Origin: Verrucomicrobiia bacterium
GTDB lineage: Bacteria > Verrucomicrobiota > Verrucomicrobiia > Limisphaerales > DASXHY01
Length of the DNA stretch: 64,000 nucleotides
Assembly: GCA_035552155.1 (NCBI GenBank)
Contig: DASZLX010000035.1
Span: 1,381-65,380, forward strand
Direction of reading: 5' to 3'
Notes under the pieces: model-generated
The model's input: the letters and a program-made list of their open reading frames with translations, nothing else
What the model was told of the DNA's origin: nothing
The model's database searches: none
Part shown: in pieces, positions 1-64,000 of the stretch
How the letters are laid out: each line of letters begins with the position of its first letter
Numbering within the stretch: the stretch's first letter is position 1
Position numbers and translations under genes: made by a program

Positions 1-171
1 AAAACCACACTCCTCCTCCTTACAGTTTTGGGCCTGGCCGCTTCCCCGTTGATGATTTCGCAGGCACAAGCCGCGCCGACGACCCACGTGGCCAAGCAGC
101 ACAAGAAGCACCTCAAAAAACACACCGTCAAGCATCACGTCCGTAAGCACCACCGCAAGGCCACCGCTTAA
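1..171 (+). CDS. Small secreted His/Lys-rich protein (5' end outside the window)
   Basis: Frame +1 is open from the window edge to TAA at 169-171. It translates to KTTLLLLTVLGLAASPLMISQAQA / APTTHVAKQHKKHLKKHTVKHHVRKHHRKATA. That is a signal-peptide-like hydrophobic core and an AQA cleavage-like site, then a 32-aa tail with 8 His, 8 Lys and 2 Arg. No start codon is visible and the ORF is short, so coding status is uncertain. Confidence 0.35.
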   Translation, partial: KTTLLLLTVLGLAASPLMISQAQAAPTTHVAKQHKKHLKKHTVKHHVRKHHRKATA

Positions 172-241
172 GTTTGATTAGCGACGGGCGCGGATGGCTT
201 TTCACTTGCCTCCATGCCGCGGACGGGTCTCTACTGCCCGC

Positions 242-1102
242 ATGCCGTCTGTATTTCGTCGCGCCTTCTTTTTTCTTGTTCTCGTGGCCGCTCCGGCCAC
301 GTTCATGGCGCAGGACCACACCGGGTCCACCGCGGCTTCCGCTAAACCGGCGGCAATAGTCGCCGCAACTTCTGAAGATTCCTCTGAACTAGACCGAGGC
401 CAGAGCCTGTTTGAAAGCAATTGCGCCAATTGCCATGGTCAGCATGGCGAAGGCGCCAAAGGACCCACCCTCGCCCAACCCAATCTCCCCCGCGCCAGCG
501 ATTACCAGTCATTGCTCAGAATTATCACCGGCGGAATTAACGGCACCGAAATGCCCCCCGCGCACCTGGAGCCGAAGGACATTGAACTCGTCGCCAAATT
601 CGTGAAATCGCTCAGCTTCCGTCAACATCATGCCGTGCGCGGGGATGTCGAACGCGGTGAACAAATTTACGCGAAAAAAGGCGGCTGCGCCCAATGTCAC
701 ATGCTCCATGGCCAGGGCGCGGTATTCGGACCCGACCTCAGTGATGTCGGAACCCGCCGCAGTCCGGATTATTTGCGCCGCTCGTTGGTGGACCCCAGCG
801 CGGACGTCCCTCAAAGTTATACGCCCTGGCGCTCGGAAATCGCTCTTCCGGAAAATTTTCTCTACGTCAGGCTCGTCACGCATGACGGCCAGGAATTTTC
901 CGGCGTGCGCGTGAACGAAGACACCTTTTCCATCCAAATTCGCCAGGCAAACGGAGCCATCCGCTCCTTCTTCAAATCCGAACTGGCCGAGTTACACAAG
1001 GATTTCGGCAAATCACCCATGCCGTCTTATGCCACGGCACTGACCACAAACGAACTGGATGACTTGGTCGCATTTCTCGCCACGCTCCATTCCGAAAAAT
1101 GA
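242..1102 (+). CDS. Di-heme c-type cytochrome; the second domain resembles the Pirellula/Verrucomicrobium-type putative heme-binding domain
   Basis: ORF 194-1102. The start is probably the internal ATG at 242, giving the signal peptide MPSVFRRAFFFLVLVAAPATFMAQ. It has two CxxCH motifs (CANCH, CAQCH). The C-terminal part has the pattern GPDLSDVG...LVDPS...THDG...SPMPSY...ELDDLVAFL. The stop overlaps the next start (ATGA at 1099-1102). Confidence 0.8.
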   Translation: MPSVFRRAFFFLVLVAAPATFMAQDHTGSTAASAKPAAIVAATSEDSSELDRGQSLFESNCANCHGQHGEGAKGPTLAQPNLPRASDYQSLLRIITGGINGTEMPPAHLEPKDIELVAKFVKSLSFRQHHAVRGDVERGEQIYAKKGGCAQCHMLHGQGAVFGPDLSDVGTRRSPDYLRRSLVDPSADVPQSYTPWRSEIALPENFLYVRLVTHDGQEFSGVRVNEDTFSIQIRQANGAIRSFFKSELAELHKDFGKSPMPSYATALTTNELDDLVAFLATLHSEK

Positions 1103-2694
1103 AAATTCTGCCCCTGTTCACATTTTCTCTGTTGCTGGCAATTCCAGCCGTCGCCCAGGTCAACGTGCCGTTCGAGCGCATTCGCTCCGCGTCCAAGGAA
1201 CCCGGCGATTGGCTCACCCATCACGGCAACTACGCCGGGCATCGCTATTCCGCACTCGATCAGATCACTCCCGCAAATGTCGCCCACCTGAAAACCGCGT
1301 GGATTTATCAGTCGCGCGAAGCCGGCAAATGGGAAGTCACACCGCTGGTGGTCGATGGCATTGTTTACGTATCCGAGCGCCCCAACATCATCACGGCCCT
1401 CGATGGAAAGACCGGCCGGCCGCTGTGGAATTACCGCCGGCCCATGGCCCCGGAGGCCGAAGGTTGCTGCGGGCCGGTGAATCGCGGGCTGGCCATTCTC
1501 GGCGATGCCCTTTACATGAACACTTTTGATTGTCACCTCGTGTGCATCGACGCCAACACCGGCAAGGAACGGTGGGATACCGTCGTCACCGATTATCACC
1601 CCGGTTACTCCATGACCGGCGCGCCGCTGGCGGTGAAGGATAAAATCCTCGTCGGCATTTCCGGCGGCGAATTTGGCATTCGCGGCTTTCTCGATGCCTA
1701 CGACGCGAAAACCGGCGCGCACGCGTGGCGCTTTTGGACCGTGCCCGACGAAAAAGATCCCGTCCACGAAACGTGGGGTCCCGGCGACGCCTGGAAAACC
1801 GGCGGCACAGCCACCTGGGCCACCGGCACCTACGATCCCGATTTGAATCTCGTCTATTGGGGAACTGGCAATCCCGGGCCTGATTACAACGGCGATGTGC
1901 GCCCCGGCGACGATTTATATTCGTGCTGCGTGGTGGCCATCGACCCCGATTCCGGCAAATTGCGCTGGCATTTTCAATACACCCCGCACGACGTCCACGA
2001 CTGGGATTCCTGCGAAATCCCGCTGCTCATCGATGCCACCATCGATGGCAAGCCGCGCAAACTGCTCACCCAGGCGAACCGCAACGCGTTTTTTTACGTG
2101 CTCGATCGCGCCACCGGCGAATTCATCACCGGTAAAGCCTTCGCCAAACAAACCTGGGCCAGCGGTCTGGATGCGAAAGGCCGTCCCCTATTGATTCCTG
2201 ACAAGGAACCGACCGCGCAAGGTGTGCTGGTGTATCCCGGGCTCGAAGGCTCGGCGAATTGGCCGCCGCCGGCCTACAGCCCGCGCACGGGCCTTTTTTA
2301 TGTGCAGGCGCAAGACGATTACTCGCAGATTTATTACAAGCACAATGCCGATTATCACCCCGGCAATGATTACGAAGGCGGCGGCGCGCGCAACATACTC
2401 GGAGAGGAACCCTACGGCGCGGTGAAAGCCATCGAAGCCACGACCGGAACAGTGAAGTGGGAATTTAAGGAGCAAACGTCATCCAATGCGGGTGTCCTCG
2501 CCACCGCGGCCGGCCTGGTCTTTTCCGGCACGCACGACGGATATTTTTACGCGCTCAACGCCGCCACCGGCGAACCGCTCTGGCGCTTCCAAACCGGCGG
2601 CTCGATTCTAGGCGGCCCCGTGACGTTCCTGGTCGACGGCAAACAATATATAGCCATCGCCGCCGGCGCAGGATTGTTCACCTTTGCCCTGTAG
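1099..2694 (+). CDS. PQQ-dependent dehydrogenase (quinoprotein alcohol/methanol dehydrogenase family, 8-bladed beta-propeller)
   Basis: 531 aa with a signal peptide (AIPAVAQ). It has the vicinal Cys pair EGCCGPVNRG typical of quinoprotein ADHs, repeated W-containing propeller motifs, and TPHDVHDWDS around the predicted catalytic Asp. Confidence 0.85.
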   Translation: MKILPLFTFSLLLAIPAVAQVNVPFERIRSASKEPGDWLTHHGNYAGHRYSALDQITPANVAHLKTAWIYQSREAGKWEVTPLVVDGIVYVSERPNIITALDGKTGRPLWNYRRPMAPEAEGCCGPVNRGLAILGDALYMNTFDCHLVCIDANTGKERWDTVVTDYHPGYSMTGAPLAVKDKILVGISGGEFGIRGFLDAYDAKTGAHAWRFWTVPDEKDPVHETWGPGDAWKTGGTATWATGTYDPDLNLVYWGTGNPGPDYNGDVRPGDDLYSCCVVAIDPDSGKLRWHFQYTPHDVHDWDSCEIPLLIDATIDGKPRKLLTQANRNAFFYVLDRATGEFITGKAFAKQTWASGLDAKGRPLLIPDKEPTAQGVLVYPGLEGSANWPPPAYSPRTGLFYVQAQDDYSQIYYKHNADYHPGNDYEGGGARNILGEEPYGAVKAIEATTGTVKWEFKEQTSSNAGVLATAAGLVFSGTHDGYFYALNAATGEPLWRFQTGGSILGGPVTFLVDGKQYIAIAAGAGLFTFAL

Positions 2695-2721
2695 ACAGGC
2701 ACTCTGCCTGTCTCCATTTTT
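2693..2721 (+). terminator. Putative intrinsic terminator after the PQQ dehydrogenase
   Basis: 8-bp stem AGACAGGC (2693-2700) / GCCTGTCT (2706-2713) with a 5-nt loop, followed by CCATTTTTA. Confidence 0.5.
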
Positions 2722-2739
2722 AATCTCCCCCTGTGAGAG

Positions 2740-2776
2740 GGCGACGAGGGAAGTAAGAACCTTATCCCTCGTCGCC
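2740..2776. repeat. 12-bp perfect hairpin between convergent genes
   Basis: GGCGACGAGGGA (2740-2751) pairs with TCCCTCGTCGCC (2765-2776) across a 13-nt loop. It lies between the + strand gene ending at 2694 and the - strand gene ending at 2793. Confidence 0.6.
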
Positions 2777-2792
2777 ACAACGCTCGCGTATA

Positions 2793-4118
2793 TTACGGTT
2801 GAATGACTCGATAAAACTTCGCCATGCTCAACGGCGAAGTCGTGTCCACAACGATTATCGGGCCTGCTCCTGCTGTGTTCGTCGAAAACGAGGTATAAGG
2901 CCCGCCCACTGAGGTGGCATATTGCGACACATACGTGCTGCCGTTAACACCGTTGATGGTGATGACGGGATACAGGTTAAATGAATCAGCTGCCACCGTG
3001 GCTCCTGTGCTTGCAGTATAGTTACGATCGCTCGAGCTGGCAGCCGTGTTGGTAGCCACCACGGAATAAACCCCAGTCTCGGTGGCCTTGAAATTTGCAA
3101 TAGTCAAAGTGGCTGTCGTGGCGCCGGAAACCCCATTACCATTCGTGAGGGGCGCGGAATTAAACATCCATTGATAGCCGGTCGCCGGTGAGGCAGCCGC
3201 AGTCAAGGTCGCCGTGCCGCCTATCCCAACAATCGAATTTGAAGGGTTCAGGCTGAATTGCGGCGTGGTGGGCCCTTGAGGTGCAAGAGCAGTGAGGACG
3301 GTAGTGTTATTCCCCGGATTATAAACCGCAGAGATGGTGCCATTACCCTCGAAAGCGATGAGCTGATTGCTTGCTATCAAGGTGGGCATATAACTTAATG
3401 CATTGTTCGTGATCACCACTTGGGAGCCGGCTCCGATGTCCATAATACCAATGTTTCCAGGCGCTCCCGGTTGGCCGAGCGTTGAGGAAGCCCAATCACG
3501 CAGGTAAACTGAAGCGTTGTTGGTGACGTAAATATAGTTGGTGCCGCCATTTCCGTTCCAACTCACACCCAGTTCCCCGCCCGGAATGTGAAGCGTACCG
3601 CCATTGACAACCACCGTGCCTTCTGTGCTGCCCTGCCCCACCCAAAGATGTCCAGCAAAGGTGGCGTCCGAGCCCGGGCCAATAATCAAAGTCCCCGGCC
3701 CCGCCACAAAGCCTATGCCAGTCCAGGAGTCTCCAAAACCCGAAAAGCCCGCCTGAAAATGGGCGCCATTGTTGACTAGCAGCGTTCCGGCTCCTCCGAA
3801 GCCGCACATCAACTGGCCGACTGAAGTGACCTGACTGTTGTTTGATACGACACAAATAACAGTGCTGTTATAGGCAGCATTGTAAAAAGTGAACGCTTGG
3901 TTTGGGTCTACAATGACAGGCACGATCCCGCCCGCCCAGTTGTTGGCATCATCCCAGGCAGCGTATGTATTGCCACTATCGTCAGTCCAGGTGTCTAACG
4001 GGGACCATTGGATGTCTTCTCGAGTCGCGGCCGTGGCCTTGAAAGCCAGCGGCACGGCCAGCAGGCCGGCCAGGAGCAACATTTTGAGTCGTTGCGAGGG
4101 ATTGATCTCTATTTTCAT
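2793..4118 (-). CDS. Secreted protein: NGG-rich beta-strand-repeat (beta-helix-like) N-terminal module plus an Ig-like domain
   Basis: 441 aa with a signal peptide (LLLAGLLAVPLAFKATA). Repeats such as GTLLVNNGAHF, GTLIIGPGSDATF and GTVVVNGGTLHIPG are present. The segment LTAAASPATGYQWMFN...TLTIANFKATETGVYSVVATN looks like an immunoglobulin I-set-like domain. Confidence 0.6.
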   Translation of the reverse strand: MKIEINPSQRLKMLLLAGLLAVPLAFKATAATREDIQWSPLDTWTDDSGNTYAAWDDANNWAGGIVPVIVDPNQAFTFYNAAYNSTVICVVSNNSQVTSVGQLMCGFGGAGTLLVNNGAHFQAGFSGFGDSWTGIGFVAGPGTLIIGPGSDATFAGHLWVGQGSTEGTVVVNGGTLHIPGGELGVSWNGNGGTNYIYVTNNASVYLRDWASSTLGQPGAPGNIGIMDIGAGSQVVITNNALSYMPTLIASNQLIAFEGNGTISAVYNPGNNTTVLTALAPQGPTTPQFSLNPSNSIVGIGGTATLTAAASPATGYQWMFNSAPLTNGNGVSGATTATLTIANFKATETGVYSVVATNTAASSSDRNYTASTGATVAADSFNLYPVITINGVNGSTYVSQYATSVGGPYTSFSTNTAGAGPIIVVDTTSPLSMAKFYRVIQP

Positions 4119-4257
4119 ATTTTTCTCCGATTATGTTGGTTGGTGAGAATTGGGACGATGGCACCGTAGTTCAGACGCGCAACACGTCGGTATCCCCAAT
4201 AACGGGGATGGCAAACCAAAGGGGCGAAATGCAAAGTTCTTCAAATAATTCCCAACC

Positions 4258-5079
4258 ATGAAAATCATTTCACGCCGATCAAACGTCATTTTGCCCCTCC
4301 GACAGGGTTTTACGTTGATTGAGTTATTGGTCGTCATTGCCATTATCGCAATCCTGGCAGCAATGTTGTTGCCCGCCTTGAGCCGGGCAAAGTCGCGAGC
4401 CCAGGCAACCGCGTGTATGAACAACACAAAACAAATGACCTTGGGCTGGATCATGTATGCGGCTGACAACAACGACAAAACTGCGAGCCTGCATGACGAT
4501 GGCAATGATACGGGGTCGGTTGATGAGTCGGCCACCAATTGGTGCAGTGGAAACATGGCTTTTTATCCGAGCTGCACTAACACGGCATTTTTGATGACCG
4601 GGCAGCTTTACCCGTATATCAATAGTGTGGCCGTTTATCGCTGTCCGGCGGATAACTCGTACGCAAGCCTTGTCGATGCCCGGCCGTCGGCGGCGGGGCA
4701 GCCGCGGGCTCGCAGTTTTTCCATGAGTCAAACGTTCGGGAAAGGCACATACCTTGGCGGATACAGAACGTACAATAGAATCAGTAACATTATGAAAGTG
4801 ACGGACACTTGGGTCTTCATTGACGAAAATGAGAAAAGTATCAACGACCCAGCCTTTGCAGTTGTGATGGCGACTGGTTCGCCAGTCACGGTGCAAGACG
4901 TTCCCTCGGGCCGTCATGGCGGCTCGACCGGCATGTCGTTTTCTGATGGACATTCGATCGTCCACAAATGGATTTCATCCGCGACCTACACAGCTGCCGT
5001 CCACACCAGTTCCAGCGATCCGGGTGTTATTGCCGATATGTTGTGGCTTTCTTCGGTAACTACAGTACCAGCGCACTAA
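4258..5079 (+). CDS. Prepilin-type N-terminal cleavage/methylation domain protein, H-X9-DG family (type II secretion pseudopilin-like)
   Basis: N-terminus [31 protein letters not shown]. The C-terminal motif [15 protein letters not shown] fits H-x9-DG. Confidence 0.85.
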
Positions 5080-5125
5080 AGATGGCGTATGACATTTGTT
5101 GTATTTGGCCGCACGAATTATTGAA

Positions 5126-7303
5126 ATGCGAAGCCGGCATAAATGTTGTGGATGGCTTACGCTATTGTTTTTGCTCAACGCGGGTGTTTTGGCGAAAGCA
5201 CAGCTAACTGCAACAACCTGGAATCCCGCCGGCAATCCGACCCAGCCTTCAGACAACCTTTGGACCACTCCTGGCAACTGGAGCGGAGGCCTCGTTCCCA
5301 CCAACGGATACAAAGCGTATTTCAATGCCGGTGCCGCTCCCTGCGTCGTCAGCAACACGGTCGGCGGGTCCCAGATATCCATCGGTGATGGCGGACCGGG
5401 AGGCGTTCTCATTGTCACCAACGGCGGCAGCCTGTCTGCCGGAGACAATACCGCAGGCAATAATGACGATTACGCCTGGTCGGCCATTGGCTACAGCAGC
5501 ACCGGTGAAATGGACATCGAGAACGGCGGCTCCGTCACCTTCAACTATCATCTCTGGATCGGCCTCAATCCCGGGGCAATTGGCACGTTTAAAATGAATG
5601 GCGGAACGGCGTCGGTGGCAGGTGCGTTCGGGCTGGGCTTCAGCGGCGGCACCGGCATCGTCCAAATAAACGGTGGCACATTGACTCTTTCCCAATGGCC
5701 CGCGAACGCGATTCAAGGCACTGGCTCCGTGCTGGACATTGGCGGTGGAACGGTGGTCATTGCGGGAAATCAAGTTGCCTCTGTGAATGGTTTTACCACC
5801 AGCGGCAAAATCACTGCTTACGGAGGCACTGGCACCGTTGTATGCAACTATAACGGAACCTCCACCACCATCACCGCTACTAAAAGCAGCAACAACTCCA
5901 GCAACATCGATCTTTCCATCCAACTATCAACGCCCAATCTGATACTTTCCTGGCCGACTTCTTCTGTCTATTACGGGTTGCAATCCACTACTAACCTCAC
6001 TGCGCCGATTGTCTGGCAATCATTGACCAACTCAGTTGCCACCGCCAATGGAACCAACGAAGTCATTTTACCTTTGTCTGCAAAAGCAACTTTCTTCAGT
6101 CTCAATCATGGGGTCGATGCCACCACTATGTATGGCAAATTGTTGATGGGGTATCAGGGCTGGTTTGCCTGCCCGAGCGACGGCTCGGCCCCCAATCAAT
6201 GGTGGCATTGGTTTCACAACCAGACACCCACTGCGGCCAACGTCAATACAGATTTTCTTCCCGACACATCTGAGGACAGTCCAAACGAGCTTTTTAATAC
6301 CCAGATGACCTACTCCAACGGCAGCCCGGTTCAATTCGATTCGTCTGCCGTGCAGCAAACCGTGCTCCGTCATTTTAAATGGATGCAGGAAAATCAACTG
6401 GACGGCGTATTTCTTCAACGCTTCCTGAGCGATCTTTCCAGCCCGCAATTCTATTCCTTCCGCAATCAAGTCACCGCCAATGTCCGCGCAGGGGCGGAAG
6501 CCTACGGGCGGGTTTTTGCCATCATGTATGACGTCAGCGGTCAGTCCACTAATACTCTGGTCAACAATCTTACCAACGACTGGCTTTATCTGGTAAACAC
6601 CATGCACATTACGAACAGCACGCGCTATCTTTACCATAACGGCAAGCCGGTCGTGGCGATTTGGGGATTCGGTTTTAATGACGGAGGTCATCTGGCTTCG
6701 CCGCAACAGGCACAAACAGTAATCGATTGGTTCAAATCGCGCGGCGTCACCGTGATGGGCGGCGTGCCGACGTATTGGCGCACCCTGCAGAATGATTCGT
6801 TCACTAACACTGCCTGGACCTCCGTTTATCTTTCGTTTGATGCCATCAGCCCGTGGGCGGTTGGCCGATTTGGCAATAATGCCGGAGCCGATAATTATAC
6901 GGCGAGCATTACCATACCGGACCTCGCTGAATGCAAAACGAACGCGATTGATTATATGCCCGTGGTTTTCCCCGGCTTTTCCTGGCACAACGAGAACGGC
7001 GGCACCCTTAATCAAATTCCGCGCAACGGCGGCTCATTTTATTGGAGACAGGTTTACGATTCCGTCCATGCCGGCTGCAATATGATTTACGGCGCGATGT
7101 TCGACGAAGTGAACGAGGGAACCGCGATGTATAAACTCGTGCCATCAACGGCCCAATTGCCTGCCCAGGGCGCATTTCTGGCGCTGGACGCAGATGGCAT
7201 CACTTTGAACAGTGACTGGTATTTGCGGCTGGCAAATCAGGCTGGCAAAATGTTGCGGAAAGAAATCCCGCTGCAAACGACCATTCCCATCTCAGCGCCG
7301 TGA
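5126..7303 (+). CDS. Secreted protein: NGG-rich beta-strand-repeat N-terminal module plus a C-terminal putative glycoside-hydrolase-like (TIM-barrel-like) domain
   Basis: The ORF opens at TTG 5096, but ATG 5126 gives the signal peptide [27 protein letters not shown]-terminal repeats include [41 protein letters not shown] and [12 protein letters not shown]. The C-terminal half ([15 protein letters not shown]...WWHWF...[18 protein letters not shown]) resembles a family often annotated as glycosidase. The family assignment is from memory only. Confidence 0.55.
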
Positions 7304-10063
7304 GGAGACTCCTCTCCTACGCCCCACCTTCGTCGCAGTTTTCTTTGAAACCTTGTCCACCGGTCGCGAAAACATAACCGTGTCATCCGCATGGCGCGTC
7401 ACACCGCGCGGTTGCAGCAGCTTGGCCACCAACCCCGTCCAGCCGGTTTGATGCGACGCCCCCACACCGCGACCCGTGTCGCCGTGAAAATATTCGTGGA
7501 ACAAAACGTAATCCCTGAACTGCGGATCCCCGGACAATTTAGGATGATACTTCAATACCGGCCGCTCGCCATCCGAACCCTTAAGAAATATTTTTGAAAC
7601 CCGCCGCGTCAATTCATTGGCCACTTCCTTGATGGTGATGAATTTCCCGGAACCCGTCGGGCATTCCACCTTGAAATCGTCGCCGTAATAATGGTGAAAT
7701 TTCTGGAGCGACTCGATGATGAGATAATTCACAGGCATCCAAAGCGGCCCGCGCCAGTTGGAATTGCCGCCGAACAAATGGTTTTCCGATTCCGCCGGCC
7801 AATAGCTGACCACGTGCTCCACCCCGCCGATCGTGAGCCGAAACGGCTGCTGCTCATGTATCTTCGAGAGCGCCCGGATACCGTAATCGCTCAGAAATTC
7901 CGTTTCATCGAGCATCCGCCGCAGCAGGCATTTCATGCGATGGCCGCGCAGCAGTGAGAGCAGGCTGCGCTCGCCCACGCCGCTTTCCTCCCAATGCGAA
8001 ACCAGGCTCGCCAGGTCCGGTCGATGGTTGAGCAACCATTTCAGCCGCCCGGCGAAATCCGGCAGCGCCTTCAATAACTCCGGCTCGATCGTCTCGACCG
8101 CAAACAACGGAATCAAACCCACCATCGAACGCACCTTGAGGGGAATCTCCCGGCCGCCGGGTGTGCGCAATTGATCGTAGTAAAATTCGTCTTCATTGTC
8201 CCACAAGCCCGTTCCGTCCTCCGGATTGTTGATCGCGGCGGCAATGCTGAGAAAATGCTCGAAGAACTTCGTCGCGATGTCCTCATAAACCTTGTTGTGC
8301 CGCGCCAGTTCCAGCGCAATGCGCATCAGGTTCAGCGAATACATCGCCATCCAACTCGTGCCGTCGGCCTGGTTGATATAGCCACCGGTCGGCAGCGGGG
8401 CGCTGCGGTCAAACACGCCGATATTGTCCAGCCCGAGAAAGCCGCCCTGGAAAATATTTCGCCCCTGCGCGTCCTTGCGGTTCACCCACCACGTGAAATT
8501 CAGCATCAACTTGTGAAACACGCGTTCGAGAAAAGCGAGATCCCCGCGATCGTCCGGCTGATGTTCCCGGCGCTGCTTGCGGTCCATCTGGAACACGCGC
8601 CACGCCGCCCACGCATGCACCGGCGGGTTCACGTCGCTGAACGCCCACTCGTACGCCGGCAACTGGCCATTCGGATGCATGTACCACTCGCGCGTGAGCA
8701 GGACCAACTGGTGCTTCGCGAATTCAGGATCGATCAATGCAAACGGAATGCAATGAAACGCGAGATCCCACGCCGCATACCACGGATACTCCCATGTGTC
8801 CGGCATCGAAATGACATCGGCATTGTTGAGATGCGTCCAATCGGCGTTGCGTCCCTCCTTGCGCTCGGGCGGCGGCGACGGCATGGCCGGGTCGCCTTTG
8901 AGCCATTCCCTAACATCGTAATAATAAAATTGTTTCGACCATATCATGCCGGCCAGTGCCTGGCGCTGGACCCGGCGCGCGTCCTCATCCTGTAGATCCT
9001 TCTGCAACTCGCCGTAAAACTCATCCGCTTCGCGCAGCCGCAGGGAAAAAATGGAGTCGAAATCATCCAGGTAGGACAGGCTTCGAGCCTGTCTCTGATT
9101 TTCCGCCGCGGTTGAAAGGCTAAGTCGCAATCGCAATTGCTCCGAACCGCCCGCCGGCACTGTGACCGTGTAATGCGCCGCTGCCTTGGTCCCGGTCTGC
9201 TGTGGATTCACCGCGGCTCGGTTGCCGTTCACGATGCATTCGTGAAAGGCATCCTTGAAAAAACCCGGCGCGTCCTGCTCATACAACCGTCGGACGTTGG
9301 TTTCGTTGTCGCAGAAAAGCAATTCCGGTTTCCCGTCGCAATGCCACTGATATTCTCCCAGGCTGGCGTGCCGCGCGCTCACTCCGCCGTTTTCGTCCGC
9401 GTGCAAAACCGGTTTCTCGGAATTGTCCCAAGTCCAGGTATTGCGAAACCACAATTGCGGCAGAAGATGAAGGGTGGCCGCTTCCGGCCCGCGATTCTGC
9501 ACCGTGATCCGCATCAAAATATCCGCCTCGTCCGCCTTCGCATATTCCACGAACACATCCCAGTAGCGGTCATCATCGAAGATGCCGGTATCCAGCAACT
9601 CAAATTCCGGCTGGCAACAATCCGTTTTGCGCCGCTCGCTTTCCTCGATGAATTGGCAATACGGATATTCCCGCTGCGGATACTTATAAAGCATCTTGAG
9701 GTAGGAATGCGTCGGCGTGGCATCGAGATAATAATAAAGCTCCTTCACATCCTCGCCGTGATTTCCCTGGCTGTTCGTGACGCCGAACAAACGCTCCTTC
9801 AAGATCGGATCCTTCCCATTCCACATCGCGAGCGAAAGGCAAAGCCGGCATTGATTGTCGCTGAAGCCCGCGATGCCGTCCTCCCCCCAGCGATAAGCGC
9901 GGCTCCGCGCATGGTCGTGCGGAAAATATTCCCACGCCGTGCCCGATGGCGAATAATCCTCGCGCACCGTGCCCCATTGCCGCTCCGAGAGATACGGCCC
10001 CCAACGCTTCCAATGCTTTTGCCCGGCGTGATTCTCAACCAGACGCTGGCGTTCGGCAGTCAT
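7292..10063 (-). CDS. GH63-like glucosidase (MGH1-like glycoside hydrolase)
   Basis: ORF 7292-10117 (941 aa). The N-terminal motif [21 protein letters not shown]...[21 protein letters not shown]...[15 protein letters not shown] is typical of large bacterial GH63-type glucosidases. The start is uncertain: GTG 10117, or ATG 10108, 10078 or 10063. Confidence 0.7.
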
Positions 10064-10158
10064 TTTTGGAGCGCTCATGTTCTCAAAGGAATGCGGGGAC
10101 CCTATCATCGGAAACACGTCTCTACAAGACGGGCTGTGATTTGAAAAATGAATTGCTC

Positions 10159-10313
10159 AAAATCCGAAGGCCGAAATCCGAAATCCGAAAAAAGTCCGAA
10201 ACCTGAAAGAAATCGGAAATCCGAATTCGGAAATCATAGTGCGACGCGGGCCCCGCATTCCTGAGCGTTCCGAATTCTGCGGATGGGGATTCGGATTTCG
10301 GCCTTCGGATTTT
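10159..10313. repeat. 155-nt palindromic element: 24-nt perfect inverted repeats flanking a TCCGAA(A)-rich core
   Basis: AAAATCCGAAGGCCGAAATCCGAA at 10159-10182 is the exact reverse complement of 10290-10313. The core has reiterated TCCGAAA units, the 12-nt palindrome TCCGAATTCGGA (10220-10231) and a second TCCGAATTC at 10269-10277. It sits in the divergent intergenic region between the GH63 gene and the gene at 10472. Confidence 0.85.
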
Positions 10314-10471
10314 TCCTTCCCTTCCCTTCTCCCTAATTTAAATCGAATAAACCTCCGCCCACACAGTCAAAGCAGAATGTCAAAAAAGACAGTTTTTAGG
10401 GTTGCAACGGACTGGGGCATTGCATCTAGTGGCAACGTCGAGGCTTTGAGGTAGTTTTAAGCATTGCTCCC

Positions 10472-12193
10472 ATGAACCGTTGGGCATGGTTTACAATTTG
10501 TGTTCTGCTCGGACTGCTGCTGCTTGCCGGCGGCTGGCTGATGCCCGCCCATTTGCGCGCCATCGAACCCTCCGTCCTCCAACGCGCGGGCCAAAACTCG
10601 TCCTCGCTGACCGGCCGCGGAATGGAACTCACCCACATCGGGCAATTCGGCGCGGCAGAATTGGTTTCGAGCGCCGCGACTCGCGCAAAACTTCCTTCCG
10701 CCGGAGAACTCGCCTCGTCCATTGAAACCGACGTCAAACGTCATCCCGAATGGAAAGCCTGGGGCGTCACCGGTCCGAGCTTGAGGCCTTACTACGGCTT
10801 GAGAGCTTATTTTTCCAAGGCTCCCGCGGGATCAGACGAATCGTCATTCACTGATTTTGTGGTGCGCGAACAAAACCGCACACGCGCGCTCGCTACGTTA
10901 AGCGCCTCCAAACAGCCCGCCGTTCAAGACTTGCTCCAAACCCGCACGCTGACCAACACCGTCACCTTTGCGCCCTCGCAGGCCGCAGGCGGAGAAGCGT
11001 TTGACACCGCAGTGGTCATCACCTCGCTCCTGCTGGAACAAAACCGGTTCACTCCCGCCCTCAACGATCAAATTCACTCCGCCGCTGTGCAGGCCAATCA
11101 TGGCAATCCCCAGCCGCTCGAACAAATCCTGCTCGATGTTTTATCGCTCGGCCAGCGCTTCAACTGGGGCCAGCTCGTCACCTTCGTTGGCAAAATGGAC
11201 AGCGCCGCGACGTTGCACGCCCAGGCTGATCTGGTCCGCAACGCCGGCGATCAATTGCCGGAATTGTTTTCCGCCGTGGAACTTTCGGGCAATCCGAAAG
11301 GCGTGGCCGAATATTTAAAAACCTTTCCCAAAACCGGCATGAACGACCTCACGACGGCGCTCGCCTATAACGCCGGCGGCGTGCGGGAGCTCTTGCGGAG
11401 CAACCATCGGATTTACACGTCGCCCTGGCGGCAGACGGCGTCGGAATACGAGCCGTTCGCGGGGGCGATATCGCTCGGCGCGGATTATAGCTGGCGAATG
11501 CCGGGATTTGCGCTGATATTGAAGTGGATTTTGTATTTTTGCGGCGGCCTTTTGCTCGCCCTAGCCCTGCATTTTGGCAAACCACCTGCTTCCAGTCTGG
11601 AAGCGCCATTGCAGGTTCGGGGGTTCCACGTCGCCCGCGAGATTTTGTTTGCGCTGGGTTTTCTGCTGGTCGTGCTGCTCGTGAGTGAGCCGTTTCTCGC
11701 TCAGGAAAGCCCGGCGGCGGCATTGCCGTTTCGATTGCGCGTGCCCACGGTGGGCGCCGCGGTCCTGTCAGGAAGCACCAACAACAAAACGACATTTATG
11801 GATAAATCAAATTGGCTGCCGATGCTGCTGTTTTTTGTGCTGCAGGCATTGCTCTATGTAGCCTGCATCGTGAAACTCGCCGAAATCCAACGCCAGCGGG
11901 TCGGCCCCCGCGTGAAACTGAAACTCCTCAAGAACGAAGAGCATCTTTTCGACGGCGGCCTTTATCTGGGCTTCCTCGGCACCATCGTTTCGTTCATCGT
12001 TTATTCCGTGTACGCCAAGCAACAATTCAGCCTGATGGTCGCGTACTCCTCCACCTCGTTCGGCATCCTGTTCGTGTCCTTTTTCAAAATCTTCCACCTG
12101 CGCCCGGTCAGCCGGAAGCTGTTGTTGGAAGCGGAAGCTGAATTGCCGGTTGCCACCACTCCGGTCGTTGCCTCTTCACTCGCGACACCATGA
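10472..12193 (+). CDS. Polytopic membrane protein with C-terminal ExbB/TolQ/MotA-like channel helices (candidate motor stator A-subunit)
   Basis: 573 aa with about six hydrophobic helices (near residues 5-24, 344-366, 389-410, 448-470, 497-517 and 523-545) and a roughly 320-aa soluble region after helix 1. LYLGFLGTIVSF (nt 11960-11995) resembles the ExbB/TolQ/MotA motif P-L-L-G-L-L-G-T-V-x-G. AYSSTSFGILFV (nt 12041-12076) resembles the following A-L-x-T-T-x-x-G-L helix. The CDS call is strong. The functional call is motif-level only. Confidence 0.5.
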   Translation: MNRWAWFTICVLLGLLLLAGGWLMPAHLRAIEPSVLQRAGQNSSSLTGRGMELTHIGQFGAAELVSSAATRAKLPSAGELASSIETDVKRHPEWKAWGVTGPSLRPYYGLRAYFSKAPAGSDESSFTDFVVREQNRTRALATLSASKQPAVQDLLQTRTLTNTVTFAPSQAAGGEAFDTAVVITSLLLEQNRFTPALNDQIHSAAVQANHGNPQPLEQILLDVLSLGQRFNWGQLVTFVGKMDSAATLHAQADLVRNAGDQLPELFSAVELSGNPKGVAEYLKTFPKTGMNDLTTALAYNAGGVRELLRSNHRIYTSPWRQTASEYEPFAGAISLGADYSWRMPGFALILKWILYFCGGLLLALALHFGKPPASSLEAPLQVRGFHVAREILFALGFLLVVLLVSEPFLAQESPAAALPFRLRVPTVGAAVLSGSTNNKTTFMDKSNWLPMLLFFVLQALLYVACIVKLAEIQRQRVGPRVKLKLLKNEEHLFDGGLYLGFLGTIVSFIVYSVYAKQQFSLMVAYSSTSFGILFVSFFKIFHLRPVSRKLLLEAEAELPVATTPVVASSLATP

Positions 12194-13614
12194 ATCGCAG
12201 CATCCTGATCGTCATCTGCGACTTCCTGCTCGTCAGTCTGTTGATTTTTTCGACCCCGGACCCGAGCAAGGTGATGGGCAATAACGGCGACACCGCCGCG
12301 CCCACGGCCGTCGCCACGAACGCCCCCGCTGCCAGCGCCGGCAAGGACCTCGCTGCCGTCATGCGCACCGCCCTGACCGAGGAACAACAGAAGCGCGAGC
12401 AACTGCAAGGCGAATTGGAGAAAACCCGCCAGGCAGCCGCGCAACAACAATCGCAATTGAGCGAAAATGAAAAACGCGCGCAGGCCCTCCAACAGGAGCA
12501 GACGAATCTCAAGGAGCAATACGCCGCCGCCCAGACAAATATCGGCGCGTTGAACCAACAATTAAACGCCCGCTCCACCGAAGCGACGCTTTCGAAGGAG
12601 CAACTCGCCGCCTTGCAGGCCGACATGCAGAAACAGGAGGACCAGGCCGCGGCGCTCAAGAAACAACTCGCTGACTTGGAAAAAGCCAACCAGGCCGCCG
12701 TCGCCGACCGCGAGCGATTGACTAATCAGCTCCAAATGGCCGACCTCGAGCGACGCCAGGCCGCCGAGCAGGCCGCCCAGGCGCAGGAGCAGGTGCAATA
12801 TGAGCGCCAGGAAAAAGCGCGCATCGAACAACAGGCCGCCAAGCTCGCCGAAGGCGTGAAATCCCTGGCCACCAATTCCAGCGCGCTCGCCCAGGAAATT
12901 CGCGAGAACCGCCCGCTCGCCTCCAATACGATTTTCAACGATTTCGTCACCAATGCGGTGGACGTCCAATTCACCGCCACCCGCCCCGGCTTCTTCGGTG
13001 GCGATGCGACCAAAGAAAAGGTCACCAAAACCGTCCTCGTCACCGACGGCACGAATACCTTCGCCATGTGCCATGTGCAGGACACGCCCCTGACCTTCTG
13101 GGTTCCTGCGACCGACTGGGATGGTCTGACCGGCACCTTGCGGCACGATGGCAGCCAGATTTCTCTGGGTTCGCTGTCCTTCTCGCAGCCCGATCCGCGC
13201 GTGGTCATGTTGCCCATCAAACCCACCGACGCGAGCCGGCTCGGCACCAAAATTTATCACGTCTCGCCGGACCCGTTCAAATTTCAGGACGCCGTGCTCG
13301 TGGGCGCGCAGGAAGGTTATTATGGCGAGTGCAAATTCCAGATTGATGTGAAAACGCCCGATTACGTGAAACTGGACCGCAGTCTCATCAAAGGATTGTT
13401 TGGCAAATTCAATCCTTCACGCGGCGATTTGGTTTTCAGCCGCACTGGCGAATTGCTCGGCATCATGGCCAACGACACTTACTGCTTGGTGATTCGCAAG
13501 TACGATTCGAACGCCACCTTCCAACTCGGCCAAAGCATGCGTTCCCAATATCTCGCCGACACACTCTCGCGCTTTTACGTGTCAATCCAGAGATTGCCCC
13601 CCGAATTGCAGTAG
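12190..13614 (+). CDS. ExbD/TolR-like Asp-containing TM anchor, long coiled coil and C-terminal globular domain (candidate motor B-subunit)
   Basis: 474 aa. The start overlaps the upstream stop (ATGA at 12190-12193). The N-terminus MNRSILIVICDFLLVSLLIF has an Asp (D11, nt 12220-12222) inside the only TM helix, as in ExbD/TolR/MotB. Residues about 60-235 are Q/E/A/K-rich heptad-like sequence. The C-terminal domain of about 230 aa carries AMCHV and NPSRGDLVFSRTGELLGIM motifs. Confidence 0.5.
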   Translation: MNRSILIVICDFLLVSLLIFSTPDPSKVMGNNGDTAAPTAVATNAPAASAGKDLAAVMRTALTEEQQKREQLQGELEKTRQAAAQQQSQLSENEKRAQALQQEQTNLKEQYAAAQTNIGALNQQLNARSTEATLSKEQLAALQADMQKQEDQAAALKKQLADLEKANQAAVADRERLTNQLQMADLERRQAAEQAAQAQEQVQYERQEKARIEQQAAKLAEGVKSLATNSSALAQEIRENRPLASNTIFNDFVTNAVDVQFTATRPGFFGGDATKEKVTKTVLVTDGTNTFAMCHVQDTPLTFWVPATDWDGLTGTLRHDGSQISLGSLSFSQPDPRVVMLPIKPTDASRLGTKIYHVSPDPFKFQDAVLVGAQEGYYGECKFQIDVKTPDYVKLDRSLIKGLFGKFNPSRGDLVFSRTGELLGIMANDTYCLVIRKYDSNATFQLGQSMRSQYLADTLSRFYVSIQRLPPELQ

Positions 13615-13663
13615 CCGCAGACGCGAGTCTCCGCTGATTAATTCCTGGTGCACTTGAACTGGC

Positions 13664-13686
13664 GGAGCGCCGACTTGCAGTCGGCT
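13664..13686. repeat. REP-like hairpin, family A (GGAGCGCCGACTTGCAGTCGGCT)
   Basis: The 23-nt sequence is identical to 19995-20017. Stem GCCGACT/AGTCGGC with loop TGC. It lies between convergent genes. Confidence 0.8.
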
Positions 13687-13770
13687 TCGGGCTAAGAAAA
13701 TGCCCCGCGTCATTTCTCCTGGCGCGGGAACAATCTCCGTCCCTTATCGGATGGCTGCGAAGTTGGAAAT

Positions 13771-15171
13771 TTATTTCACAGCCACGCGTCCACACTGGTT
13801 GTCTTCGTAACCATCCGCCTTCGCCGGCCAGGCGCAGATAAAAAGCAGCGTGCCAGCCAGCGCGCAGCCAATCAATCCCGCGAAGCCCGCGTTCCAGCCG
13901 TAATGCTGGACTACGAATCCCAGGCCCCAGCCGGAAAGCGTCGTGCTGGCATAGCCGAAAATGCTCGTCAACCCGACGGCCGTCGCCGCCGCACGCTTCG
14001 TGGCCAGGTTGGCGCAGGCAATGGCCAGTAGGCATTGCGGGCCGTAAACAAAAAATCCTGTCGCGCACAACAGGCCGGTGATGAGCAACTGTGACTGCGT
14101 CTGGATTTTCCAGAACAGCAGGACCGAAACACACGCCAGCGCCATATAGACCACACACGCCCTCGCGGCGCGCCCACCTAGAAACCGGTCGGTCAACCAG
14201 CCGCCAAACAGCGCGCCAATGAGGCCGAATGCCTCAAAACATGAAAGCATGACCGCGGCGTTGAATATCGGGATGTGTTTGGCCTCGGTCAGCATCGTCG
14301 GACCCCAGTCGAAAACCGCGTAACGAATCGTATAAACAAAGAAATTAGCCATGGAAAGCAGCCAGATGTATTTGTTGCAGAACACCTGTTTGAACACGAA
14401 CGCCTTGAAATCCTCGTGCGATTTTTTGTCGGGCATTTCGACATGCGTTCCCTCGAACTCCGGCAGGCCGACCGATGGGGGTGTGTCCGGCAGCATGAAC
14501 CAAAGAACAACCGCGACGATCACGGCCAGCGCCGCCGGCACAAAAAAGCAAAGCCGCCAGTTCGCCGCAAACATCTTTCCGCTTACCAGAAACCCGCACA
14601 GCAGCAGGACGCCGATGCTCCCGATATTGTGCGAGGAATTCCAGATCGAGAATTTGGTCGCCAGTTGTTTCGGCGGAAACCAATTCGCGATCAGCCGCGC
14701 GCACGGCGGAAATCCCATTCCCTGAAACCACCCGTTCGCCATCCAGATCAGCCCAAACGCCACCACGCTCGCACTGGACCCGAAAGCCACGTTGAGAAGT
14801 GCCGACGCCATCAGCGCCACTGCCATGAACACCCGCGCGTTGGATCGGTCGGCGAGAAAACCATTCAGAAATTTTGAAACGCCGTAAATCACCCCGTGCA
14901 GCGTAAGAAAGAGCCCGAAGTTCACTTTCGTAATGCCCAGTTCCTTGCCCATCAACGGTATTGCGATGCCGAGATTTTTCCGCACGAAATAAAACGTCGC
15001 GTAGCCGACGATGGAGAAAAAGAGGACACGCGTCTGCCACACCCGATACGTTGCCTCAATTTTTGCGGAATCGGTCAGAGCGGCGGCAGGCGGCGCCGGC
15101 CGGAAAATATCGAGGAGACCCTTGCCGGAGGCGATCGGAGGAGGATTCTGAATAACCGGTTCGGCACTCAT
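13771..15171 (-). CDS. MFS transporter, organophosphate:Pi antiporter family (GlpT/UhpC-like)
   Basis: 466 aa with 12 predicted TM helices. The N-terminal signature WQTRVLFFSIVGYATFYFVRKNLGIAIPLM and FLADRSNAR is typical of glycerol-3-phosphate/hexose-phosphate antiporters. Confidence 0.8.
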   Translation of the reverse strand: MSAEPVIQNPPPIASGKGLLDIFRPAPPAAALTDSAKIEATYRVWQTRVLFFSIVGYATFYFVRKNLGIAIPLMGKELGITKVNFGLFLTLHGVIYGVSKFLNGFLADRSNARVFMAVALMASALLNVAFGSSASVVAFGLIWMANGWFQGMGFPPCARLIANWFPPKQLATKFSIWNSSHNIGSIGVLLLCGFLVSGKMFAANWRLCFFVPAALAVIVAVVLWFMLPDTPPSVGLPEFEGTHVEMPDKKSHEDFKAFVFKQVFCNKYIWLLSMANFFVYTIRYAVFDWGPTMLTEAKHIPIFNAAVMLSCFEAFGLIGALFGGWLTDRFLGGRAARACVVYMALACVSVLLFWKIQTQSQLLITGLLCATGFFVYGPQCLLAIACANLATKRAAATAVGLTSIFGYASTTLSGWGLGFVVQHYGWNAGFAGLIGCALAGTLLFICAWPAKADGYEDNQCGRVAVK

Positions 15172-15264
15172 GCGGTGCTAAAACTTTTGTGATTTCGATG
15201 CTCGGTGCAGCCGCATCGATTTGCAAACCTATTCTTGCCCCCGGACGGATTCCAGCCACTCCAA

Positions 15265-15807
15265 TCAAGATTCCACGACACATCGCTCCGGATACGCGCG
15301 CGCGTAAGTAATCCAATAGTGCATCAGCCCATGATCTCGCCATTGCTCGAGCAATCTCCACATGCGTTCGGTGAGCGGGTCGATTTGTTTCTGGATCCCG
15401 GTTTCCTCGAGCCAATCGTGGGCGTCCGCTGAATCGGAGCTTTCATTTTGCGCGAAGGTTTGAAGTTCATCCCACCTCGGCCTCAAAATCGCAAATGCGG
15501 CATCAAAAAGTTCCGCCGCTTCGATCGCTCCCAATTCCCGCAGGCCGTTGCTGGTTTCCGCGCACAAATCCAAATCATGCCAATTTACAAAATGCCACGC
15601 CAGATCATCCAGGGCCATGCTGATGTCCAGTTCGAAAGTGGCAGCCATGGCGCGCATTCCGCGAGGGGCGTTCTGGAGTCGCGAAAGAAAAACGACATCG
15701 TCTCGGCGTGAGGCCGGCGGAAACCACTCATTCAATTCCCCCTGCAGGAGCCGCAGAATATCCTCGTCCAACCGTGCTTTACGAAGTTGGGCAATCGTCA
15801 ACGCCAT
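15265..15807 (-). CDS. Hypothetical cytoplasmic protein (weak DUF4375/DMP19-like resemblance)
   Basis: 180-aa acidic ORF with normal codon usage. The segment GMRAMAATFELDISMALDDLAWHFVNW...GLRELGAIEAAELFDAA loosely recalls the DUF4375 pattern. The assignment is tentative. Confidence 0.5.
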   Translation of the reverse strand: MALTIAQLRKARLDEDILRLLQGELNEWFPPASRRDDVVFLSRLQNAPRGMRAMAATFELDISMALDDLAWHFVNWHDLDLCAETSNGLRELGAIEAAELFDAAFAILRPRWDELQTFAQNESSDSADAHDWLEETGIQKQIDPLTERMWRLLEQWRDHGLMHYWITYARAYPERCVVES

Positions 15808-15824
15808 CTGAGCCGCGTTCGCGG

Positions 15825-16844
15825 TTAAAACAACTTCTGCTGGTTTCCCGATGCCGGTTTCAGCCCCAGCTTCTTGTAACTTAACTCCGTCGCCACCCTG
15901 CCCTGCGCCGTGCGCTGGAGATAACCCTCCATGATCAAATACGGTTCATAAACTTCTTCCAGTGTGTCCGGTTCCTCACCCACCGCCACCGCCAGCGAAC
16001 TCACGCCCACCGGGCCGCCGCCGAATTTCACAATCACCGTTTCCAAAATCCGCTTGTCCATCTCATCCAGGCCGTTCTCGTCAATTTCCAGCATCGCCAG
16101 CGCCTTGTCGGCAATGGCCGCGGTAATCCGCCCTTCGCCCTTGACCTGCGCAAAGTCCCGCACGCGCCGCAAAAGATTATTCGAAATACGCGGCGTACCC
16201 CGGCTGCGTCGCGCAATTTCCCGCGCGCCGCGTTCTTCGATCTCGATGTCCAACAACCGCGCCGAACGAATCACGATTTTTTCCAACTGCTCCGAGTGAT
16301 AATAGTCCAGCCGCTCGCGAATCGGAAACCGCGTCAGCAACGGCGCCGTGAGCAACCCACTCCGCGTGGTCGCGCCAATCAGCGTGAACCGCGGCAAATT
16401 CAGCCGCACACTCCGCGCGTTCGGCCCCTGGTCGATGATGATGTCCAATTTAAAATCCTCCATCGCCGGATAAAGATATTCCTCGATGGTCTTTTGCAGG
16501 CGATGGATTTCATCGATGAACAGCACGTCGCCCTCCTCCAAATTCGTCAAAAGCCCGGCCAGGTCGGCGGCCTTTTCGATGGTCGGGCCGCTGGTGCTTT
16601 TCATATTGGCGCCCATCGACTTGGCGATGATGTTCGCAATCGTCGTTTTGCCCAGACCGGGCGGCCCGCTCAGCAGCAGGTGATCGATGGCCTCGCCGCG
16701 TTGTTTGGCGGCGGCGACGGTGATTTCCAGCCGTTCCTTGACCTTGGCCTGCCCCGTGAAATCGGAAAACAGGGAGGGCCGCAGGGTCATTTCCAGCGCG
16801 GCATCGGGCTTGGTCAAGACATCGGAAATCGGTCGCTCAGGCAT
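15825..16844 (-). CDS. ruvB: Holliday junction branch migration DNA helicase RuvB
   Basis: Walker A motif [40 protein letters not shown] and the C-terminal winged-helix region. The likely start is MPERPISD at 16844. The ORF stays open up to 16928. Confidence 0.95.
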
Positions 16845-17159
16845 CGCAGCCAAGATGGGGAAACACCCCGGAGCCGACAAGGGAAATTCCTGCAATGCTT
16901 TGCCGCGTGGACCCAAAACGGGGCGCAAAATTACGAATTGACGCTGGCCAGTCCTTTAACGAAACTGCCCGCGTTGCCGAAACCTTTATCTTCCGAAGGA
17001 ATCTCGCAGTATTGCAACGGGACAGCGTCCTGCCCCCAATGCGGTTTGCGATCGGGCATCGACCAAAATCGCCGGCATTATTATACAATATCAGGTGAGA
17101 ATCTGGCTAAAAAGGGTGGCAGTGAAACATGCCTTTGCTAGTCTCGCCCCGCAAAATGT

Positions 17160-19712
<2,553 letters not shown>

Positions 19713-19724
19713 CAGTCGATCCTT

Positions 19725-19903
19725 TAGAGCATTGACGGAAAAGATGTAGCGATGAGCAGCGAGGATTTTTGGTTTTTGGCGAGGCTTCGGCGAAGGAGCA
19801 GGTTTGAAAAACCCTGTGACTGAGCCGAAACGACGCCAAAAATCAAAAAGACCGCTGTCCACCGATTCCGGCTCATCGCTACAGCTTTGATGGAAATGCT
19901 CTA
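19725..19903 (+). other. 179-nt long imperfect hairpin (structured RNA or MITE-like palindromic element)
   Basis: Nested complementary arms: TAGAGCATT (19725-33) / AATGCTCTA (19895-903); GTAGCGATGAGC (19746-57) / GCTCATCGCTAC (19871-82); TTTTTGGTTTTTGGCG (19766-81) / CGCCAAAAATCAAAAA (19834-49, one G:U); CTTCGGC / GCCGAAA near the apex. No ORF is present. Confidence 0.7.
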
Positions 19904-19908
19904 GACCG

Positions 19909-19943
19909 CCCTCCTGATGAAAATCAGGAGGGCTTTTTTATTT
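19909..19943 (+). terminator. Rho-independent terminator
   Basis: 10-bp stem CCCTCCTGAT / ATCAGGAGGG with a GAAA loop, followed by CTTTTTTATTT. Confidence 0.85.
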
Positions 19944-19994
19944 GAGAACGACCGCAAATCCTCTTTGGTAGGGCCGCGCATTGCGCCCCGAACC

Positions 19995-20017
19995 GGAGCG
20001 CCGACTTGCAGTCGGCT
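19995..20017. repeat. REP-like hairpin, family A (second copy)
   Basis: Identical to 13664-13686. It is preceded by GTAGGGCCGCGCATTGCGCCCC (19968-19989), a second GC-rich palindromic motif. Confidence 0.8.
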
Positions 20018-20090
20018 TACCCCTCGAAAACTCAACCAATCAAGTCAGACCAAGCCGGTTACAAATCCGCGCTCCCTAACGGTCAGGTCG

Positions 20091-20576
20091 TTACAACTTC
20101 GCTTCCGCATCCTTAATCAGCGCCAGCGCCTTCCTCGAACTATCCGCCGTGAGCAAATCCTGCCGCAATCTCGGGTCGCGCAACAAACGGCTCAGGCGCG
20201 CCAGCATCGACAGGTGTTCCGTGACCGTAGGCGCTACCAGCAGAAAGAATAATTTCGAAGGCACACCATCGATCGCGCCGAACGGAATGCCTTGGGCGCT
20301 CCGGCCAAAAACAATCACCGGCCGATCCACCAACCCCACCAGCGCATTACGCGCGTGCGGCAGAGCCACGCCATCGCCCACGCCCGTGCTGTGAAGTTGC
20401 TCGCGCTCGTGCAAGGCGCGCAGCAGCGTCTGCCGCGCCTCGGGCTGTTTCGCGATGGCGGCAATCTGGTTGACGAGTTCTTCGAGCACCGCCTCGCGGT
20501 CCGTGCTCTTCAATTCCATATTGACGCTCGCCGGCGACATCAACTGGCTCAGGACAATGGGTCCGGGATTTTTCAT
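20091..20576 (-). CDS. ptsN: PTS IIA-like nitrogen-regulatory protein (PtsN family)
   Basis: 161 aa. It has the phospho-His region EREQLHSTGVGDGVALPHAR and the typical IIA(Ntr/Fru) fold pattern (VIVFGRS..GIPFGAIDG.P..LFFLLV). Confidence 0.8.
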   Translation of the reverse strand: MKNPGPIVLSQLMSPASVNMELKSTDREAVLEELVNQIAAIAKQPEARQTLLRALHEREQLHSTGVGDGVALPHARNALVGLVDRPVIVFGRSAQGIPFGAIDGVPSKLFFLLVAPTVTEHLSMLARLSRLLRDPRLRQDLLTADSSRKALALIKDAEAKL

Positions 20577-20750
20577 AGCCGGGAGAGTTTATGCGCACCG
20601 GCCTTTGCGGGAAGGAAAATTTGCGGAGAAATGACCTTTCTGGAACGGCTTGCCAAATCGAAGCTCGCCGAACCGCGCGAATGAATCCATCCGCGTCCGC
20701 GACGCAGCGGCGCGACAGTCCTCGCCCGCCAACTTATAGCGAGCGAAGAC

Positions 20751-20826
20751 TGGTGGGCGCTGAGGGACTCGAACCCCCGACCTACTCGGTGTAAACGAGA
20801 CGCGCTAACCACTGCGCCAAGCGCCC
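20751..20826 (-). tRNA. tRNA-Val (anticodon UAC), CCA encoded
   Basis: The reverse complement GGGCGCTTGGCGCAGTGGTTAGCGCGTCTCGTTTACACCGAGTAGGTCGGGGGTTCGAGTCCCTCAGCGCCCACCA folds as a cloverleaf. Acceptor stem GGGCGCT/AGCGCCC, anticodon loop TTTACAC, T-loop TTCGAGT. Confidence 0.9.
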
Positions 20827-20982
20827 CACCGCGGACACAGTAGGCATCCCGCGACGCTTTGACAAGGTAAGGAGTGAAATTCCTCGCAGCCTTTGACGGG
20901 GATTTCTCCGGAACTTGGAATTTGGAACTTTCCGCTCCCCACCGCCGCCGAATCCCTACTTGAATTTCCACCGGCCCGTTCT

Positions 20983-21708
20983 ATGCTTCCCTCGGTAATG
21001 CAAAAAGGCCGTCGCACTTGGAATAGCATCGATGAAATGCGCAAAGCCGCGGAGGAAGGCGACGCGCAGGCACAATGTTACCTCGGCGTCTCCTACCAGA
21101 ACGGCCAGGGCTTGCAGCAGGATTACAACGAGGCGGTCAAATGGTTTAGAAAATCCGCCGACCAAAACGATTCCGTCGCGCAATGCTACCTGGGTGTCTG
21201 CTACCAGGCCGGCCTGGGAGTCCCGCAGGAATATGGCCAGGCCGCCAAGTGGTTCCGCGAAGCCGCCGAGCAGGGCGATCCCGCAGCGCAATTTAATCTC
21301 GGAGTTCTCTACGAGACCGGCCAGGGCGTGCCTCAAAACTATGCCGAAGCCGTCAAGTGGTATCATTCGGCGGCTGAACAGGGCGAACCGCAGGCCCAAT
21401 TCAACCTCGGCGTCTTCTACGAGCAGGGACACGTCGTTCCGCAAAATTTTCCCGAAGCCGTCAAGTGGTATCGCCTCGCCGCCGAGCAGGAAGTCGCCCC
21501 CGCCCAGTGCAATCTCGGGCTCTGTTACCAGACAGGCCGCGGCGTGCAGCAGAATACTGCCGAAGCGGTCCGATGGTTCATTCGCGCCGCGCGGCAGGGT
21601 GACAAAACCGCGCAACACAATCTCGGTGTTCATTACGCCACGATCGAAGCCGCCGAACCCGTCGTGGAAATCGACGAAGATGTCGATTCGGAACAATTGC
21701 CCCGGTAG
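20983..21708 (+). CDS. Sel1-like (SLR/TPR-family) repeat protein
   Basis: Six tandem units of about 36 aa with the pattern A..WYR.AAEQGD..AQ..LG.CY..G.GV.Q....A. The probable start is ATG 20983 (the ORF opens at 20893). Confidence 0.85.
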   Translation: MLPSVMQKGRRTWNSIDEMRKAAEEGDAQAQCYLGVSYQNGQGLQQDYNEAVKWFRKSADQNDSVAQCYLGVCYQAGLGVPQEYGQAAKWFREAAEQGDPAAQFNLGVLYETGQGVPQNYAEAVKWYHSAAEQGEPQAQFNLGVFYEQGHVVPQNFPEAVKWYRLAAEQEVAPAQCNLGLCYQTGRGVQQNTAEAVRWFIRAARQGDKTAQHNLGVHYATIEAAEPVVEIDEDVDSEQLPR

Positions 21709-21773
21709 CGGCAAAGAAGATTTGCCAAATCAATCATCCACCCCTGCGCTCAGGAACGAGTGAAATACCCGGC

Positions 21774-23093
21774 ATGAAAACCGTCCTTATCATCGACGAC
21801 GATGCGGATTGCCGCCGGGTCTTCGGCGCGGTGCTCAATCAATACGGCTGGCAGGTCCTGCACGCCGGCAACGGTGATGAAGGAATCGAACTCGCGCGCC
21901 AGCATCGGCCCAGCGTCGTGTTGTGCGACCTGCTGATGCCCCGCGTCAACGGCTTCAAGGTATGCCGGGAATTGCGCGCGGACGCCACTTTGCGGCAGAT
22001 GGGAATCGTGGTCACTTCCGGCCGGAATTTCGAGGCAGACCGCCGCGCCGCCATCGAGGCCGGCGCTGATGATTTTCTTCCCAAGCCGGTCGAAGCCAAT
22101 CGGCTGGTCGCCGCTCTCGCGCGATTTGATGTCGACGACGTCCCGCCCGCTCCCGAAAAACCGCTCGAGGCGCCCACGCGAATTTCCGGCGTGCCCCGCT
22201 TGAAATTCTGGGGCGTGCGCGGCTCGACACCTGCGCCGGGTCCGGGAACCGTGGAATACGGCGGCAACACCTCGTGCATAGAGATTCGCGCCAAGGGCGA
22301 GCTGATTATCCTGGACGCTGGCACCGGCCTGCGTTTGCTGGGCCGCCAATTGGCCGAGGAATTCAAGGACCAGCCGCTGAACGTCACCATTCTGCTCACT
22401 CACACGCATTGGGACCACATCCAGGGCCTCCCGTTTTTTCAGCCCGTTTATCAGCCACAGAACCGGGTGCGAATTCTCGGCTACGAAGGAGCGCGCAACG
22501 GCCTCAGCAGCGTGCTTTCCAACCAGATGGAGAATCCGTTTTTTCCCATCACCCTCCGCGAATTGCCGGCGAACCTGCAAATCGAGGAGTTGAAAGAAAT
22601 GAAATTCTCGGTCGGCCGTGTCCGGGTCGAAAGCTGTTTCGCCAATCATCCCGGAATTTGCGTCGGCTACCGCCTTTTCACCGGGGAAGCTTCTATCGCT
22701 TATTTTCCGGACAACGAACCGCAGTACGTTGCCAATGGTGCGGACTCAAAAGCCTCGCTCGAATACGCCCAGGGGCAGGAGCGGAGGATCATCAGCTTCC
22801 TGCGCGGCGTGGACATCCTCATCATGGACACTCAATACGACCGCGAGGAATACCAACGGCACAAAGGCTGGGGCCATGCCTGCCTCGACGACGTCGTCGC
22901 CCTCGCGCTCAAATCCGAAGTGAAAAAACTCTTCCTCTTTCATCACGACCCCGATCACGACGACGCCAAAATTTCCGAGATGACCGCCTACGCCCGCAAG
23001 CTGGTCAAGGCCCAGAACGGAAAACTGCAGGTGGAAGCCGCGCGTGAAGGATTGGTCATCGAACTCGCCGGCGTCGGCCAGGTCGTGCGATAA
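21774..23093 (+). CDS. Response-regulator receiver domain fused to an MBL-fold metallo-hydrolase
   Basis: The N-terminal REC domain has VLIIDDD, a phospho-acceptor-like Asp in VVLCDLLMP, and the GADDFLPKP segment. The C-terminal part has ILDAGTG and the HxHxDH motif LLTHTHWDHIQG, with later HHDP. Confidence 0.85.
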   Translation: MKTVLIIDDDADCRRVFGAVLNQYGWQVLHAGNGDEGIELARQHRPSVVLCDLLMPRVNGFKVCRELRADATLRQMGIVVTSGRNFEADRRAAIEAGADDFLPKPVEANRLVAALARFDVDDVPPAPEKPLEAPTRISGVPRLKFWGVRGSTPAPGPGTVEYGGNTSCIEIRAKGELIILDAGTGLRLLGRQLAEEFKDQPLNVTILLTHTHWDHIQGLPFFQPVYQPQNRVRILGYEGARNGLSSVLSNQMENPFFPITLRELPANLQIEELKEMKFSVGRVRVESCFANHPGICVGYRLFTGEASIAYFPDNEPQYVANGADSKASLEYAQGQERRIISFLRGVDILIMDTQYDREEYQRHKGWGHACLDDVVALALKSEVKKLFLFHHDPDHDDAKISEMTAYARKLVKAQNGKLQVEAAREGLVIELAGVGQVVR

Positions 23094-23097
23094 AAAT

Positions 23098-23120
23098 GGG
23101 AGCGCCGACGTCTCGCCGGC
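23098..23120. repeat. Diverged family-A-like REP element
   Basis: GGAGCGCCGACGTCTCGCCGGCT shares the first 11 nt (GGAGCGCCGAC) and the terminal CGGCT with family A. It lies between convergent genes. Confidence 0.45.
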
Positions 23121-23131
23121 TCGCCGCGCCG

Positions 23132-24376
23132 TCATTTCGAATAAATAACCGAATCGAAAAACGCCTCCATCTTCGCCGCATACGGCACGCCGTATTTGGC
23201 AAAAGTGGCCTTCGTTTCCGCGTCCGGTTTCCAATCGAAAAACGCATGGCTCGCCCCCTCCACCTGGACGTATTCCGCCCTCTGCCCCGCGGCTTTCAAA
23301 GCATCCGCGTAACCCCGCACTTCTTCGTCCCGGATCAAAGGATCCTGGCTTCCGCGCAACAAAAATTGCGGCACCCCCCGCTCTTTTATATTCGGAATGT
23401 GGTCCTCGGGCGCAATCGCCTTCACCGCTGCCATCGATGCATTTGTTCCCTCGACCCGCGCCAGTGCGCGATCGGAAAAAACTCCGTAACTCGGCGCTGA
23501 AACCTTAATAGCCTCCGTTATTTCCCGGCGAACCTGCTCGATTGATTTCCCGGCCGGCATGTAAGTCGGCTTGAATTGATACACGCCTTCCTTCACGCCG
23601 AACCCGCCGTCGCCAATCTCTCCCATCATATCGATGGCCGCCGCCGACAAATGCCCGCCGGCACTATCGCCCGTCACCGCCATGCGCGTCGGGTCCGCGC
23701 CGTATTCCTTCGCATGTTCCTGGATGTGCGCAATGGCTCCGTAAACATCGCCAATGATGTCCGCCATCGTGTTCGGATTCTTGTCGCCGTCGTGCGTGCC
23801 GATCCAACGGTAATCAATGCTGAACACCACGTATTTCCCCCCGCGCACCAATTCGCGCGCCAGTCCGCGCATGATGTCTTCGGTATTAAACACCCAGCCG
23901 CCGCCGTGAATAATCACGATGCACGGCAAATTCTTCGCCCCATCCGGCGAGTACACATCATACTTCAATTTCTTCACGCCCGGCTGCGCGTAGACCACAT
24001 CCTGAATCACCTTGAACCCCTCCAAAGCTTTCTTCTCGATGAACGAACCGCCGATTTGCCTATCCTGGTCAATCACCACCTGGAAGTGCGGCGTCGGCGA
24101 TTCAAAATAAGCCGGAAACCAGGGGCCCTTCCCCGTGTAGTAGCCGCTATCCAGCGCATAACCGCCCGCCGGCGTCAACGTCACGTTCAGGATCGTGTCC
24201 GCCGCCACTTTCCCATCCGCCGGAACAGGTGGAGCAATGACAATATTTCCGTTATCCGGCTTCACGACTGTCACGTCGAACATTTTTGGAGAAGTCGTTT
24301 GTGCCACTGCTAAAAAGGGAATTGCGAGAAGACCAGCCGCCACGATGCCGAGAGCGTGTCGCATTGATGTAATCAT
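23132..24376 (-). CDS. Alpha/beta hydrolase, hormone-sensitive-lipase-like carboxylesterase with an N-terminal extra domain
   Basis: HGGG oxyanion motif (VIIHGGGWVF) and nucleophile elbow GDSAGGHL. A signal peptide is present (GIVAAGLLAIPFLAVAQ). The start is uncertain (ATG 24376 or 24364; the ORF opens at 24421). Confidence 0.8.
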   Translation of the reverse strand: MITSMRHALGIVAAGLLAIPFLAVAQTTSPKMFDVTVVKPDNGNIVIAPPVPADGKVAADTILNVTLTPAGGYALDSGYYTGKGPWFPAYFESPTPHFQVVIDQDRQIGGSFIEKKALEGFKVIQDVVYAQPGVKKLKYDVYSPDGAKNLPCIVIIHGGGWVFNTEDIMRGLARELVRGGKYVVFSIDYRWIGTHDGDKNPNTMADIIGDVYGAIAHIQEHAKEYGADPTRMAVTGDSAGGHLSAAAIDMMGEIGDGGFGVKEGVYQFKPTYMPAGKSIEQVRREITEAIKVSAPSYGVFSDRALARVEGTNASMAAVKAIAPEDHIPNIKERGVPQFLLRGSQDPLIRDEEVRGYADALKAAGQRAEYVQVEGASHAFFDWKPDAETKATFAKYGVPYAAKMEAFFDSVIYSK

Positions 24377-24464
24377 AATGTGTGGATGTTTGAGCGGGAG
24401 CGTCCGCGCCGCTATATTCATCAGAATCCGCGCCGCGCTTCAACGCAAAACTGGCGAGCGACCC

Positions 24465-24496
24465 GGAGCGCGGCTGTGCTGAAAGCCAGCCGCAGC
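24465..24496. repeat. REP-like hairpin, family B (GGAGCGCGGCTG-N10-CAGCCGCAGC)
   Basis: Stem GCGGCTG/CAGCCGC with loop TGCTGAAAGC. It differs at one position from 53167-53198. Related copies are at 32866-32905 and, inverted, at 32954-32985. Confidence 0.8.
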
Positions 24497-24584
24497 AGCG
24501 TGAAAAATTCAATGACTATCGGAAACACCGGATTCGCCCTGCCACTCCGCCCGGTCAGCAAAACAGCCGCGGGGAATTTCCCTG

Positions 24585-25748
24585 TCACTTCACAAACAAA
24601 ATCACCAAATCCACCACGAACAACAACACGATCGTCACTTCCAAAATCAGCATCCATCGATTTATCCGGTCGTGGCTCAACAATTGATACAGGTCGTCCA
24701 GCGTTTTCAATTTTCCATCCAGCGTCTTGTGCCAATCGGTGAGATGAAAACGCGCTGAGATATTTTCGTAAATGCGCGCCAGGTGCCAATCGCCGAAAAA
24801 TTTCGTGATGTTGGACAGTTCATCGCTGAAGCGCGCCAGGTCGATGCGCAATTCCCGCAGTTCGCGCAACGTGTTCGCGCGGCCCCGCGCCGGATGCGAG
24901 GTCAAATCGCGATACGAACGCTCCAGGGCGCTGTCCAGGATGCGATCGTAAGCTTCCAGTTCGGCCAGTTGCAGGTTCGCCAGTTCCATCACGTAGAGCG
25001 TCTCATCAAAATTCTGCCGTTGATCAATGATGAGCGCTGCGTCCCAATCCACCACCACCAGGTCGTGCTCGTAATAACTCAGGTAACGCCCGGTCGATTC
25101 GTCGGCTTCCTGCCGGGAGAGGTGGTCGATGTCCGGCTCCTGGGTCAGCAGCGAGGCCACCGGGCGGCGGTTTGCCCGCCACCACTGCTCCGCGTTCAAC
25201 GGCGCGCCGCCATCGGAAATCAACGGCGATTCGATGCAGAAAACCGTGTAGGCCTCCTCCTCCGCGAGTTGGGGCACGGGCCGGATGTAATAAGGCTTCA
25301 ATTCACTCCGCACTTCCTCCGCCAGCCGGCGCACTTCCTCGTGCAGCGAACCGTTGGTGAATTGCAAATCATGATAACCCACCAGGTCCTCGATGCGTTC
25401 AACTTCAAACGGCACGCGAATGGTGATGCTGATGGCGCCCACCGGCAGAAGTTTCACCACGCGCTCCACGCGCAACGGCCCGCCGGGCCCGATGCGTTCC
25501 AGTGGAGGCAGGCGGACCATCTGTGGGCGATAAAAAAACAAGTGACGCGGGCTCCGCTTGCTCGCATCCACAACGAATTGCGCCACGGATTGCCCGAGCA
25601 ATTCGCGCACCGGCTGCCGGACCATCTCGTAGGCCACGTCAAAAGCGTAGATATAAACCACCTCGCCTTTGTATCCGCGCGCCCGGCTGGGCGGCGATGC
25701 CGACTTGCGCTCCACGCTCTTTTTAAGCTGTTCGATGGCCGAAACCAT
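24585..25748 (-). CDS. Hypothetical protein with a C-terminal TM anchor (RMD1/DUF155-like architecture)
   Basis: 387 aa. The overlapping + strand ORF (24783-25784) is Arg/His/Pro-rich and judged an antisense artefact. The soluble domain is followed by FFGDWHLARIYENISARFHL..W...L..KLKTLDDLYQLL and a terminal hydrophobic helix MLILEVTIVLLFVVDLVILFV. This layout resembles DUF155/RMD1 proteins. The family call is from memory. Confidence 0.45.
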   Translation of the reverse strand: MVSAIEQLKKSVERKSASPPSRARGYKGEVVYIYAFDVAYEMVRQPVRELLGQSVAQFVVDASKRSPRHLFFYRPQMVRLPPLERIGPGGPLRVERVVKLLPVGAISITIRVPFEVERIEDLVGYHDLQFTNGSLHEEVRRLAEEVRSELKPYYIRPVPQLAEEEAYTVFCIESPLISDGGAPLNAEQWWRANRRPVASLLTQEPDIDHLSRQEADESTGRYLSYYEHDLVVVDWDAALIIDQRQNFDETLYVMELANLQLAELEAYDRILDSALERSYRDLTSHPARGRANTLRELRELRIDLARFSDELSNITKFFGDWHLARIYENISARFHLTDWHKTLDGKLKTLDDLYQLLSHDRINRWMLILEVTIVLLFVVDLVILFVK

Positions 25749-25952
25749 GCCCCCAATCTACCCCACAGTGGCAGGCCTGTCTAAACGCCGAAAATGCCCA
25801 TAAAACAGGGCGAAAAAGGAGAAAATCGAAAGAAATGGTGGGCGGGTCACCCCGTGCGCGCCGTCGGTTGAGTTACCCCAAACGGTGCCCACGGAATGGC
25901 GCGCCCAAAATAGTAACTCTTTACCTCTGAGCCTCCGTGGCAAAAACGGGCC

Positions 25953-26999
25953 TTACCCCACCGAAAACCGGTGAACCGTTGTCGTCCGATATTTCTCGCC
26001 CGGACGCAGAATGGTTGAAGGGAAATTGGGATGATTCACCGAATCGGGAAAGTGCTGGGTCTCGAGGCAAAAGCCACCATGTCTGCCATAGACGCTGCCG
26101 CCCTTGCCGCGCGTCTCTTCCAGAAAATTCCCGGTGTAAAGTTGGATGCCCGGCTGGTCGGTCAGCACTTCCATCACCCGCCCGGATTTTGGCTCGAACA
26201 CGCGCGCCGCCAGCACCATTTTGCCGTCGTTATTCAAAACGAAATTATGATCGTAACCGCGATGCGGCTGGTCCAGCAGCTTCCCAATATGCCGGCCGAT
26301 CGCTTTCGGCTCGGTGAAATCCAGCGCCGTGCCCTGAACGGATTTGATTTCGCCAGTGGGTATCAGCGTGTCGTCGCTCGGCGTAAACTCTTTCGCGTTC
26401 ACCATCAACTCATGGCCCATGACATCGCCGCTGCCGGCCAGGTTGAAGTAACTGTGGTTCGTCAAATTGATGAGCGTGGCCTGGTCCGTCTCGGCCTCAT
26501 AATCAATCCGTACCTCGTTCTTGTCCGTCACTGTGTAAGTGACGAGCATTTTCAAAGTGCCCGGATAATTTTCCTGCCCGTCCGGACTGATATAACTCAG
26601 CTTCAATGCCGGCGCGTCTTTGGACTCCACCGCCACTGCCTTCCACGCCACCTTATCGAAACCCTTCAAGCCACCGTGCAGGTGGTTGGGACCATTGTTG
26701 ATCGCCAGGGAATACGTTTTTCCGTCCAGCGTGAATTTACCCTTCGCGATGCGATTGGCAAAACGGCCCACGATCGTTCCAAAAAACGCCTTGTTCGCCG
26801 TGAGGTATTGGGGAAAATTATCAAAGCCAAGAACGACGTCGCCGTCCTTGCCATTTTTATCCGGTGTGTGGAGCTCGGTAATGATGCCGCCGTAATTGAT
26901 AATCTTGCAAGTGATGTCACCGCCGGACAGCGTGAATTGCTCGACGGCCGAGCCGTCGGGCAGGTTCCCGAATTTCGATTTGATTATTTTTCCCGACAT
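25953..26999 (-). CDS. galM: Aldose 1-epimerase (galactose mutarotase)
   Basis: Motifs GRFANRIA, NHLHGG.KGFDKV.W, NLTNHSYFNL, GYDHNFVL and FCLETQHFPDS are present. Confidence 0.9.
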   Translation of the reverse strand: MSGKIIKSKFGNLPDGSAVEQFTLSGGDITCKIINYGGIITELHTPDKNGKDGDVVLGFDNFPQYLTANKAFFGTIVGRFANRIAKGKFTLDGKTYSLAINNGPNHLHGGLKGFDKVAWKAVAVESKDAPALKLSYISPDGQENYPGTLKMLVTYTVTDKNEVRIDYEAETDQATLINLTNHSYFNLAGSGDVMGHELMVNAKEFTPSDDTLIPTGEIKSVQGTALDFTEPKAIGRHIGKLLDQPHRGYDHNFVLNNDGKMVLAARVFEPKSGRVMEVLTDQPGIQLYTGNFLEETRGKGGSVYGRHGGFCLETQHFPDSVNHPNFPSTILRPGEKYRTTTVHRFSVG

Positions 27000-27221
27000 T
27001 TAAGATCTCGGCGGGCCCGGTTTCTTCTTCCCGCGCAAGGCAAGGAACAACATGAAAACGCCAAACACCAGCAGGACAATCCCCCACACGAGGTTGATGT
27101 TGATGCCCAGCGAATGCGTCTTGTAAATGTCACTGCCGTTCGTAGCCAGTCCGTAGATGGAGATAATGGCCCCGAACAGGCTGAACATGATTCCGATGGG
27201 AAGCCGCAGGTCAAAGTTCAT
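27000..27221 (-). CDS. Small two-TM membrane protein (possible accessory subunit of the adjacent symporter)
   Basis: 73 aa with two hydrophobic helices and a basic C-terminus (RGKKKPGPPRS). It is packed between the symporter and galM, and its stop codon (27000-27002) directly abuts the galM start at 26999. Confidence 0.55.
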   Translation of the reverse strand: MNFDLRLPIGIMFSLFGAIISIYGLATNGSDIYKTHSLGININLVWGIVLLVFGVFMLFLALRGKKKPGPPRS

Positions 27222-27246
27222 ATTTTGTCTCTGATGAGGTTAACAT

Positions 27247-28974
27247 TTACCAGAAAATGATGTTTAGCAACACCGTCACCGCGAGCACCAGGACGCCCAC
27301 CGTGACCGGCCGTTTGTACCACGGCTCGTTCGCTGTTTCCGGTTTCGGTGTCAACGAATAAACCAGGCCTTTCAATTGCTCATCCGTTTTGTTTCTTGCG
27401 GTCACCAGCGAAATGCCGAGCGTCAAAACGAAGCAAGAGGTCCAGGCCACAATCGCAATCCACAGGGTCTGGCCCATCTCACTATTATAAATAAAGGGAT
27501 GCGCTGAGAGCATCTGCGCGAGCCAGCCGCCCTTGAGGACGCTGATTGGCTGGCCGACGGTCATGGACATGCCTTGGAAAGTTGCCGCGCCCAGAATGCC
27601 GCCCAGCAATCCCCAAAACGCGCCGTGGCCGGTGGCCCGTTTCCAGAACATGCCCAGCAGGAACGTCGCGAATAGCGGCGCGTTCACGAAGCTGAACACC
27701 AATTGCAACATGTCCATGATGCTGTTGAACTGCCGCGCCAGATACGCGCATCCGATGCTAATCAGGATGCCGAACACCGTCGCCCAGCGGCCCATCCACA
27801 GGTAATGTTTGTCTGATTTGCTCGGCGCGATATAACTTTGGTAAAGGTCGTAAGTCCATACCGTGTTAAACGCCGTCACGTTGCCAGCCATGCCCGACAT
27901 GAATGACGCCATCAGCGCGGTAAAGCCGACTCCCAGCAAGCCGGTGGGCATGTACTTCGCCAGCATCACCGGTATCGTCATGTTGTAATCCGGTGTGCCA
28001 TCGGGACCCATGGGCAAAAAGGTTTTGCCGCTGGAATAATGCAGGGCAATGGCGATCATGCCCGGCAGAATGACCAGCGCGGGAAAGAGCATCTTCGGAA
28101 CCGCGGCAATCAGCGGCGTGCGGCGAGCGGACGACATCGAGTCAGCGGCCATCGCGCGTTGAACAACGAGGAAATCCGTGCACCAATAGCCGAACGACAG
28201 CACGAAGCCGAGCCCGGCCACCATGCTGAACCAGTCCGCGCCCATTGGATTTTGCGCATAATTCCCCATGTGTTTCCACGATTCGGTCCAAGTCCCGGGA
28301 GCGAAATGCTGGTCGACGGACACGACATTCAGCTTTTGAATCAGCTCATGCCAGCCGCCCACGTCTTTCAGCGCCAGGATGACCAGCGGCGAAAAACCTA
28401 AAACAATCATGAAAAACTGCAGCACCTCGTTGTAGATCGCCGAAGTCAACCCGCCGAGGAAAATGTAAACCAGCACGATGGTCGCCGAGATGGCGATGCT
28501 GAAGTTGTAATTCCAGTGGAGCAGCACTTCCAACAGCCTCGCCAGCGCATGCATGGAAATACCGGACGAGAATACCGTCATGACCGCGAAGGAAATGGCA
28601 TTCAACCCGCGGGTCTTCTCGTCGAAACGCAATTTGAGGTATTCCGGCACCGAGCGCGCCTTGGAACCGTAATAAAACGGCATCATGAATATCGCCAGGA
28701 ATACCATGGCCGGAATGGCGCCCACCCAATAGAAGTGGCTGGTCATTATCCCGTATTTCGCGCCGTCGGCAGCCATGCCGATGACTTCCTGCGCGCCCAG
28801 GTTGGCCGAGATAAATGCCAGGCCGGTAACCCACGCGGGAATCGAGCGCCCCGACAGGAAGAAATCGGTGCTGCCCTTCATGTACCGCTTCAAAATCCAG
28901 CCGATACTTAGGACAAACCCGAAATAAATAAGCAGGATGGCGTAATCTATTTTGCCAAGTTCAATATGCTGCAT
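27247..28974 (-). CDS. Sodium:solute symporter (SSS family, SGLT-like sugar transporter)
   Basis: 575 aa with about 14 TM helices. The N-terminal pattern FFLSGRSIPAWVTGLAFISANLGA.E and GG.TSAIYNEVLQ is typical of Na+/glucose-galactose type SSS transporters. Confidence 0.9.
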   Translation of the reverse strand: MQHIELGKIDYAILLIYFGFVLSIGWILKRYMKGSTDFFLSGRSIPAWVTGLAFISANLGAQEVIGMAADGAKYGIMTSHFYWVGAIPAMVFLAIFMMPFYYGSKARSVPEYLKLRFDEKTRGLNAISFAVMTVFSSGISMHALARLLEVLLHWNYNFSIAISATIVLVYIFLGGLTSAIYNEVLQFFMIVLGFSPLVILALKDVGGWHELIQKLNVVSVDQHFAPGTWTESWKHMGNYAQNPMGADWFSMVAGLGFVLSFGYWCTDFLVVQRAMAADSMSSARRTPLIAAVPKMLFPALVILPGMIAIALHYSSGKTFLPMGPDGTPDYNMTIPVMLAKYMPTGLLGVGFTALMASFMSGMAGNVTAFNTVWTYDLYQSYIAPSKSDKHYLWMGRWATVFGILISIGCAYLARQFNSIMDMLQLVFSFVNAPLFATFLLGMFWKRATGHGAFWGLLGGILGAATFQGMSMTVGQPISVLKGGWLAQMLSAHPFIYNSEMGQTLWIAIVAWTSCFVLTLGISLVTARNKTDEQLKGLVYSLTPKPETANEPWYKRPVTVGVLVLAVTVLLNIIFW

Positions 28975-29191
28975 AGAGGGTGTAGTTAGTTGTTCGCGTT
29001 CACACTGAACCGAGACCGGGCCAGGGCTGGAGCAAGCCCATCAGGTCCGGCGATTTGTGCGAACAATAGTGAAGTGACGCCAGCGCGTCAATATCAGGCT
29101 GCAAGGGTGTCAGGCTGCAAACAGCGCGGACGCGCGGCCAAAAGAAATGGTGAAAATTGCCCGGCATTCAAAGATGGATTAATCTGGTCCA

Positions 29192-29470
29192 ATGCCTGAT
29201 CCATCATCGCAACTTGCTGAAACAAATCAGTGTCCAAATTGCCATTCACAAAAGGTTGCGACTGGCAGGCTGGCTCACAGTGGGCATAGCGGTTCGGCTG
29301 CGATCTCTTTCGTTCCTGGAAATTTGAAGTGGTACCAGTTCAGCCTCGAAGGAGGGGCGCAACTCAGGAACGAAGCGTTTGCGTGCCCTGACTGCGGTTT
29401 TGTCTGGACGAAAGTCGCCTATCCCGAGAACTTGCGCGCAGCAATTAGCCGATTCGCGAAACCGGAATGA
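29192..29470 (+). CDS. Hypothetical small protein with two CxxC pairs (zinc-ribbon-like)
   Basis: 92 aa with CPNCHS near the N-terminus and CPDCGF near the C-terminus. No other support. Confidence 0.35.
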   Translation: MPDPSSQLAETNQCPNCHSQKVATGRLAHSGHSGSAAISFVPGNLKWYQFSLEGGAQLRNEAFACPDCGFVWTKVAYPENLRAAISRFAKPE

Positions 29471-29510
29471 AATTGTTTAATTGCTCCGGTTGCCGTTTCA
29501 CTCATTGCGT

Positions 29511-32810
<3,300 letters not shown>

Positions 32811-32865
32811 TTAACTCGCAACGGACAACTGCGAGGCCATTGTTTCAGAGGGTGCATCTTGATAC

Positions 32866-32985
32866 GGAGCGCGACTGTGTTCCGCGCAGCGGAATCAGCC
32901 GCAGCAACGCGAAAGATTCGGTGAATATTTGAAATGACTGAATGTATCATGCCGCTGCGGCTGGTCTACGACGCAGCCGCGCTCC
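32866..32985. repeat. Inverted pair of family-B REP-like elements
   Basis: Copy 1 at 32866-32905 is GGAGCGCGACTG-[18-nt loop with the inner hairpin TTCCGC/GCGGAA]-CAGCCGCAGC. Copy 2 at 32954-32985 is the reverse complement of GGAGCGCGGCTGCGTCGTAGACCAGCCGCAGC. Confidence 0.7.
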
Positions 32986-33102
32986 TTTCCGCAATTTCGG
33001 GGGAAGTGTCAAGGGCGACGCCAGGGCGGACGTATCTTAATTTTTTAGCGCGATGTTTCGTTGGACATTTGGTTTGACATTAGAACCATCGCAATTAAAA
33101 TG

Positions 33103-33139
33103 CGCCTACCCATTTGCCCCAGCCACAAATGGGTAGGCG
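33103..33139. other. Orphan 14-bp perfect hairpin in a long AT-richer intergenic region
   Basis: CGCCTACCCATTTG (33103-16) pairs with CAAATGGGTAGGCG (33126-39) across a 9-nt loop. The flanks are A/T-rich (AATTAAAATG ... ATTGAATTTTAAG). Confidence 0.7.
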
Positions 33140-33335
33140 ATTGAATTTTAAGGCCGCAACATCTTGAATGCTAGGGGGTCGCACATGCGATTTCGGGGCT
33201 TCGACAGATTGACCTCGGCTCAATTCCGTGATCAATAGTTTCTCATTGGAATCTCTGGAAATTAGATGCGTTAGGCCCTGAGGGCAACGCCCGCCCGCAT
33301 TGACTTCCCCTCGCCCTTCGCATACAAAAACGCGC

Positions 33336-34730
33336 ATGACCACTCCCGTCTCCGGCGCGGATCAGCCCCGCCTGCAGCGCCGCCTGGGATTGCTTCAAGC
33401 CACCGCCCTCAACATGTCCAACATGGTTGGTGTCGGCCCCTTCATCACCATTCCCCTGCTGATGGGAACCATCAATGGCGGCGGACCGCAGGCGATGCTC
33501 GGCTGGATTGTCGGTTTGTTGATCGCTATTCCGGACGGCCTCGTCTGGGCGGAACTGGGCGCAGCCATGCCGGGCTCAGGCGGCTCCTATATTTATCTGC
33601 GCGATGGCTATGGCCGCGAAAAATGGGGACGCCTCATGGCGTTTCTGTTCATCTGGCAATTGATCCTCAGCGGTCCGCTGGAAATTGGCTCCGGTCTGAT
33701 TGGCTTCAAGCAATATCTCGGTTACCTCTGGCCACAAACCGGAAACCATCATCTGGATCGAGTCATTGTCGTCGCACTCGGCGTTTTCGTGGTTGTCCTG
33801 CTCTATCGGCGCATCGGTTCCATCGGGAAAATCACGGTCGCATTATGGATTGGCGTGCTGCTGACCACGGGCGCCATTATTTTCGGCGGCATCGGACATT
33901 TTAATTCCAAAATTGCCTTCGATTTTCCGCCGCACGCCTTCGATTTCTCGCTGGGCTTTGTCTTCGGCCTCGGCGCCGCCGCGCAAATCGGAATCTACGA
34001 CTACCTCGGCTACTACGATATTTGCTACCTGGGCGACGAAGTCAAAAATCCGGCCAAAGTCATCCCCCGCTCCATCCTGATCAGCCTCGTCGCCGTGGGC
34101 TTCATCTATATGGCGATGAATTTTTCCATCATCGGCGTGATCCCCTGGCGCGAATTCGTGGTCACCGATCCCAATGCGACGACGCCGCCCATTGGCTCGA
34201 TGTTCATCGAAAAACTGTACGGCTCGAAGCTGGCGTTGGTTTTTACCGTGATGATTTTGTGGACCAGTTTCGCGTCGGTCTTCGCGTTGACGCTCGGCTA
34301 CTCGCGCATCCCGTTTGCCGCCGCCAAAGATGGTTGTTTTTTCCGTATTTTTGGCAAGGTGCACCCGACCAAGGAATTTCCCCACGTTTCCCTGCTGCTG
34401 ATCGGCGGGCTGTCCATCGCAGCGAGTTTTCTCAGCCTCGGCATCGTGATTACGGCTTTGGTCACCATGCGAATTCTCGTGCAGTTCATCGGCCAGATCG
34501 GCGCTGTAATGCGGTTACGCAAACTTAAACCGGACCGGGAACGCCCCTTCAAAATGTGGCTCTATCCGCTGCCCGCATTGCTTGCGTTGGTGGGATGGAT
34601 TTTCGTTTTTCTCACGTCGGGCAAACAACCGGTGCTTTACAGCCTGGCGGCGCTCGGCCTTGGCATCGGCGCGTTTTTGATCTGGTCGAAAATTCGCCGG
34701 AGCTGGCCTTTTGCCACGTCAGCTGGTTGA
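33336..34730 (+). CDS. APC-superfamily amino acid permease
   Basis: About 465 aa with 12 TM helices. The N-terminal pattern LGLLQATALNMSNMVGVGPFITIP is typical. ATG 33336 is preferred over the TTG at 33300. Confidence 0.85.
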   Translation: MTTPVSGADQPRLQRRLGLLQATALNMSNMVGVGPFITIPLLMGTINGGGPQAMLGWIVGLLIAIPDGLVWAELGAAMPGSGGSYIYLRDGYGREKWGRLMAFLFIWQLILSGPLEIGSGLIGFKQYLGYLWPQTGNHHLDRVIVVALGVFVVVLLYRRIGSIGKITVALWIGVLLTTGAIIFGGIGHFNSKIAFDFPPHAFDFSLGFVFGLGAAAQIGIYDYLGYYDICYLGDEVKNPAKVIPRSILISLVAVGFIYMAMNFSIIGVIPWREFVVTDPNATTPPIGSMFIEKLYGSKLALVFTVMILWTSFASVFALTLGYSRIPFAAAKDGCFFRIFGKVHPTKEFPHVSLLLIGGLSIAASFLSLGIVITALVTMRILVQFIGQIGAVMRLRKLKPDRERPFKMWLYPLPALLALVGWIFVFLTSGKQPVLYSLAALGLGIGAFLIWSKIRRSWPFATSAG

Positions 34731-34830
34731 GAACACAAGGCTGGGTTCTCAAATAAAAAACGCTCGCATTGCCGGAGAAAATTAACGCCGCTGGCACGCC
34801 ATTGTAACCGGCGCCTGCCAATCTGGCGTC

Positions 34831-35589
34831 ATGAATACCACTCTGCAGGCGGCGCGGCTGTTGGTCAGCTCGCCGACGCATTACGCCACTCGGCTGGCGC
34901 AAAACACGGACGAAGTCCGCGCGGCGCAGGCCTTGCGCTTCGAGGTCTTCAATCTCGAACTGAATGAGGGCCTCACCTCGTCCCTCGCCACGGGTCTCGA
35001 CGCCGATCCGTTCGATCTCGTCTGCGACCACCTCTTGGTCGAGCATGTGCCCAGCGGATCCATCGTGGGCACTTACCGTTTGCAAACCGGCCTCAACGCC
35101 CAGGCTCACCTCGGCTATTATTGCGCGCAGGAATTTCATTTTGATGTCTTCGAACCCTGGCGCGGCCAAATCGTTGAAGTAGGCCGCGCCTGCGTGCATC
35201 GCCAGCATCGGAACCTCATCGTGCTGGGCCTGCTGTGGAAAGGAATTGCCGACTACGCGAAAGCACGCAGAGGGCGCTATCTAATGGGTTGCAGTTCCGT
35301 CACCTCCCAGGATCCGACGGTCGGCGCCTCCGCTTATGCGGATTTGTGCCGCAAACATCTCGTCTCGCCGCAGTGGCGCACCACGCCTTTGCCGGCTTAC
35401 GAATGTTCCCTGCGGCAACTCGCCGCCGAGCCGGTGACCATACCCAAATTGCTTCGCGCCTACCTCACGCTCGCCGCCAAAATTTGCGGGCCGCCGGCAC
35501 TCGATCCACATTTCAAAACCATCGATTTCCTGACCCTGATGGATCTCGAAACCATGCACCCGCTCGCCCGCCAAAGATTTCTCGGTTGA
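34831..35589 (+). CDS. GNAT-fold N-acyltransferase, OlsB-like (lyso-aminolipid synthase)
   Basis: AQALRFEVFNLELNEGL...GLDADPFDLVCDHLLVEH...IVGTYRL matches the pattern of ornithine-lipid OlsB-type acyltransferases. A PlsC-type acyltransferase follows it. Confidence 0.7.
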   Translation: MNTTLQAARLLVSSPTHYATRLAQNTDEVRAAQALRFEVFNLELNEGLTSSLATGLDADPFDLVCDHLLVEHVPSGSIVGTYRLQTGLNAQAHLGYYCAQEFHFDVFEPWRGQIVEVGRACVHRQHRNLIVLGLLWKGIADYAKARRGRYLMGCSSVTSQDPTVGASAYADLCRKHLVSPQWRTTPLPAYECSLRQLAAEPVTIPKLLRAYLTLAAKICGPPALDPHFKTIDFLTLMDLETMHPLARQRFLG

Positions 35590-35619
35590 AATGTCCCGTT
35601 GCCGGTTTCAAATTAAGGC

Positions 35620-36372
35620 ATGAAAGCCCTGCTCCGGCACCCCGTGCGTGTGGTCGGGCGCTTGCTTTGGATGATGGCCGAATTCATCATCGCCGCGCTC
35701 AATTACGCGCGCTGGTGCGGCGGGAATTGTTCGGGCGCCACGCGCGCCGCCTGGCTGCAACACACTTCCCGCCGGATGTTGCGCATCTTCAAAACGGAAA
35801 TCCAAACCTCGGGCGCCGTGCCCAAAAACGGTTTGCTCGTCTCCAATCATTTGAGCTACATCGATATCCTCGTCCTCGCGAGCATTACACCGGCGATGTT
35901 TGTCGCGAAACAGGAAGTGAAAAGCTGGCCGGTGTTTGGGTTCTTCGCAAAATTGGCCGGCACCGTATTTGTGGACCGCGAACGCCGCACGCGCGTCGGC
36001 CAGACGACGGATGAAATTCAGTCGGCGCTGGATCGGGGAGCGCTGGTCGTTTTATTTCCGGAAGGAACCAGTTCCAACGGCGAGACCGTGCTGCCATTCA
36101 AATCATCCTTGCTCGAACCTGCCGCCCGGCAAACCCATTCCCTGTTTGCCAGTCTCATTCAATACCAACTCGACGACGGCGACGTAGGGGAGGAAGTTTG
36201 TTACTGGAAAGACATGACACTGGTGCCCCACCTCATCAACCTGCTCGGCAAACGCGCCCTTCGCGCCTCCGTCCGTTTCACGCAATTGCGCGAAGGCAGC
36301 ACTGACCGCAAAGTGCTCGCGCGCCAGTTACATTCGGAAATTTTGCGACTGAAAGAAGCGCCGGCTTTTTAG
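35620..36372 (+). CDS. Lysophospholipid/lyso-aminolipid O-acyltransferase (PlsC family, OlsA-like)
   Basis: H(x4)D motif in VSNHLSYIDIL and the FPEGTSSNG motif. It lies directly downstream of the OlsB-like gene. Confidence 0.75.
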   Translation: MKALLRHPVRVVGRLLWMMAEFIIAALNYARWCGGNCSGATRAAWLQHTSRRMLRIFKTEIQTSGAVPKNGLLVSNHLSYIDILVLASITPAMFVAKQEVKSWPVFGFFAKLAGTVFVDRERRTRVGQTTDEIQSALDRGALVVLFPEGTSSNGETVLPFKSSLLEPAARQTHSLFASLIQYQLDDGDVGEEVCYWKDMTLVPHLINLLGKRALRASVRFTQLREGSTDRKVLARQLHSEILRLKEAPAF

Positions 36373-37064
36373 TTCCTTGTCGTTTCCAGCCTTTCTCTAA
36401 AACTTCTCCCCACCACGATTCCAATCACACTTCCAATAATGGCTCCAGCCACAAACTCCGAGAGCCAGTGAATGGTCACCGAAACCGCCAGGCCGACATA
36501 AAACGCATACAGCAACGCCGCCACCATCAGCCACCGATTCTTGGGGTACAGCGCAACCAGGCACAGCATCATCGCAAACGCGATCGTCGTGTGCGACGAC
36601 GGCCAGCCCCAAAAAACGCCGCCTCGCAAAAAACCAAATTGAAACCCGTGACTGCTGTCCATCTCAGCCGTTGCAATTGGTAATTTCATGCGCCAGTGGT
36701 GCGGCGGCGGGAGCCGGCCAGTAAACGTTTTGTAGGCGCAGGAAATGAGGTATCCCAGCAGCGCCGCCTGGCCCAGCGCCCAACCGGTAGTCACCGACCG
36801 CCGACTTTTTCCTATCGCGCCAATTATCAGAAGCAGCAACGTCCCGGCCACCGGCAGGAATGTCCCAATCCGGATTGCCGGCCAGGCGAGCCGCACAAAA
36901 GCCTCACCCCGAGTTGCCTGGTAATAAGCCCAGTCGCCACCAGATGTGACAATCGCAATGGTCAGAACAATTGCCATCGCATGCCACCACAGATTGCGAC
37001 CACGAAAGATGGCGAGAACATTTTGCGGCAGCCGATGGAAAAGCTCGGGCATGAAGCGGAGCAT
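36369..37064 (-). CDS. PAP2-superfamily membrane phosphatase (tentative)
   Basis: 231 aa with 5-6 TM helices. KTFTGRLPP, WPSSHTT and TIHWLSEFVAG approximate the three PAP2 motifs (KxxxxxxRP, PSGH, SRxxxxxHxxxD). Its stop overlaps the convergent OlsA-like stop. Confidence 0.5.
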   Translation of the reverse strand: MLRFMPELFHRLPQNVLAIFRGRNLWWHAMAIVLTIAIVTSGGDWAYYQATRGEAFVRLAWPAIRIGTFLPVAGTLLLLIIGAIGKSRRSVTTGWALGQAALLGYLISCAYKTFTGRLPPPHHWRMKLPIATAEMDSSHGFQFGFLRGGVFWGWPSSHTTIAFAMMLCLVALYPKNRWLMVAALLYAFYVGLAVSVTIHWLSEFVAGAIIGSVIGIVVGRSFRERLETTRN

Positions 37065-37284
37065 AGTTGAACCCCCAACTCATTGACCATCGCGGAATCT
37101 CACCGGAACCCTTGCTTACGGGATTCAGTTCGATGCAGACCATCGGATGGCCTTCTCTTTAGCCTCTGGGATACGAGCTGGCGCTCCGGCATAATAGCGC
37201 GGGACGCACTGCACCACTCGGGGGGCCGAGCATCCGGTGCGACCGAAAGGGAGGGTCAAATGACCGAACGCGCGCTCTGATCTC

Positions 37285-37312
37285 CCTCTCCCCCATGAAA
37301 TGGCGGAGAGGG
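37285..37312. repeat. Short GC-rich hairpin (CCCTCTCC / GGAGAGGG)
   Basis: 8-bp perfect stem (37285-92 / 37305-12) with a 12-nt loop, followed by CCGGGGTGAGGG. It is intergenic. Confidence 0.5.
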
Positions 37313-37388
37313 CCGGGGTGAGGGCGTGCTCATCATTCTTAATGGAGCACCAGATTCAGCAAGATGCTAAAATGCCCGGCGCGGCCAC

Positions 37389-38414
37389 TTAGCGTCCCAC
37401 CCACAAGACATCCAGATTCCCCGGACCACCACGTCCGCGCCGCTGTCCGCCCCCATTTGCCTCCGGCGCGGCTCCCGGCATCCGCTCGGTGCAGATCAAA
37501 ACAATCCGGTTGTTCTTCGTATCGAGCGATGAAGTTTTGCAGCCAGCCTTGGTTTGCACCGTTTGTTCCACCGCAAAACTCGTGGGGCTGCTTTCCTTGA
37601 TAATGGTCAACGTGCCGTCCCGTTGCGAACTCCACGCCTCCATCGTGCTGGGGTTGAAGCCGCCACCATCCGTGCCGTTGCCAATGGGCAGCGTGGCCAG
37701 CACCTTGCCGGTGTCGGCGTTCAGCACCACACACACGCTCGGGTCCGCGCACATCGCGAATAGGATATGATTTTTAATATCCAACCCCAGGCCACCCGGC
37801 TCGCCCGCGCCTTCGCCCAGATCATATTTCGTAATAAGCTTGCGCGTCTTGACATCGATCACGGCGATTTTTTTCTCGTTCTCGACGTCCGCATATAATT
37901 TCCCCTGCCCATCGCTTTGCGCCTGCTCCATTGCGCCACCCACTTCTATAGTCCCGACCACCGAACCGTCCTTCGGTTCGATCACCGTGATGCTCGGCTC
38001 CTGATGGCTGAAAATAAAAACCTTGTCCGTCAACGGCTCCAGCAGGATGCCGTCCGGCCGCCCCTGAACTTCGATGCTCTTGATCTTCTGCAGCGTCTCG
38101 GTGTCGAACATGCCAATCTGCGGGCTGCTGCTGAACCCGTGATGCGTGGCGGTGTCGATGGCCACGCCGTGACCGCCGACGTTCGTGATGGTCCCGATGT
38201 ATTTGTGATCGTCCAGGCCGAACACAAAGGTACTGCCGCCGCGCGGCACATAGACGCGCCGGGCATCGTTGTCGGCATACACATAATCAATGCCGCCGCT
38301 GCCCATCAGCTGGACGGTATCGAGAACTTTGTAGGGAGCATCGGTTTGGGCGAGAATGTTGCCGGCAAAAAGACAAACCCCGGCTGCGGAAACGAGATTC
38401 AATAGAGTTTTCAT
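37389..38414 (-). CDS. Secreted YncE/YVTN-like beta-propeller protein
   Basis: 341 aa with a signal peptide (LVSAAGVCLFAGNILAQ). Repeated blades of about 40 aa have the G..V.V.D....K.I..I.VG pattern. Confidence 0.7.
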   Translation of the reverse strand: MKTLLNLVSAAGVCLFAGNILAQTDAPYKVLDTVQLMGSGGIDYVYADNDARRVYVPRGGSTFVFGLDDHKYIGTITNVGGHGVAIDTATHHGFSSSPQIGMFDTETLQKIKSIEVQGRPDGILLEPLTDKVFIFSHQEPSITVIEPKDGSVVGTIEVGGAMEQAQSDGQGKLYADVENEKKIAVIDVKTRKLITKYDLGEGAGEPGGLGLDIKNHILFAMCADPSVCVVLNADTGKVLATLPIGNGTDGGGFNPSTMEAWSSQRDGTLTIIKESSPTSFAVEQTVQTKAGCKTSSLDTKNNRIVLICTERMPGAAPEANGGGQRRGRGGPGNLDVLWVGR

Positions 38415-38623
38415 AAGATGAAACGGATGTCGATCATTGTGGTCAGTGACAACTCATTCCACCCCCACACTCCTTAATCAATAACTTTTCGGATTATGAC
38501 AGAAAATTCACTCTTTGATAACGCCGGATGGCGTGCCAGAACTGGTTGATTGGGATTGACAACCGGGGCGGATTTGACATTGTGTCGATGTTCGAATCAG
38601 AGAGATTTAACCTTACTACAATT

Positions 38624-39547
38624 ATGAAGCGAATCATCAAAATCGGGGGAGTTTTACTGGCATTTGTGGCGCCTGCCGCCTTCGCTCAAGTCATCAATTT
38701 TCACGATCCGCAACAATTCTCCGGCGCATATAACCTGTTGTATTTCGGCCAAGGCGCCTACTCCGACCCGGGCAACAATGTTTGGAACGGGTTCAACGCC
38801 TCTCCGGGCGCTGGTCCGGGCAGCACATTTAACTATGGGCCGGCCAATCCCTATCCCGCCACTGGTGGGAGTCCCGGAAATCCCTACGCCGCTTATGGCG
38901 CTAATGGCGCCACCACCGGCAGCGGCGCGGTGTTGTTCGGCACGGGCGGCACGATTGATAGTTCGGGCAATCCCACCTCAACGCCTGCCGGCAACGCAAC
39001 TTCCGCCGGGTTGCTCAGTCCGATTACCTTAAGCATGTTTTACGGTCGCGATAACGGAGCGGCTGGCGGTTCCACGCAGGGACAACCGTCGTGGCTCCTC
39101 ACCGCCGCTGCCATCGTTGACGGCACCGATAGCGGGGCGGGTACCAGTCTTGCGCCACTGGGCACGTTTGCTCTGCATAACGTTACCCAAGGCCAGGTTT
39201 ACGACTTATTCCTCTACGGACAAAACTACGATGCCACGCGCGGAGCGAGCTTCTCGCTCAACGGCGCCAATGGCGGAACCGCGGTCGGCGGCTTTACCTC
39301 GACCATCAACACCGGCGTGAGGAACAGTTTTGTTCTCGGCAATAACTATGTTGAATTTACCGGCGTGATGGCGGACTCGAACGGGAACATCAGCGGTTCA
39401 TGGGGCGCCGTCAGTAATCCCTTTAGCGGACTTTCAGGCGAAGGCGACTTCAACGGTTTGCAACTGGTCGCCGTTCCCGAACCCGGCATGATCGCGTTGC
39501 TCGGCATGGGCCTGGCGGGAATGTTCGCCTGGCGTCGCCGTAAATAA
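38624..39547 (+). CDS. PEP-CTERM sorting-domain secreted protein
   Basis: Signal peptide MKRIIKIGGVLLAFVAPAAFAQ (ATG 38624). The body is Gly/Asn/Ala-rich. The C-terminus VPEPGMIALLGMGLAGMFAWRRRK is a canonical PEP-CTERM motif followed by a TM helix and a basic tail. Confidence 0.85.
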   Translation: MKRIIKIGGVLLAFVAPAAFAQVINFHDPQQFSGAYNLLYFGQGAYSDPGNNVWNGFNASPGAGPGSTFNYGPANPYPATGGSPGNPYAAYGANGATTGSGAVLFGTGGTIDSSGNPTSTPAGNATSAGLLSPITLSMFYGRDNGAAGGSTQGQPSWLLTAAAIVDGTDSGAGTSLAPLGTFALHNVTQGQVYDLFLYGQNYDATRGASFSLNGANGGTAVGGFTSTINTGVRNSFVLGNNYVEFTGVMADSNGNISGSWGAVSNPFSGLSGEGDFNGLQLVAVPEPGMIALLGMGLAGMFAWRRRK

Positions 39548-39566
39548 TCGAACATTTTTTTCACCA

Positions 39567-39596
39567 GCGGCCTTCGGAAACGAAGGCCGCTTTTTT
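39567..39596 (+). terminator. Rho-independent terminator
   Basis: Stem GCGGCCTTCG / CGAAGGCCGC with a GAAA loop, then TTTTTT. Confidence 0.85.
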
Positions 39597-39608
39597 ATGC
39601 CTGTGGTA

Positions 39609-39651
39609 GCGGACGGCGCGCTTGCGCCGTCCGCGCCGCGTTCAGCGCGGC
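39609..39651. repeat. Tandem GC-rich hairpins (REP-like)
   Basis: GCGGACGGCGC-GCTT-GCGCCGTCCGC (39609-34) is immediately followed by GCCGCG-TTCAG-CGCGGC (39635-51). Confidence 0.6.
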
Positions 39652-39689
39652 GCAAAGTCTCACAGCATTCCCGCCCATCGGGCACGCGC

Positions 39690-41237
39690 TTACTCGTATC
39701 CGAAAGCTTTCACGAACGGCTCAAGTTTCGGCAGCCACGGTTCGAAATATTTCTGATAATGACGCCAGCGGCCCACGGCGCTTTTGAACACGGGTTTTGC
39801 TACGTCAGAGTAGGTTGGAGAACGCACGACTTTTTGCTGCGCATGTTCGTTAAATCGCAGCACGCGCTCGTCCCACGGCACGCCGAGAAATTCCAGCACC
39901 CGGCGCGCGACCGATTCGAGATCCGTCACCATGTCCTCATACCGCACTTCTATCCACGGATTGAGCATCCGCGGCGCCATGGTCCGCCAGAAGCCCATCA
40001 ATGATTCGTATTCTTCAATGACCCCGCCAATTGTCAGCACTGAAGCGCTCGTCACGTTGAGCGGAAGCGGCTGCATAAAAAAGCTGAGGCATACATCGCG
40101 CGGATCGCGAATAGCGATGATGAATTTGGTTTCAGGAAGCATCCGGATCAACGCCGGCACAAGCGTGGTCAGTGAAGGATTTTTATCGATCAACAGGCGG
40201 CTGCCGATGACTCCCCCGCTGAAAGCTTCCACGCTGCGAAAATATTCTTCGCGCATCTGTCCCAGCGCGAGGGGCGTCGCCGATTCCAAAATCGACAACA
40301 TGCCGGCGTTGTCCGGAAAGCGCTGCCGATGTCCCATATACGTTTCAAAAAAGATCGGCGTCTCCTCGACGGAAACAATGTCCGGATGCGAATCCAGCAC
40401 CTGCTCCAGCAGCGTGGTGCCGGACCGCGGATTGCCGCCCAGCAACGCCACCCGGCGCGGAGGCTGGAGCGCTTCACCCGCGTCAAACCAGCGTTGGAGC
40501 ACCTCGGCGGTGATATTGGCCGCGGCTTCCCTCAAGTGCGCATGGGTGGATTGCTGCGCGGAAGCGTAACGCTCGGCGTGTGGGCGAAACAACTCTTTGG
40601 CGGTGACGAACGCAGCCATGGCTTCATCATAACGCGCCTGCCGATCGAGAATCGCGCCAAGCTCATACCAGCCGCGAATGCGCGTGGACCAGGATTCGGC
40701 GTCGCTGCGAGCCAGGATCGGGCGAAGAATTTTTTCCGCTTCATCGAGGCGTCCCGCGAGCCGGTCTAGCCGAGCCCGCACCAGCAAGGCGAGCGGCAAT
40801 CCGGGTTCGAGGCGCAACGCGCGGTCCACGAGTTCGCCGGCTTTGTCGAGCGAGCGGAAGCGTTCGTGGATCTCGGCGAGTTTGACGAATGTATCCGGCG
40901 CGGCATCCTTCTGTTCAGCGGCCTGCTCGAAATAATTGCGGGCCATTTCGAAGCGGCTAAAGTTGCGGGAGTACGTGCCGGCCATAACGAGGGCTTCGGA
41001 CTTGTTCGGCGCGATACGGATCGCCTGGTCGAAATAGCGTTCCGCGGCAGTGTAATCATAGCGAATGCCACAGGCGAGGCCGAGGTCCAGCAGAAGGCGG
41101 TGATTGGCGGGGTCCAGGCGGCACGCGCGCTCCATAAGCTCGAAATATTGCGGGAAATCGCGTCGGCGCCAGCATTCCGCCGCCTGCTGAAGCAAGCGCG
41201 ACAACGAGCCCTGGGAAATCAACTGCGGTCGTTTCAT
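39690..41237 (-). CDS. TPR-repeat protein fused to a sulfotransferase domain
   Basis: The N-terminal half has TPR-like repeats. The C-terminal half has the PAPS-binding 5'-PSB-like motif GGNPRSGTTLLEQVLDSHP and IAIRDPRDV (3'-PB-like). ATG 41237 is preferred (the ORF opens at TTG 41306). Confidence 0.8.
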   Translation of the reverse strand: MKRPQLISQGSLSRLLQQAAECWRRRDFPQYFELMERACRLDPANHRLLLDLGLACGIRYDYTAAERYFDQAIRIAPNKSEALVMAGTYSRNFSRFEMARNYFEQAAEQKDAAPDTFVKLAEIHERFRSLDKAGELVDRALRLEPGLPLALLVRARLDRLAGRLDEAEKILRPILARSDAESWSTRIRGWYELGAILDRQARYDEAMAAFVTAKELFRPHAERYASAQQSTHAHLREAAANITAEVLQRWFDAGEALQPPRRVALLGGNPRSGTTLLEQVLDSHPDIVSVEETPIFFETYMGHRQRFPDNAGMLSILESATPLALGQMREEYFRSVEAFSGGVIGSRLLIDKNPSLTTLVPALIRMLPETKFIIAIRDPRDVCLSFFMQPLPLNVTSASVLTIGGVIEEYESLMGFWRTMAPRMLNPWIEVRYEDMVTDLESVARRVLEFLGVPWDERVLRFNEHAQQKVVRSPTYSDVAKPVFKSAVGRWRHYQKYFEPWLPKLEPFVKAFGYE

Positions 41238-41431
41238 CTTCGCAACACCACAACCATACTGGCTGCCCAGGGAGCCGATGGCTACCGTATTTTTGAAAAC
41301 GCGCAATACCGTTCGCCTCTATTACGGCGACGTAACCGGCGAAAAAAAACGAATTTTTTGCCCCTTGAACTCCTGCCCCGTGAGTCCGAAATTGAGATAG
41401 AGTATAACCTTTTGAAAGGAGTTCGATTGTT

Positions 41432-41869
41432 ATGAGACTAATGAGAAAACCCGGATCGGAAATGTCGTTGTCGCGCCTGCGGAACCAGTTGGATCAAATG
41501 TTCGAGCCTGATTTCGCCTTAAGCGATTTGTTTAATGGCGGCTGGATGCCGGCGATTGACGTGATGGAAAGCAAAGACAAATTGACGGTCAAAGCGGAAC
41601 TGCCCGGATTCAAACGGGAAGACCTCGATGTGTCCGTCCATGAAAACAACCTCGTCATCTCCGGCGAACGCAAGACCGAAGACGAACAAAAAGAGGCGGA
41701 ATTTTATCGCTCGGAACGCTTCTACGGGCGGTTCCAACGCTCGATCTCGCTTCCCTACAGCGTGGACACCGGAAAAATCGATGCCCGCTATCGCGACGGG
41801 GTCTTGACCATCACGCTTCCAAAAAGCGAACAAGCCAAGGCAAAACAAATCCAGGTGGCGGCGGATTAA
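41432..41869 (+). CDS. Hsp20/alpha-crystallin family small heat-shock protein
   Basis: Motifs PAIDVMESKDKLTVKAELPGFKREDLDVSV, ERFYGRFQRSISLP and A.YRDGVLTITLPK. A GGAG sits 8 nt upstream of the ATG. Confidence 0.9.
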   Translation: MRLMRKPGSEMSLSRLRNQLDQMFEPDFALSDLFNGGWMPAIDVMESKDKLTVKAELPGFKREDLDVSVHENNLVISGERKTEDEQKEAEFYRSERFYGRFQRSISLPYSVDTGKIDARYRDGVLTITLPKSEQAKAKQIQVAAD

Positions 41870-41890
41870 CTGATTAATTAAAAGTTCGCC

Positions 41891-41922
41891 GGCGCGTTCG
41901 GTATTTACGTTCCGAACGCGCC
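41891..41922. terminator. Hairpin between convergent hsp20 and the efflux OMF gene
   Basis: 11-bp stem GGCGCGTTCGG / CCGAACGCGCC with a 10-nt loop. There is no strong U-tract on either side. Confidence 0.5.
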
Positions 41923-41925
41923 AAC

Positions 41926-43584
41926 TCATTTCCCGGCCGCCTGTTTTCCCGGCGGCTTCGTCAAATCCCCTGACCAACCTCCGCCAAGGGCTTTGATTAA
42001 CTGCACGGTTGCCGTCATCTGGTTGAGCCGCAACCCCACCGCCGTACGTTGATTTCCCAACAACGTCGTCTGCGCGGTAATCACGTTCAGATAACTGTCG
42101 ATGCCCAGGCGGTAGCGATCATTGGCCAGGTTGAGATAGCGTTGAGACGACGCCACCGCGGCATCTTCCTGTTGAATTTCCCGCGAGAGCAGGCGCAGCG
42201 CGGCGAGATTATCTTCTACGTCCTGAAACGCGCCGAGCACGGTTTGCCGATAAGTGGCCGCCTGTCCTTGATATTGGGCCTTCGCCTGCGCGGTCACCGC
42301 GAACTTATTGCCGGCGTCGAAAATCGTCTGCGCCGCCGCCGCGCCCAGCGACCACACCAGCGCCGGGCCGCTGAAAAGGTTCACCGTGGACGAGCTTTCG
42401 TAGCCGCCCGAAGCGCTCAACGTCACGTTCGGAAAATACGCGGAGCGCGCCACGCCGATTTGCGCATTCGCCGCCGCCACGCGCCGTTCAGCCGCGGCAA
42501 TGTCCGGACGCCGTTCGAGCAAGCCGGACGGCACGCCGAATGGCACCGCCACCGGTTTCGATTCCAGCGGCTCGGGGGAAAGGGAAAAATCGGCCGGCGC
42601 CTTGCCCACCAGCACGGCCAGCGCGTGCTCGACTTGCGCGCGCTGAATGCCGATATCGGTGGCCTGCGCCGCGGTGCTGTTCAATTGTATCTCCGCCTGG
42701 GCGACATCCTGGTCGGACGCAATGCCCGTATCGTGCCGCACCTGGGTCAACCGGAGCGACTCGCGATAGGCATTGACCGCGTCGTTCAGAAGTTTTTCCT
42801 GGGCGTCCAGCGAACGGATTTGAAAATAATCCGCCGCGACCTCGCTCTGCACGGTCAGCCGGGTATTTTCCAGGTCCGCCAGAGAAGCTTGCGCTTCAAA
42901 CCGGCTGGCTTTGACCGTGTTGCGAACGCGCCCCCAGAAATCAGGCTCCCAGGAGGCATCGAGCGGAAGCGAGTATTCGGTGAGGGTGACGCTGTTGCTG
43001 GAAATACCCGAACCGGCGCGCGCCGCCGATTGCCGCGAGCGCGTTACGGAAGGATTCGCGGTCACGGTCGGGAAAAATTGCGAGACGTTCTGCTTCACCA
43101 CCGCGCGCGCGGACAGAAAATTCGCCAGCGCAACCGCCACGGTTTGATTCGAGATATTCACCTGGTCCTCGAGCGTGTTCAATTGCGGATCGTTGAACAC
43201 TTCCCACCACTTACCGCGCAGGGCGGCGTCGTTCGGCGTCGCGGTTTTCCAGCCGTCGACTTCCTTGGCGCTGTCGGGCGTCAGTTCCTTGTACGCCGCG
43301 GGCGCGGGCGCCGCCGGCTTTTGGTATTTGGGGGCAAAATTGCACCCCGTCAAAAAAATGACGCCCAGAATCGCCAGGCCCAGAAAATGATGAAGACGAT
43401 TTCTTCCGCCCTTGGGCGCTTGGACCGGCGCCACCGCAATCGGCACGTCAAATTGCGGCTCTTCCGCAAAAGAAATTTCCATGAGCCTGGTGGCGCGAGC
43501 GTTTTGCCCGCGCATTTCAAAACGCACGGGCGGGAAAGCCGCGTCACCGGTATCCCGTTTTGAAAATGGTCCAAATCTTTTCAT
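41926..43584 (-). CDS. RND efflux outer membrane factor lipoprotein (NodT family)
   Basis: Lipobox FLTGC, and two repeated alpha-barrel halves with the typical motifs (WWEVFNDPQLN, DASWEPDFWGR, LFDAGN, ALGGGW). The start is 8 nt downstream of the mdtC-like stop. Confidence 0.9.
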   Translation of the reverse strand: MKRFGPFSKRDTGDAAFPPVRFEMRGQNARATRLMEISFAEEPQFDVPIAVAPVQAPKGGRNRLHHFLGLAILGVIFLTGCNFAPKYQKPAAPAPAAYKELTPDSAKEVDGWKTATPNDAALRGKWWEVFNDPQLNTLEDQVNISNQTVAVALANFLSARAVVKQNVSQFFPTVTANPSVTRSRQSAARAGSGISSNSVTLTEYSLPLDASWEPDFWGRVRNTVKASRFEAQASLADLENTRLTVQSEVAADYFQIRSLDAQEKLLNDAVNAYRESLRLTQVRHDTGIASDQDVAQAEIQLNSTAAQATDIGIQRAQVEHALAVLVGKAPADFSLSPEPLESKPVAVPFGVPSGLLERRPDIAAAERRVAAANAQIGVARSAYFPNVTLSASGGYESSSTVNLFSGPALVWSLGAAAAQTIFDAGNKFAVTAQAKAQYQGQAATYRQTVLGAFQDVEDNLAALRLLSREIQQEDAAVASSQRYLNLANDRYRLGIDSYLNVITAQTTLLGNQRTAVGLRLNQMTATVQLIKALGGGWSGDLTKPPGKQAAGK

Positions 43585-43592
43585 TCGTGAAA

Positions 43593-46500
43593 TCAGGCTG
43601 CCGGCGCCGGCAATGCATTCGGCGCGGCAGATTTTCTAACGGGCGCGAGCCAATGGCTGACCCGGTCCATGTATAAATAAACCACCGGCGTCGTGTACAA
43701 CGTCAACACCTGGCTCATCAGCAATCCGCCGACAATGCTGATGCCCAGTGGGCGGCGCAGCTCCGAGCCGATGCCGTTGCTCAAAACGAGCGGCAGCGCG
43801 CCAAACATCGCCGCCATGGTCGTCATCAGGATAGGACGAAACCGCAGCATGCACGCCTCAAAGATGGCATCGTGCGAGCTTTTCCCTTCGTTCCGCTCCG
43901 CCGCGATCGCGAAATCGATCATTAAAATCGCGTTTTTCTTGACGATGCCAATCAGCAGCAACATTCCAATCACCGCAATGACACTCAGTTCCGTCCGGAA
44001 CAACATCAACGCCAGCATCGCACCCACCCCGGCCGAGGGCAGCGTCGAGAGAATCGTGATCGGATGAATGTAACTCTCGTAAAGAATCCCGAGCACGATG
44101 TAAACCGCCGCCAGCGCCGTGAGAACCAGCCACAGCATATTGCCAAGCGAATCTTCGTAGGCCTGGAACGTGCCCGCGAAGCCCGCATGAATTCTTCCCG
44201 GCATGGCGACGCGCTGCTCCAAATCACGAATGGCTTTCTGCGCGTCGCTGAGCGCTTTTCCCGGCGCGAGATTAAATGAAATCGTCACCGCCGGAAACTG
44301 GCCGATGTGGTTGATCGTGACGGGCGCGGTCGTGGGTTCGTATCTCGCCACCGCGCTCAAAGGCACTACTCCGGTGGTCCCGTTCGTGGCGTGCAAATAA
44401 ATCACGTCCAGCCCCGCTGGGCTCTGCCAGAATTGCGGGTCCACCTCCATCACCACGTGATACTGGTTCAAGGAAGTGTACATGGTCGAGACCTGCCGCT
44501 GGCCGAAGGCGTCGTAAAGCGTCGCATCGATCAATTGCGACGATATCCCCAGGCGCGCCGCGGTCTGGCGATCGTAGACGAGCGAGGCCTGCAGGCCGTT
44601 GTTTTCCTGGTCGCTATTCACATCGGCAAAACCGGGCAATTTGCCCATTTCCTTCGTCATGATCGGCGCCCACTTGATCAAGTCGTCCAGGTTGTCGCTC
44701 TGAAGTGTGTATTGGTATTGCGAGCGGCTCTGGTGGCCGCCGATGCGCAAATCCTGCGCCGCCTGGAGGAAAATATCCGCGTCATGCACCACGGCCAGCT
44801 TCGGCCGAAGCCGGTTGATGATTTCAGACGACGATATTTTTCGCTGCCGGAGCGGCTTCAAAGACATGTAAACGAACCCTCCGTTGGCGGGGCCGTTCCC
44901 GCCGGTGAAGGCGATGACGTTGTCCACCGCGGGATCTTTTTTGATAATCGATACAAACCGCCCCGCGTCCTCTTGCATCGAAAGAAACGAGGCATCCTGC
45001 CGCCCGCGAATGCCACCCACGATCGTGCCATTATCCTGCTGCGGGAAAAATCCCCTCGGCACGATGAAGATCAGGAAAACGTTCACGCCGATCGTTGTGA
45101 TAAGAATAATCAGCGTGATGAGCGGATGGCGCAGGACCGTGCGCAGGCTCCGTTCATACGCGCCCAATATCGAGTCAAAAAACCGCTCGCTCGTGCGATA
45201 CGATTTCCCGTGTTTCGCGCTGTGCTGCGGGCGAAGCAGCCGCGAGCACATCATGGCCGTCGTCGTCAGCGAAATCACCAGTGACACGAGAATCGCCGTC
45301 GAAAGCACCACCGCGAATTCGCGGAACAACCGGCCCACAATGCCGCCCATCAGCAAAATGGGAATAAAAACCGCAATCAACGAAATGCTGATGGACAATA
45401 CCGTGAACCCGACCTCGCGCGCGCCTTTCAGCGCCGCTTCCACCGGCGTCATTCCCATTTCCAAATGCCGCGAAATGTTTTCGATCACCACAATCGCGTC
45501 GTCAACCACGAACCCAGTCGAGATCGTCAGCGCCATCAGCGAAAGATTGTCCAGGCTGAAGCCGAACAGGTACATCACCCCGAACGTGCCCACCAACGAC
45601 ACCGGCACCACCACGGCGGGAATCAAAGTCGCCCGCGCATTGCGCAAAAACAGGAACACCACCAGGATCACCAATGCGATGGCGATAATCAGCGTGCGCT
45701 CGACTTCAAACACGGAGGCGCGGATGTTCGTCGTGCGGTCCAACACCGTGGTCATCTCGATGGCCGCGGGCAATGATGCTTTGAGAGCGGGCAACGCGGC
45801 TTTGATGTTATCGACGGTTTCGATGATGTTCGCGCCTGGTTGCCGGAAGATGATCAGCGGTATGCTCGCCTTGCCATTCAGAAACCCGGCCGTGCGGATG
45901 TTTTCCACCGAATCCTGCACGTTGGCGATGTCGGATAATTTGATCGCCGCGCCGTTGTGATACGCCACGATGAGTGGCCGGTAATCCTTCGCCTTCAGCA
46001 ACTGATCGTTCGCGACAATGTCCGCGGTCGTTTGCCCATTGGCGAGCTGGCCTTTGGGCAGGTTCGCGTTTTGTTTGCTCAACATCGTCCGCACATCCTC
46101 CAGTCCCAGCCCAAAGCTGTTCAACGCCGTCGGATTCACGTCCACGCGCACCGCCGGAAGCGCGCCGCCCCCGACGAACACCTGCCCCACGCCTTGAATC
46201 TGCAACAACCGCTGCTGAACGATCGTGGACGCCGCATCGTAAAGCTGCCCGCGGTCGTAAACATCCGACGTCAGCCCGATAATCATGATCGGCGCATCCG
46301 CCGGGTTCACTTTGCGGTACTGCGGATTGTTCGGGAGATTGGCCGGAAGATTCGCGCGCGCGGCGTTGATGGCTGCCTCGACATCCCGCGCCGCGCCGTC
46401 GATGTTCCGGTTCAAATCGAATTGCAGCGTGATGCTGGTCGTGCCCAGCACGCTTGACGACGTCATTTCATTGACGCCCGCAATGTGGCCCAATTGCTTT

Positions 46501-46703
46501 TCCAGCGGCGCCGCCACCGAGGCGGCCATGATTTCCGGGCTCGCTCCCGGAAGAGCCGCCGCCACTGTGATGGTCGGAAAGTCCACTTGCGGCAACGGTG
46601 AAACCGGCAGTTGCAAATAAGCCACAATGCCCGCCAGCGCAATCGCCGCCGTCAGCAACGCAGTGCCAACCGGCCGGCGAATGAATGGCTGGGAAATGTT
46701 CAT
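43593..46703 (-). CDS. mdtC: RND multidrug efflux permease (MdtC-like)
   Basis: About 1036 aa with AcrB-type 12-TM architecture ([25 protein letters not shown]). The true start is MNISQPF at 46703, overlapping the upstream stop (ATGA). The longer ORF reaching 46964 overlaps mdtB and is rejected. Confidence 0.92.
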
Positions 46704-49700
46704 GGCGTCGCGGGCGCCGGCGCATCGGCGACTGTCTCTTTTTGCCGGGAACGGAAAAATCGTTTCCCAAAGCGATCGAAATAAATGTAAATCACCGGCG
46801 TCGTGTAGAGCGTGAGTAATTGGCTCACCAGCAGGCCGCCGACTATCGCAATGCCCAGTGGCTTGCGCAATTCCGACCCGACACCGTTGCCGAACGCCAG
46901 CGGCAACCCGCCGAACAGCGCTGCGAACGTCGTCATCATGATTGGCCGGAACCGCAGCAGACACGCCTGGTAAATCGCTTCCTCCGCGGGCTTGCCCTCG
47001 TGCCGCTCGGCTTCCAGCGCGAAGTCAATCATCATGATCGCGTTCTTCTTCACAATACCGATCAGCAGGATGATGCCGATGAGCGCCACCACGCCAAGCT
47101 CGGTTCCCGTCACGAGCAGCGCCAGGATGGCTCCCACTCCCGCCGACGGCAGCGTGGAAAGAATCGTCACCGGATGAATGTAACTTTCGTACAGCACCCC
47201 GAGGACGATGTACACGGTGATGATGGCCGCGAGAATCAACAGCGGCTCGTTTTGCAGCGAAGCCAGGAACGCCTGCGCCGTCCCTTGAAACGACGCCTGC
47301 ACACTTAGCGGCATCCCAATTTCACTTTGCACCTTTTCTATGGCTTTGGTCGCCGCGCCCAGCGATTCCCCGGGCGCGAGGTTGAACGAAATGGTGACGG
47401 ACGGAAACTGGCCCTGGTGATTGATCGAAATGGGGATCGTGCCCGATTCAAAATGAGTGAACGCGCCCAGCGGCACGGACCCGCCGCTGGAGGAACGTAC
47501 GTAAATGTCGTTCAACTTTTGCGGGTTGCGCTGGAACTCAGGCAGCGTTTCCAGGATGACATGATACTGGTTCAATTGCGTGAACAGCGTGGCAATCTGC
47601 CGCTGGCCGAAAGCATCATAAAGGGCGTTGTCGATGTCCTGCGGCGTGATGCCCAACCGCGAAGCGGTGACGCGATCGATGACCAGCGTGGCCTGCGAAC
47701 CTTGTGTCTGCTGGTCGGTGGCCAAATCGCGCAGCTCAGGCAGCGCCTGCAGCTTATCCATCAACTTCACCGTCCACGTGTTCAATTCCTCCGCGCTCGC
47801 GTCTTCGAGCGTGTATTGATATTGCGTGCGGCTGACGCGGTCTTCAACCGTCAGGTCCTGCACCGGCTGCATGTAGAGCGTGATGCCCTCCACCTTCGCC
47901 AATTCGGGTTGCAACCTCCGCATGACATCGGTCGCGCTGATTTTGCGTTCCGCCAGGGGTTTCAGATTGATCAGGATGCGCCCGCTGTTGAGGGTGGAAT
48001 TGATGCCGTCCGCGCCAATGAACGACGAAAGACTCTCCACCGCCGAATCCTTGAGAATCACCCGCGCCAGTTCCCGCTGCTTCTCCGCCATGGCCGGAAA
48101 GGAAATATTTTGCGCCGCGTCCGTAATTCCCTGAATGACGCCCGTGTCCTGCACCGGAAAAAATCCTTTCGGCACAATCATGTACAAGACAATCGTCAGC
48201 ACCAGCGTGCCCACCGCCACCAGCATCGTCGTGGGCTGATGCTTCAAAACCCACCGCAGCGTCCGCCCGTAATAATCCACCGCCCGCTCGTAAACCCGCT
48301 CGGAAGCCTGATAAAAGCGGCCCGGCTTTTTGTCGGATTTCGGCTTGATCAGCCGGGAGCAAAGCATCGGGGTCAATGTCAGCGAGACCACGGCGGAAAC
48401 CAGGATGGTAACGCTCAGCGTCACGGCAAATTCGCGGAACAGCCGCCCCACGATGTCCCCCATGAACAGCAACGGAATCAGCACCGCAATCAGCGAGACC
48501 GTCAGCGAAATAATGGTGAAGCCGATTTGCTCCGAGCCTTTCAACGCCGCCTGCAGCGGGCTTTCACCCTCCTCGATGTACCGGACGATGTTCTCGATCA
48601 TCACGATGGCGTCGTCCACCACGAACCCGGTTGAAATCGTCAACGCCATCAGGGAAAGATTGTCCAGGCTGTAACCGAGCAAATACATCACCCCCAGCGT
48701 GCCCACGATGGACAACGGCACCGCCACGCTCGGAATGAAGGTGGCAGGCAGGTTGCGCAGGAACAGGAAAATCGCCAGCACCACCAGCCCGATGGTCAGC
48801 ACCAGCGAGAATTGAACATCATGCACCGACGCGCGAATCGTGGTCGTGCGGTCGGTGAGGACTGTTATATCGATGGAGGCCGGAAGGCTTTCTTTCAGGG
48901 TCGGCAGAAGTTTTTTGATGCTGTCCACCACCTGGATGATGTTGGCGCCCGGTTGGCGCTGGATGTTCACAATGACCGCCGGCGTGTCGTTCATCCAGGC
49001 GGCCAGCTTCTGGTTCTCGACGTCATCCACAATCCGCGCCACGCTCGATAGCATCACCGGCGCGCCATTGCGATAAGCCACCACCAGCGATTGGTAATCC
49101 TTGCTTGAAAGCAGCTGGTCGTTCGCGTTGATTTCGAAGGATTGGCGCGGCCCGTCAAAATTGCCCTTCGCCTGGTTGACGCTCGCCTGCTGCAACGACG
49201 TCCGCAATTCGTCCAGCCCAATGCCGTAGGAGGACAACGCGGTGGGATTGGCCTGGATGCGCACCGCCGGCTTTTGGCCGCCGCTGATCGTCACCAAACC
49301 GACGCCGGGCAATTGTGAAATTTTCTGCGCCAGCCGTGTGTCGGCGAAATCCTCCACCTGGTTCAATGGAAATGTTTTTGACGTCAGCGCCAGCGTCATG
49401 ATCGGCGCATCCGCCGGATTGGATTTGCTGTAGATGGGCGGCTGCGGCAGACCCGTGGGCAGATAACTCTGGGAGGCATTGATCGCCGCCTGCACTTCCT
49501 GCTCCGCCACATCGATGTTCAACGACAGCACGAATTGCAGCGTGATGATCGAACTGCCGCCGGAACTGATGGAGGTCATCTGTTTCAGGCCGGGCAATTG
49601 CCCGAACTGGCGTTCCAACGGCGCAGTGATGGCCGATGCAGTGACATCCGGGCTCGCCCCCGGATAAAACGTAACGATTTGTATGGTGGGGTAATCCACC

Positions 49701-49816
49701 TGCGGTAACGCCGAGACGGGAAGCTCCTTGTAGGCGACAAAGCCAGACAGCAAAATCGCGACCATCAACAAAGTCGTCGCCACCGGCCGCAGAATAAATT
49801 GTCGCGAAGGACTCAT
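46700..49816 (-). CDS. mdtB: RND multidrug efflux permease (MdtB-like)
   Basis: 1038 aa and paralogous to the next gene ([25 protein letters not shown]). Tandem RND permease genes are characteristic of MdtABC-type systems. Confidence 0.92.
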
Positions 49817-49934
49817 GCCGGATTCAACTCAACGTGTCCCTCCGGGCACCGTGTCGGTAGGGATGCCGCGCCGCGGCGTCCCCGTTCGCGCTCAGCCGAC
49901 GGAACAATCACGCCCAAGGTGCGAATTCCAGCCC

Positions 49935-51266
49935 TCATTTCTTTTTACCCCTTTTCGCCGGCCGATTCGTCCCACTCTCGACTGCGGCATTCGTCCCGTC
50001 CTCTTCGGGTGCGTTGGTCATGGCGCCGCCTCTTTGCTTCCCCTCACCCGCCGCGCGAACACTTACCGTCGCCCCATCCGTCAACCGGTTGAAATTGGAT
50101 GCGGCTACGACAGCGCCCGGCTCAATTCCCTCCACCTCCGACACATCGCCTTCGCTGGTCACCACGTTGATTGTCTTTATCACGGCGACCTGATTGGTCT
50201 CCGTGGACTGCACCAGATAGACATACGCGCCCTGCGAATTATGCTGGATGACCGGGTTCGGAAGCAGAGTCACGTCGCGATGGGTATCCACCAGCAGCTT
50301 GATATTGACGAATTGATTTGGGAAAAGGGATTCGTCTTCGTTCGTAAACATGGCTTTCAATTGGACCGTGCCAGTGTTGGTGTCGATCTGGTTGTTCAAC
50401 GATTCCAGGACGCCGGAAGCGATCTTGTCCTGCGCTGAACGGTCCAGCGCGTCCGCCGCGAGCTGTTTTCCCTGTCTCATTTGACGCAGAATCGGCTGCA
50501 GCGAATCCTCGGCAATGCTGAAAACAACAGTTATGGGCTGAAGTTCGGTGACGACCACCAACGGGTTCGCGTCACTCGCATGAACAATGTTCCCCGGATC
50601 CATCAGTCGCAAACCCACCCGCCCCGTGATGGGCGAGGTGATGTGGCAATAGGCGAGCTGCACCAGCGCGTTGCTCACCGAGCCCTCATCCAGCATCACC
50701 GTGCCTTCATATTGATGGACGACGGAGCCTTGGGTATCCAACTGCTGCTTCGGCACCGCGTTCTTGGAAAACGCCTCCTGGTAACGGCTCAAATCCAGCC
50801 GCGCATTTTCCAGCAACGCCTGGTCGCGCGCGAGTTGCCCCTGGGACTGCACCAGCGTCGCTTGAAATGGCGACGCGTCAATATCCACGAGCGGATCGCC
50901 CGCATGTACCAATTGCCCCTCTTTGTAATAGACCTTGGTAAGCTCGCCGTCCACGCGCGTCCTCACCGAAACCACATAATACGGCGTCACCGTCCCCAGC
51001 GCATTGACGTAAACCCCAATGTCACCCTTCTGCGCCGTGGCCGTATCAATCATCACGGTCTGGCCCGCGCCTCCCCGCCCGCCACGGCCCGTTTGGGCAT
51101 TGGGTTGGCCACGCCGCACGAAAATCACCAACACAACCAATAACACGATAATCACGGCAACCACCCACGGCCAAATCCGCCGCGGGCGCGGCGCTTGTGA
51201 GGAGGGCGAAGGGTTGGAAGGTGGCACACCTCGAGCGCCGGATTGGGCTTGATCGTTTTTTTCCAT
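49935..51266 (-). CDS. mdtA: RND efflux periplasmic adaptor (membrane fusion protein, MdtA-like)
   Basis: 443 aa with an N-terminal TM anchor, a lipoyl/alpha-hairpin/beta-barrel pattern (G.LV.IDA.P..A.L.Q..G.LA.D.A.L.NA..DL.RY) and a charged C-terminal tail. Confidence 0.88.
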   Translation of the reverse strand: MEKNDQAQSGARGVPPSNPSPSSQAPRPRRIWPWVVAVIIVLLVVLVIFVRRGQPNAQTGRGGRGGAGQTVMIDTATAQKGDIGVYVNALGTVTPYYVVSVRTRVDGELTKVYYKEGQLVHAGDPLVDIDASPFQATLVQSQGQLARDQALLENARLDLSRYQEAFSKNAVPKQQLDTQGSVVHQYEGTVMLDEGSVSNALVQLAYCHITSPITGRVGLRLMDPGNIVHASDANPLVVVTELQPITVVFSIAEDSLQPILRQMRQGKQLAADALDRSAQDKIASGVLESLNNQIDTNTGTVQLKAMFTNEDESLFPNQFVNIKLLVDTHRDVTLLPNPVIQHNSQGAYVYLVQSTETNQVAVIKTINVVTSEGDVSEVEGIEPGAVVAASNFNRLTDGATVSVRAAGEGKQRGGAMTNAPEEDGTNAAVESGTNRPAKRGKKK

Positions 51267-51468
51267 GAACTCTGCGCTCTATCGAGCAATTAATTATGTC
51301 GCTAAATTACCGCAACGGACGCAACGACGAACCGTCTGCACCTAGACTCCGGTTGTAACTCAATGGTTACAACGGAATAAATCAGCCCTTTTTCGCCCGC
51401 TCGAAGCCAGGCTCTTTTAACCGGCTGGTCAGCGATGAAACGGCCCAATTTCACCGCCCAGCCAAGGC

Positions 51469-51891
51469 TCAACGCCAATGTCCGTTGACCCAATAAACCC
51501 TGCGACCGCGGTGGACCCAATGTCCCGCCACCCAGACCGCGTGCGGATGCGGCCCAATCACCCAATGGCCACCGGCCCAAAGCCACCGGCCGTGCCAGGT
51601 CCAGAAACCAGGTACCCAGACGTAAGCCGCTCCGGGCGAAACCGTGACTACTTCCGTTTGCGGCGCGGGCGGAACTTCACCCGGCGGCGGCGCTTCTGGC
51701 ACAGCCGCAGCATCCGGCTGCAGCGCCGGAGCTGACATTCCCGGCGCAGCAGGAGGGACAGTCGCCACGTCCGGCGCGGGCGGCGCCGGTTCCCGCACAT
51801 ACACCACGCGGCGTTCCACACAACCAGCCAGGAGACCCGCCACAACCAAGCTTCCGAACAACACTATCGTTTTTTTCATACAGGTAAACAA
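51469..51891 (-). CDS. Lipoprotein with WXXGXW-type Trp/Gly/His repeats
   Basis: Lipobox LLAGC, a Pro/Ala-rich linker, then YVWVPGFWTWHGRWLWAGGHWVIGPHPHAVWVAGHWVHRGRRVYWVNGHW. Confidence 0.7.
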   Translation of the reverse strand: MFTCMKKTIVLFGSLVVAGLLAGCVERRVVYVREPAPPAPDVATVPPAAPGMSAPALQPDAAAVPEAPPPGEVPPAPQTEVVTVSPGAAYVWVPGFWTWHGRWLWAGGHWVIGPHPHAVWVAGHWVHRGRRVYWVNGHWR

Positions 51892-52190
51892 ATAGTTACA
51901 AGTTTGACGCCACTCCTCAGGATTTGTTCATTCAGAAAATGAACAATCGACCTTTTACTCAGCGCAATGGAAACAGACTCCACGCCCTTATTTACCCACT
52001 GTCGGAGCGCGCTGGCACGGGTTATTTACCCCAGCGGAGAGCGGTCGAATATTCCCTGTGAAGCCCCGCCATTAGGGGTGTTCACCCCGATTGTGACCGG
52101 CCCATTGTGGCACAAGGTTTTTATAGGTTATTTGCGCCGTGTGGCTCTACTGGGCCGCCCGCTTAAACCAACGAAACAAAAGGATTTTTT

Positions 52191-53156
52191 ATGGAAACCA
52201 CGATGACCGAAACGATGAAAGCCATCCAAATTCATGAATTCGGCGGCCCGGAAGTCCTGAAACTGGAGGACATCCCGCGCCCCGAACCGGGCCCCAATGA
52301 GGTTCTGGTCCGCATCCACGCCGCGGGCGTGAACCCGGTGGACTGGAAAATTCGTGAAGGCAAAATGGGCCAGATTCCCCTGCCCTCCATCATGGGCGTC
52401 GAATTCTCCGGCGAAGTGGAGGTCCTCGGGCCCGAAGTGATGGAGTTCCGCGTGGGCGAGCCCGTGTTCGGCTCGGTGGCCGACGCCAGCGGCAGCTACG
52501 CGGAATACGCCCTTGCGCCGGTGGCGCAAATCATCGAAAAACCGGCTGTGCTGGACCACGTGCGCGCGGCCGCCCTTCCGGTGGCTTCGATGACCGCCTG
52601 GCAGGCATTGTTCGACGAGGCGAAATTGCGCAAGGGCCAAAAGATCCTCATCCACGCGGCGGCGGGCGGCGTCGGCAGTTTCGCGGTGCAATTCGCAAAA
52701 TGGAAAGGCGCCTATGTCATCGGCACCGCCTCCGGCCCGAATGCCCATCTCGTCCGCCGCCTGGGCGCGCATGAATTTATTGACTACCGCACCACCCGTT
52801 TTGAGGACGTGGTGCAGGAGGCCGATGTGGTTTTAGACACCATCGGAGGAGAAACGCAGGCACGCTCCTGGAAGGTTTTAAAGAAAGGTGGCGTGTTGGT
52901 CTCGATCGTGCAACCGCCACCGGAAAAAGTCGCGGCCGCGCACGGCGCGCGTGGAGTTTTCATGCGCCAGGACGGCACGCGAACGGAGGAGTTGCGTCAA
53001 ATCGCCGAACTCGTCGGCAGCGGCCAGATTAAGGTAAACGTCGAAACCATTCTGGCCCTCCGCGAAGCGCGCAAAGCCCAGGAATTAAGTCAAAGCGGTC
53101 ATGCCCACGGAAAAATCGTGCTGGCCATCGATCCCAATGCCGGCGTGGTGTTGTAA
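52191..53156 (+). CDS. NAD(P)H-dependent quinone oxidoreductase / zinc-independent MDR-family alcohol dehydrogenase-like protein
   Basis: 321 aa with a GroES-like N-terminus (GPNEVLVRIHAAGVNPVDWKIREG) and the Rossmann motif AAGGVGSFAVQFAK. Confidence 0.85.
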   Translation: METTMTETMKAIQIHEFGGPEVLKLEDIPRPEPGPNEVLVRIHAAGVNPVDWKIREGKMGQIPLPSIMGVEFSGEVEVLGPEVMEFRVGEPVFGSVADASGSYAEYALAPVAQIIEKPAVLDHVRAAALPVASMTAWQALFDEAKLRKGQKILIHAAAGGVGSFAVQFAKWKGAYVIGTASGPNAHLVRRLGAHEFIDYRTTRFEDVVQEADVVLDTIGGETQARSWKVLKKGGVLVSIVQPPPEKVAAAHGARGVFMRQDGTRTEELRQIAELVGSGQIKVNVETILALREARKAQELSQSGHAHGKIVLAIDPNAGVVL

Positions 53157-53166
53157 TATTGCCCCC

Positions 53167-53198
53167 GGACCGCGGCTGTGCTGAAAGCCAGCCGCAGC
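53167..53198. repeat. REP-like hairpin, family B (copy)
   Basis: GGACCGCGGCTGTGCTGAAAGCCAGCCGCAGC has one mismatch to 24465-24496. It lies just 3' of the oxidoreductase gene. Confidence 0.8.
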
Positions 53199-53341
53199 CG
53201 CCCGTTAGCATCGCGATCGCCGAATGGAATTTCGGCAGACGGTAAAAATTCCCGAGCGTCGCAGTCCCCGCGCCCCGCGCGCGCCAAACCCGGCAGTATT
53301 TTGCGCTTGCCGTAACGCTCCCCATCCGAAACCTTTTCATC

Positions 53342-53908
53342 ATGAGACAACTGTTGTTACTCGCCGCCATGATGAGCGTATTTCCCCTGGCGCGAGCTGC
53401 GGCAGGCGAGACTCTCGCCACCAACACCATCCCGGTGGACAATCACGGCACTTTGGAAATCTCATGCCCAACAGATTGGTCACTCATTCGCACAAATCTC
53501 AACCTGCCCGGCAAGCCGGTTTCCGTGGAATTGCATTCTCTGAGCAATACAGTCATCGTGCGGCTGACCATTTTTTGGAACGGGTTTGGCAATGAAAAGG
53601 TGAAACCCACGGAAGACGATATGGAACAAAGCGTCAGCAATCTCGCCTCGCGCCGCTACCTTCCCCTCTCAGTCGAAAAAACCTTCACCCTGGAAAAATT
53701 GCAGGGACCAGCGGTGACCGGGCCATTCATCCGTTTTACCGACGCGGGATGGACGCCCGTCATGACCGATGAATATCAGAACGTGGCCACCGGCATGTTT
53801 CGCAGCGGCAACCTGTGGGGGAATTTCGACGTTCTGACCAACGACAAAGATGGCCCGAACTTCAAACAAGGACTCAAAGTAGTCGAGTCCATCCGCGGCA
53901 AACCCTGA
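53342..53908 (+). CDS. Hypothetical secreted protein
   Basis: 188 aa with a signal peptide (LLLLAAMMSVFPLARAAAG). It ends 2 nt before kdsB. I recognise no motif. Confidence 0.6.
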   Translation: MRQLLLLAAMMSVFPLARAAAGETLATNTIPVDNHGTLEISCPTDWSLIRTNLNLPGKPVSVELHSLSNTVIVRLTIFWNGFGNEKVKPTEDDMEQSVSNLASRRYLPLSVEKTFTLEKLQGPAVTGPFIRFTDAGWTPVMTDEYQNVATGMFRSGNLWGNFDVLTNDKDGPNFKQGLKVVESIRGKP

Positions 53909-53910
53909 CC

Positions 53911-54648
53911 ATGCGCACCCTCGGCATCATTCCCGCCCGCTACGCCTCCACGCGATTTCCCGGCAAACCGCTCGCGCTCATCGCGGGCCAGCCACTGATC
54001 CAGCGCGTGGTCGAGCGTTGCCGCCAGGCGCAGTCCCTCAGCGAAGTCATCGTGGCCACGGATGACGCGCGCATCGCCGACGTCGCCTGCGGATTTTGCC
54101 GCGTGGAAATGACGCGCGCGGATCATCCGAGCGGCTCGGACCGCATCGCGGAAGTCGCCTCTCGCTGCGATTGCGATGCCATCGTGAATATCCAGGGCGA
54201 TGAACCGTTGATTGACCCCTCCGTGATCGACGCCGTGGCCGGCGCGCTCGCGCAGGCGGAAATCTCCACCGCGGCCACGCCCATCCGCACACCGGCTGAT
54301 TACGATAATCCGAACGTCGTAAAAGTCGTTGTCAACGCGGCAGGGCGGGCGTTATATTTTTCCCGGCGCACGATTCCGTATTTGCGCGAAGCCGCCAGTC
54401 GTTCGGTGAACGAACAGTTGGCGGCGTTTCCTTTTTTGAAACACCTGGGCATTTATGGATACCGGCGTGAGACGTTGTTGCGGCTGGTGCAATTCCCAAT
54501 GTCGCCGTTGGAACAGGCGGAAAAACTGGAGCAATTGCGCGCGCTCGAAAACGGACTCCAAATCGCCGTGGTGAAGGTGGATTACGACAGCATGGGCGTG
54601 GACGTGCCCGAGGACGTGGCGCGGGTGGAAAAACTGTTGGAAAGTTAA
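53911..54648 (+). CDS. kdsB: 3-deoxy-manno-octulosonate cytidylyltransferase (CMP-KDO synthetase)
   Basis: Motifs MRTLGIIPARYASTRFPGKPL, ATDD..I, SG(S/T)DR, VNIQGDEPL and IYGYR. The start is at ATG 53911. Confidence 0.92.
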   Translation: MRTLGIIPARYASTRFPGKPLALIAGQPLIQRVVERCRQAQSLSEVIVATDDARIADVACGFCRVEMTRADHPSGSDRIAEVASRCDCDAIVNIQGDEPLIDPSVIDAVAGALAQAEISTAATPIRTPADYDNPNVVKVVVNAAGRALYFSRRTIPYLREAASRSVNEQLAAFPFLKHLGIYGYRRETLLRLVQFPMSPLEQAEKLEQLRALENGLQIAVVKVDYDSMGVDVPEDVARVEKLLES

Positions 54649-54729
54649 ATTGGTTAAACAGTTAAATAGGCGGCGGCAGTCCAGTCCTCATTTAACATTT
54701 TAACTTATTTAACGAGTCCCTTATTTAAC
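54644..54729. promoter_or_regulatory. AT-rich GTTAAA/TTTAAC motif array upstream of pyrG
   Basis: Three GTTAAA copies at 54644-49, 54653-58 and 54661-66. Four copies of the reverse complement TTTAAC at 54691-96, 54699-704, 54708-13 and 54724-29. The array ends 10 nt before the pyrG ATG. Confidence 0.5.
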
Positions 54730-54739
54730 GGCGCAAAGC

Positions 54740-56353
54740 ATGAAATACATTTTTGTAACCGGCGGTGTGGTGAGTTCACTCGGCAAGGGCCTGACCGCGG
54801 CCGCTCTCGGCACCCTGCTCGAAAATCGCGGCCTTAAGGTCGTGCTGCAAAAGTTCGACCCCTACCTCAACGTCGACCCGGGCACCATGAACCCCTACCA
54901 GCACGGCGAAGTCTACGTGCTCGATGACGGCGCCGAAACCGACCTCGACCTCGGCCATTACGAGCGGTTCACCAACGTCAAACTCACGCGCCTGAACAAC
55001 CTGACCAGCGGCCAGGTTTACCAGACCGTCCTCAACAACGAGCGCGAGGGCAAATATCTCGGCAAAACCGTGCAGGTCATTCCCCACGTCACCGACGAGA
55101 TCCAAAACCGCATCCATGTCCTTGGCGAGCATACCAAGGCGGACGTCATCATCACTGAGATCGGGGGCACGACCGGCGACATCGAGGGATTGCCATTCGT
55201 GGAAGCCATCCGCGAGTTTGCTTTGGAAGCCGGGCACGGCAACGTCATTTTCATCCACGTCACCTACGTTCCTTTCATCAAGGCCGCGGGCGAATTGAAG
55301 ACCAAGCCCACCCAGCAGTCCGTCGCCAAGCTCCGCGAAATCGGCATCGCCCCGCACGTGCTGGTTTGCCGCAGCGAATTTCCGCTCGACAAGGAAGTGC
55401 GCCAGAAAATTTCCATGTTTTGCAACGTCCCCTACGAGGCCGTCATCGAGGAAAAGGACGTTGACCACAGCATTTACGAAGTGCCCCTGATGCTGCAGCG
55501 CGAGCACATGGATGAACTCGTGTGCCAGTTATTGCGCCTGGAGACCGGCCCGGCCAACATGACCCACTGGCAGGAAATCATCCGCAAATTAATCGCCCCG
55601 CAGCATCGCGTGCGCATTGGTGTGGTTGGAAAATACATCGGCCTGCAGGACGCTTACAAATCGGTTTACGAGGCCATCATCCACGGCGGCATCGCGAACG
55701 ATTGCGGCGTCGAAATCCAGCGCGTGGACTCGGAGGAAATCGAGCGCGACGGCGCGGAAAAACATTTGAAGGGCCTCGGCGGCGTCGTTGTGCCGGGCGG
55801 CTTCGGCGAACGCGGCATCGAAGGCAAAATCATGGCGGCGCAATACGCGCGCGAAAACAACATCCCCTACCTCGGCCTGTGCCTCGGAATGCAAATCGCC
55901 ACCATCGAATTCGCGCGCAATGTCTTGAAACTTCCGAAAGCGCACTCGACCGAGTTCGATCCCAACACGCCGCATCCCGTGATTGCGATGCTCGATGACC
56001 AAACCCGCGTGACCAAGAAAGGCGGCACCATGCGCCTGGGCGCGCAGCCCTGCCAGCTCGTCATGGGTACCAAAGCGCAGCAAATCTACGGCGCATTTGT
56101 AATCAAAGAGCGGCACCGCCACCGCTATGAATTCAACAACGCCTACCGCGAACGCTTCGAGAAAGCCGGCTTTGCGTTCGGCGGCATGACACCCGACGGC
56201 AAGCTCGTGGAAATGATTGAGCTACCCAAGCACCCGTTTTACATCGCCAGCCAGTTCCATCCCGAGTTCCAGAGCAAACCGCACCAGCCCCACCCGTTGT
56301 TCAAAGGCTTTATCGCGGCGGCCCACGCAAAGCTGCACCAGAAGCCGCTTTAA
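54740..56353 (+). CDS. pyrG: CTP synthase
   Basis: [35 protein letters not shown], the GATase domain with GLCLGMQ, and HRHRYE. Confidence 0.97.
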
Positions 56354-56355
56354 AT

Positions 56356-56883
56356 GTGACTACATTCCAAATCGTGAATGAAATCGCGGGCCGTGGGAAC
56401 CTGCCTTTTCTTGTCATCGGAGGACATGCGGTTAATGCCTATGGCTATTCACGTTTCACGCGGGATATCGATATACTGATCGACCAGGGTCGTAAATCCA
56501 GTTGGCTGTCCGGATTGGAGCCAAAGGGTTTTAAACTTTATCATGATGGCGGTGCATTTTTGCAGATGACTCCACCTCCAAATTGCGACCCTTTGGATTT
56601 GATGTTGGTGAATACGACTACCTTTGCAAATCTAAGCGAAGCAGCTCGGACGCTGGAAATCAGCGGACTGAGCATGAGGGTGCCGGCCCTCGATAATCTC
56701 TTCGCCCTGAAATTGCACGTGTTGCAACAGGAGATCCCGCACCGCGGTTACAAGGACTTTATGGACATCCTCGCCCTGGCCGATTGCAATGCTGTGGATT
56801 TGCGCAGTGACAAAATTCGGGATTTATGCGAGAAGTTTGGGAACAGGAAAATCTATGAGCGACTCCTTGCCTTCAAAGGATGA
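56356..56883 (+). CDS. Hypothetical protein with a nucleotidyltransferase-fold-like N-terminus
   Basis: 175 aa with a GTG start 2 nt after the pyrG stop. LVIGGHAVNAYGYSRFTRDIDILI resembles the GG/GS...D.D signature of Pol-beta-superfamily nucleotidyltransferases. The family is not identified. Confidence 0.5.
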   Translation: MTTFQIVNEIAGRGNLPFLVIGGHAVNAYGYSRFTRDIDILIDQGRKSSWLSGLEPKGFKLYHDGGAFLQMTPPPNCDPLDLMLVNTTTFANLSEAARTLEISGLSMRVPALDNLFALKLHVLQQEIPHRGYKDFMDILALADCNAVDLRSDKIRDLCEKFGNRKIYERLLAFKG

Positions 56884-57082
56884 ATTGCGCGAAGCTGCGG
56901 TTGCATACCACTCCACCAGCCATTTCGAGCTTCCTTCGAGCGGCTCAAATTTCTCTTCGCCGGTGCTAAACCCGACAGAATACGTACTATGGTGCGAAGA
57001 AATGCGCCGGGCGCTGAACTTGCCGCCCGATGAGCCCGCCCATCGCCTGGCACTGAAGACGTCGAAGGAATTTATCTTGTAG
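56855..57082 (+). CDS. Small hypothetical ORF overlapping the 3' end of the preceding gene
   Basis: 75 aa from ATG 56855 (MSDSLPSKDELREAAVAYH...). It overlaps the upstream gene by 29 nt in another frame. There is no motif support. Confidence 0.3.
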   Translation: MSDSLPSKDELREAAVAYHSTSHFELPSSGSNFSSPVLNPTEYVLWCEEMRRALNLPPDEPAHRLALKTSKEFIL

Positions 57083-57116
57083 ATCACGGTCGGGAATTTT
57101 CCTTCCAAAGATCACA

Positions 57117-58400
57117 GTGACCTACGCCGAAGCCATCCAATTTCTCTACCATTTGCACCTGTTCGGCGCAAATTTCGGTTTGGAAAACTCCCTCAAACTC
57201 GCCGGGCTCGCCGGTAATCCTCAAAACCAACTTCGCTTCATCCACGTCGCCGGCACGAACGGCAAAGGCTCAACCTGCGCCATGCTGGAAAGCATTTATC
57301 GCGCAAGCGGCTTGCGCGTGGGCCTGTTCACCTCGCCGCACCTGGTTTCCTTCCGCGAACGCATCCAGGTCAACCGGCGCTTCATCAGCCAGGCGGACGT
57401 GGTGCGGCTCGTGGAGGAATTAAAACCGCTGCTGGACCAGTTTCCGGGCGATCATCCCCCGACCTTTTTCGAAGCGGTGACCATCATGGCCCTGCGCCAT
57501 TTTGCCGATCAAAAATGCGACCTGGTGATTTGGGAAACGGGCCTCGGCGGGCGGCTCGACGCGACGAACATCGTCACGCCCCTCGCCAGCGTCATTACCA
57601 ACATCGGCATTGAGCACTCCGAATGGCTCGGCGACACCGTCGAAAAAATTGCCGCGGAAAAAGCCGGCATTATCAAACCCGGCGTGCCGGTCGTGACCGC
57701 CGCCGCATCCGGCCACGGCCTCGAGGTCATTGAAGCAACCGCGCAAGCGAAGCATTCGCCATTTACGATGGTCGGCGCGGCGCATGCGAATTTGCCTCCG
57801 CTGGATTCCCTGGAACTTCCCTTGCACGGCCCGCATCAACGGCTCAATGCCGCCCTGGCCCTCGCCACCGTGCGCACGCTCTCAAAGCAATTTCCCGTGA
57901 GCGATGCCGCATTGCGCGACGGATTGAGAACCGTGGACTGGCCTGGTCGAATGCATCGCGTCCAAACCGTTTCCGGCCAAACCATCCTGCTCGATGGCGC
58001 GCACAATGCCGACGGTGCCGAAGCGCTGCGCGTCGCCTTGCAGCAGGAGTTCTCCGGTTCCCGACCCGCCATGATCTTTGGCGTTTTTCGCGACAAGGAT
58101 TCCACCCGCATGTGCCATTCGCTCGCCCCGCTGGCCGGCCGCATCCTGCTCACACGGGTGCAAAGTGAACGAAGTGAGGATCCCTCGAAACTCGTGGCCG
58201 CCTGCCGGGAATCCAATCCGAACGCGGCAATTGACGTCTGCCGCTCGCTCAGCGAGGCACTGGAAAAAGTCTCATCCGTTCCGTTCGTCGTCATCGCCGG
58301 CTCCCTTTACCTGGTCGGCGAAGCCATGGAATTGCTTCACTTGGCAGACGGTTCCGAAAGTGATGAAAAGGAACTGAACGAATGGCTCCCCAAACGCTGA
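57117..58400 (+). CDS. folC: Bifunctional folylpolyglutamate synthase / dihydrofolate synthase
   Basis: P-loop HVAGTNGKGS, FEAVT, ETGLGGRLDATN and DGAHN. The start is GTG. Confidence 0.9.
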   Translation: MTYAEAIQFLYHLHLFGANFGLENSLKLAGLAGNPQNQLRFIHVAGTNGKGSTCAMLESIYRASGLRVGLFTSPHLVSFRERIQVNRRFISQADVVRLVEELKPLLDQFPGDHPPTFFEAVTIMALRHFADQKCDLVIWETGLGGRLDATNIVTPLASVITNIGIEHSEWLGDTVEKIAAEKAGIIKPGVPVVTAAASGHGLEVIEATAQAKHSPFTMVGAAHANLPPLDSLELPLHGPHQRLNAALALATVRTLSKQFPVSDAALRDGLRTVDWPGRMHRVQTVSGQTILLDGAHNADGAEALRVALQQEFSGSRPAMIFGVFRDKDSTRMCHSLAPLAGRILLTRVQSERSEDPSKLVAACRESNPNAAIDVCRSLSEALEKVSSVPFVVIAGSLYLVGEAMELLHLADGSESDEKELNEWLPKR

Positions 58401-58410
58401 TCGATCTCGC

Positions 58411-59088
58411 ATGCAAATCAAAGCCATCACCTTTGACGTCGGCGGCACACTCATCGAACCGTGGCCTTCGGTCGGGCACGTGTACGCGGAGGTTGCGGCC
58501 CGTCGCGGATTGAAAATATTTTCCGCCGAACAACTCAATGCCCGTTTCAAAGCGGCCTGGGGAGCGCGCAAAAACTTCGATCATTCGCGCCAGGGCTGGG
58601 CCGAATTGGTGGACGAGGTTTTCACTCACCCCGCCATCCGGCTGCCCAGCGAGACCTTTTTCGACGAGTTATACGAGGCTTTTGCCCGGCCTGAAGCCTG
58701 GCACGTGTTTGCTGACGTGACGCCCACGCTCGAGGCGCTGACTGCTCGCGGCCTTCGCCTGGGCGTGATTTCCAACTGGGATGAGCGGCTTCGCCGGCTG
58801 CTGCGAACCTTGAAGCTGGATAATTATTTCGCGACTCTCACCATCTCCTGCGAAGTGGGTTTCCCTAAACCGTCGCGCGCCATCTTCCAACAGACGGCGG
58901 CCGCGCTGGACCTGCCTCCCGGCGCCATCCTGCACATCGGCGACAGTCCCGAAATGGATGTTGCCGGCGCAAAAGCGGCCGGTTTTCAAGCACTGCAAAT
59001 TCATCGCGGCGCTAATCCTGGCGACGGCAAATTGAACTCGCTGGCCGAGCTGCCGGCAAAAATCGAGCTCCTGACTCCGGGCGATTAG
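58411..59088 (+). CDS. HAD-superfamily hydrolase (subfamily IA)
   Basis: Motif I ITFDVGGTL, motif II ISN and motif IV HIGDSPEMDVAGAKAAG. Confidence 0.85.
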   Translation: MQIKAITFDVGGTLIEPWPSVGHVYAEVAARRGLKIFSAEQLNARFKAAWGARKNFDHSRQGWAELVDEVFTHPAIRLPSETFFDELYEAFARPEAWHVFADVTPTLEALTARGLRLGVISNWDERLRRLLRTLKLDNYFATLTISCEVGFPKPSRAIFQQTAAALDLPPGAILHIGDSPEMDVAGAKAAGFQALQIHRGANPGDGKLNSLAELPAKIELLTPGD

Positions 59089-59194
59089 CCCGGGTGACAG
59101 CTCTTGTTCTCCCGGCTAATACGTGCTTCTGATGCATTGACGCTGGGGGCCGGTCATCATTAGATTCTCCCGTGCACAGCCGCCGCAGCTCTCA

Positions 59195-59899
59195 ATGAAA
59201 GTCATTACGAACATCTTTAATTCGTCGCTCGGCAAGAAATACATCATGGCGGTCTCGGGCCTCGTGCTTTTTTTGTTCGTGGTGGCGCACATGGTGGGCA
59301 ACCTGCAATTTTTCCTCGGGCCGGAAGCCATCAATCGTTACGGGCACTTCCTGCAATCAAACGTCGAGCTGCTCTGGCCGGCGCGCATTTTTCTCCTCCT
59401 CATGATCGGGCTGCACATCTGGTCCGCCATCAAACTCTCCATTGAAAACAAGGCAGCCCGCCCCGTCCCCTACGCCAACTGGCATCCTACCGTCGCCAGT
59501 TACGCGTCGCGCACGATGCTCATGAGCGGCATCATCATTTTCGTTTTTATCATCTATCATCTTTTGCATTTCACGGTTCAGGTCCAAAACATCAACTTCA
59601 CCGGCCAAAATTTTGTGACGCTGGAAGACCCGCAGAAGCGTCACGATATTTTCAAAATGATGGTGCTCGGCTTCCACAATCCCTGGGTTTCCGGCTTTTA
59701 CATTCTCGGCATCGCGCTCCTGTGCCTGCACCTGAGCCATGGCGTGGGCGCCATGTTTCAATCGCTGGGCTGGAAGAACAAGGTTTACGGGCCTTTCCTG
59801 GAGACAGCGTCGCGCTGGGTCGCCTGGCTGATTTTTCTCGGTTACGTTTCGATTCCCATTTCGGTCCTGCTCGGTTACGGAAAGGAGGCGCTGAAGTAA
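59195..59899 (+). CDS. sdhC: Succinate dehydrogenase/fumarate reductase cytochrome b subunit (b558 family, 5 TM)
   Basis: 234 aa with five hydrophobic helices and conserved His residues ([28 protein letters not shown]). It lies immediately upstream of sdhA. Confidence 0.85.
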
Positions 59900-59900
59900 C

Positions 59901-61817
59901 ATGCCGCTCGATTCCAAAATTCCCTCCGGCCCCATCGCGCAAAAGTGGGACAAACACAAATTCGATTTAAAGCTCGTCAACCCCGCCAACAAACGGAAGT
60001 TTGATGTCATCGTCGTCGGCAGCGGATTGGCCGGCGCTTCCGCCGCGGCCTCGCTCGCGGAACTCGGCTATAAGGTAAAATGCTTCTGTTTCCAGGATAG
60101 CCCCCGCCGCGCGCACAGCATCGCCGCCCAAGGCGGCATCAACGCCGCCAAGAATTACCCGAACGACGGCGACTCGGTCTACCGGCTTTTTTACGACACC
60201 ATCAAGGGCGGTGATTTCCGCTCGCGCGAAGCCAATGTCTATCGGCTCGCCCAGGTGAGCGTGAACATCATCGACCAATGCGTCGCGCAAGGCGTCCCGT
60301 TCGCGCGCGAATACGGCGGCCTGCTCGACAATCGCTCCTTCGGCGGCGCGCAAGTCTCCCGCACCTTTTACGCCCGCGGCCAGACCGGCCAGCAATTGCT
60401 GCTCGGCGCATACCAGGCGCTTTCCCGCCAAATCGGCCTGGGCAATGTGCAGATGTTTCCCCGCACCGAAATGCTCGATGTCGTGGTGGTGGATGGCCAG
60501 GCGAAGGGAATCGTCGTGCGCGACCTGATTACCGGCGAAATTTCCTCCCACGCCGGCGATGCCGTCGTGCTCGGGAGCGGCGGCTACGGGAATGTTTTCT
60601 TTCTTTCCACCAATGCCAAGGGCTGCAATATCACCGCGCCCTGGCGCGCCTACAAGAAAGGCGCTTTTTTTGCGAATCCCTGCTACACGCAAATTCATCC
60701 CACCTGCATTCCTGTCAGCGGCGAACATCAATCGAAGCTGACGTTGATGTCCGAGTCATTGCGCAACGACGGCCGGGTCTGGGTGCCGAAGCGCAAGGAA
60801 GATTGTTCCAAGCCGATCAACACCATCCCCGAAGCCGATCGCGATTATTTTCTCGAACGCAAATATCCCAGCTTCGGCAACCTCGCCCCCCGCGATGTTT
60901 CCTCCCGCGCAGCCAAGGAAGTGTGCGATGAAGGCCGCGGCGTCGGGCCGGGCGGCCTCGGAGTTTACCTCGATTTTGCGGACGCCATCAAACGCCTCGG
61001 CGAGGACAAAATCCGCGAGCGTTACGGCAACCTGTTCGACATGTACGAAAAAATCACCGGCGAAAATGCCTATCGCGTCCCGATGCGCATTTATCCGGCG
61101 GTGCATTACACCATGGGTGGCACATGGGTGGATTATAATTTGATGAGCACCCTGCCCGGCTTGTTCGTGGTGGGGGAAGCCAATTTTTCCGACCACGGCG
61201 CAAATCGCCTCGGAGCCAGCGCGCTGATGCAAGGCCTCGCCGACGGTTATTTCGTTCTGCCCTACACGATCGGGAATTATCTCGCCTCGACCAAGCCGGC
61301 CAGGGCTGCCACCAGCCGTCCGGAGTTCAAGCAGGCGGAGGAAAATGTTCGCGCCTTCACCAACAAACTGCTTTCCATCAATGGCAAGCGGACCGTGACC
61401 TCGTTGCATCGCGAATTGGGCAAATTGCTTTGGGAAAAATGCGGCATGGCGCGAAATGAAGCCGGCTTGAAGGAAGCGCTCCGCCGCATCCCCGAATTGC
61501 GCGAGGAATTCTGGAAAAATGTCAAAGTCACTGGCGAAAACGGCGGCTTAAACCAGAACCTTGAATACGCCGGCCGCGTCGCGGATTTCATGGAGTTCGC
61601 CGAGCTGCTTTGCCTCGATGCGCTGCATCGCAACGAATCGTGCGGCGGCCATTTACGGACCGAATTCCAGACCCCCGATGGCGAGGCCAAGCGCGATGAC
61701 GAGAACTTCTCCTACGTCGCCGCCTGGGAATACCAGGGACCCGACAAACCGCCGGCGTTGCACAAGGAGCCGCTGGTTTACGAGGAAGTGCATATGAGCA
61801 CGAGGAGCTATAAATGA
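59901..61817 (+). CDS. sdhA: Succinate dehydrogenase/fumarate reductase flavoprotein subunit
   Basis: FAD motif [12 protein letters not shown], the covalent-FAD His region [20 protein letters not shown] and GANRLG. Confidence 0.95.
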
Positions 61818-62560
61818 ATTTGACCCTCAAAGTCTGGCGGCAGAAAGACACGGGCACAGCCGGCCGCTTCGAAACCTACGAAGCGAAAGATGTCCTGCCC
61901 GATATGTCCTTCCTCGAAATGCTCGATGTGGTGAACGAAGGCCTGATCGAGCGCGGCGAAGAGCCGATTGCTTTTGATTCCGATTGCCGCGAAGGGATTT
62001 GCGGCGCGTGCTCACTCGTCATCAACGGCATTCCGCACGGCGGCCACCGCGGCACCGCCACCTGCCAGCTTCACATGCGGCGTTTCACGGACGGGGAAAC
62101 CATCACCATCGAGCCCTGGCGCGCGAAGGCGTTCTCCCTGGTCAAAGACCTGGTCGTCAACCGCAGCGCATTCGATCGGATCATCCAATCCGGCGGTTTT
62201 GTTTCCGTGAACACCGGCGGCACGCCCGATGGCAATACCATCCTGATTCCCAAAACGGACTCCGACCTGGCGATGGACGCCGCCGCCTGCATCGGCTGTG
62301 GCGCGTGTGTCGCCGCGTGCAAAAACGCCTCCGCGATGCTCTTCGTGGCGGCAAAAGTGTCTCATCTCAACCTCCTGCCCCAAGGCAAAGCCGAAAAGGA
62401 CCGCCGCGCGCTCAACATGGTGAAACAGATGGACGCCGAAGGTTTTGGGAATTGCACCGTCACCGGCTCATGCGAAGCGGTCTGCCCGAAGGAAATCAGC
62501 CTGAATTTCATCGCCAAGATGAATCGCGATTACGCCGTTGCAAGCATCAAGGGAAAGTAG
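61814..62560 (+). CDS. sdhB: Succinate dehydrogenase/fumarate reductase iron-sulfur subunit
   Basis: Cys clusters [20 protein letters not shown] and [12 protein letters not shown]. The start overlaps the sdhA stop (ATGA). Confidence 0.95.
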
Positions 62561-62575
62561 ACCAACGGAGCAGTG

Positions 62576-62715
62576 GGAGCGCGGCATTTATGCCGCTTCA
62601 ACGCGGGAGGTTTTGAATCTTTCGAAATTCAGGCGCACTCCAACGGAATGACGAGGTGCTGGAAAATTCCGTGCGGAGAGTCTCACGCGGGAGTGAAGCG
62701 GCATGAATGCGCTCC
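62576..62715. repeat. 140-nt element bounded by inverted family-C REP-like repeats
   Basis: Left arm GGAGCGCGGCATTTATGCCGCTTCAACGCGGG (62576-62607). The right arm at 62686-62715 is the reverse complement of GGAGCGCATTCATGCCGCTTCACTCCCGCG. The arms match at the GGAGCGC prefix and across ATGCCGCTTCA, with a one-base length difference and several mismatches elsewhere. About 78 nt lie between the arms. Confidence 0.65.
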
Positions 62716-62823
62716 GGACCCTCTTGCACGTCTCGGAACGACTGTTCCATACCAGTCGTCGTCAACCAATCCTTCTCCGTCAGCACCCAATCTTCCATCG
62801 TTAGCGGATGCTCGAGTAATTTG

Positions 62824-63414
62824 TTACACTATCCTCTTCGCATACACCCTATAAACAATCCGCTCGCCAATAAATAATCCGCTTGCCCATGCAGTGTGAA
62901 ACCAGAACAACATAACTCCTTGGCGATCAGTACTCGGCAGCGAAAAGCATGAACCCAGCCAAAATAACGCCGCCCAAATCCAACTGACTCGAATTGGCTG
63001 AAGTGTGTCAGTCCACCAACCGAGCGGCGCTCTGTTCAACGACGGTTTACTAAATTTCTCAACACCACGGCTGCGGCTATAAGCCATGGCTCCGAGAGGA
63101 ACCAGGCTCAGCGTTATAAAAGTTAGCGTGACAAAAATCCAATCGGCGTTTGTGTGTGCTGTGAACTTCGGCAAAAGACTGCGATAGCCACCAATGACGC
63201 TATAAACAGCGCCAGCCAAATAGATGAATGGCCAAATTTTAATCATGGTCTGGTTGCCTAAAGATGTGTTTAACCAGTCCGGGCCGATAATGCCAACCGC
63301 GAAAGCGGAGCTGAGTGTGTCAACCAGCGTTAGGCTCCTGGGAGAAGTTTGGCCCCGGATCAACTCCGAATCACGCCCCTCACAATCGGCTGGGCGAAAC
63401 GCCGACCGCGACAA
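62824..63414 (-). CDS. Hypothetical integral membrane protein
   Basis: The ORF has four hydrophobic helices. The start is uncertain: 63414 would overlap the upstream gene by 35 nt, and the alternative ATG 63246 (MIKIWPFIYLAG) gives 141 aa. Confidence 0.5.
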   Translation of the reverse strand: MSRSAFRPADCEGRDSELIRGQTSPRSLTLVDTLSSAFAVGIIGPDWLNTSLGNQTMIKIWPFIYLAGAVYSVIGGYRSLLPKFTAHTNADWIFVTLTFITLSLVPLGAMAYSRSRGVEKFSKPSLNRAPLGWWTDTLQPIRVSWIWAALFWLGSCFSLPSTDRQGVMLFWFHTAWASGLFIGERIVYRVYAKRIV

Positions 63415-63748
63415 TACTGCACGCCTGCACCACGTTCAGCCCCAGTCGCTGCGCCTCTGCCAGCACATCATCGGATTCAGTGCCCGGATTCAGCCACAGT
63501 TCGTCGCAACCCTTCGCCGCAAAATCGGGCAACAACTTCAAAACCACCGGCGGCGGCACATAAACACTGATCATTTGCGGCCGGACCGGCACATCGCGAA
63601 TGCTTTTGAACACCGTCAACCCTTCAATCTGCGTCTCGGTGGGATGAACTGGGTAAACCGTGAAGCCCTGTTGCCGAAAAGCACGAACCGCCTTGTTGCC
63701 GAATTTATTCCGGTCATTGGACGCCCCAATAATCGCGACAGTTTTCAT
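63380..63748 (-). CDS. CoA-binding domain protein
   Basis: MKTVAIIGASNDRNKFGNKAVRAFRQQGFTVYPVHP and the V.DVP...D.V.VYVPP pattern. The start is at ATG 63748. Confidence 0.85.
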   Translation of the reverse strand: MKTVAIIGASNDRNKFGNKAVRAFRQQGFTVYPVHPTETQIEGLTVFKSIRDVPVRPQMISVYVPPPVVLKLLPDFAAKGCDELWLNPGTESDDVLAEAQRLGLNVVQACSIVAVGVSPSRL

Positions 63749-63808
63749 ATCGTTCTTAGTTACCTCAGCCCGTAGCTTCTGTCCAATGCCGCATGGTCCA
63801 GAGAAAGA

Positions 63809-63883
63809 TGGTGCGCGATACAGGGTTCGAACCTGTGACCCCTTCCGTGTCAAGGAAGTGCTCTACCACTGAGCTAACCGCGC
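63809..63883 (-). tRNA. tRNA-Val (anticodon GAC), CCA encoded
   Basis: The reverse complement GCGCGGTTAGCTCAGTGGTAGAGCACTTCCTTGACACGGAAGGGGTCACAGGTTCGAACCCTGTATCGCGCACCA folds as a 75-nt cloverleaf. Anticodon stem CTTCC/GGAAG, loop TTGACAC. Confidence 0.9.
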
Positions 63884-64000
63884 AATCAAGGTTGGAAGAC
63901 CGCCGAAAACCACCGGTTTTCAAAGGCCTTTTCGCATTTTTGCGAGGCGACAAACTGCTTCTTTTTGTACCCCGTTGCAAGCCGAAAAACGTCGCGAACG

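Follow-up and report, generated by a model that had tools for sequence, protein, structure and literature searches.

In the ExbB-ExbD and TolQ-TolR(-TolA) motors, which have a 5:2 composition, the gene of the channel subunit is followed by the tightly coupled gene of a subunit bearing an Asp helix, and motA-motB of E. coli is an operon of the same order with a 4-nt overlap. The closest published concept to the locus described here is that of the TolQ-like/TPH-vWA transducers, for which TolQ-like pentamers have been predicted with an axle made of an Asp-bearing transpore helix, a linker and a vWA effector (PMC12204202, Mol Biol Evol 2025); these systems, which occur in Verrucomicrobia among others, are without a tolR gene.

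The window, i.e. the whole stretch of 64,000 nucleotides that was analyzed from a Verrucomicrobiia bacterium, contains two genes in this same order, a proposed channel subunit and then an Asp-helix subunit, here called A and B, whose overlap by ATGA at bases 12190-12193 is as the preliminary description had it.

10472..12193, plus strand: gene A (ORF list), 573 aa, polytopic inner-membrane protein, proposed channel/stator subunit
12190..13614, plus strand: gene B (ORF list), 474 aa, bitopic, proposed axle and transducer
12190..12193, plus strand: ATGA stop/start overlap, translational coupling of A and B

The pair is flanked on one side by a divergent GH63-like hydrolase gene and on the other by a convergent MFS transporter gene, both on the minus strand. 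As had been claimed, no Ton, Tol (TonB, TolA, TolB or Pal), flagellar, Zorya or gliding gene adjoins it in the window. A protein database clustered at 90% identity holds 1226 homologues of A and 2261 of B, showing that both are real genes, and the A family forms 795 clusters at 50% identity; neither protein has a name in any source, and A matches no Pfam, NCBIfam or PADLOC family. In one sub-clade (~11 of 81 loci) the neighbours include a MacAB-type exporter and phospholipid-synthesis genes. Beside the pair there is no conserved third gene (none recurs at more than 11 of the 81 loci), while B lies directly 3' of A in all 78 scorable loci (78 of 80 overall; in the other two the contig ends just after A), including divergent ones from Opitutales. 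Of 79 related loci, 70 retain the 4-nt overlap, and in all but one of the remainder the two genes are 2-6 nt apart. A and B are an autonomous, strictly co-conserved and translationally coupled module, found at least in Limisphaerales and Opitutales (Verrucomicrobiota).

Both hydropathy and the AlphaFold2 model give protein A six TM helices (3-23, 344-369, 385-405, 445-474, 495-514 and 521-556).

10484..10543, plus strand: A TM1 (residues 5-24), weakly conserved N-terminal anchor or signal-like helix with the invariant P25 at its end, entropy 2.65 bits
10547..11500, plus strand: A periplasmic all-alpha domain (residues 26-343), AlphaFold2 pLDDT ~90
11501..11875, plus strand: A TM2-TM4 (residues 344-468), from the alignment and the AlphaFold2 model
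11876..11953, plus strand: A cytoplasmic loop (residues 469-494), K/R-rich, near-invariant LLxNEExLFD at its end
11954..12013, plus strand: A TM5 (residues 495-514), motif G-L-Y-x-G-x-x-G-T504
12032..12139, plus strand: A TM6 and cytoplasmic extension (residues 521-556), with Y525, S527, T528, G531, I532, K539 and R544

The large soluble domain noticed earlier after the first helix corresponds to the ~320-aa all-alpha domain between TM1 and TM2, which has no structural match (Foldseek best E 0.87) and no Pfam match. A differs from ExbB/TolQ in having six TM helices instead of three and in carrying its large extra domain in the periplasm instead of the cytoplasm; unlike ExbB and MotA, it puts hardly any mass into the cytoplasm (loops of ≤25 aa), and the torque-generating cytoplasmic domain of MotA-type subunits is absent. 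Mean column entropy is 1.00 bits in TM6, the most conserved helix of A, 1.32 in TM5 and 1.76 in TM4, as against 2.45-2.65 in TM1-TM3 and 2.63 in the periplasmic domain; the outer helices, TM2 and TM3 among them, thus vary as much as the periplasmic domain does. In TM4, F454 and Q458 are invariant, Y462 is nearly so (109/121) and K468 is K or R, and 120 of 121 sequences have T or S at the position of T504 in TM5, as many having T, S or N at that of T528 in TM6. E406-P407 sit at the periplasmic end of TM3.

The preliminary description had taken the segments of A encoded by nt 11960-11995 (LYLGFLGTIVSF) and nt 12041-12076 (AYSSTSFGILFV) for the two signature helices of ExbB/TolQ/MotA, and only the first of them held up. 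TM5 (GLYvGl-GTv) aligned with TM2 of TolQ/ExbB (PYIGLFGT145V) with an hhalign probability of 81% and none of 150 column shuffles reached its score; the P-value, 1.2e-5, is partly post hoc, this motif having prompted the original claim, and the match would lose significance if scaled to a search of ~25,000 families. A longer C-terminal segment of A gave a probability of 55% (P 1.2e-4, 0/200 shuffles reaching the score), and the reversed control scored 14.8 against 32.8 for the real comparison. The pattern Y-x-G-x-x-G-T-[VI] has 81 matches in 1.13 million six-frame residues, every one in an A gene, with no background match. TM6, on the other hand, resembled TM3 of TolQ no better than shuffled controls did, so that the similarity comes down to a single segment of ~12 residues. 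A also shares with ExbB/TolQ the position of this motif on the penultimate TM helix, a Thr/Ser on the last helix, and, as had been noted, a K/R-rich cytoplasmic segment ahead of the hairpin (468-491, 7 K+R), whereas its Thr-Thr spacing is 24 residues instead of 33.

The tests at the family level were negative. Pfam, NCBIfam and PADLOC models of MotA/ExbB/TolQ/ZorA or ExbD/TolR/MotB type, among them ZorA/ZorB (PADLOC) and MotA, PomA and GldL (NCBIfam), matched neither the whole proteins nor fragments at E<=10, and the same MotA/ExbB- and ExbD-type models found nothing in 88 and 55 diverse members scanned singly. Profile searches of the PDB and Foldseek returned no ExbB, MotA, TolQ, GldL or ZorA chain, and in an unfiltered HMMER rank test A and B ranked no better than neighbouring proteins. 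The likeness of the B helix to ExbD/TolR/MotB that had been asserted also failed here, the comparison with TolR being at chance against shuffled controls. The predicted topology does agree with ExbB/ExbD, as the last hairpin of A is in-out-in and the N-terminus of B cytoplasmic. Homology of A to MotA/ExbB is only partly supported.

Protein B is divided as follows.

12196..12255, plus strand: B N-terminal TM helix (residues 3-22), N-[KR]-[ST]-x5-C-D11-F-L-L-x-[SN]-L-L
12256..12336, plus strand: B linker (residues 23-49), disordered, variable, Pro/Ala/Thr-rich, pLDDT <50
12337..12909, plus strand: B coiled-coil stalk (residues 50-240), ~190 residues, AlphaFold2 model
12916..13611, plus strand: B C-terminal HtrA/DegS-like trypsin-fold domain (residues 243-474), Foldseek, no PDZ domain

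Every feature previously described for the two proteins, from the motifs and TM helices to the coiled coil and the protease-like fold, was found. B begins with MNRSILIVICDFLLVSLLIF, and its single TM helix (residues about 3-22; 3-20 in the model) is N-in with an invariant Asp in the cytoplasmic third, as in ExbD/TolR. This Asp11 (codon 12220-12222) is present in 117/117 close and 94/94 wide homologues. CDFLL is nearly invariant, residues 10-18 are the most conserved segment in either protein (mean entropy 0.28 bits), and the helix is conserved on every face. Unlike the Ton/Tol proteins, B has no ExbD-type periplasmic domain, and unlike MotB-type subunits it has no OmpA-like peptidoglycan-binding domain; its layout, a long helical stalk with a globular head at the C-terminus, resembles that of TolA. 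In the monomer model the disordered linker covers residues 21-49, and the stalk consists of helices 50-130 and 136-240 with a break at 131-135. Family profile matches to B are to coiled coils only, and across the family the spacer length changes in roughly heptad steps while the head stays at 233-235 aa.

The head, with a predicted beta-rich domain at 257-445, adopts the two-barrel trypsin fold of HtrA-family (S1C) proteases (Foldseek matches to HtrA, DegS, Deg1 and HtrA1, E 2e-7 to 1e-3, probability 1.0), and B shares an N-terminal membrane anchor with DegS. It departs from the HtrA family in that the PDZ domain is missing, Pfam Trypsin and Trypsin_2 give no match even below threshold, and a ~190-aa coiled coil separates anchor and fold. 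A candidate triad, H295/D335/S410, is present in the window protein and kept in Limisphaerales (117/117, 117/117 and 113/117), with a GELxGI strand after the Ser in the window's clade. The position of the candidate nucleophile serine carries Lys or Arg in 42 of the 94 wide homologues and in many Opitutales, and there are members that lack both candidate serines. Catalysis by the head is therefore not universal, and part of the family, at the least, is a pseudoprotease.

We tentatively read the pair as a proton-coupled complex in which one axle protein unites TolR-like and TolA-like roles, a reading to which we give somewhat less than an even chance. A and B would be an obligate inner-membrane complex, by analogy of 5:2 stoichiometry, with the B helix enclosed by TM5 and TM6 of several A subunits, TM4 behind them and the variable TM1-TM3 toward the lipid. 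The conservation gradient (B helix > A TM6 > TM5 > TM4 > rest) agrees with an axle enclosed by inner helices that line a pore, and outer helices as variable as the periplasmic domain are expected if A encloses the B helix. Asp11, about one third in from the cytoplasmic face, would be ringed at similar depth by Thr504 (TM5), Gln458/Tyr462 (TM4) and Ser527/Thr528 (TM6), just as an Asp or other charged residue faces Thr in MotA-MotB/PomA-PomB, ZorA-ZorB and GldL-GldM. Protons running down the proton-motive force may protonate and deprotonate Asp11, as in ExbB-ExbD, TolQ-TolR, MotA-MotB and the TolQ-like/TPH-vWA systems, and this cycle would make the B dimer move, probably rotate, relative to the A ring.

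Alternatively, B could be an HtrA-like protease or pseudoprotease that a coiled coil tethers to its membrane anchor, with A dedicated to it as scaffold, regulator or substrate presenter, like DegS with RseA/RseP, EnvC with FtsX or FtsH with HflKC, which we consider unlikely but by no means negligible. Asp11 would then be a static hydrogen bond or polar contact locking the B helix into A, and the TM5 motif convergent small-residue/Thr packing. The DegS-like fold and anchor, the triad conserved in Limisphaerales, its Asp-Ser spacing of 75 residues, which E. coli DegS and DegQ share, and the negative family-level tests all suit such a complex. The extra mass of A, being periplasmic, could also hold the head of the protease should the coiled coil fold back on itself; the helix is broken in the monomer model, and the weak Foldseek matches of the stalk are to antiparallel hairpins (YscO, Rad50 coiled coil). 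However, a mere docking anchor should be conserved on one face, not on all, and an invariant unpaired acid in mid-membrane is energetically costly without a function, the sole conserved basic TM residue of A, K351, being near the periplasmic side, opposite Asp11. Proteolysis, moreover, cannot be the conserved function because the serine is so often replaced or missing, and the TM5 similarity beats all shuffles.

It is improbable that A is itself a transporter or channel, for an ion or a lipid-linked substrate, with B a periplasmic accessory whose helix supplies the site of transport with a single ionisable residue, without mechanical coupling. The six-TM architecture, the conserved polar residues of TM4-TM6 (Q458, Y462, T504, Y525, S527, T528), the conserved cytoplasmic loops and the exporter and phospholipid-synthesis neighbours are in its favour; yet neither sequence nor structure places A in a transporter family, the long stalk and constant-size head of B would have no obvious role, and the neighbour link is confined to the one sub-clade. 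Least probable by far is a cleaved signal peptide or lipoprotein signal at the B N-terminus, with B soluble or lipid-anchored and its pairing with A merely operonic: one database source does label a homologue 'conserved exported hypothetical protein', and Cys10 (91/94) followed by Asp resembles a +1/+2 pair with an inner-membrane retention signal, but signal peptides are not conserved in sequence, while residues 1-21 are invariant among 47 sequences averaging 61% identity, the hydrophobic stretch runs ~10 residues beyond Cys10, Ile at -1 fits a lipobox poorly, and some intact homologues have Ser or Phe at position 10.

In the proton-coupled complex, the Asp helix of B would take the TolR/ExbD-like role and its heptad-constrained stalk and head the TolA/TonB-like role, the periplasmic domain of A possibly forming a collar round the stalk base, and the stalk serving as an elongated element that transmits motion, like the ZorA tail or the GldM periplasmic stalk. 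The earlier statement that the pair matches no known stator architecture has to be tempered in view of the TPH-vWA prediction (PMC12204202), which shares with it an axle other than TolR/ExbD, an Asp helix linked to a periplasmic effector domain, the lack of a separate tolR/exbD gene and the occurrence in Verrucomicrobia, both systems being known as predictions only. The two differ in that the partner there is a recognisable TolQ homologue and A a sequence orphan, and in that a vWA effector, a disordered/proline-rich linker and genes that are usually heterologous pairs stand against a single B gene, a coiled coil and an HtrA-fold head. This head would bind a target in the periplasm, the peptidoglycan or the outer membrane, and might cleave it as well in Limisphaerales, which retain the His-Asp-Ser arrangement. 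The A-B pair is plausibly an unrecognised cousin of the proton-driven Ton, Tol and flagellar-stator motors, to which only one short motif ties it.

Genes A and B were found at the positions assigned to them in the preliminary description, and its sequence observation is confirmed: the two frames overlap in the bases ATGA (12190-12193), and the two nucleotide ranges that had been singled out as signature helices of A translate to LYLGFLGTIVSF and AYSSTSFGILFV. The pair is listed here together with three other reading frames of the window.

5096-7303 (+): ORF of 735 aa that starts with TTG; its N-terminus is signal-like, and its N-terminal half is repetitive and rich in Gly, Thr and Asn
10472-12193 (+): gene A, 573 aa, proposed channel or stator subunit
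12190-13614 (+): gene B, 474 aa, proposed axle or transducer
15265-15807 (-): 180-aa DMP19-like protein (PF14300, E 1.6e-6), on the same strand as ruvB and immediately downstream of it
17160-19712 (+): H+-translocating pyrophosphatase (PF03030, E 1e-174), with an N-terminal extension of ~60 residues that carries a signal-like hydrophobic stretch ahead of the PF03030 match

A GH63-like gene lies upstream of the pair in divergent orientation and an MFS transporter gene lies downstream in convergent orientation; therefore A and B form a stand-alone two-gene unit. As had been stated, no Ton, Tol, flagellar, Zorya or gliding genes are located near them in the window. The 735-aa ORF gave no Pfam match at E<=0.001, and it shares the 12 nt at its 3' end with the end of the GH63-like gene, with which it is convergent. 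Promoter and terminator scans performed no better than shuffled sequences. The cumulative GC skew falls steadily to -2.3 across positions 1-64000 and is negative in nearly all 2-kb bins, so that the whole window apparently lies on one replichore, and the skew in these bins did not set the A-B locus apart as a compositional island.

The two genes are strictly co-conserved. A database clustered at 90% identity contained 1226 homologues of A and 2261 of B, and those with a name were all called 'hypothetical' and all came from Verrucomicrobiota; a genome scan found relatives in 179 species. Of 80 loci retrieved, 78 have B following A on the same strand; the contigs of the other two end ~110 bp past A. 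The 4-nt overlap was retained in 70 of 79 loci. A conserved third component was rejected, because every other gene family was limited to 11 or fewer of 81 loci. An exhaustive search with A, covering 1.84 billion cluster representatives, found 795 representatives of the family (354 at E<=1e-30), and among the matches listed the full-length architecture was unchanged down to 25% identity. One relative of A at 27% identity is followed 8 bp downstream by a B-like gene whose product begins MNRSLLLVVCDFLLLSLL; its own relatives belong to the Opitutales (Puniceicoccaceae, Opitutus, Lacunisphaera, Oleiharenicola), where the pair is intact and the neighbours are different. Altogether the module comprises ~800 clusters at 50% identity in at least two orders of Verrucomicrobiota, a phylum that dominates in the environment, with housekeeping genes around it. 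With these housekeeping neighbours, a variable context and an empty PADLOC scan, we rejected the idea that A-B is a defence island or a mobile element.

Some neighbourhoods recur locally. One Limisphaerales sub-clade (L031, L070 and ~9 more loci) has several same-strand genes 1.4-6 kb upstream of A, encoding MacA/HlyD-like, MacB-type ABC ATPase, two FtsX-type permease and CDP-alcohol phosphatidyltransferase-like proteins, and an M50 site-2-protease-like gene (HEFGH...LDGG) ~3.7 kb downstream of A-B on the opposite strand; since this arrangement occurs in only ~11 of 81 loci and is absent from the window, it is probably clade synteny. In two Opitutales loci (L169 and L170, 9435-15854) the pair is directly followed by a hemN-like gene and by a cluster of flagellar genes (flgN, flgK, flagellin, flbT, flaF); the other loci do not show this flagellar association. 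A peptide deformylase gene is divergently placed upstream of A in L169, L170 and L167.

Hydropathy and an AlphaFold2 model (mean pLDDT 78.7) both gave A six TM helices, with an all-alpha domain of ~320 residues between TM1 and TM2. The K/R-rich loop noticed earlier was found directly before the last TM hairpin. Conservation differs strongly along the two chains.

Mean column entropy of regions of A and B
B helix, residues 10-18: 0.28 bits
A TM6: 1.00 bits
A TM5: 1.32 bits
A TM4: 1.76 bits
A TM1-TM3: 2.45-2.65 bits
A periplasmic domain: 2.63 bits

This gradient gives indirect support to a proposed pentamer of A that would enclose a dimer of B helices (5:2). The conserved polar residues of A are Q458 and Y462 in TM4, T504 in TM5, and Y525, S527 and T528 in TM6; judging from their positions within the helices, their depth in the membrane would roughly equal that of Asp11 of B.

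A had been described as an ExbB/MotA-like channel protein. Searches with whole A against Pfam (including PF01618), NCBIfam and PADLOC (including ZorA) returned no MotA/ExbB/TolQ match at E<=10, and the same was true of C-terminal fragments of A and of 88 diverse members scanned singly. The only matches that A-family and B-family proteins gave in these libraries were coiled-coil and TM noise. Neither narrow nor wide A profiles retrieved ExbB, TolQ, MotA, GldL or ZorA from the PDB. When TolQ-core and TolR-TM profiles were ranked by HMMER without filters, neither the A family nor the B family stood out from neighbouring proteins. Foldseek with the A model against the PDB reached a best E of 0.87 and a TM-score of 0.14, values obtained with a whole-chain monomer model in which the periplasmic domain dominates, and ExbB, TolQ, MotA, PomA, GldL and ZorA were not listed among its matches. 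Membership of A in the MotA/ExbB family was not borne out by Pfam, NCBIfam, PADLOC, PDB profiles, Foldseek or HMMER. The 80 Verrucomicrobiota loci contained no TolQ/ExbB homologue and just one MotB-like ORF, and a scan of viral contigs for TolQ/ExbB was empty. That ORF (L035, 4883-5689, +; 1 of 80 loci) is MotB/OmpA-like, lies ~300 bp upstream of A and matches E. coli MotB with a phmmer E of 6.7e-8.

The individual helices were compared by hhalign with reference profiles of E. coli ExbB/ExbD and TolQ/TolR, to which sequences of 78 TolQ and 67 TolR proteins encoded in metagenome loci had been added. In ExbB and TolQ the penultimate TM helix lines the pore and carries a conserved G-x-x-G-T motif (ExbB T148, TolQ T145), and the last TM helix carries a second conserved Thr (ExbB T181, TolQ T178). 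The likeness claimed for the first signature helix was upheld: in the diverse A alignment, TM5 (GLYvGl-GTv) matched TolQ 137-148 with a probability of 81% and a P of 1.2e-5, a significance that is partly post hoc because the same motif had attracted the preliminary description. A longer C-terminal segment of the same alignment reached 55%. Column shuffles never attained these scores (0 of 150 for TM5 alone, 0 of 200 for the longer segment), and the TM5 match also stood above a reversed control. With the narrow alignments, the top local matches coincided with residues that are key to the mechanism (T504 opposite TolQ T145, D11 opposite TolR D23), at a probability of only 1-3%. Y498, G500 and G503 are essentially invariant, 120 of the 121 sequences have T or S at position 504, and the pattern Y-[VILM]-G-x-x-G-T-[VI] had zero matches in a background of 1.13 million residues. 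For the second signature helix, TM6 aligned with TolQ at chance level (93 of 150 shuffles reached its score) and the extended alignment placed TolQ T178 opposite Y525 rather than T528, yet T528 is conserved (T in 102, N in 15 and S in 3 of 121 sequences), and its context S-T-x-F-G-I resembles A-T-A-I-G-L by eye. TM4 was also at chance level against TolQ. At the level of sequence, A is connected with the pore helix of ExbB/TolQ by a single short, truly unusual motif, and family membership is not established.

As with MotA, ExbB and TolQ, the gene directly downstream of A encodes a single-pass protein with a conserved Asp in its TM helix. In the AlphaFold2 model of B (mean pLDDT 76.3), an N-terminal helix is followed by a disordered linker, a long helix of ~190 residues and a beta-rich C-terminal domain. 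The chain begins MNRSILIVICDFLLVSLLIF; its TM helix comprises residues 3-22, is oriented N-in and has Arg/Lys at position 3. The embedded Asp11 pointed out earlier proved to be invariant, both in the narrow alignment (117/117) and across the two orders (94/94), where the surrounding motif is N-[KR]-[ST]-x5-CDFLL-x-[SN]-LL. All faces of this helix are conserved, as would be expected if inner helices of A surrounded it completely; a lipid-exposed anchor or a signal peptide would not show this pattern. A lipoprotein or signal-peptide reading of the N-terminus was rejected. Models of ExbD/TolR (PF02472) and MotB/PomB in Pfam, NCBIfam and PADLOC did not match B, its fragments or 55 members at E<=10, the wide N-terminal alignment scored at chance against TolR/ExbD (48 of 200 shuffles equalled it), and the narrow one set D11 opposite TolR D23 at a probability of only 2.7%. 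Of the ExbD-like character ascribed to B, therefore, the N-in helix with its Asp towards the cytoplasmic side stood, and a profile match or a helix similarity above chance did not.

The periplasmic part of B consists of a coiled coil (the stalk, 50-240) and an HtrA-like fold (the head, 243-474), and ExbD-type alpha/beta and OmpA-like peptidoglycan-binding domains are absent, as originally described. Distances from TM helix to head cluster at ~209, 217, 224, 231 and 237 residues, roughly heptad steps, a periodicity read from the length distribution alone, and the head is constant at 233-235 residues; such behaviour is characteristic of a genuine coiled coil whose length is constrained. As an extended parallel dimer, the stalk would span an estimated ~28 nm at 1.5 A per residue. 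A sequence-profile search of the PDB with B found nothing beyond coiled-coil noise. Two precomputed annotations of some B homologues (P0131, P0143, P0144 and others) were discarded as coiled-coil artefacts: a direct hmmscan put PF19220 (crescentin rod) far under its threshold and did not reproduce PF24161 at E<=1.

The protease fold proposed for the C-terminal domain was recovered by Foldseek, which placed residues ~243-474 in the two-barrel trypsin fold (best E 2e-7, probability 1.0) with 3mh4_B, Deg1, DegS, Deg2, Deg9 and HtrA1 among the matches (E 2e-7 to 1e-3). This fold is invisible to sequence profiles, as neither the isolated head nor 55 B members matched Trypsin_2 or other Pfam models, and there is no PDZ domain, the chain stopping one helix past the fold. 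The segment FNPS-RGDLVFS-x2-GELLGIMAN resembles GNSGGALVN-x2-GELIGINT of DegS/DegQ, and in the window's clade the Asp-Ser spacing of 75 residues is the same as in these proteases. Because hhalign matched the head to DegS/DegQ without significance and in an unreliable register, the candidate triad depends on this motif context and spacing. H295 and D335 are present in 117/117 and S410 in 113/117 members of the window's clade. Across the wider family (n=94), the counts are 88 for H295, 92 for D335 and 47 for S410, position 410 being Lys in 37 and Arg in 5; the alternative S417 is Ser in 65/94 and Ala in 25/94. Universal catalytic activity is rejected, since 42/94 members carry Lys or Arg in place of S410 and some lack both Ser. 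As the candidate Ser is not conserved across the family, the predicted conserved role of the head is binding, and catalysis, if there is any at all, would be clade-specific.

The gene order, A then B with a 4-nt overlap, is that of motA-motB. TolA and TonB have a TM helix with S-H-L-S, whose conserved His binds the motor exterior, and a TolA/TonB C-terminal domain; in contrast, the helix of B has an Asp and no His, and its C-terminal domain is an HtrA fold. An NCBIfam TolA match to B was dismissed as compositional, since it scored 18 bits where the cut-off is 59. A 2025 survey of MotAB homologues, based on detectable sequence homology, does not mention the A-B architecture, and our literature search found no paper on the family. 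The closest published concept is the prediction of TolQ-like pentamers in which a 'transpore helix' that bears an Asp and is fused to a vWA domain serves as the axle, in systems without a tolR gene from Proteobacteria and Verrucomicrobia (PMC12204202; 2025, MBE). A differs from those systems in being a sequence orphan that has six TM helices and a head in the periplasm, and B in having a coiled-coil stalk and an HtrA-fold effector.

These results partly support the motor interpretation of A-B. It is quite possible, if somewhat short of probable, that A and B form a proton-coupled complex working like ExbBD/TolQR, in which B would merge TolR-like and TolA-like roles. More tentatively, the pair may represent a sequence-orphan branch of the ion-driven 5:2 motors, with a periplasm-spanning coiled coil as the rotating axle, a protease-fold tip, and a six-TM stator whose superstructure would be periplasmic instead of cytoplasmic. 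We regard as somewhat less likely than the proton-coupled reading a static protease- or pseudoprotease-scaffold complex with a convergent TM5 motif.

To our knowledge, ion-driven 5:2 motors (flagellar stators, Ton, Tol, gliding/T9SS and Zorya) are the only energy route from the inner membrane to the outer envelope, and every newly recognised branch that we know of has so far uncovered a new process. The A-B module is invisible to current annotation. If the orphan-branch reading is true, the complex would provide a proton-powered reach and grip on a peptidoglycan or outer-membrane target, with cutting in some lineages. The function of Asp11 is directly testable, since one carrier, Oleiharenicola sp. 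Vm1, is in culture. Should A-B not be a motor, it would still be a highly conserved and hitherto undescribed complex of the envelope with a buried aspartate at its core; if it is one, the family would come to include a stator that has six TM helices and a head in the periplasm, proton flow would be linked to a protease-fold effector, a coupling not previously described, and profile-based surveys of motors would be overlooking whole branches.
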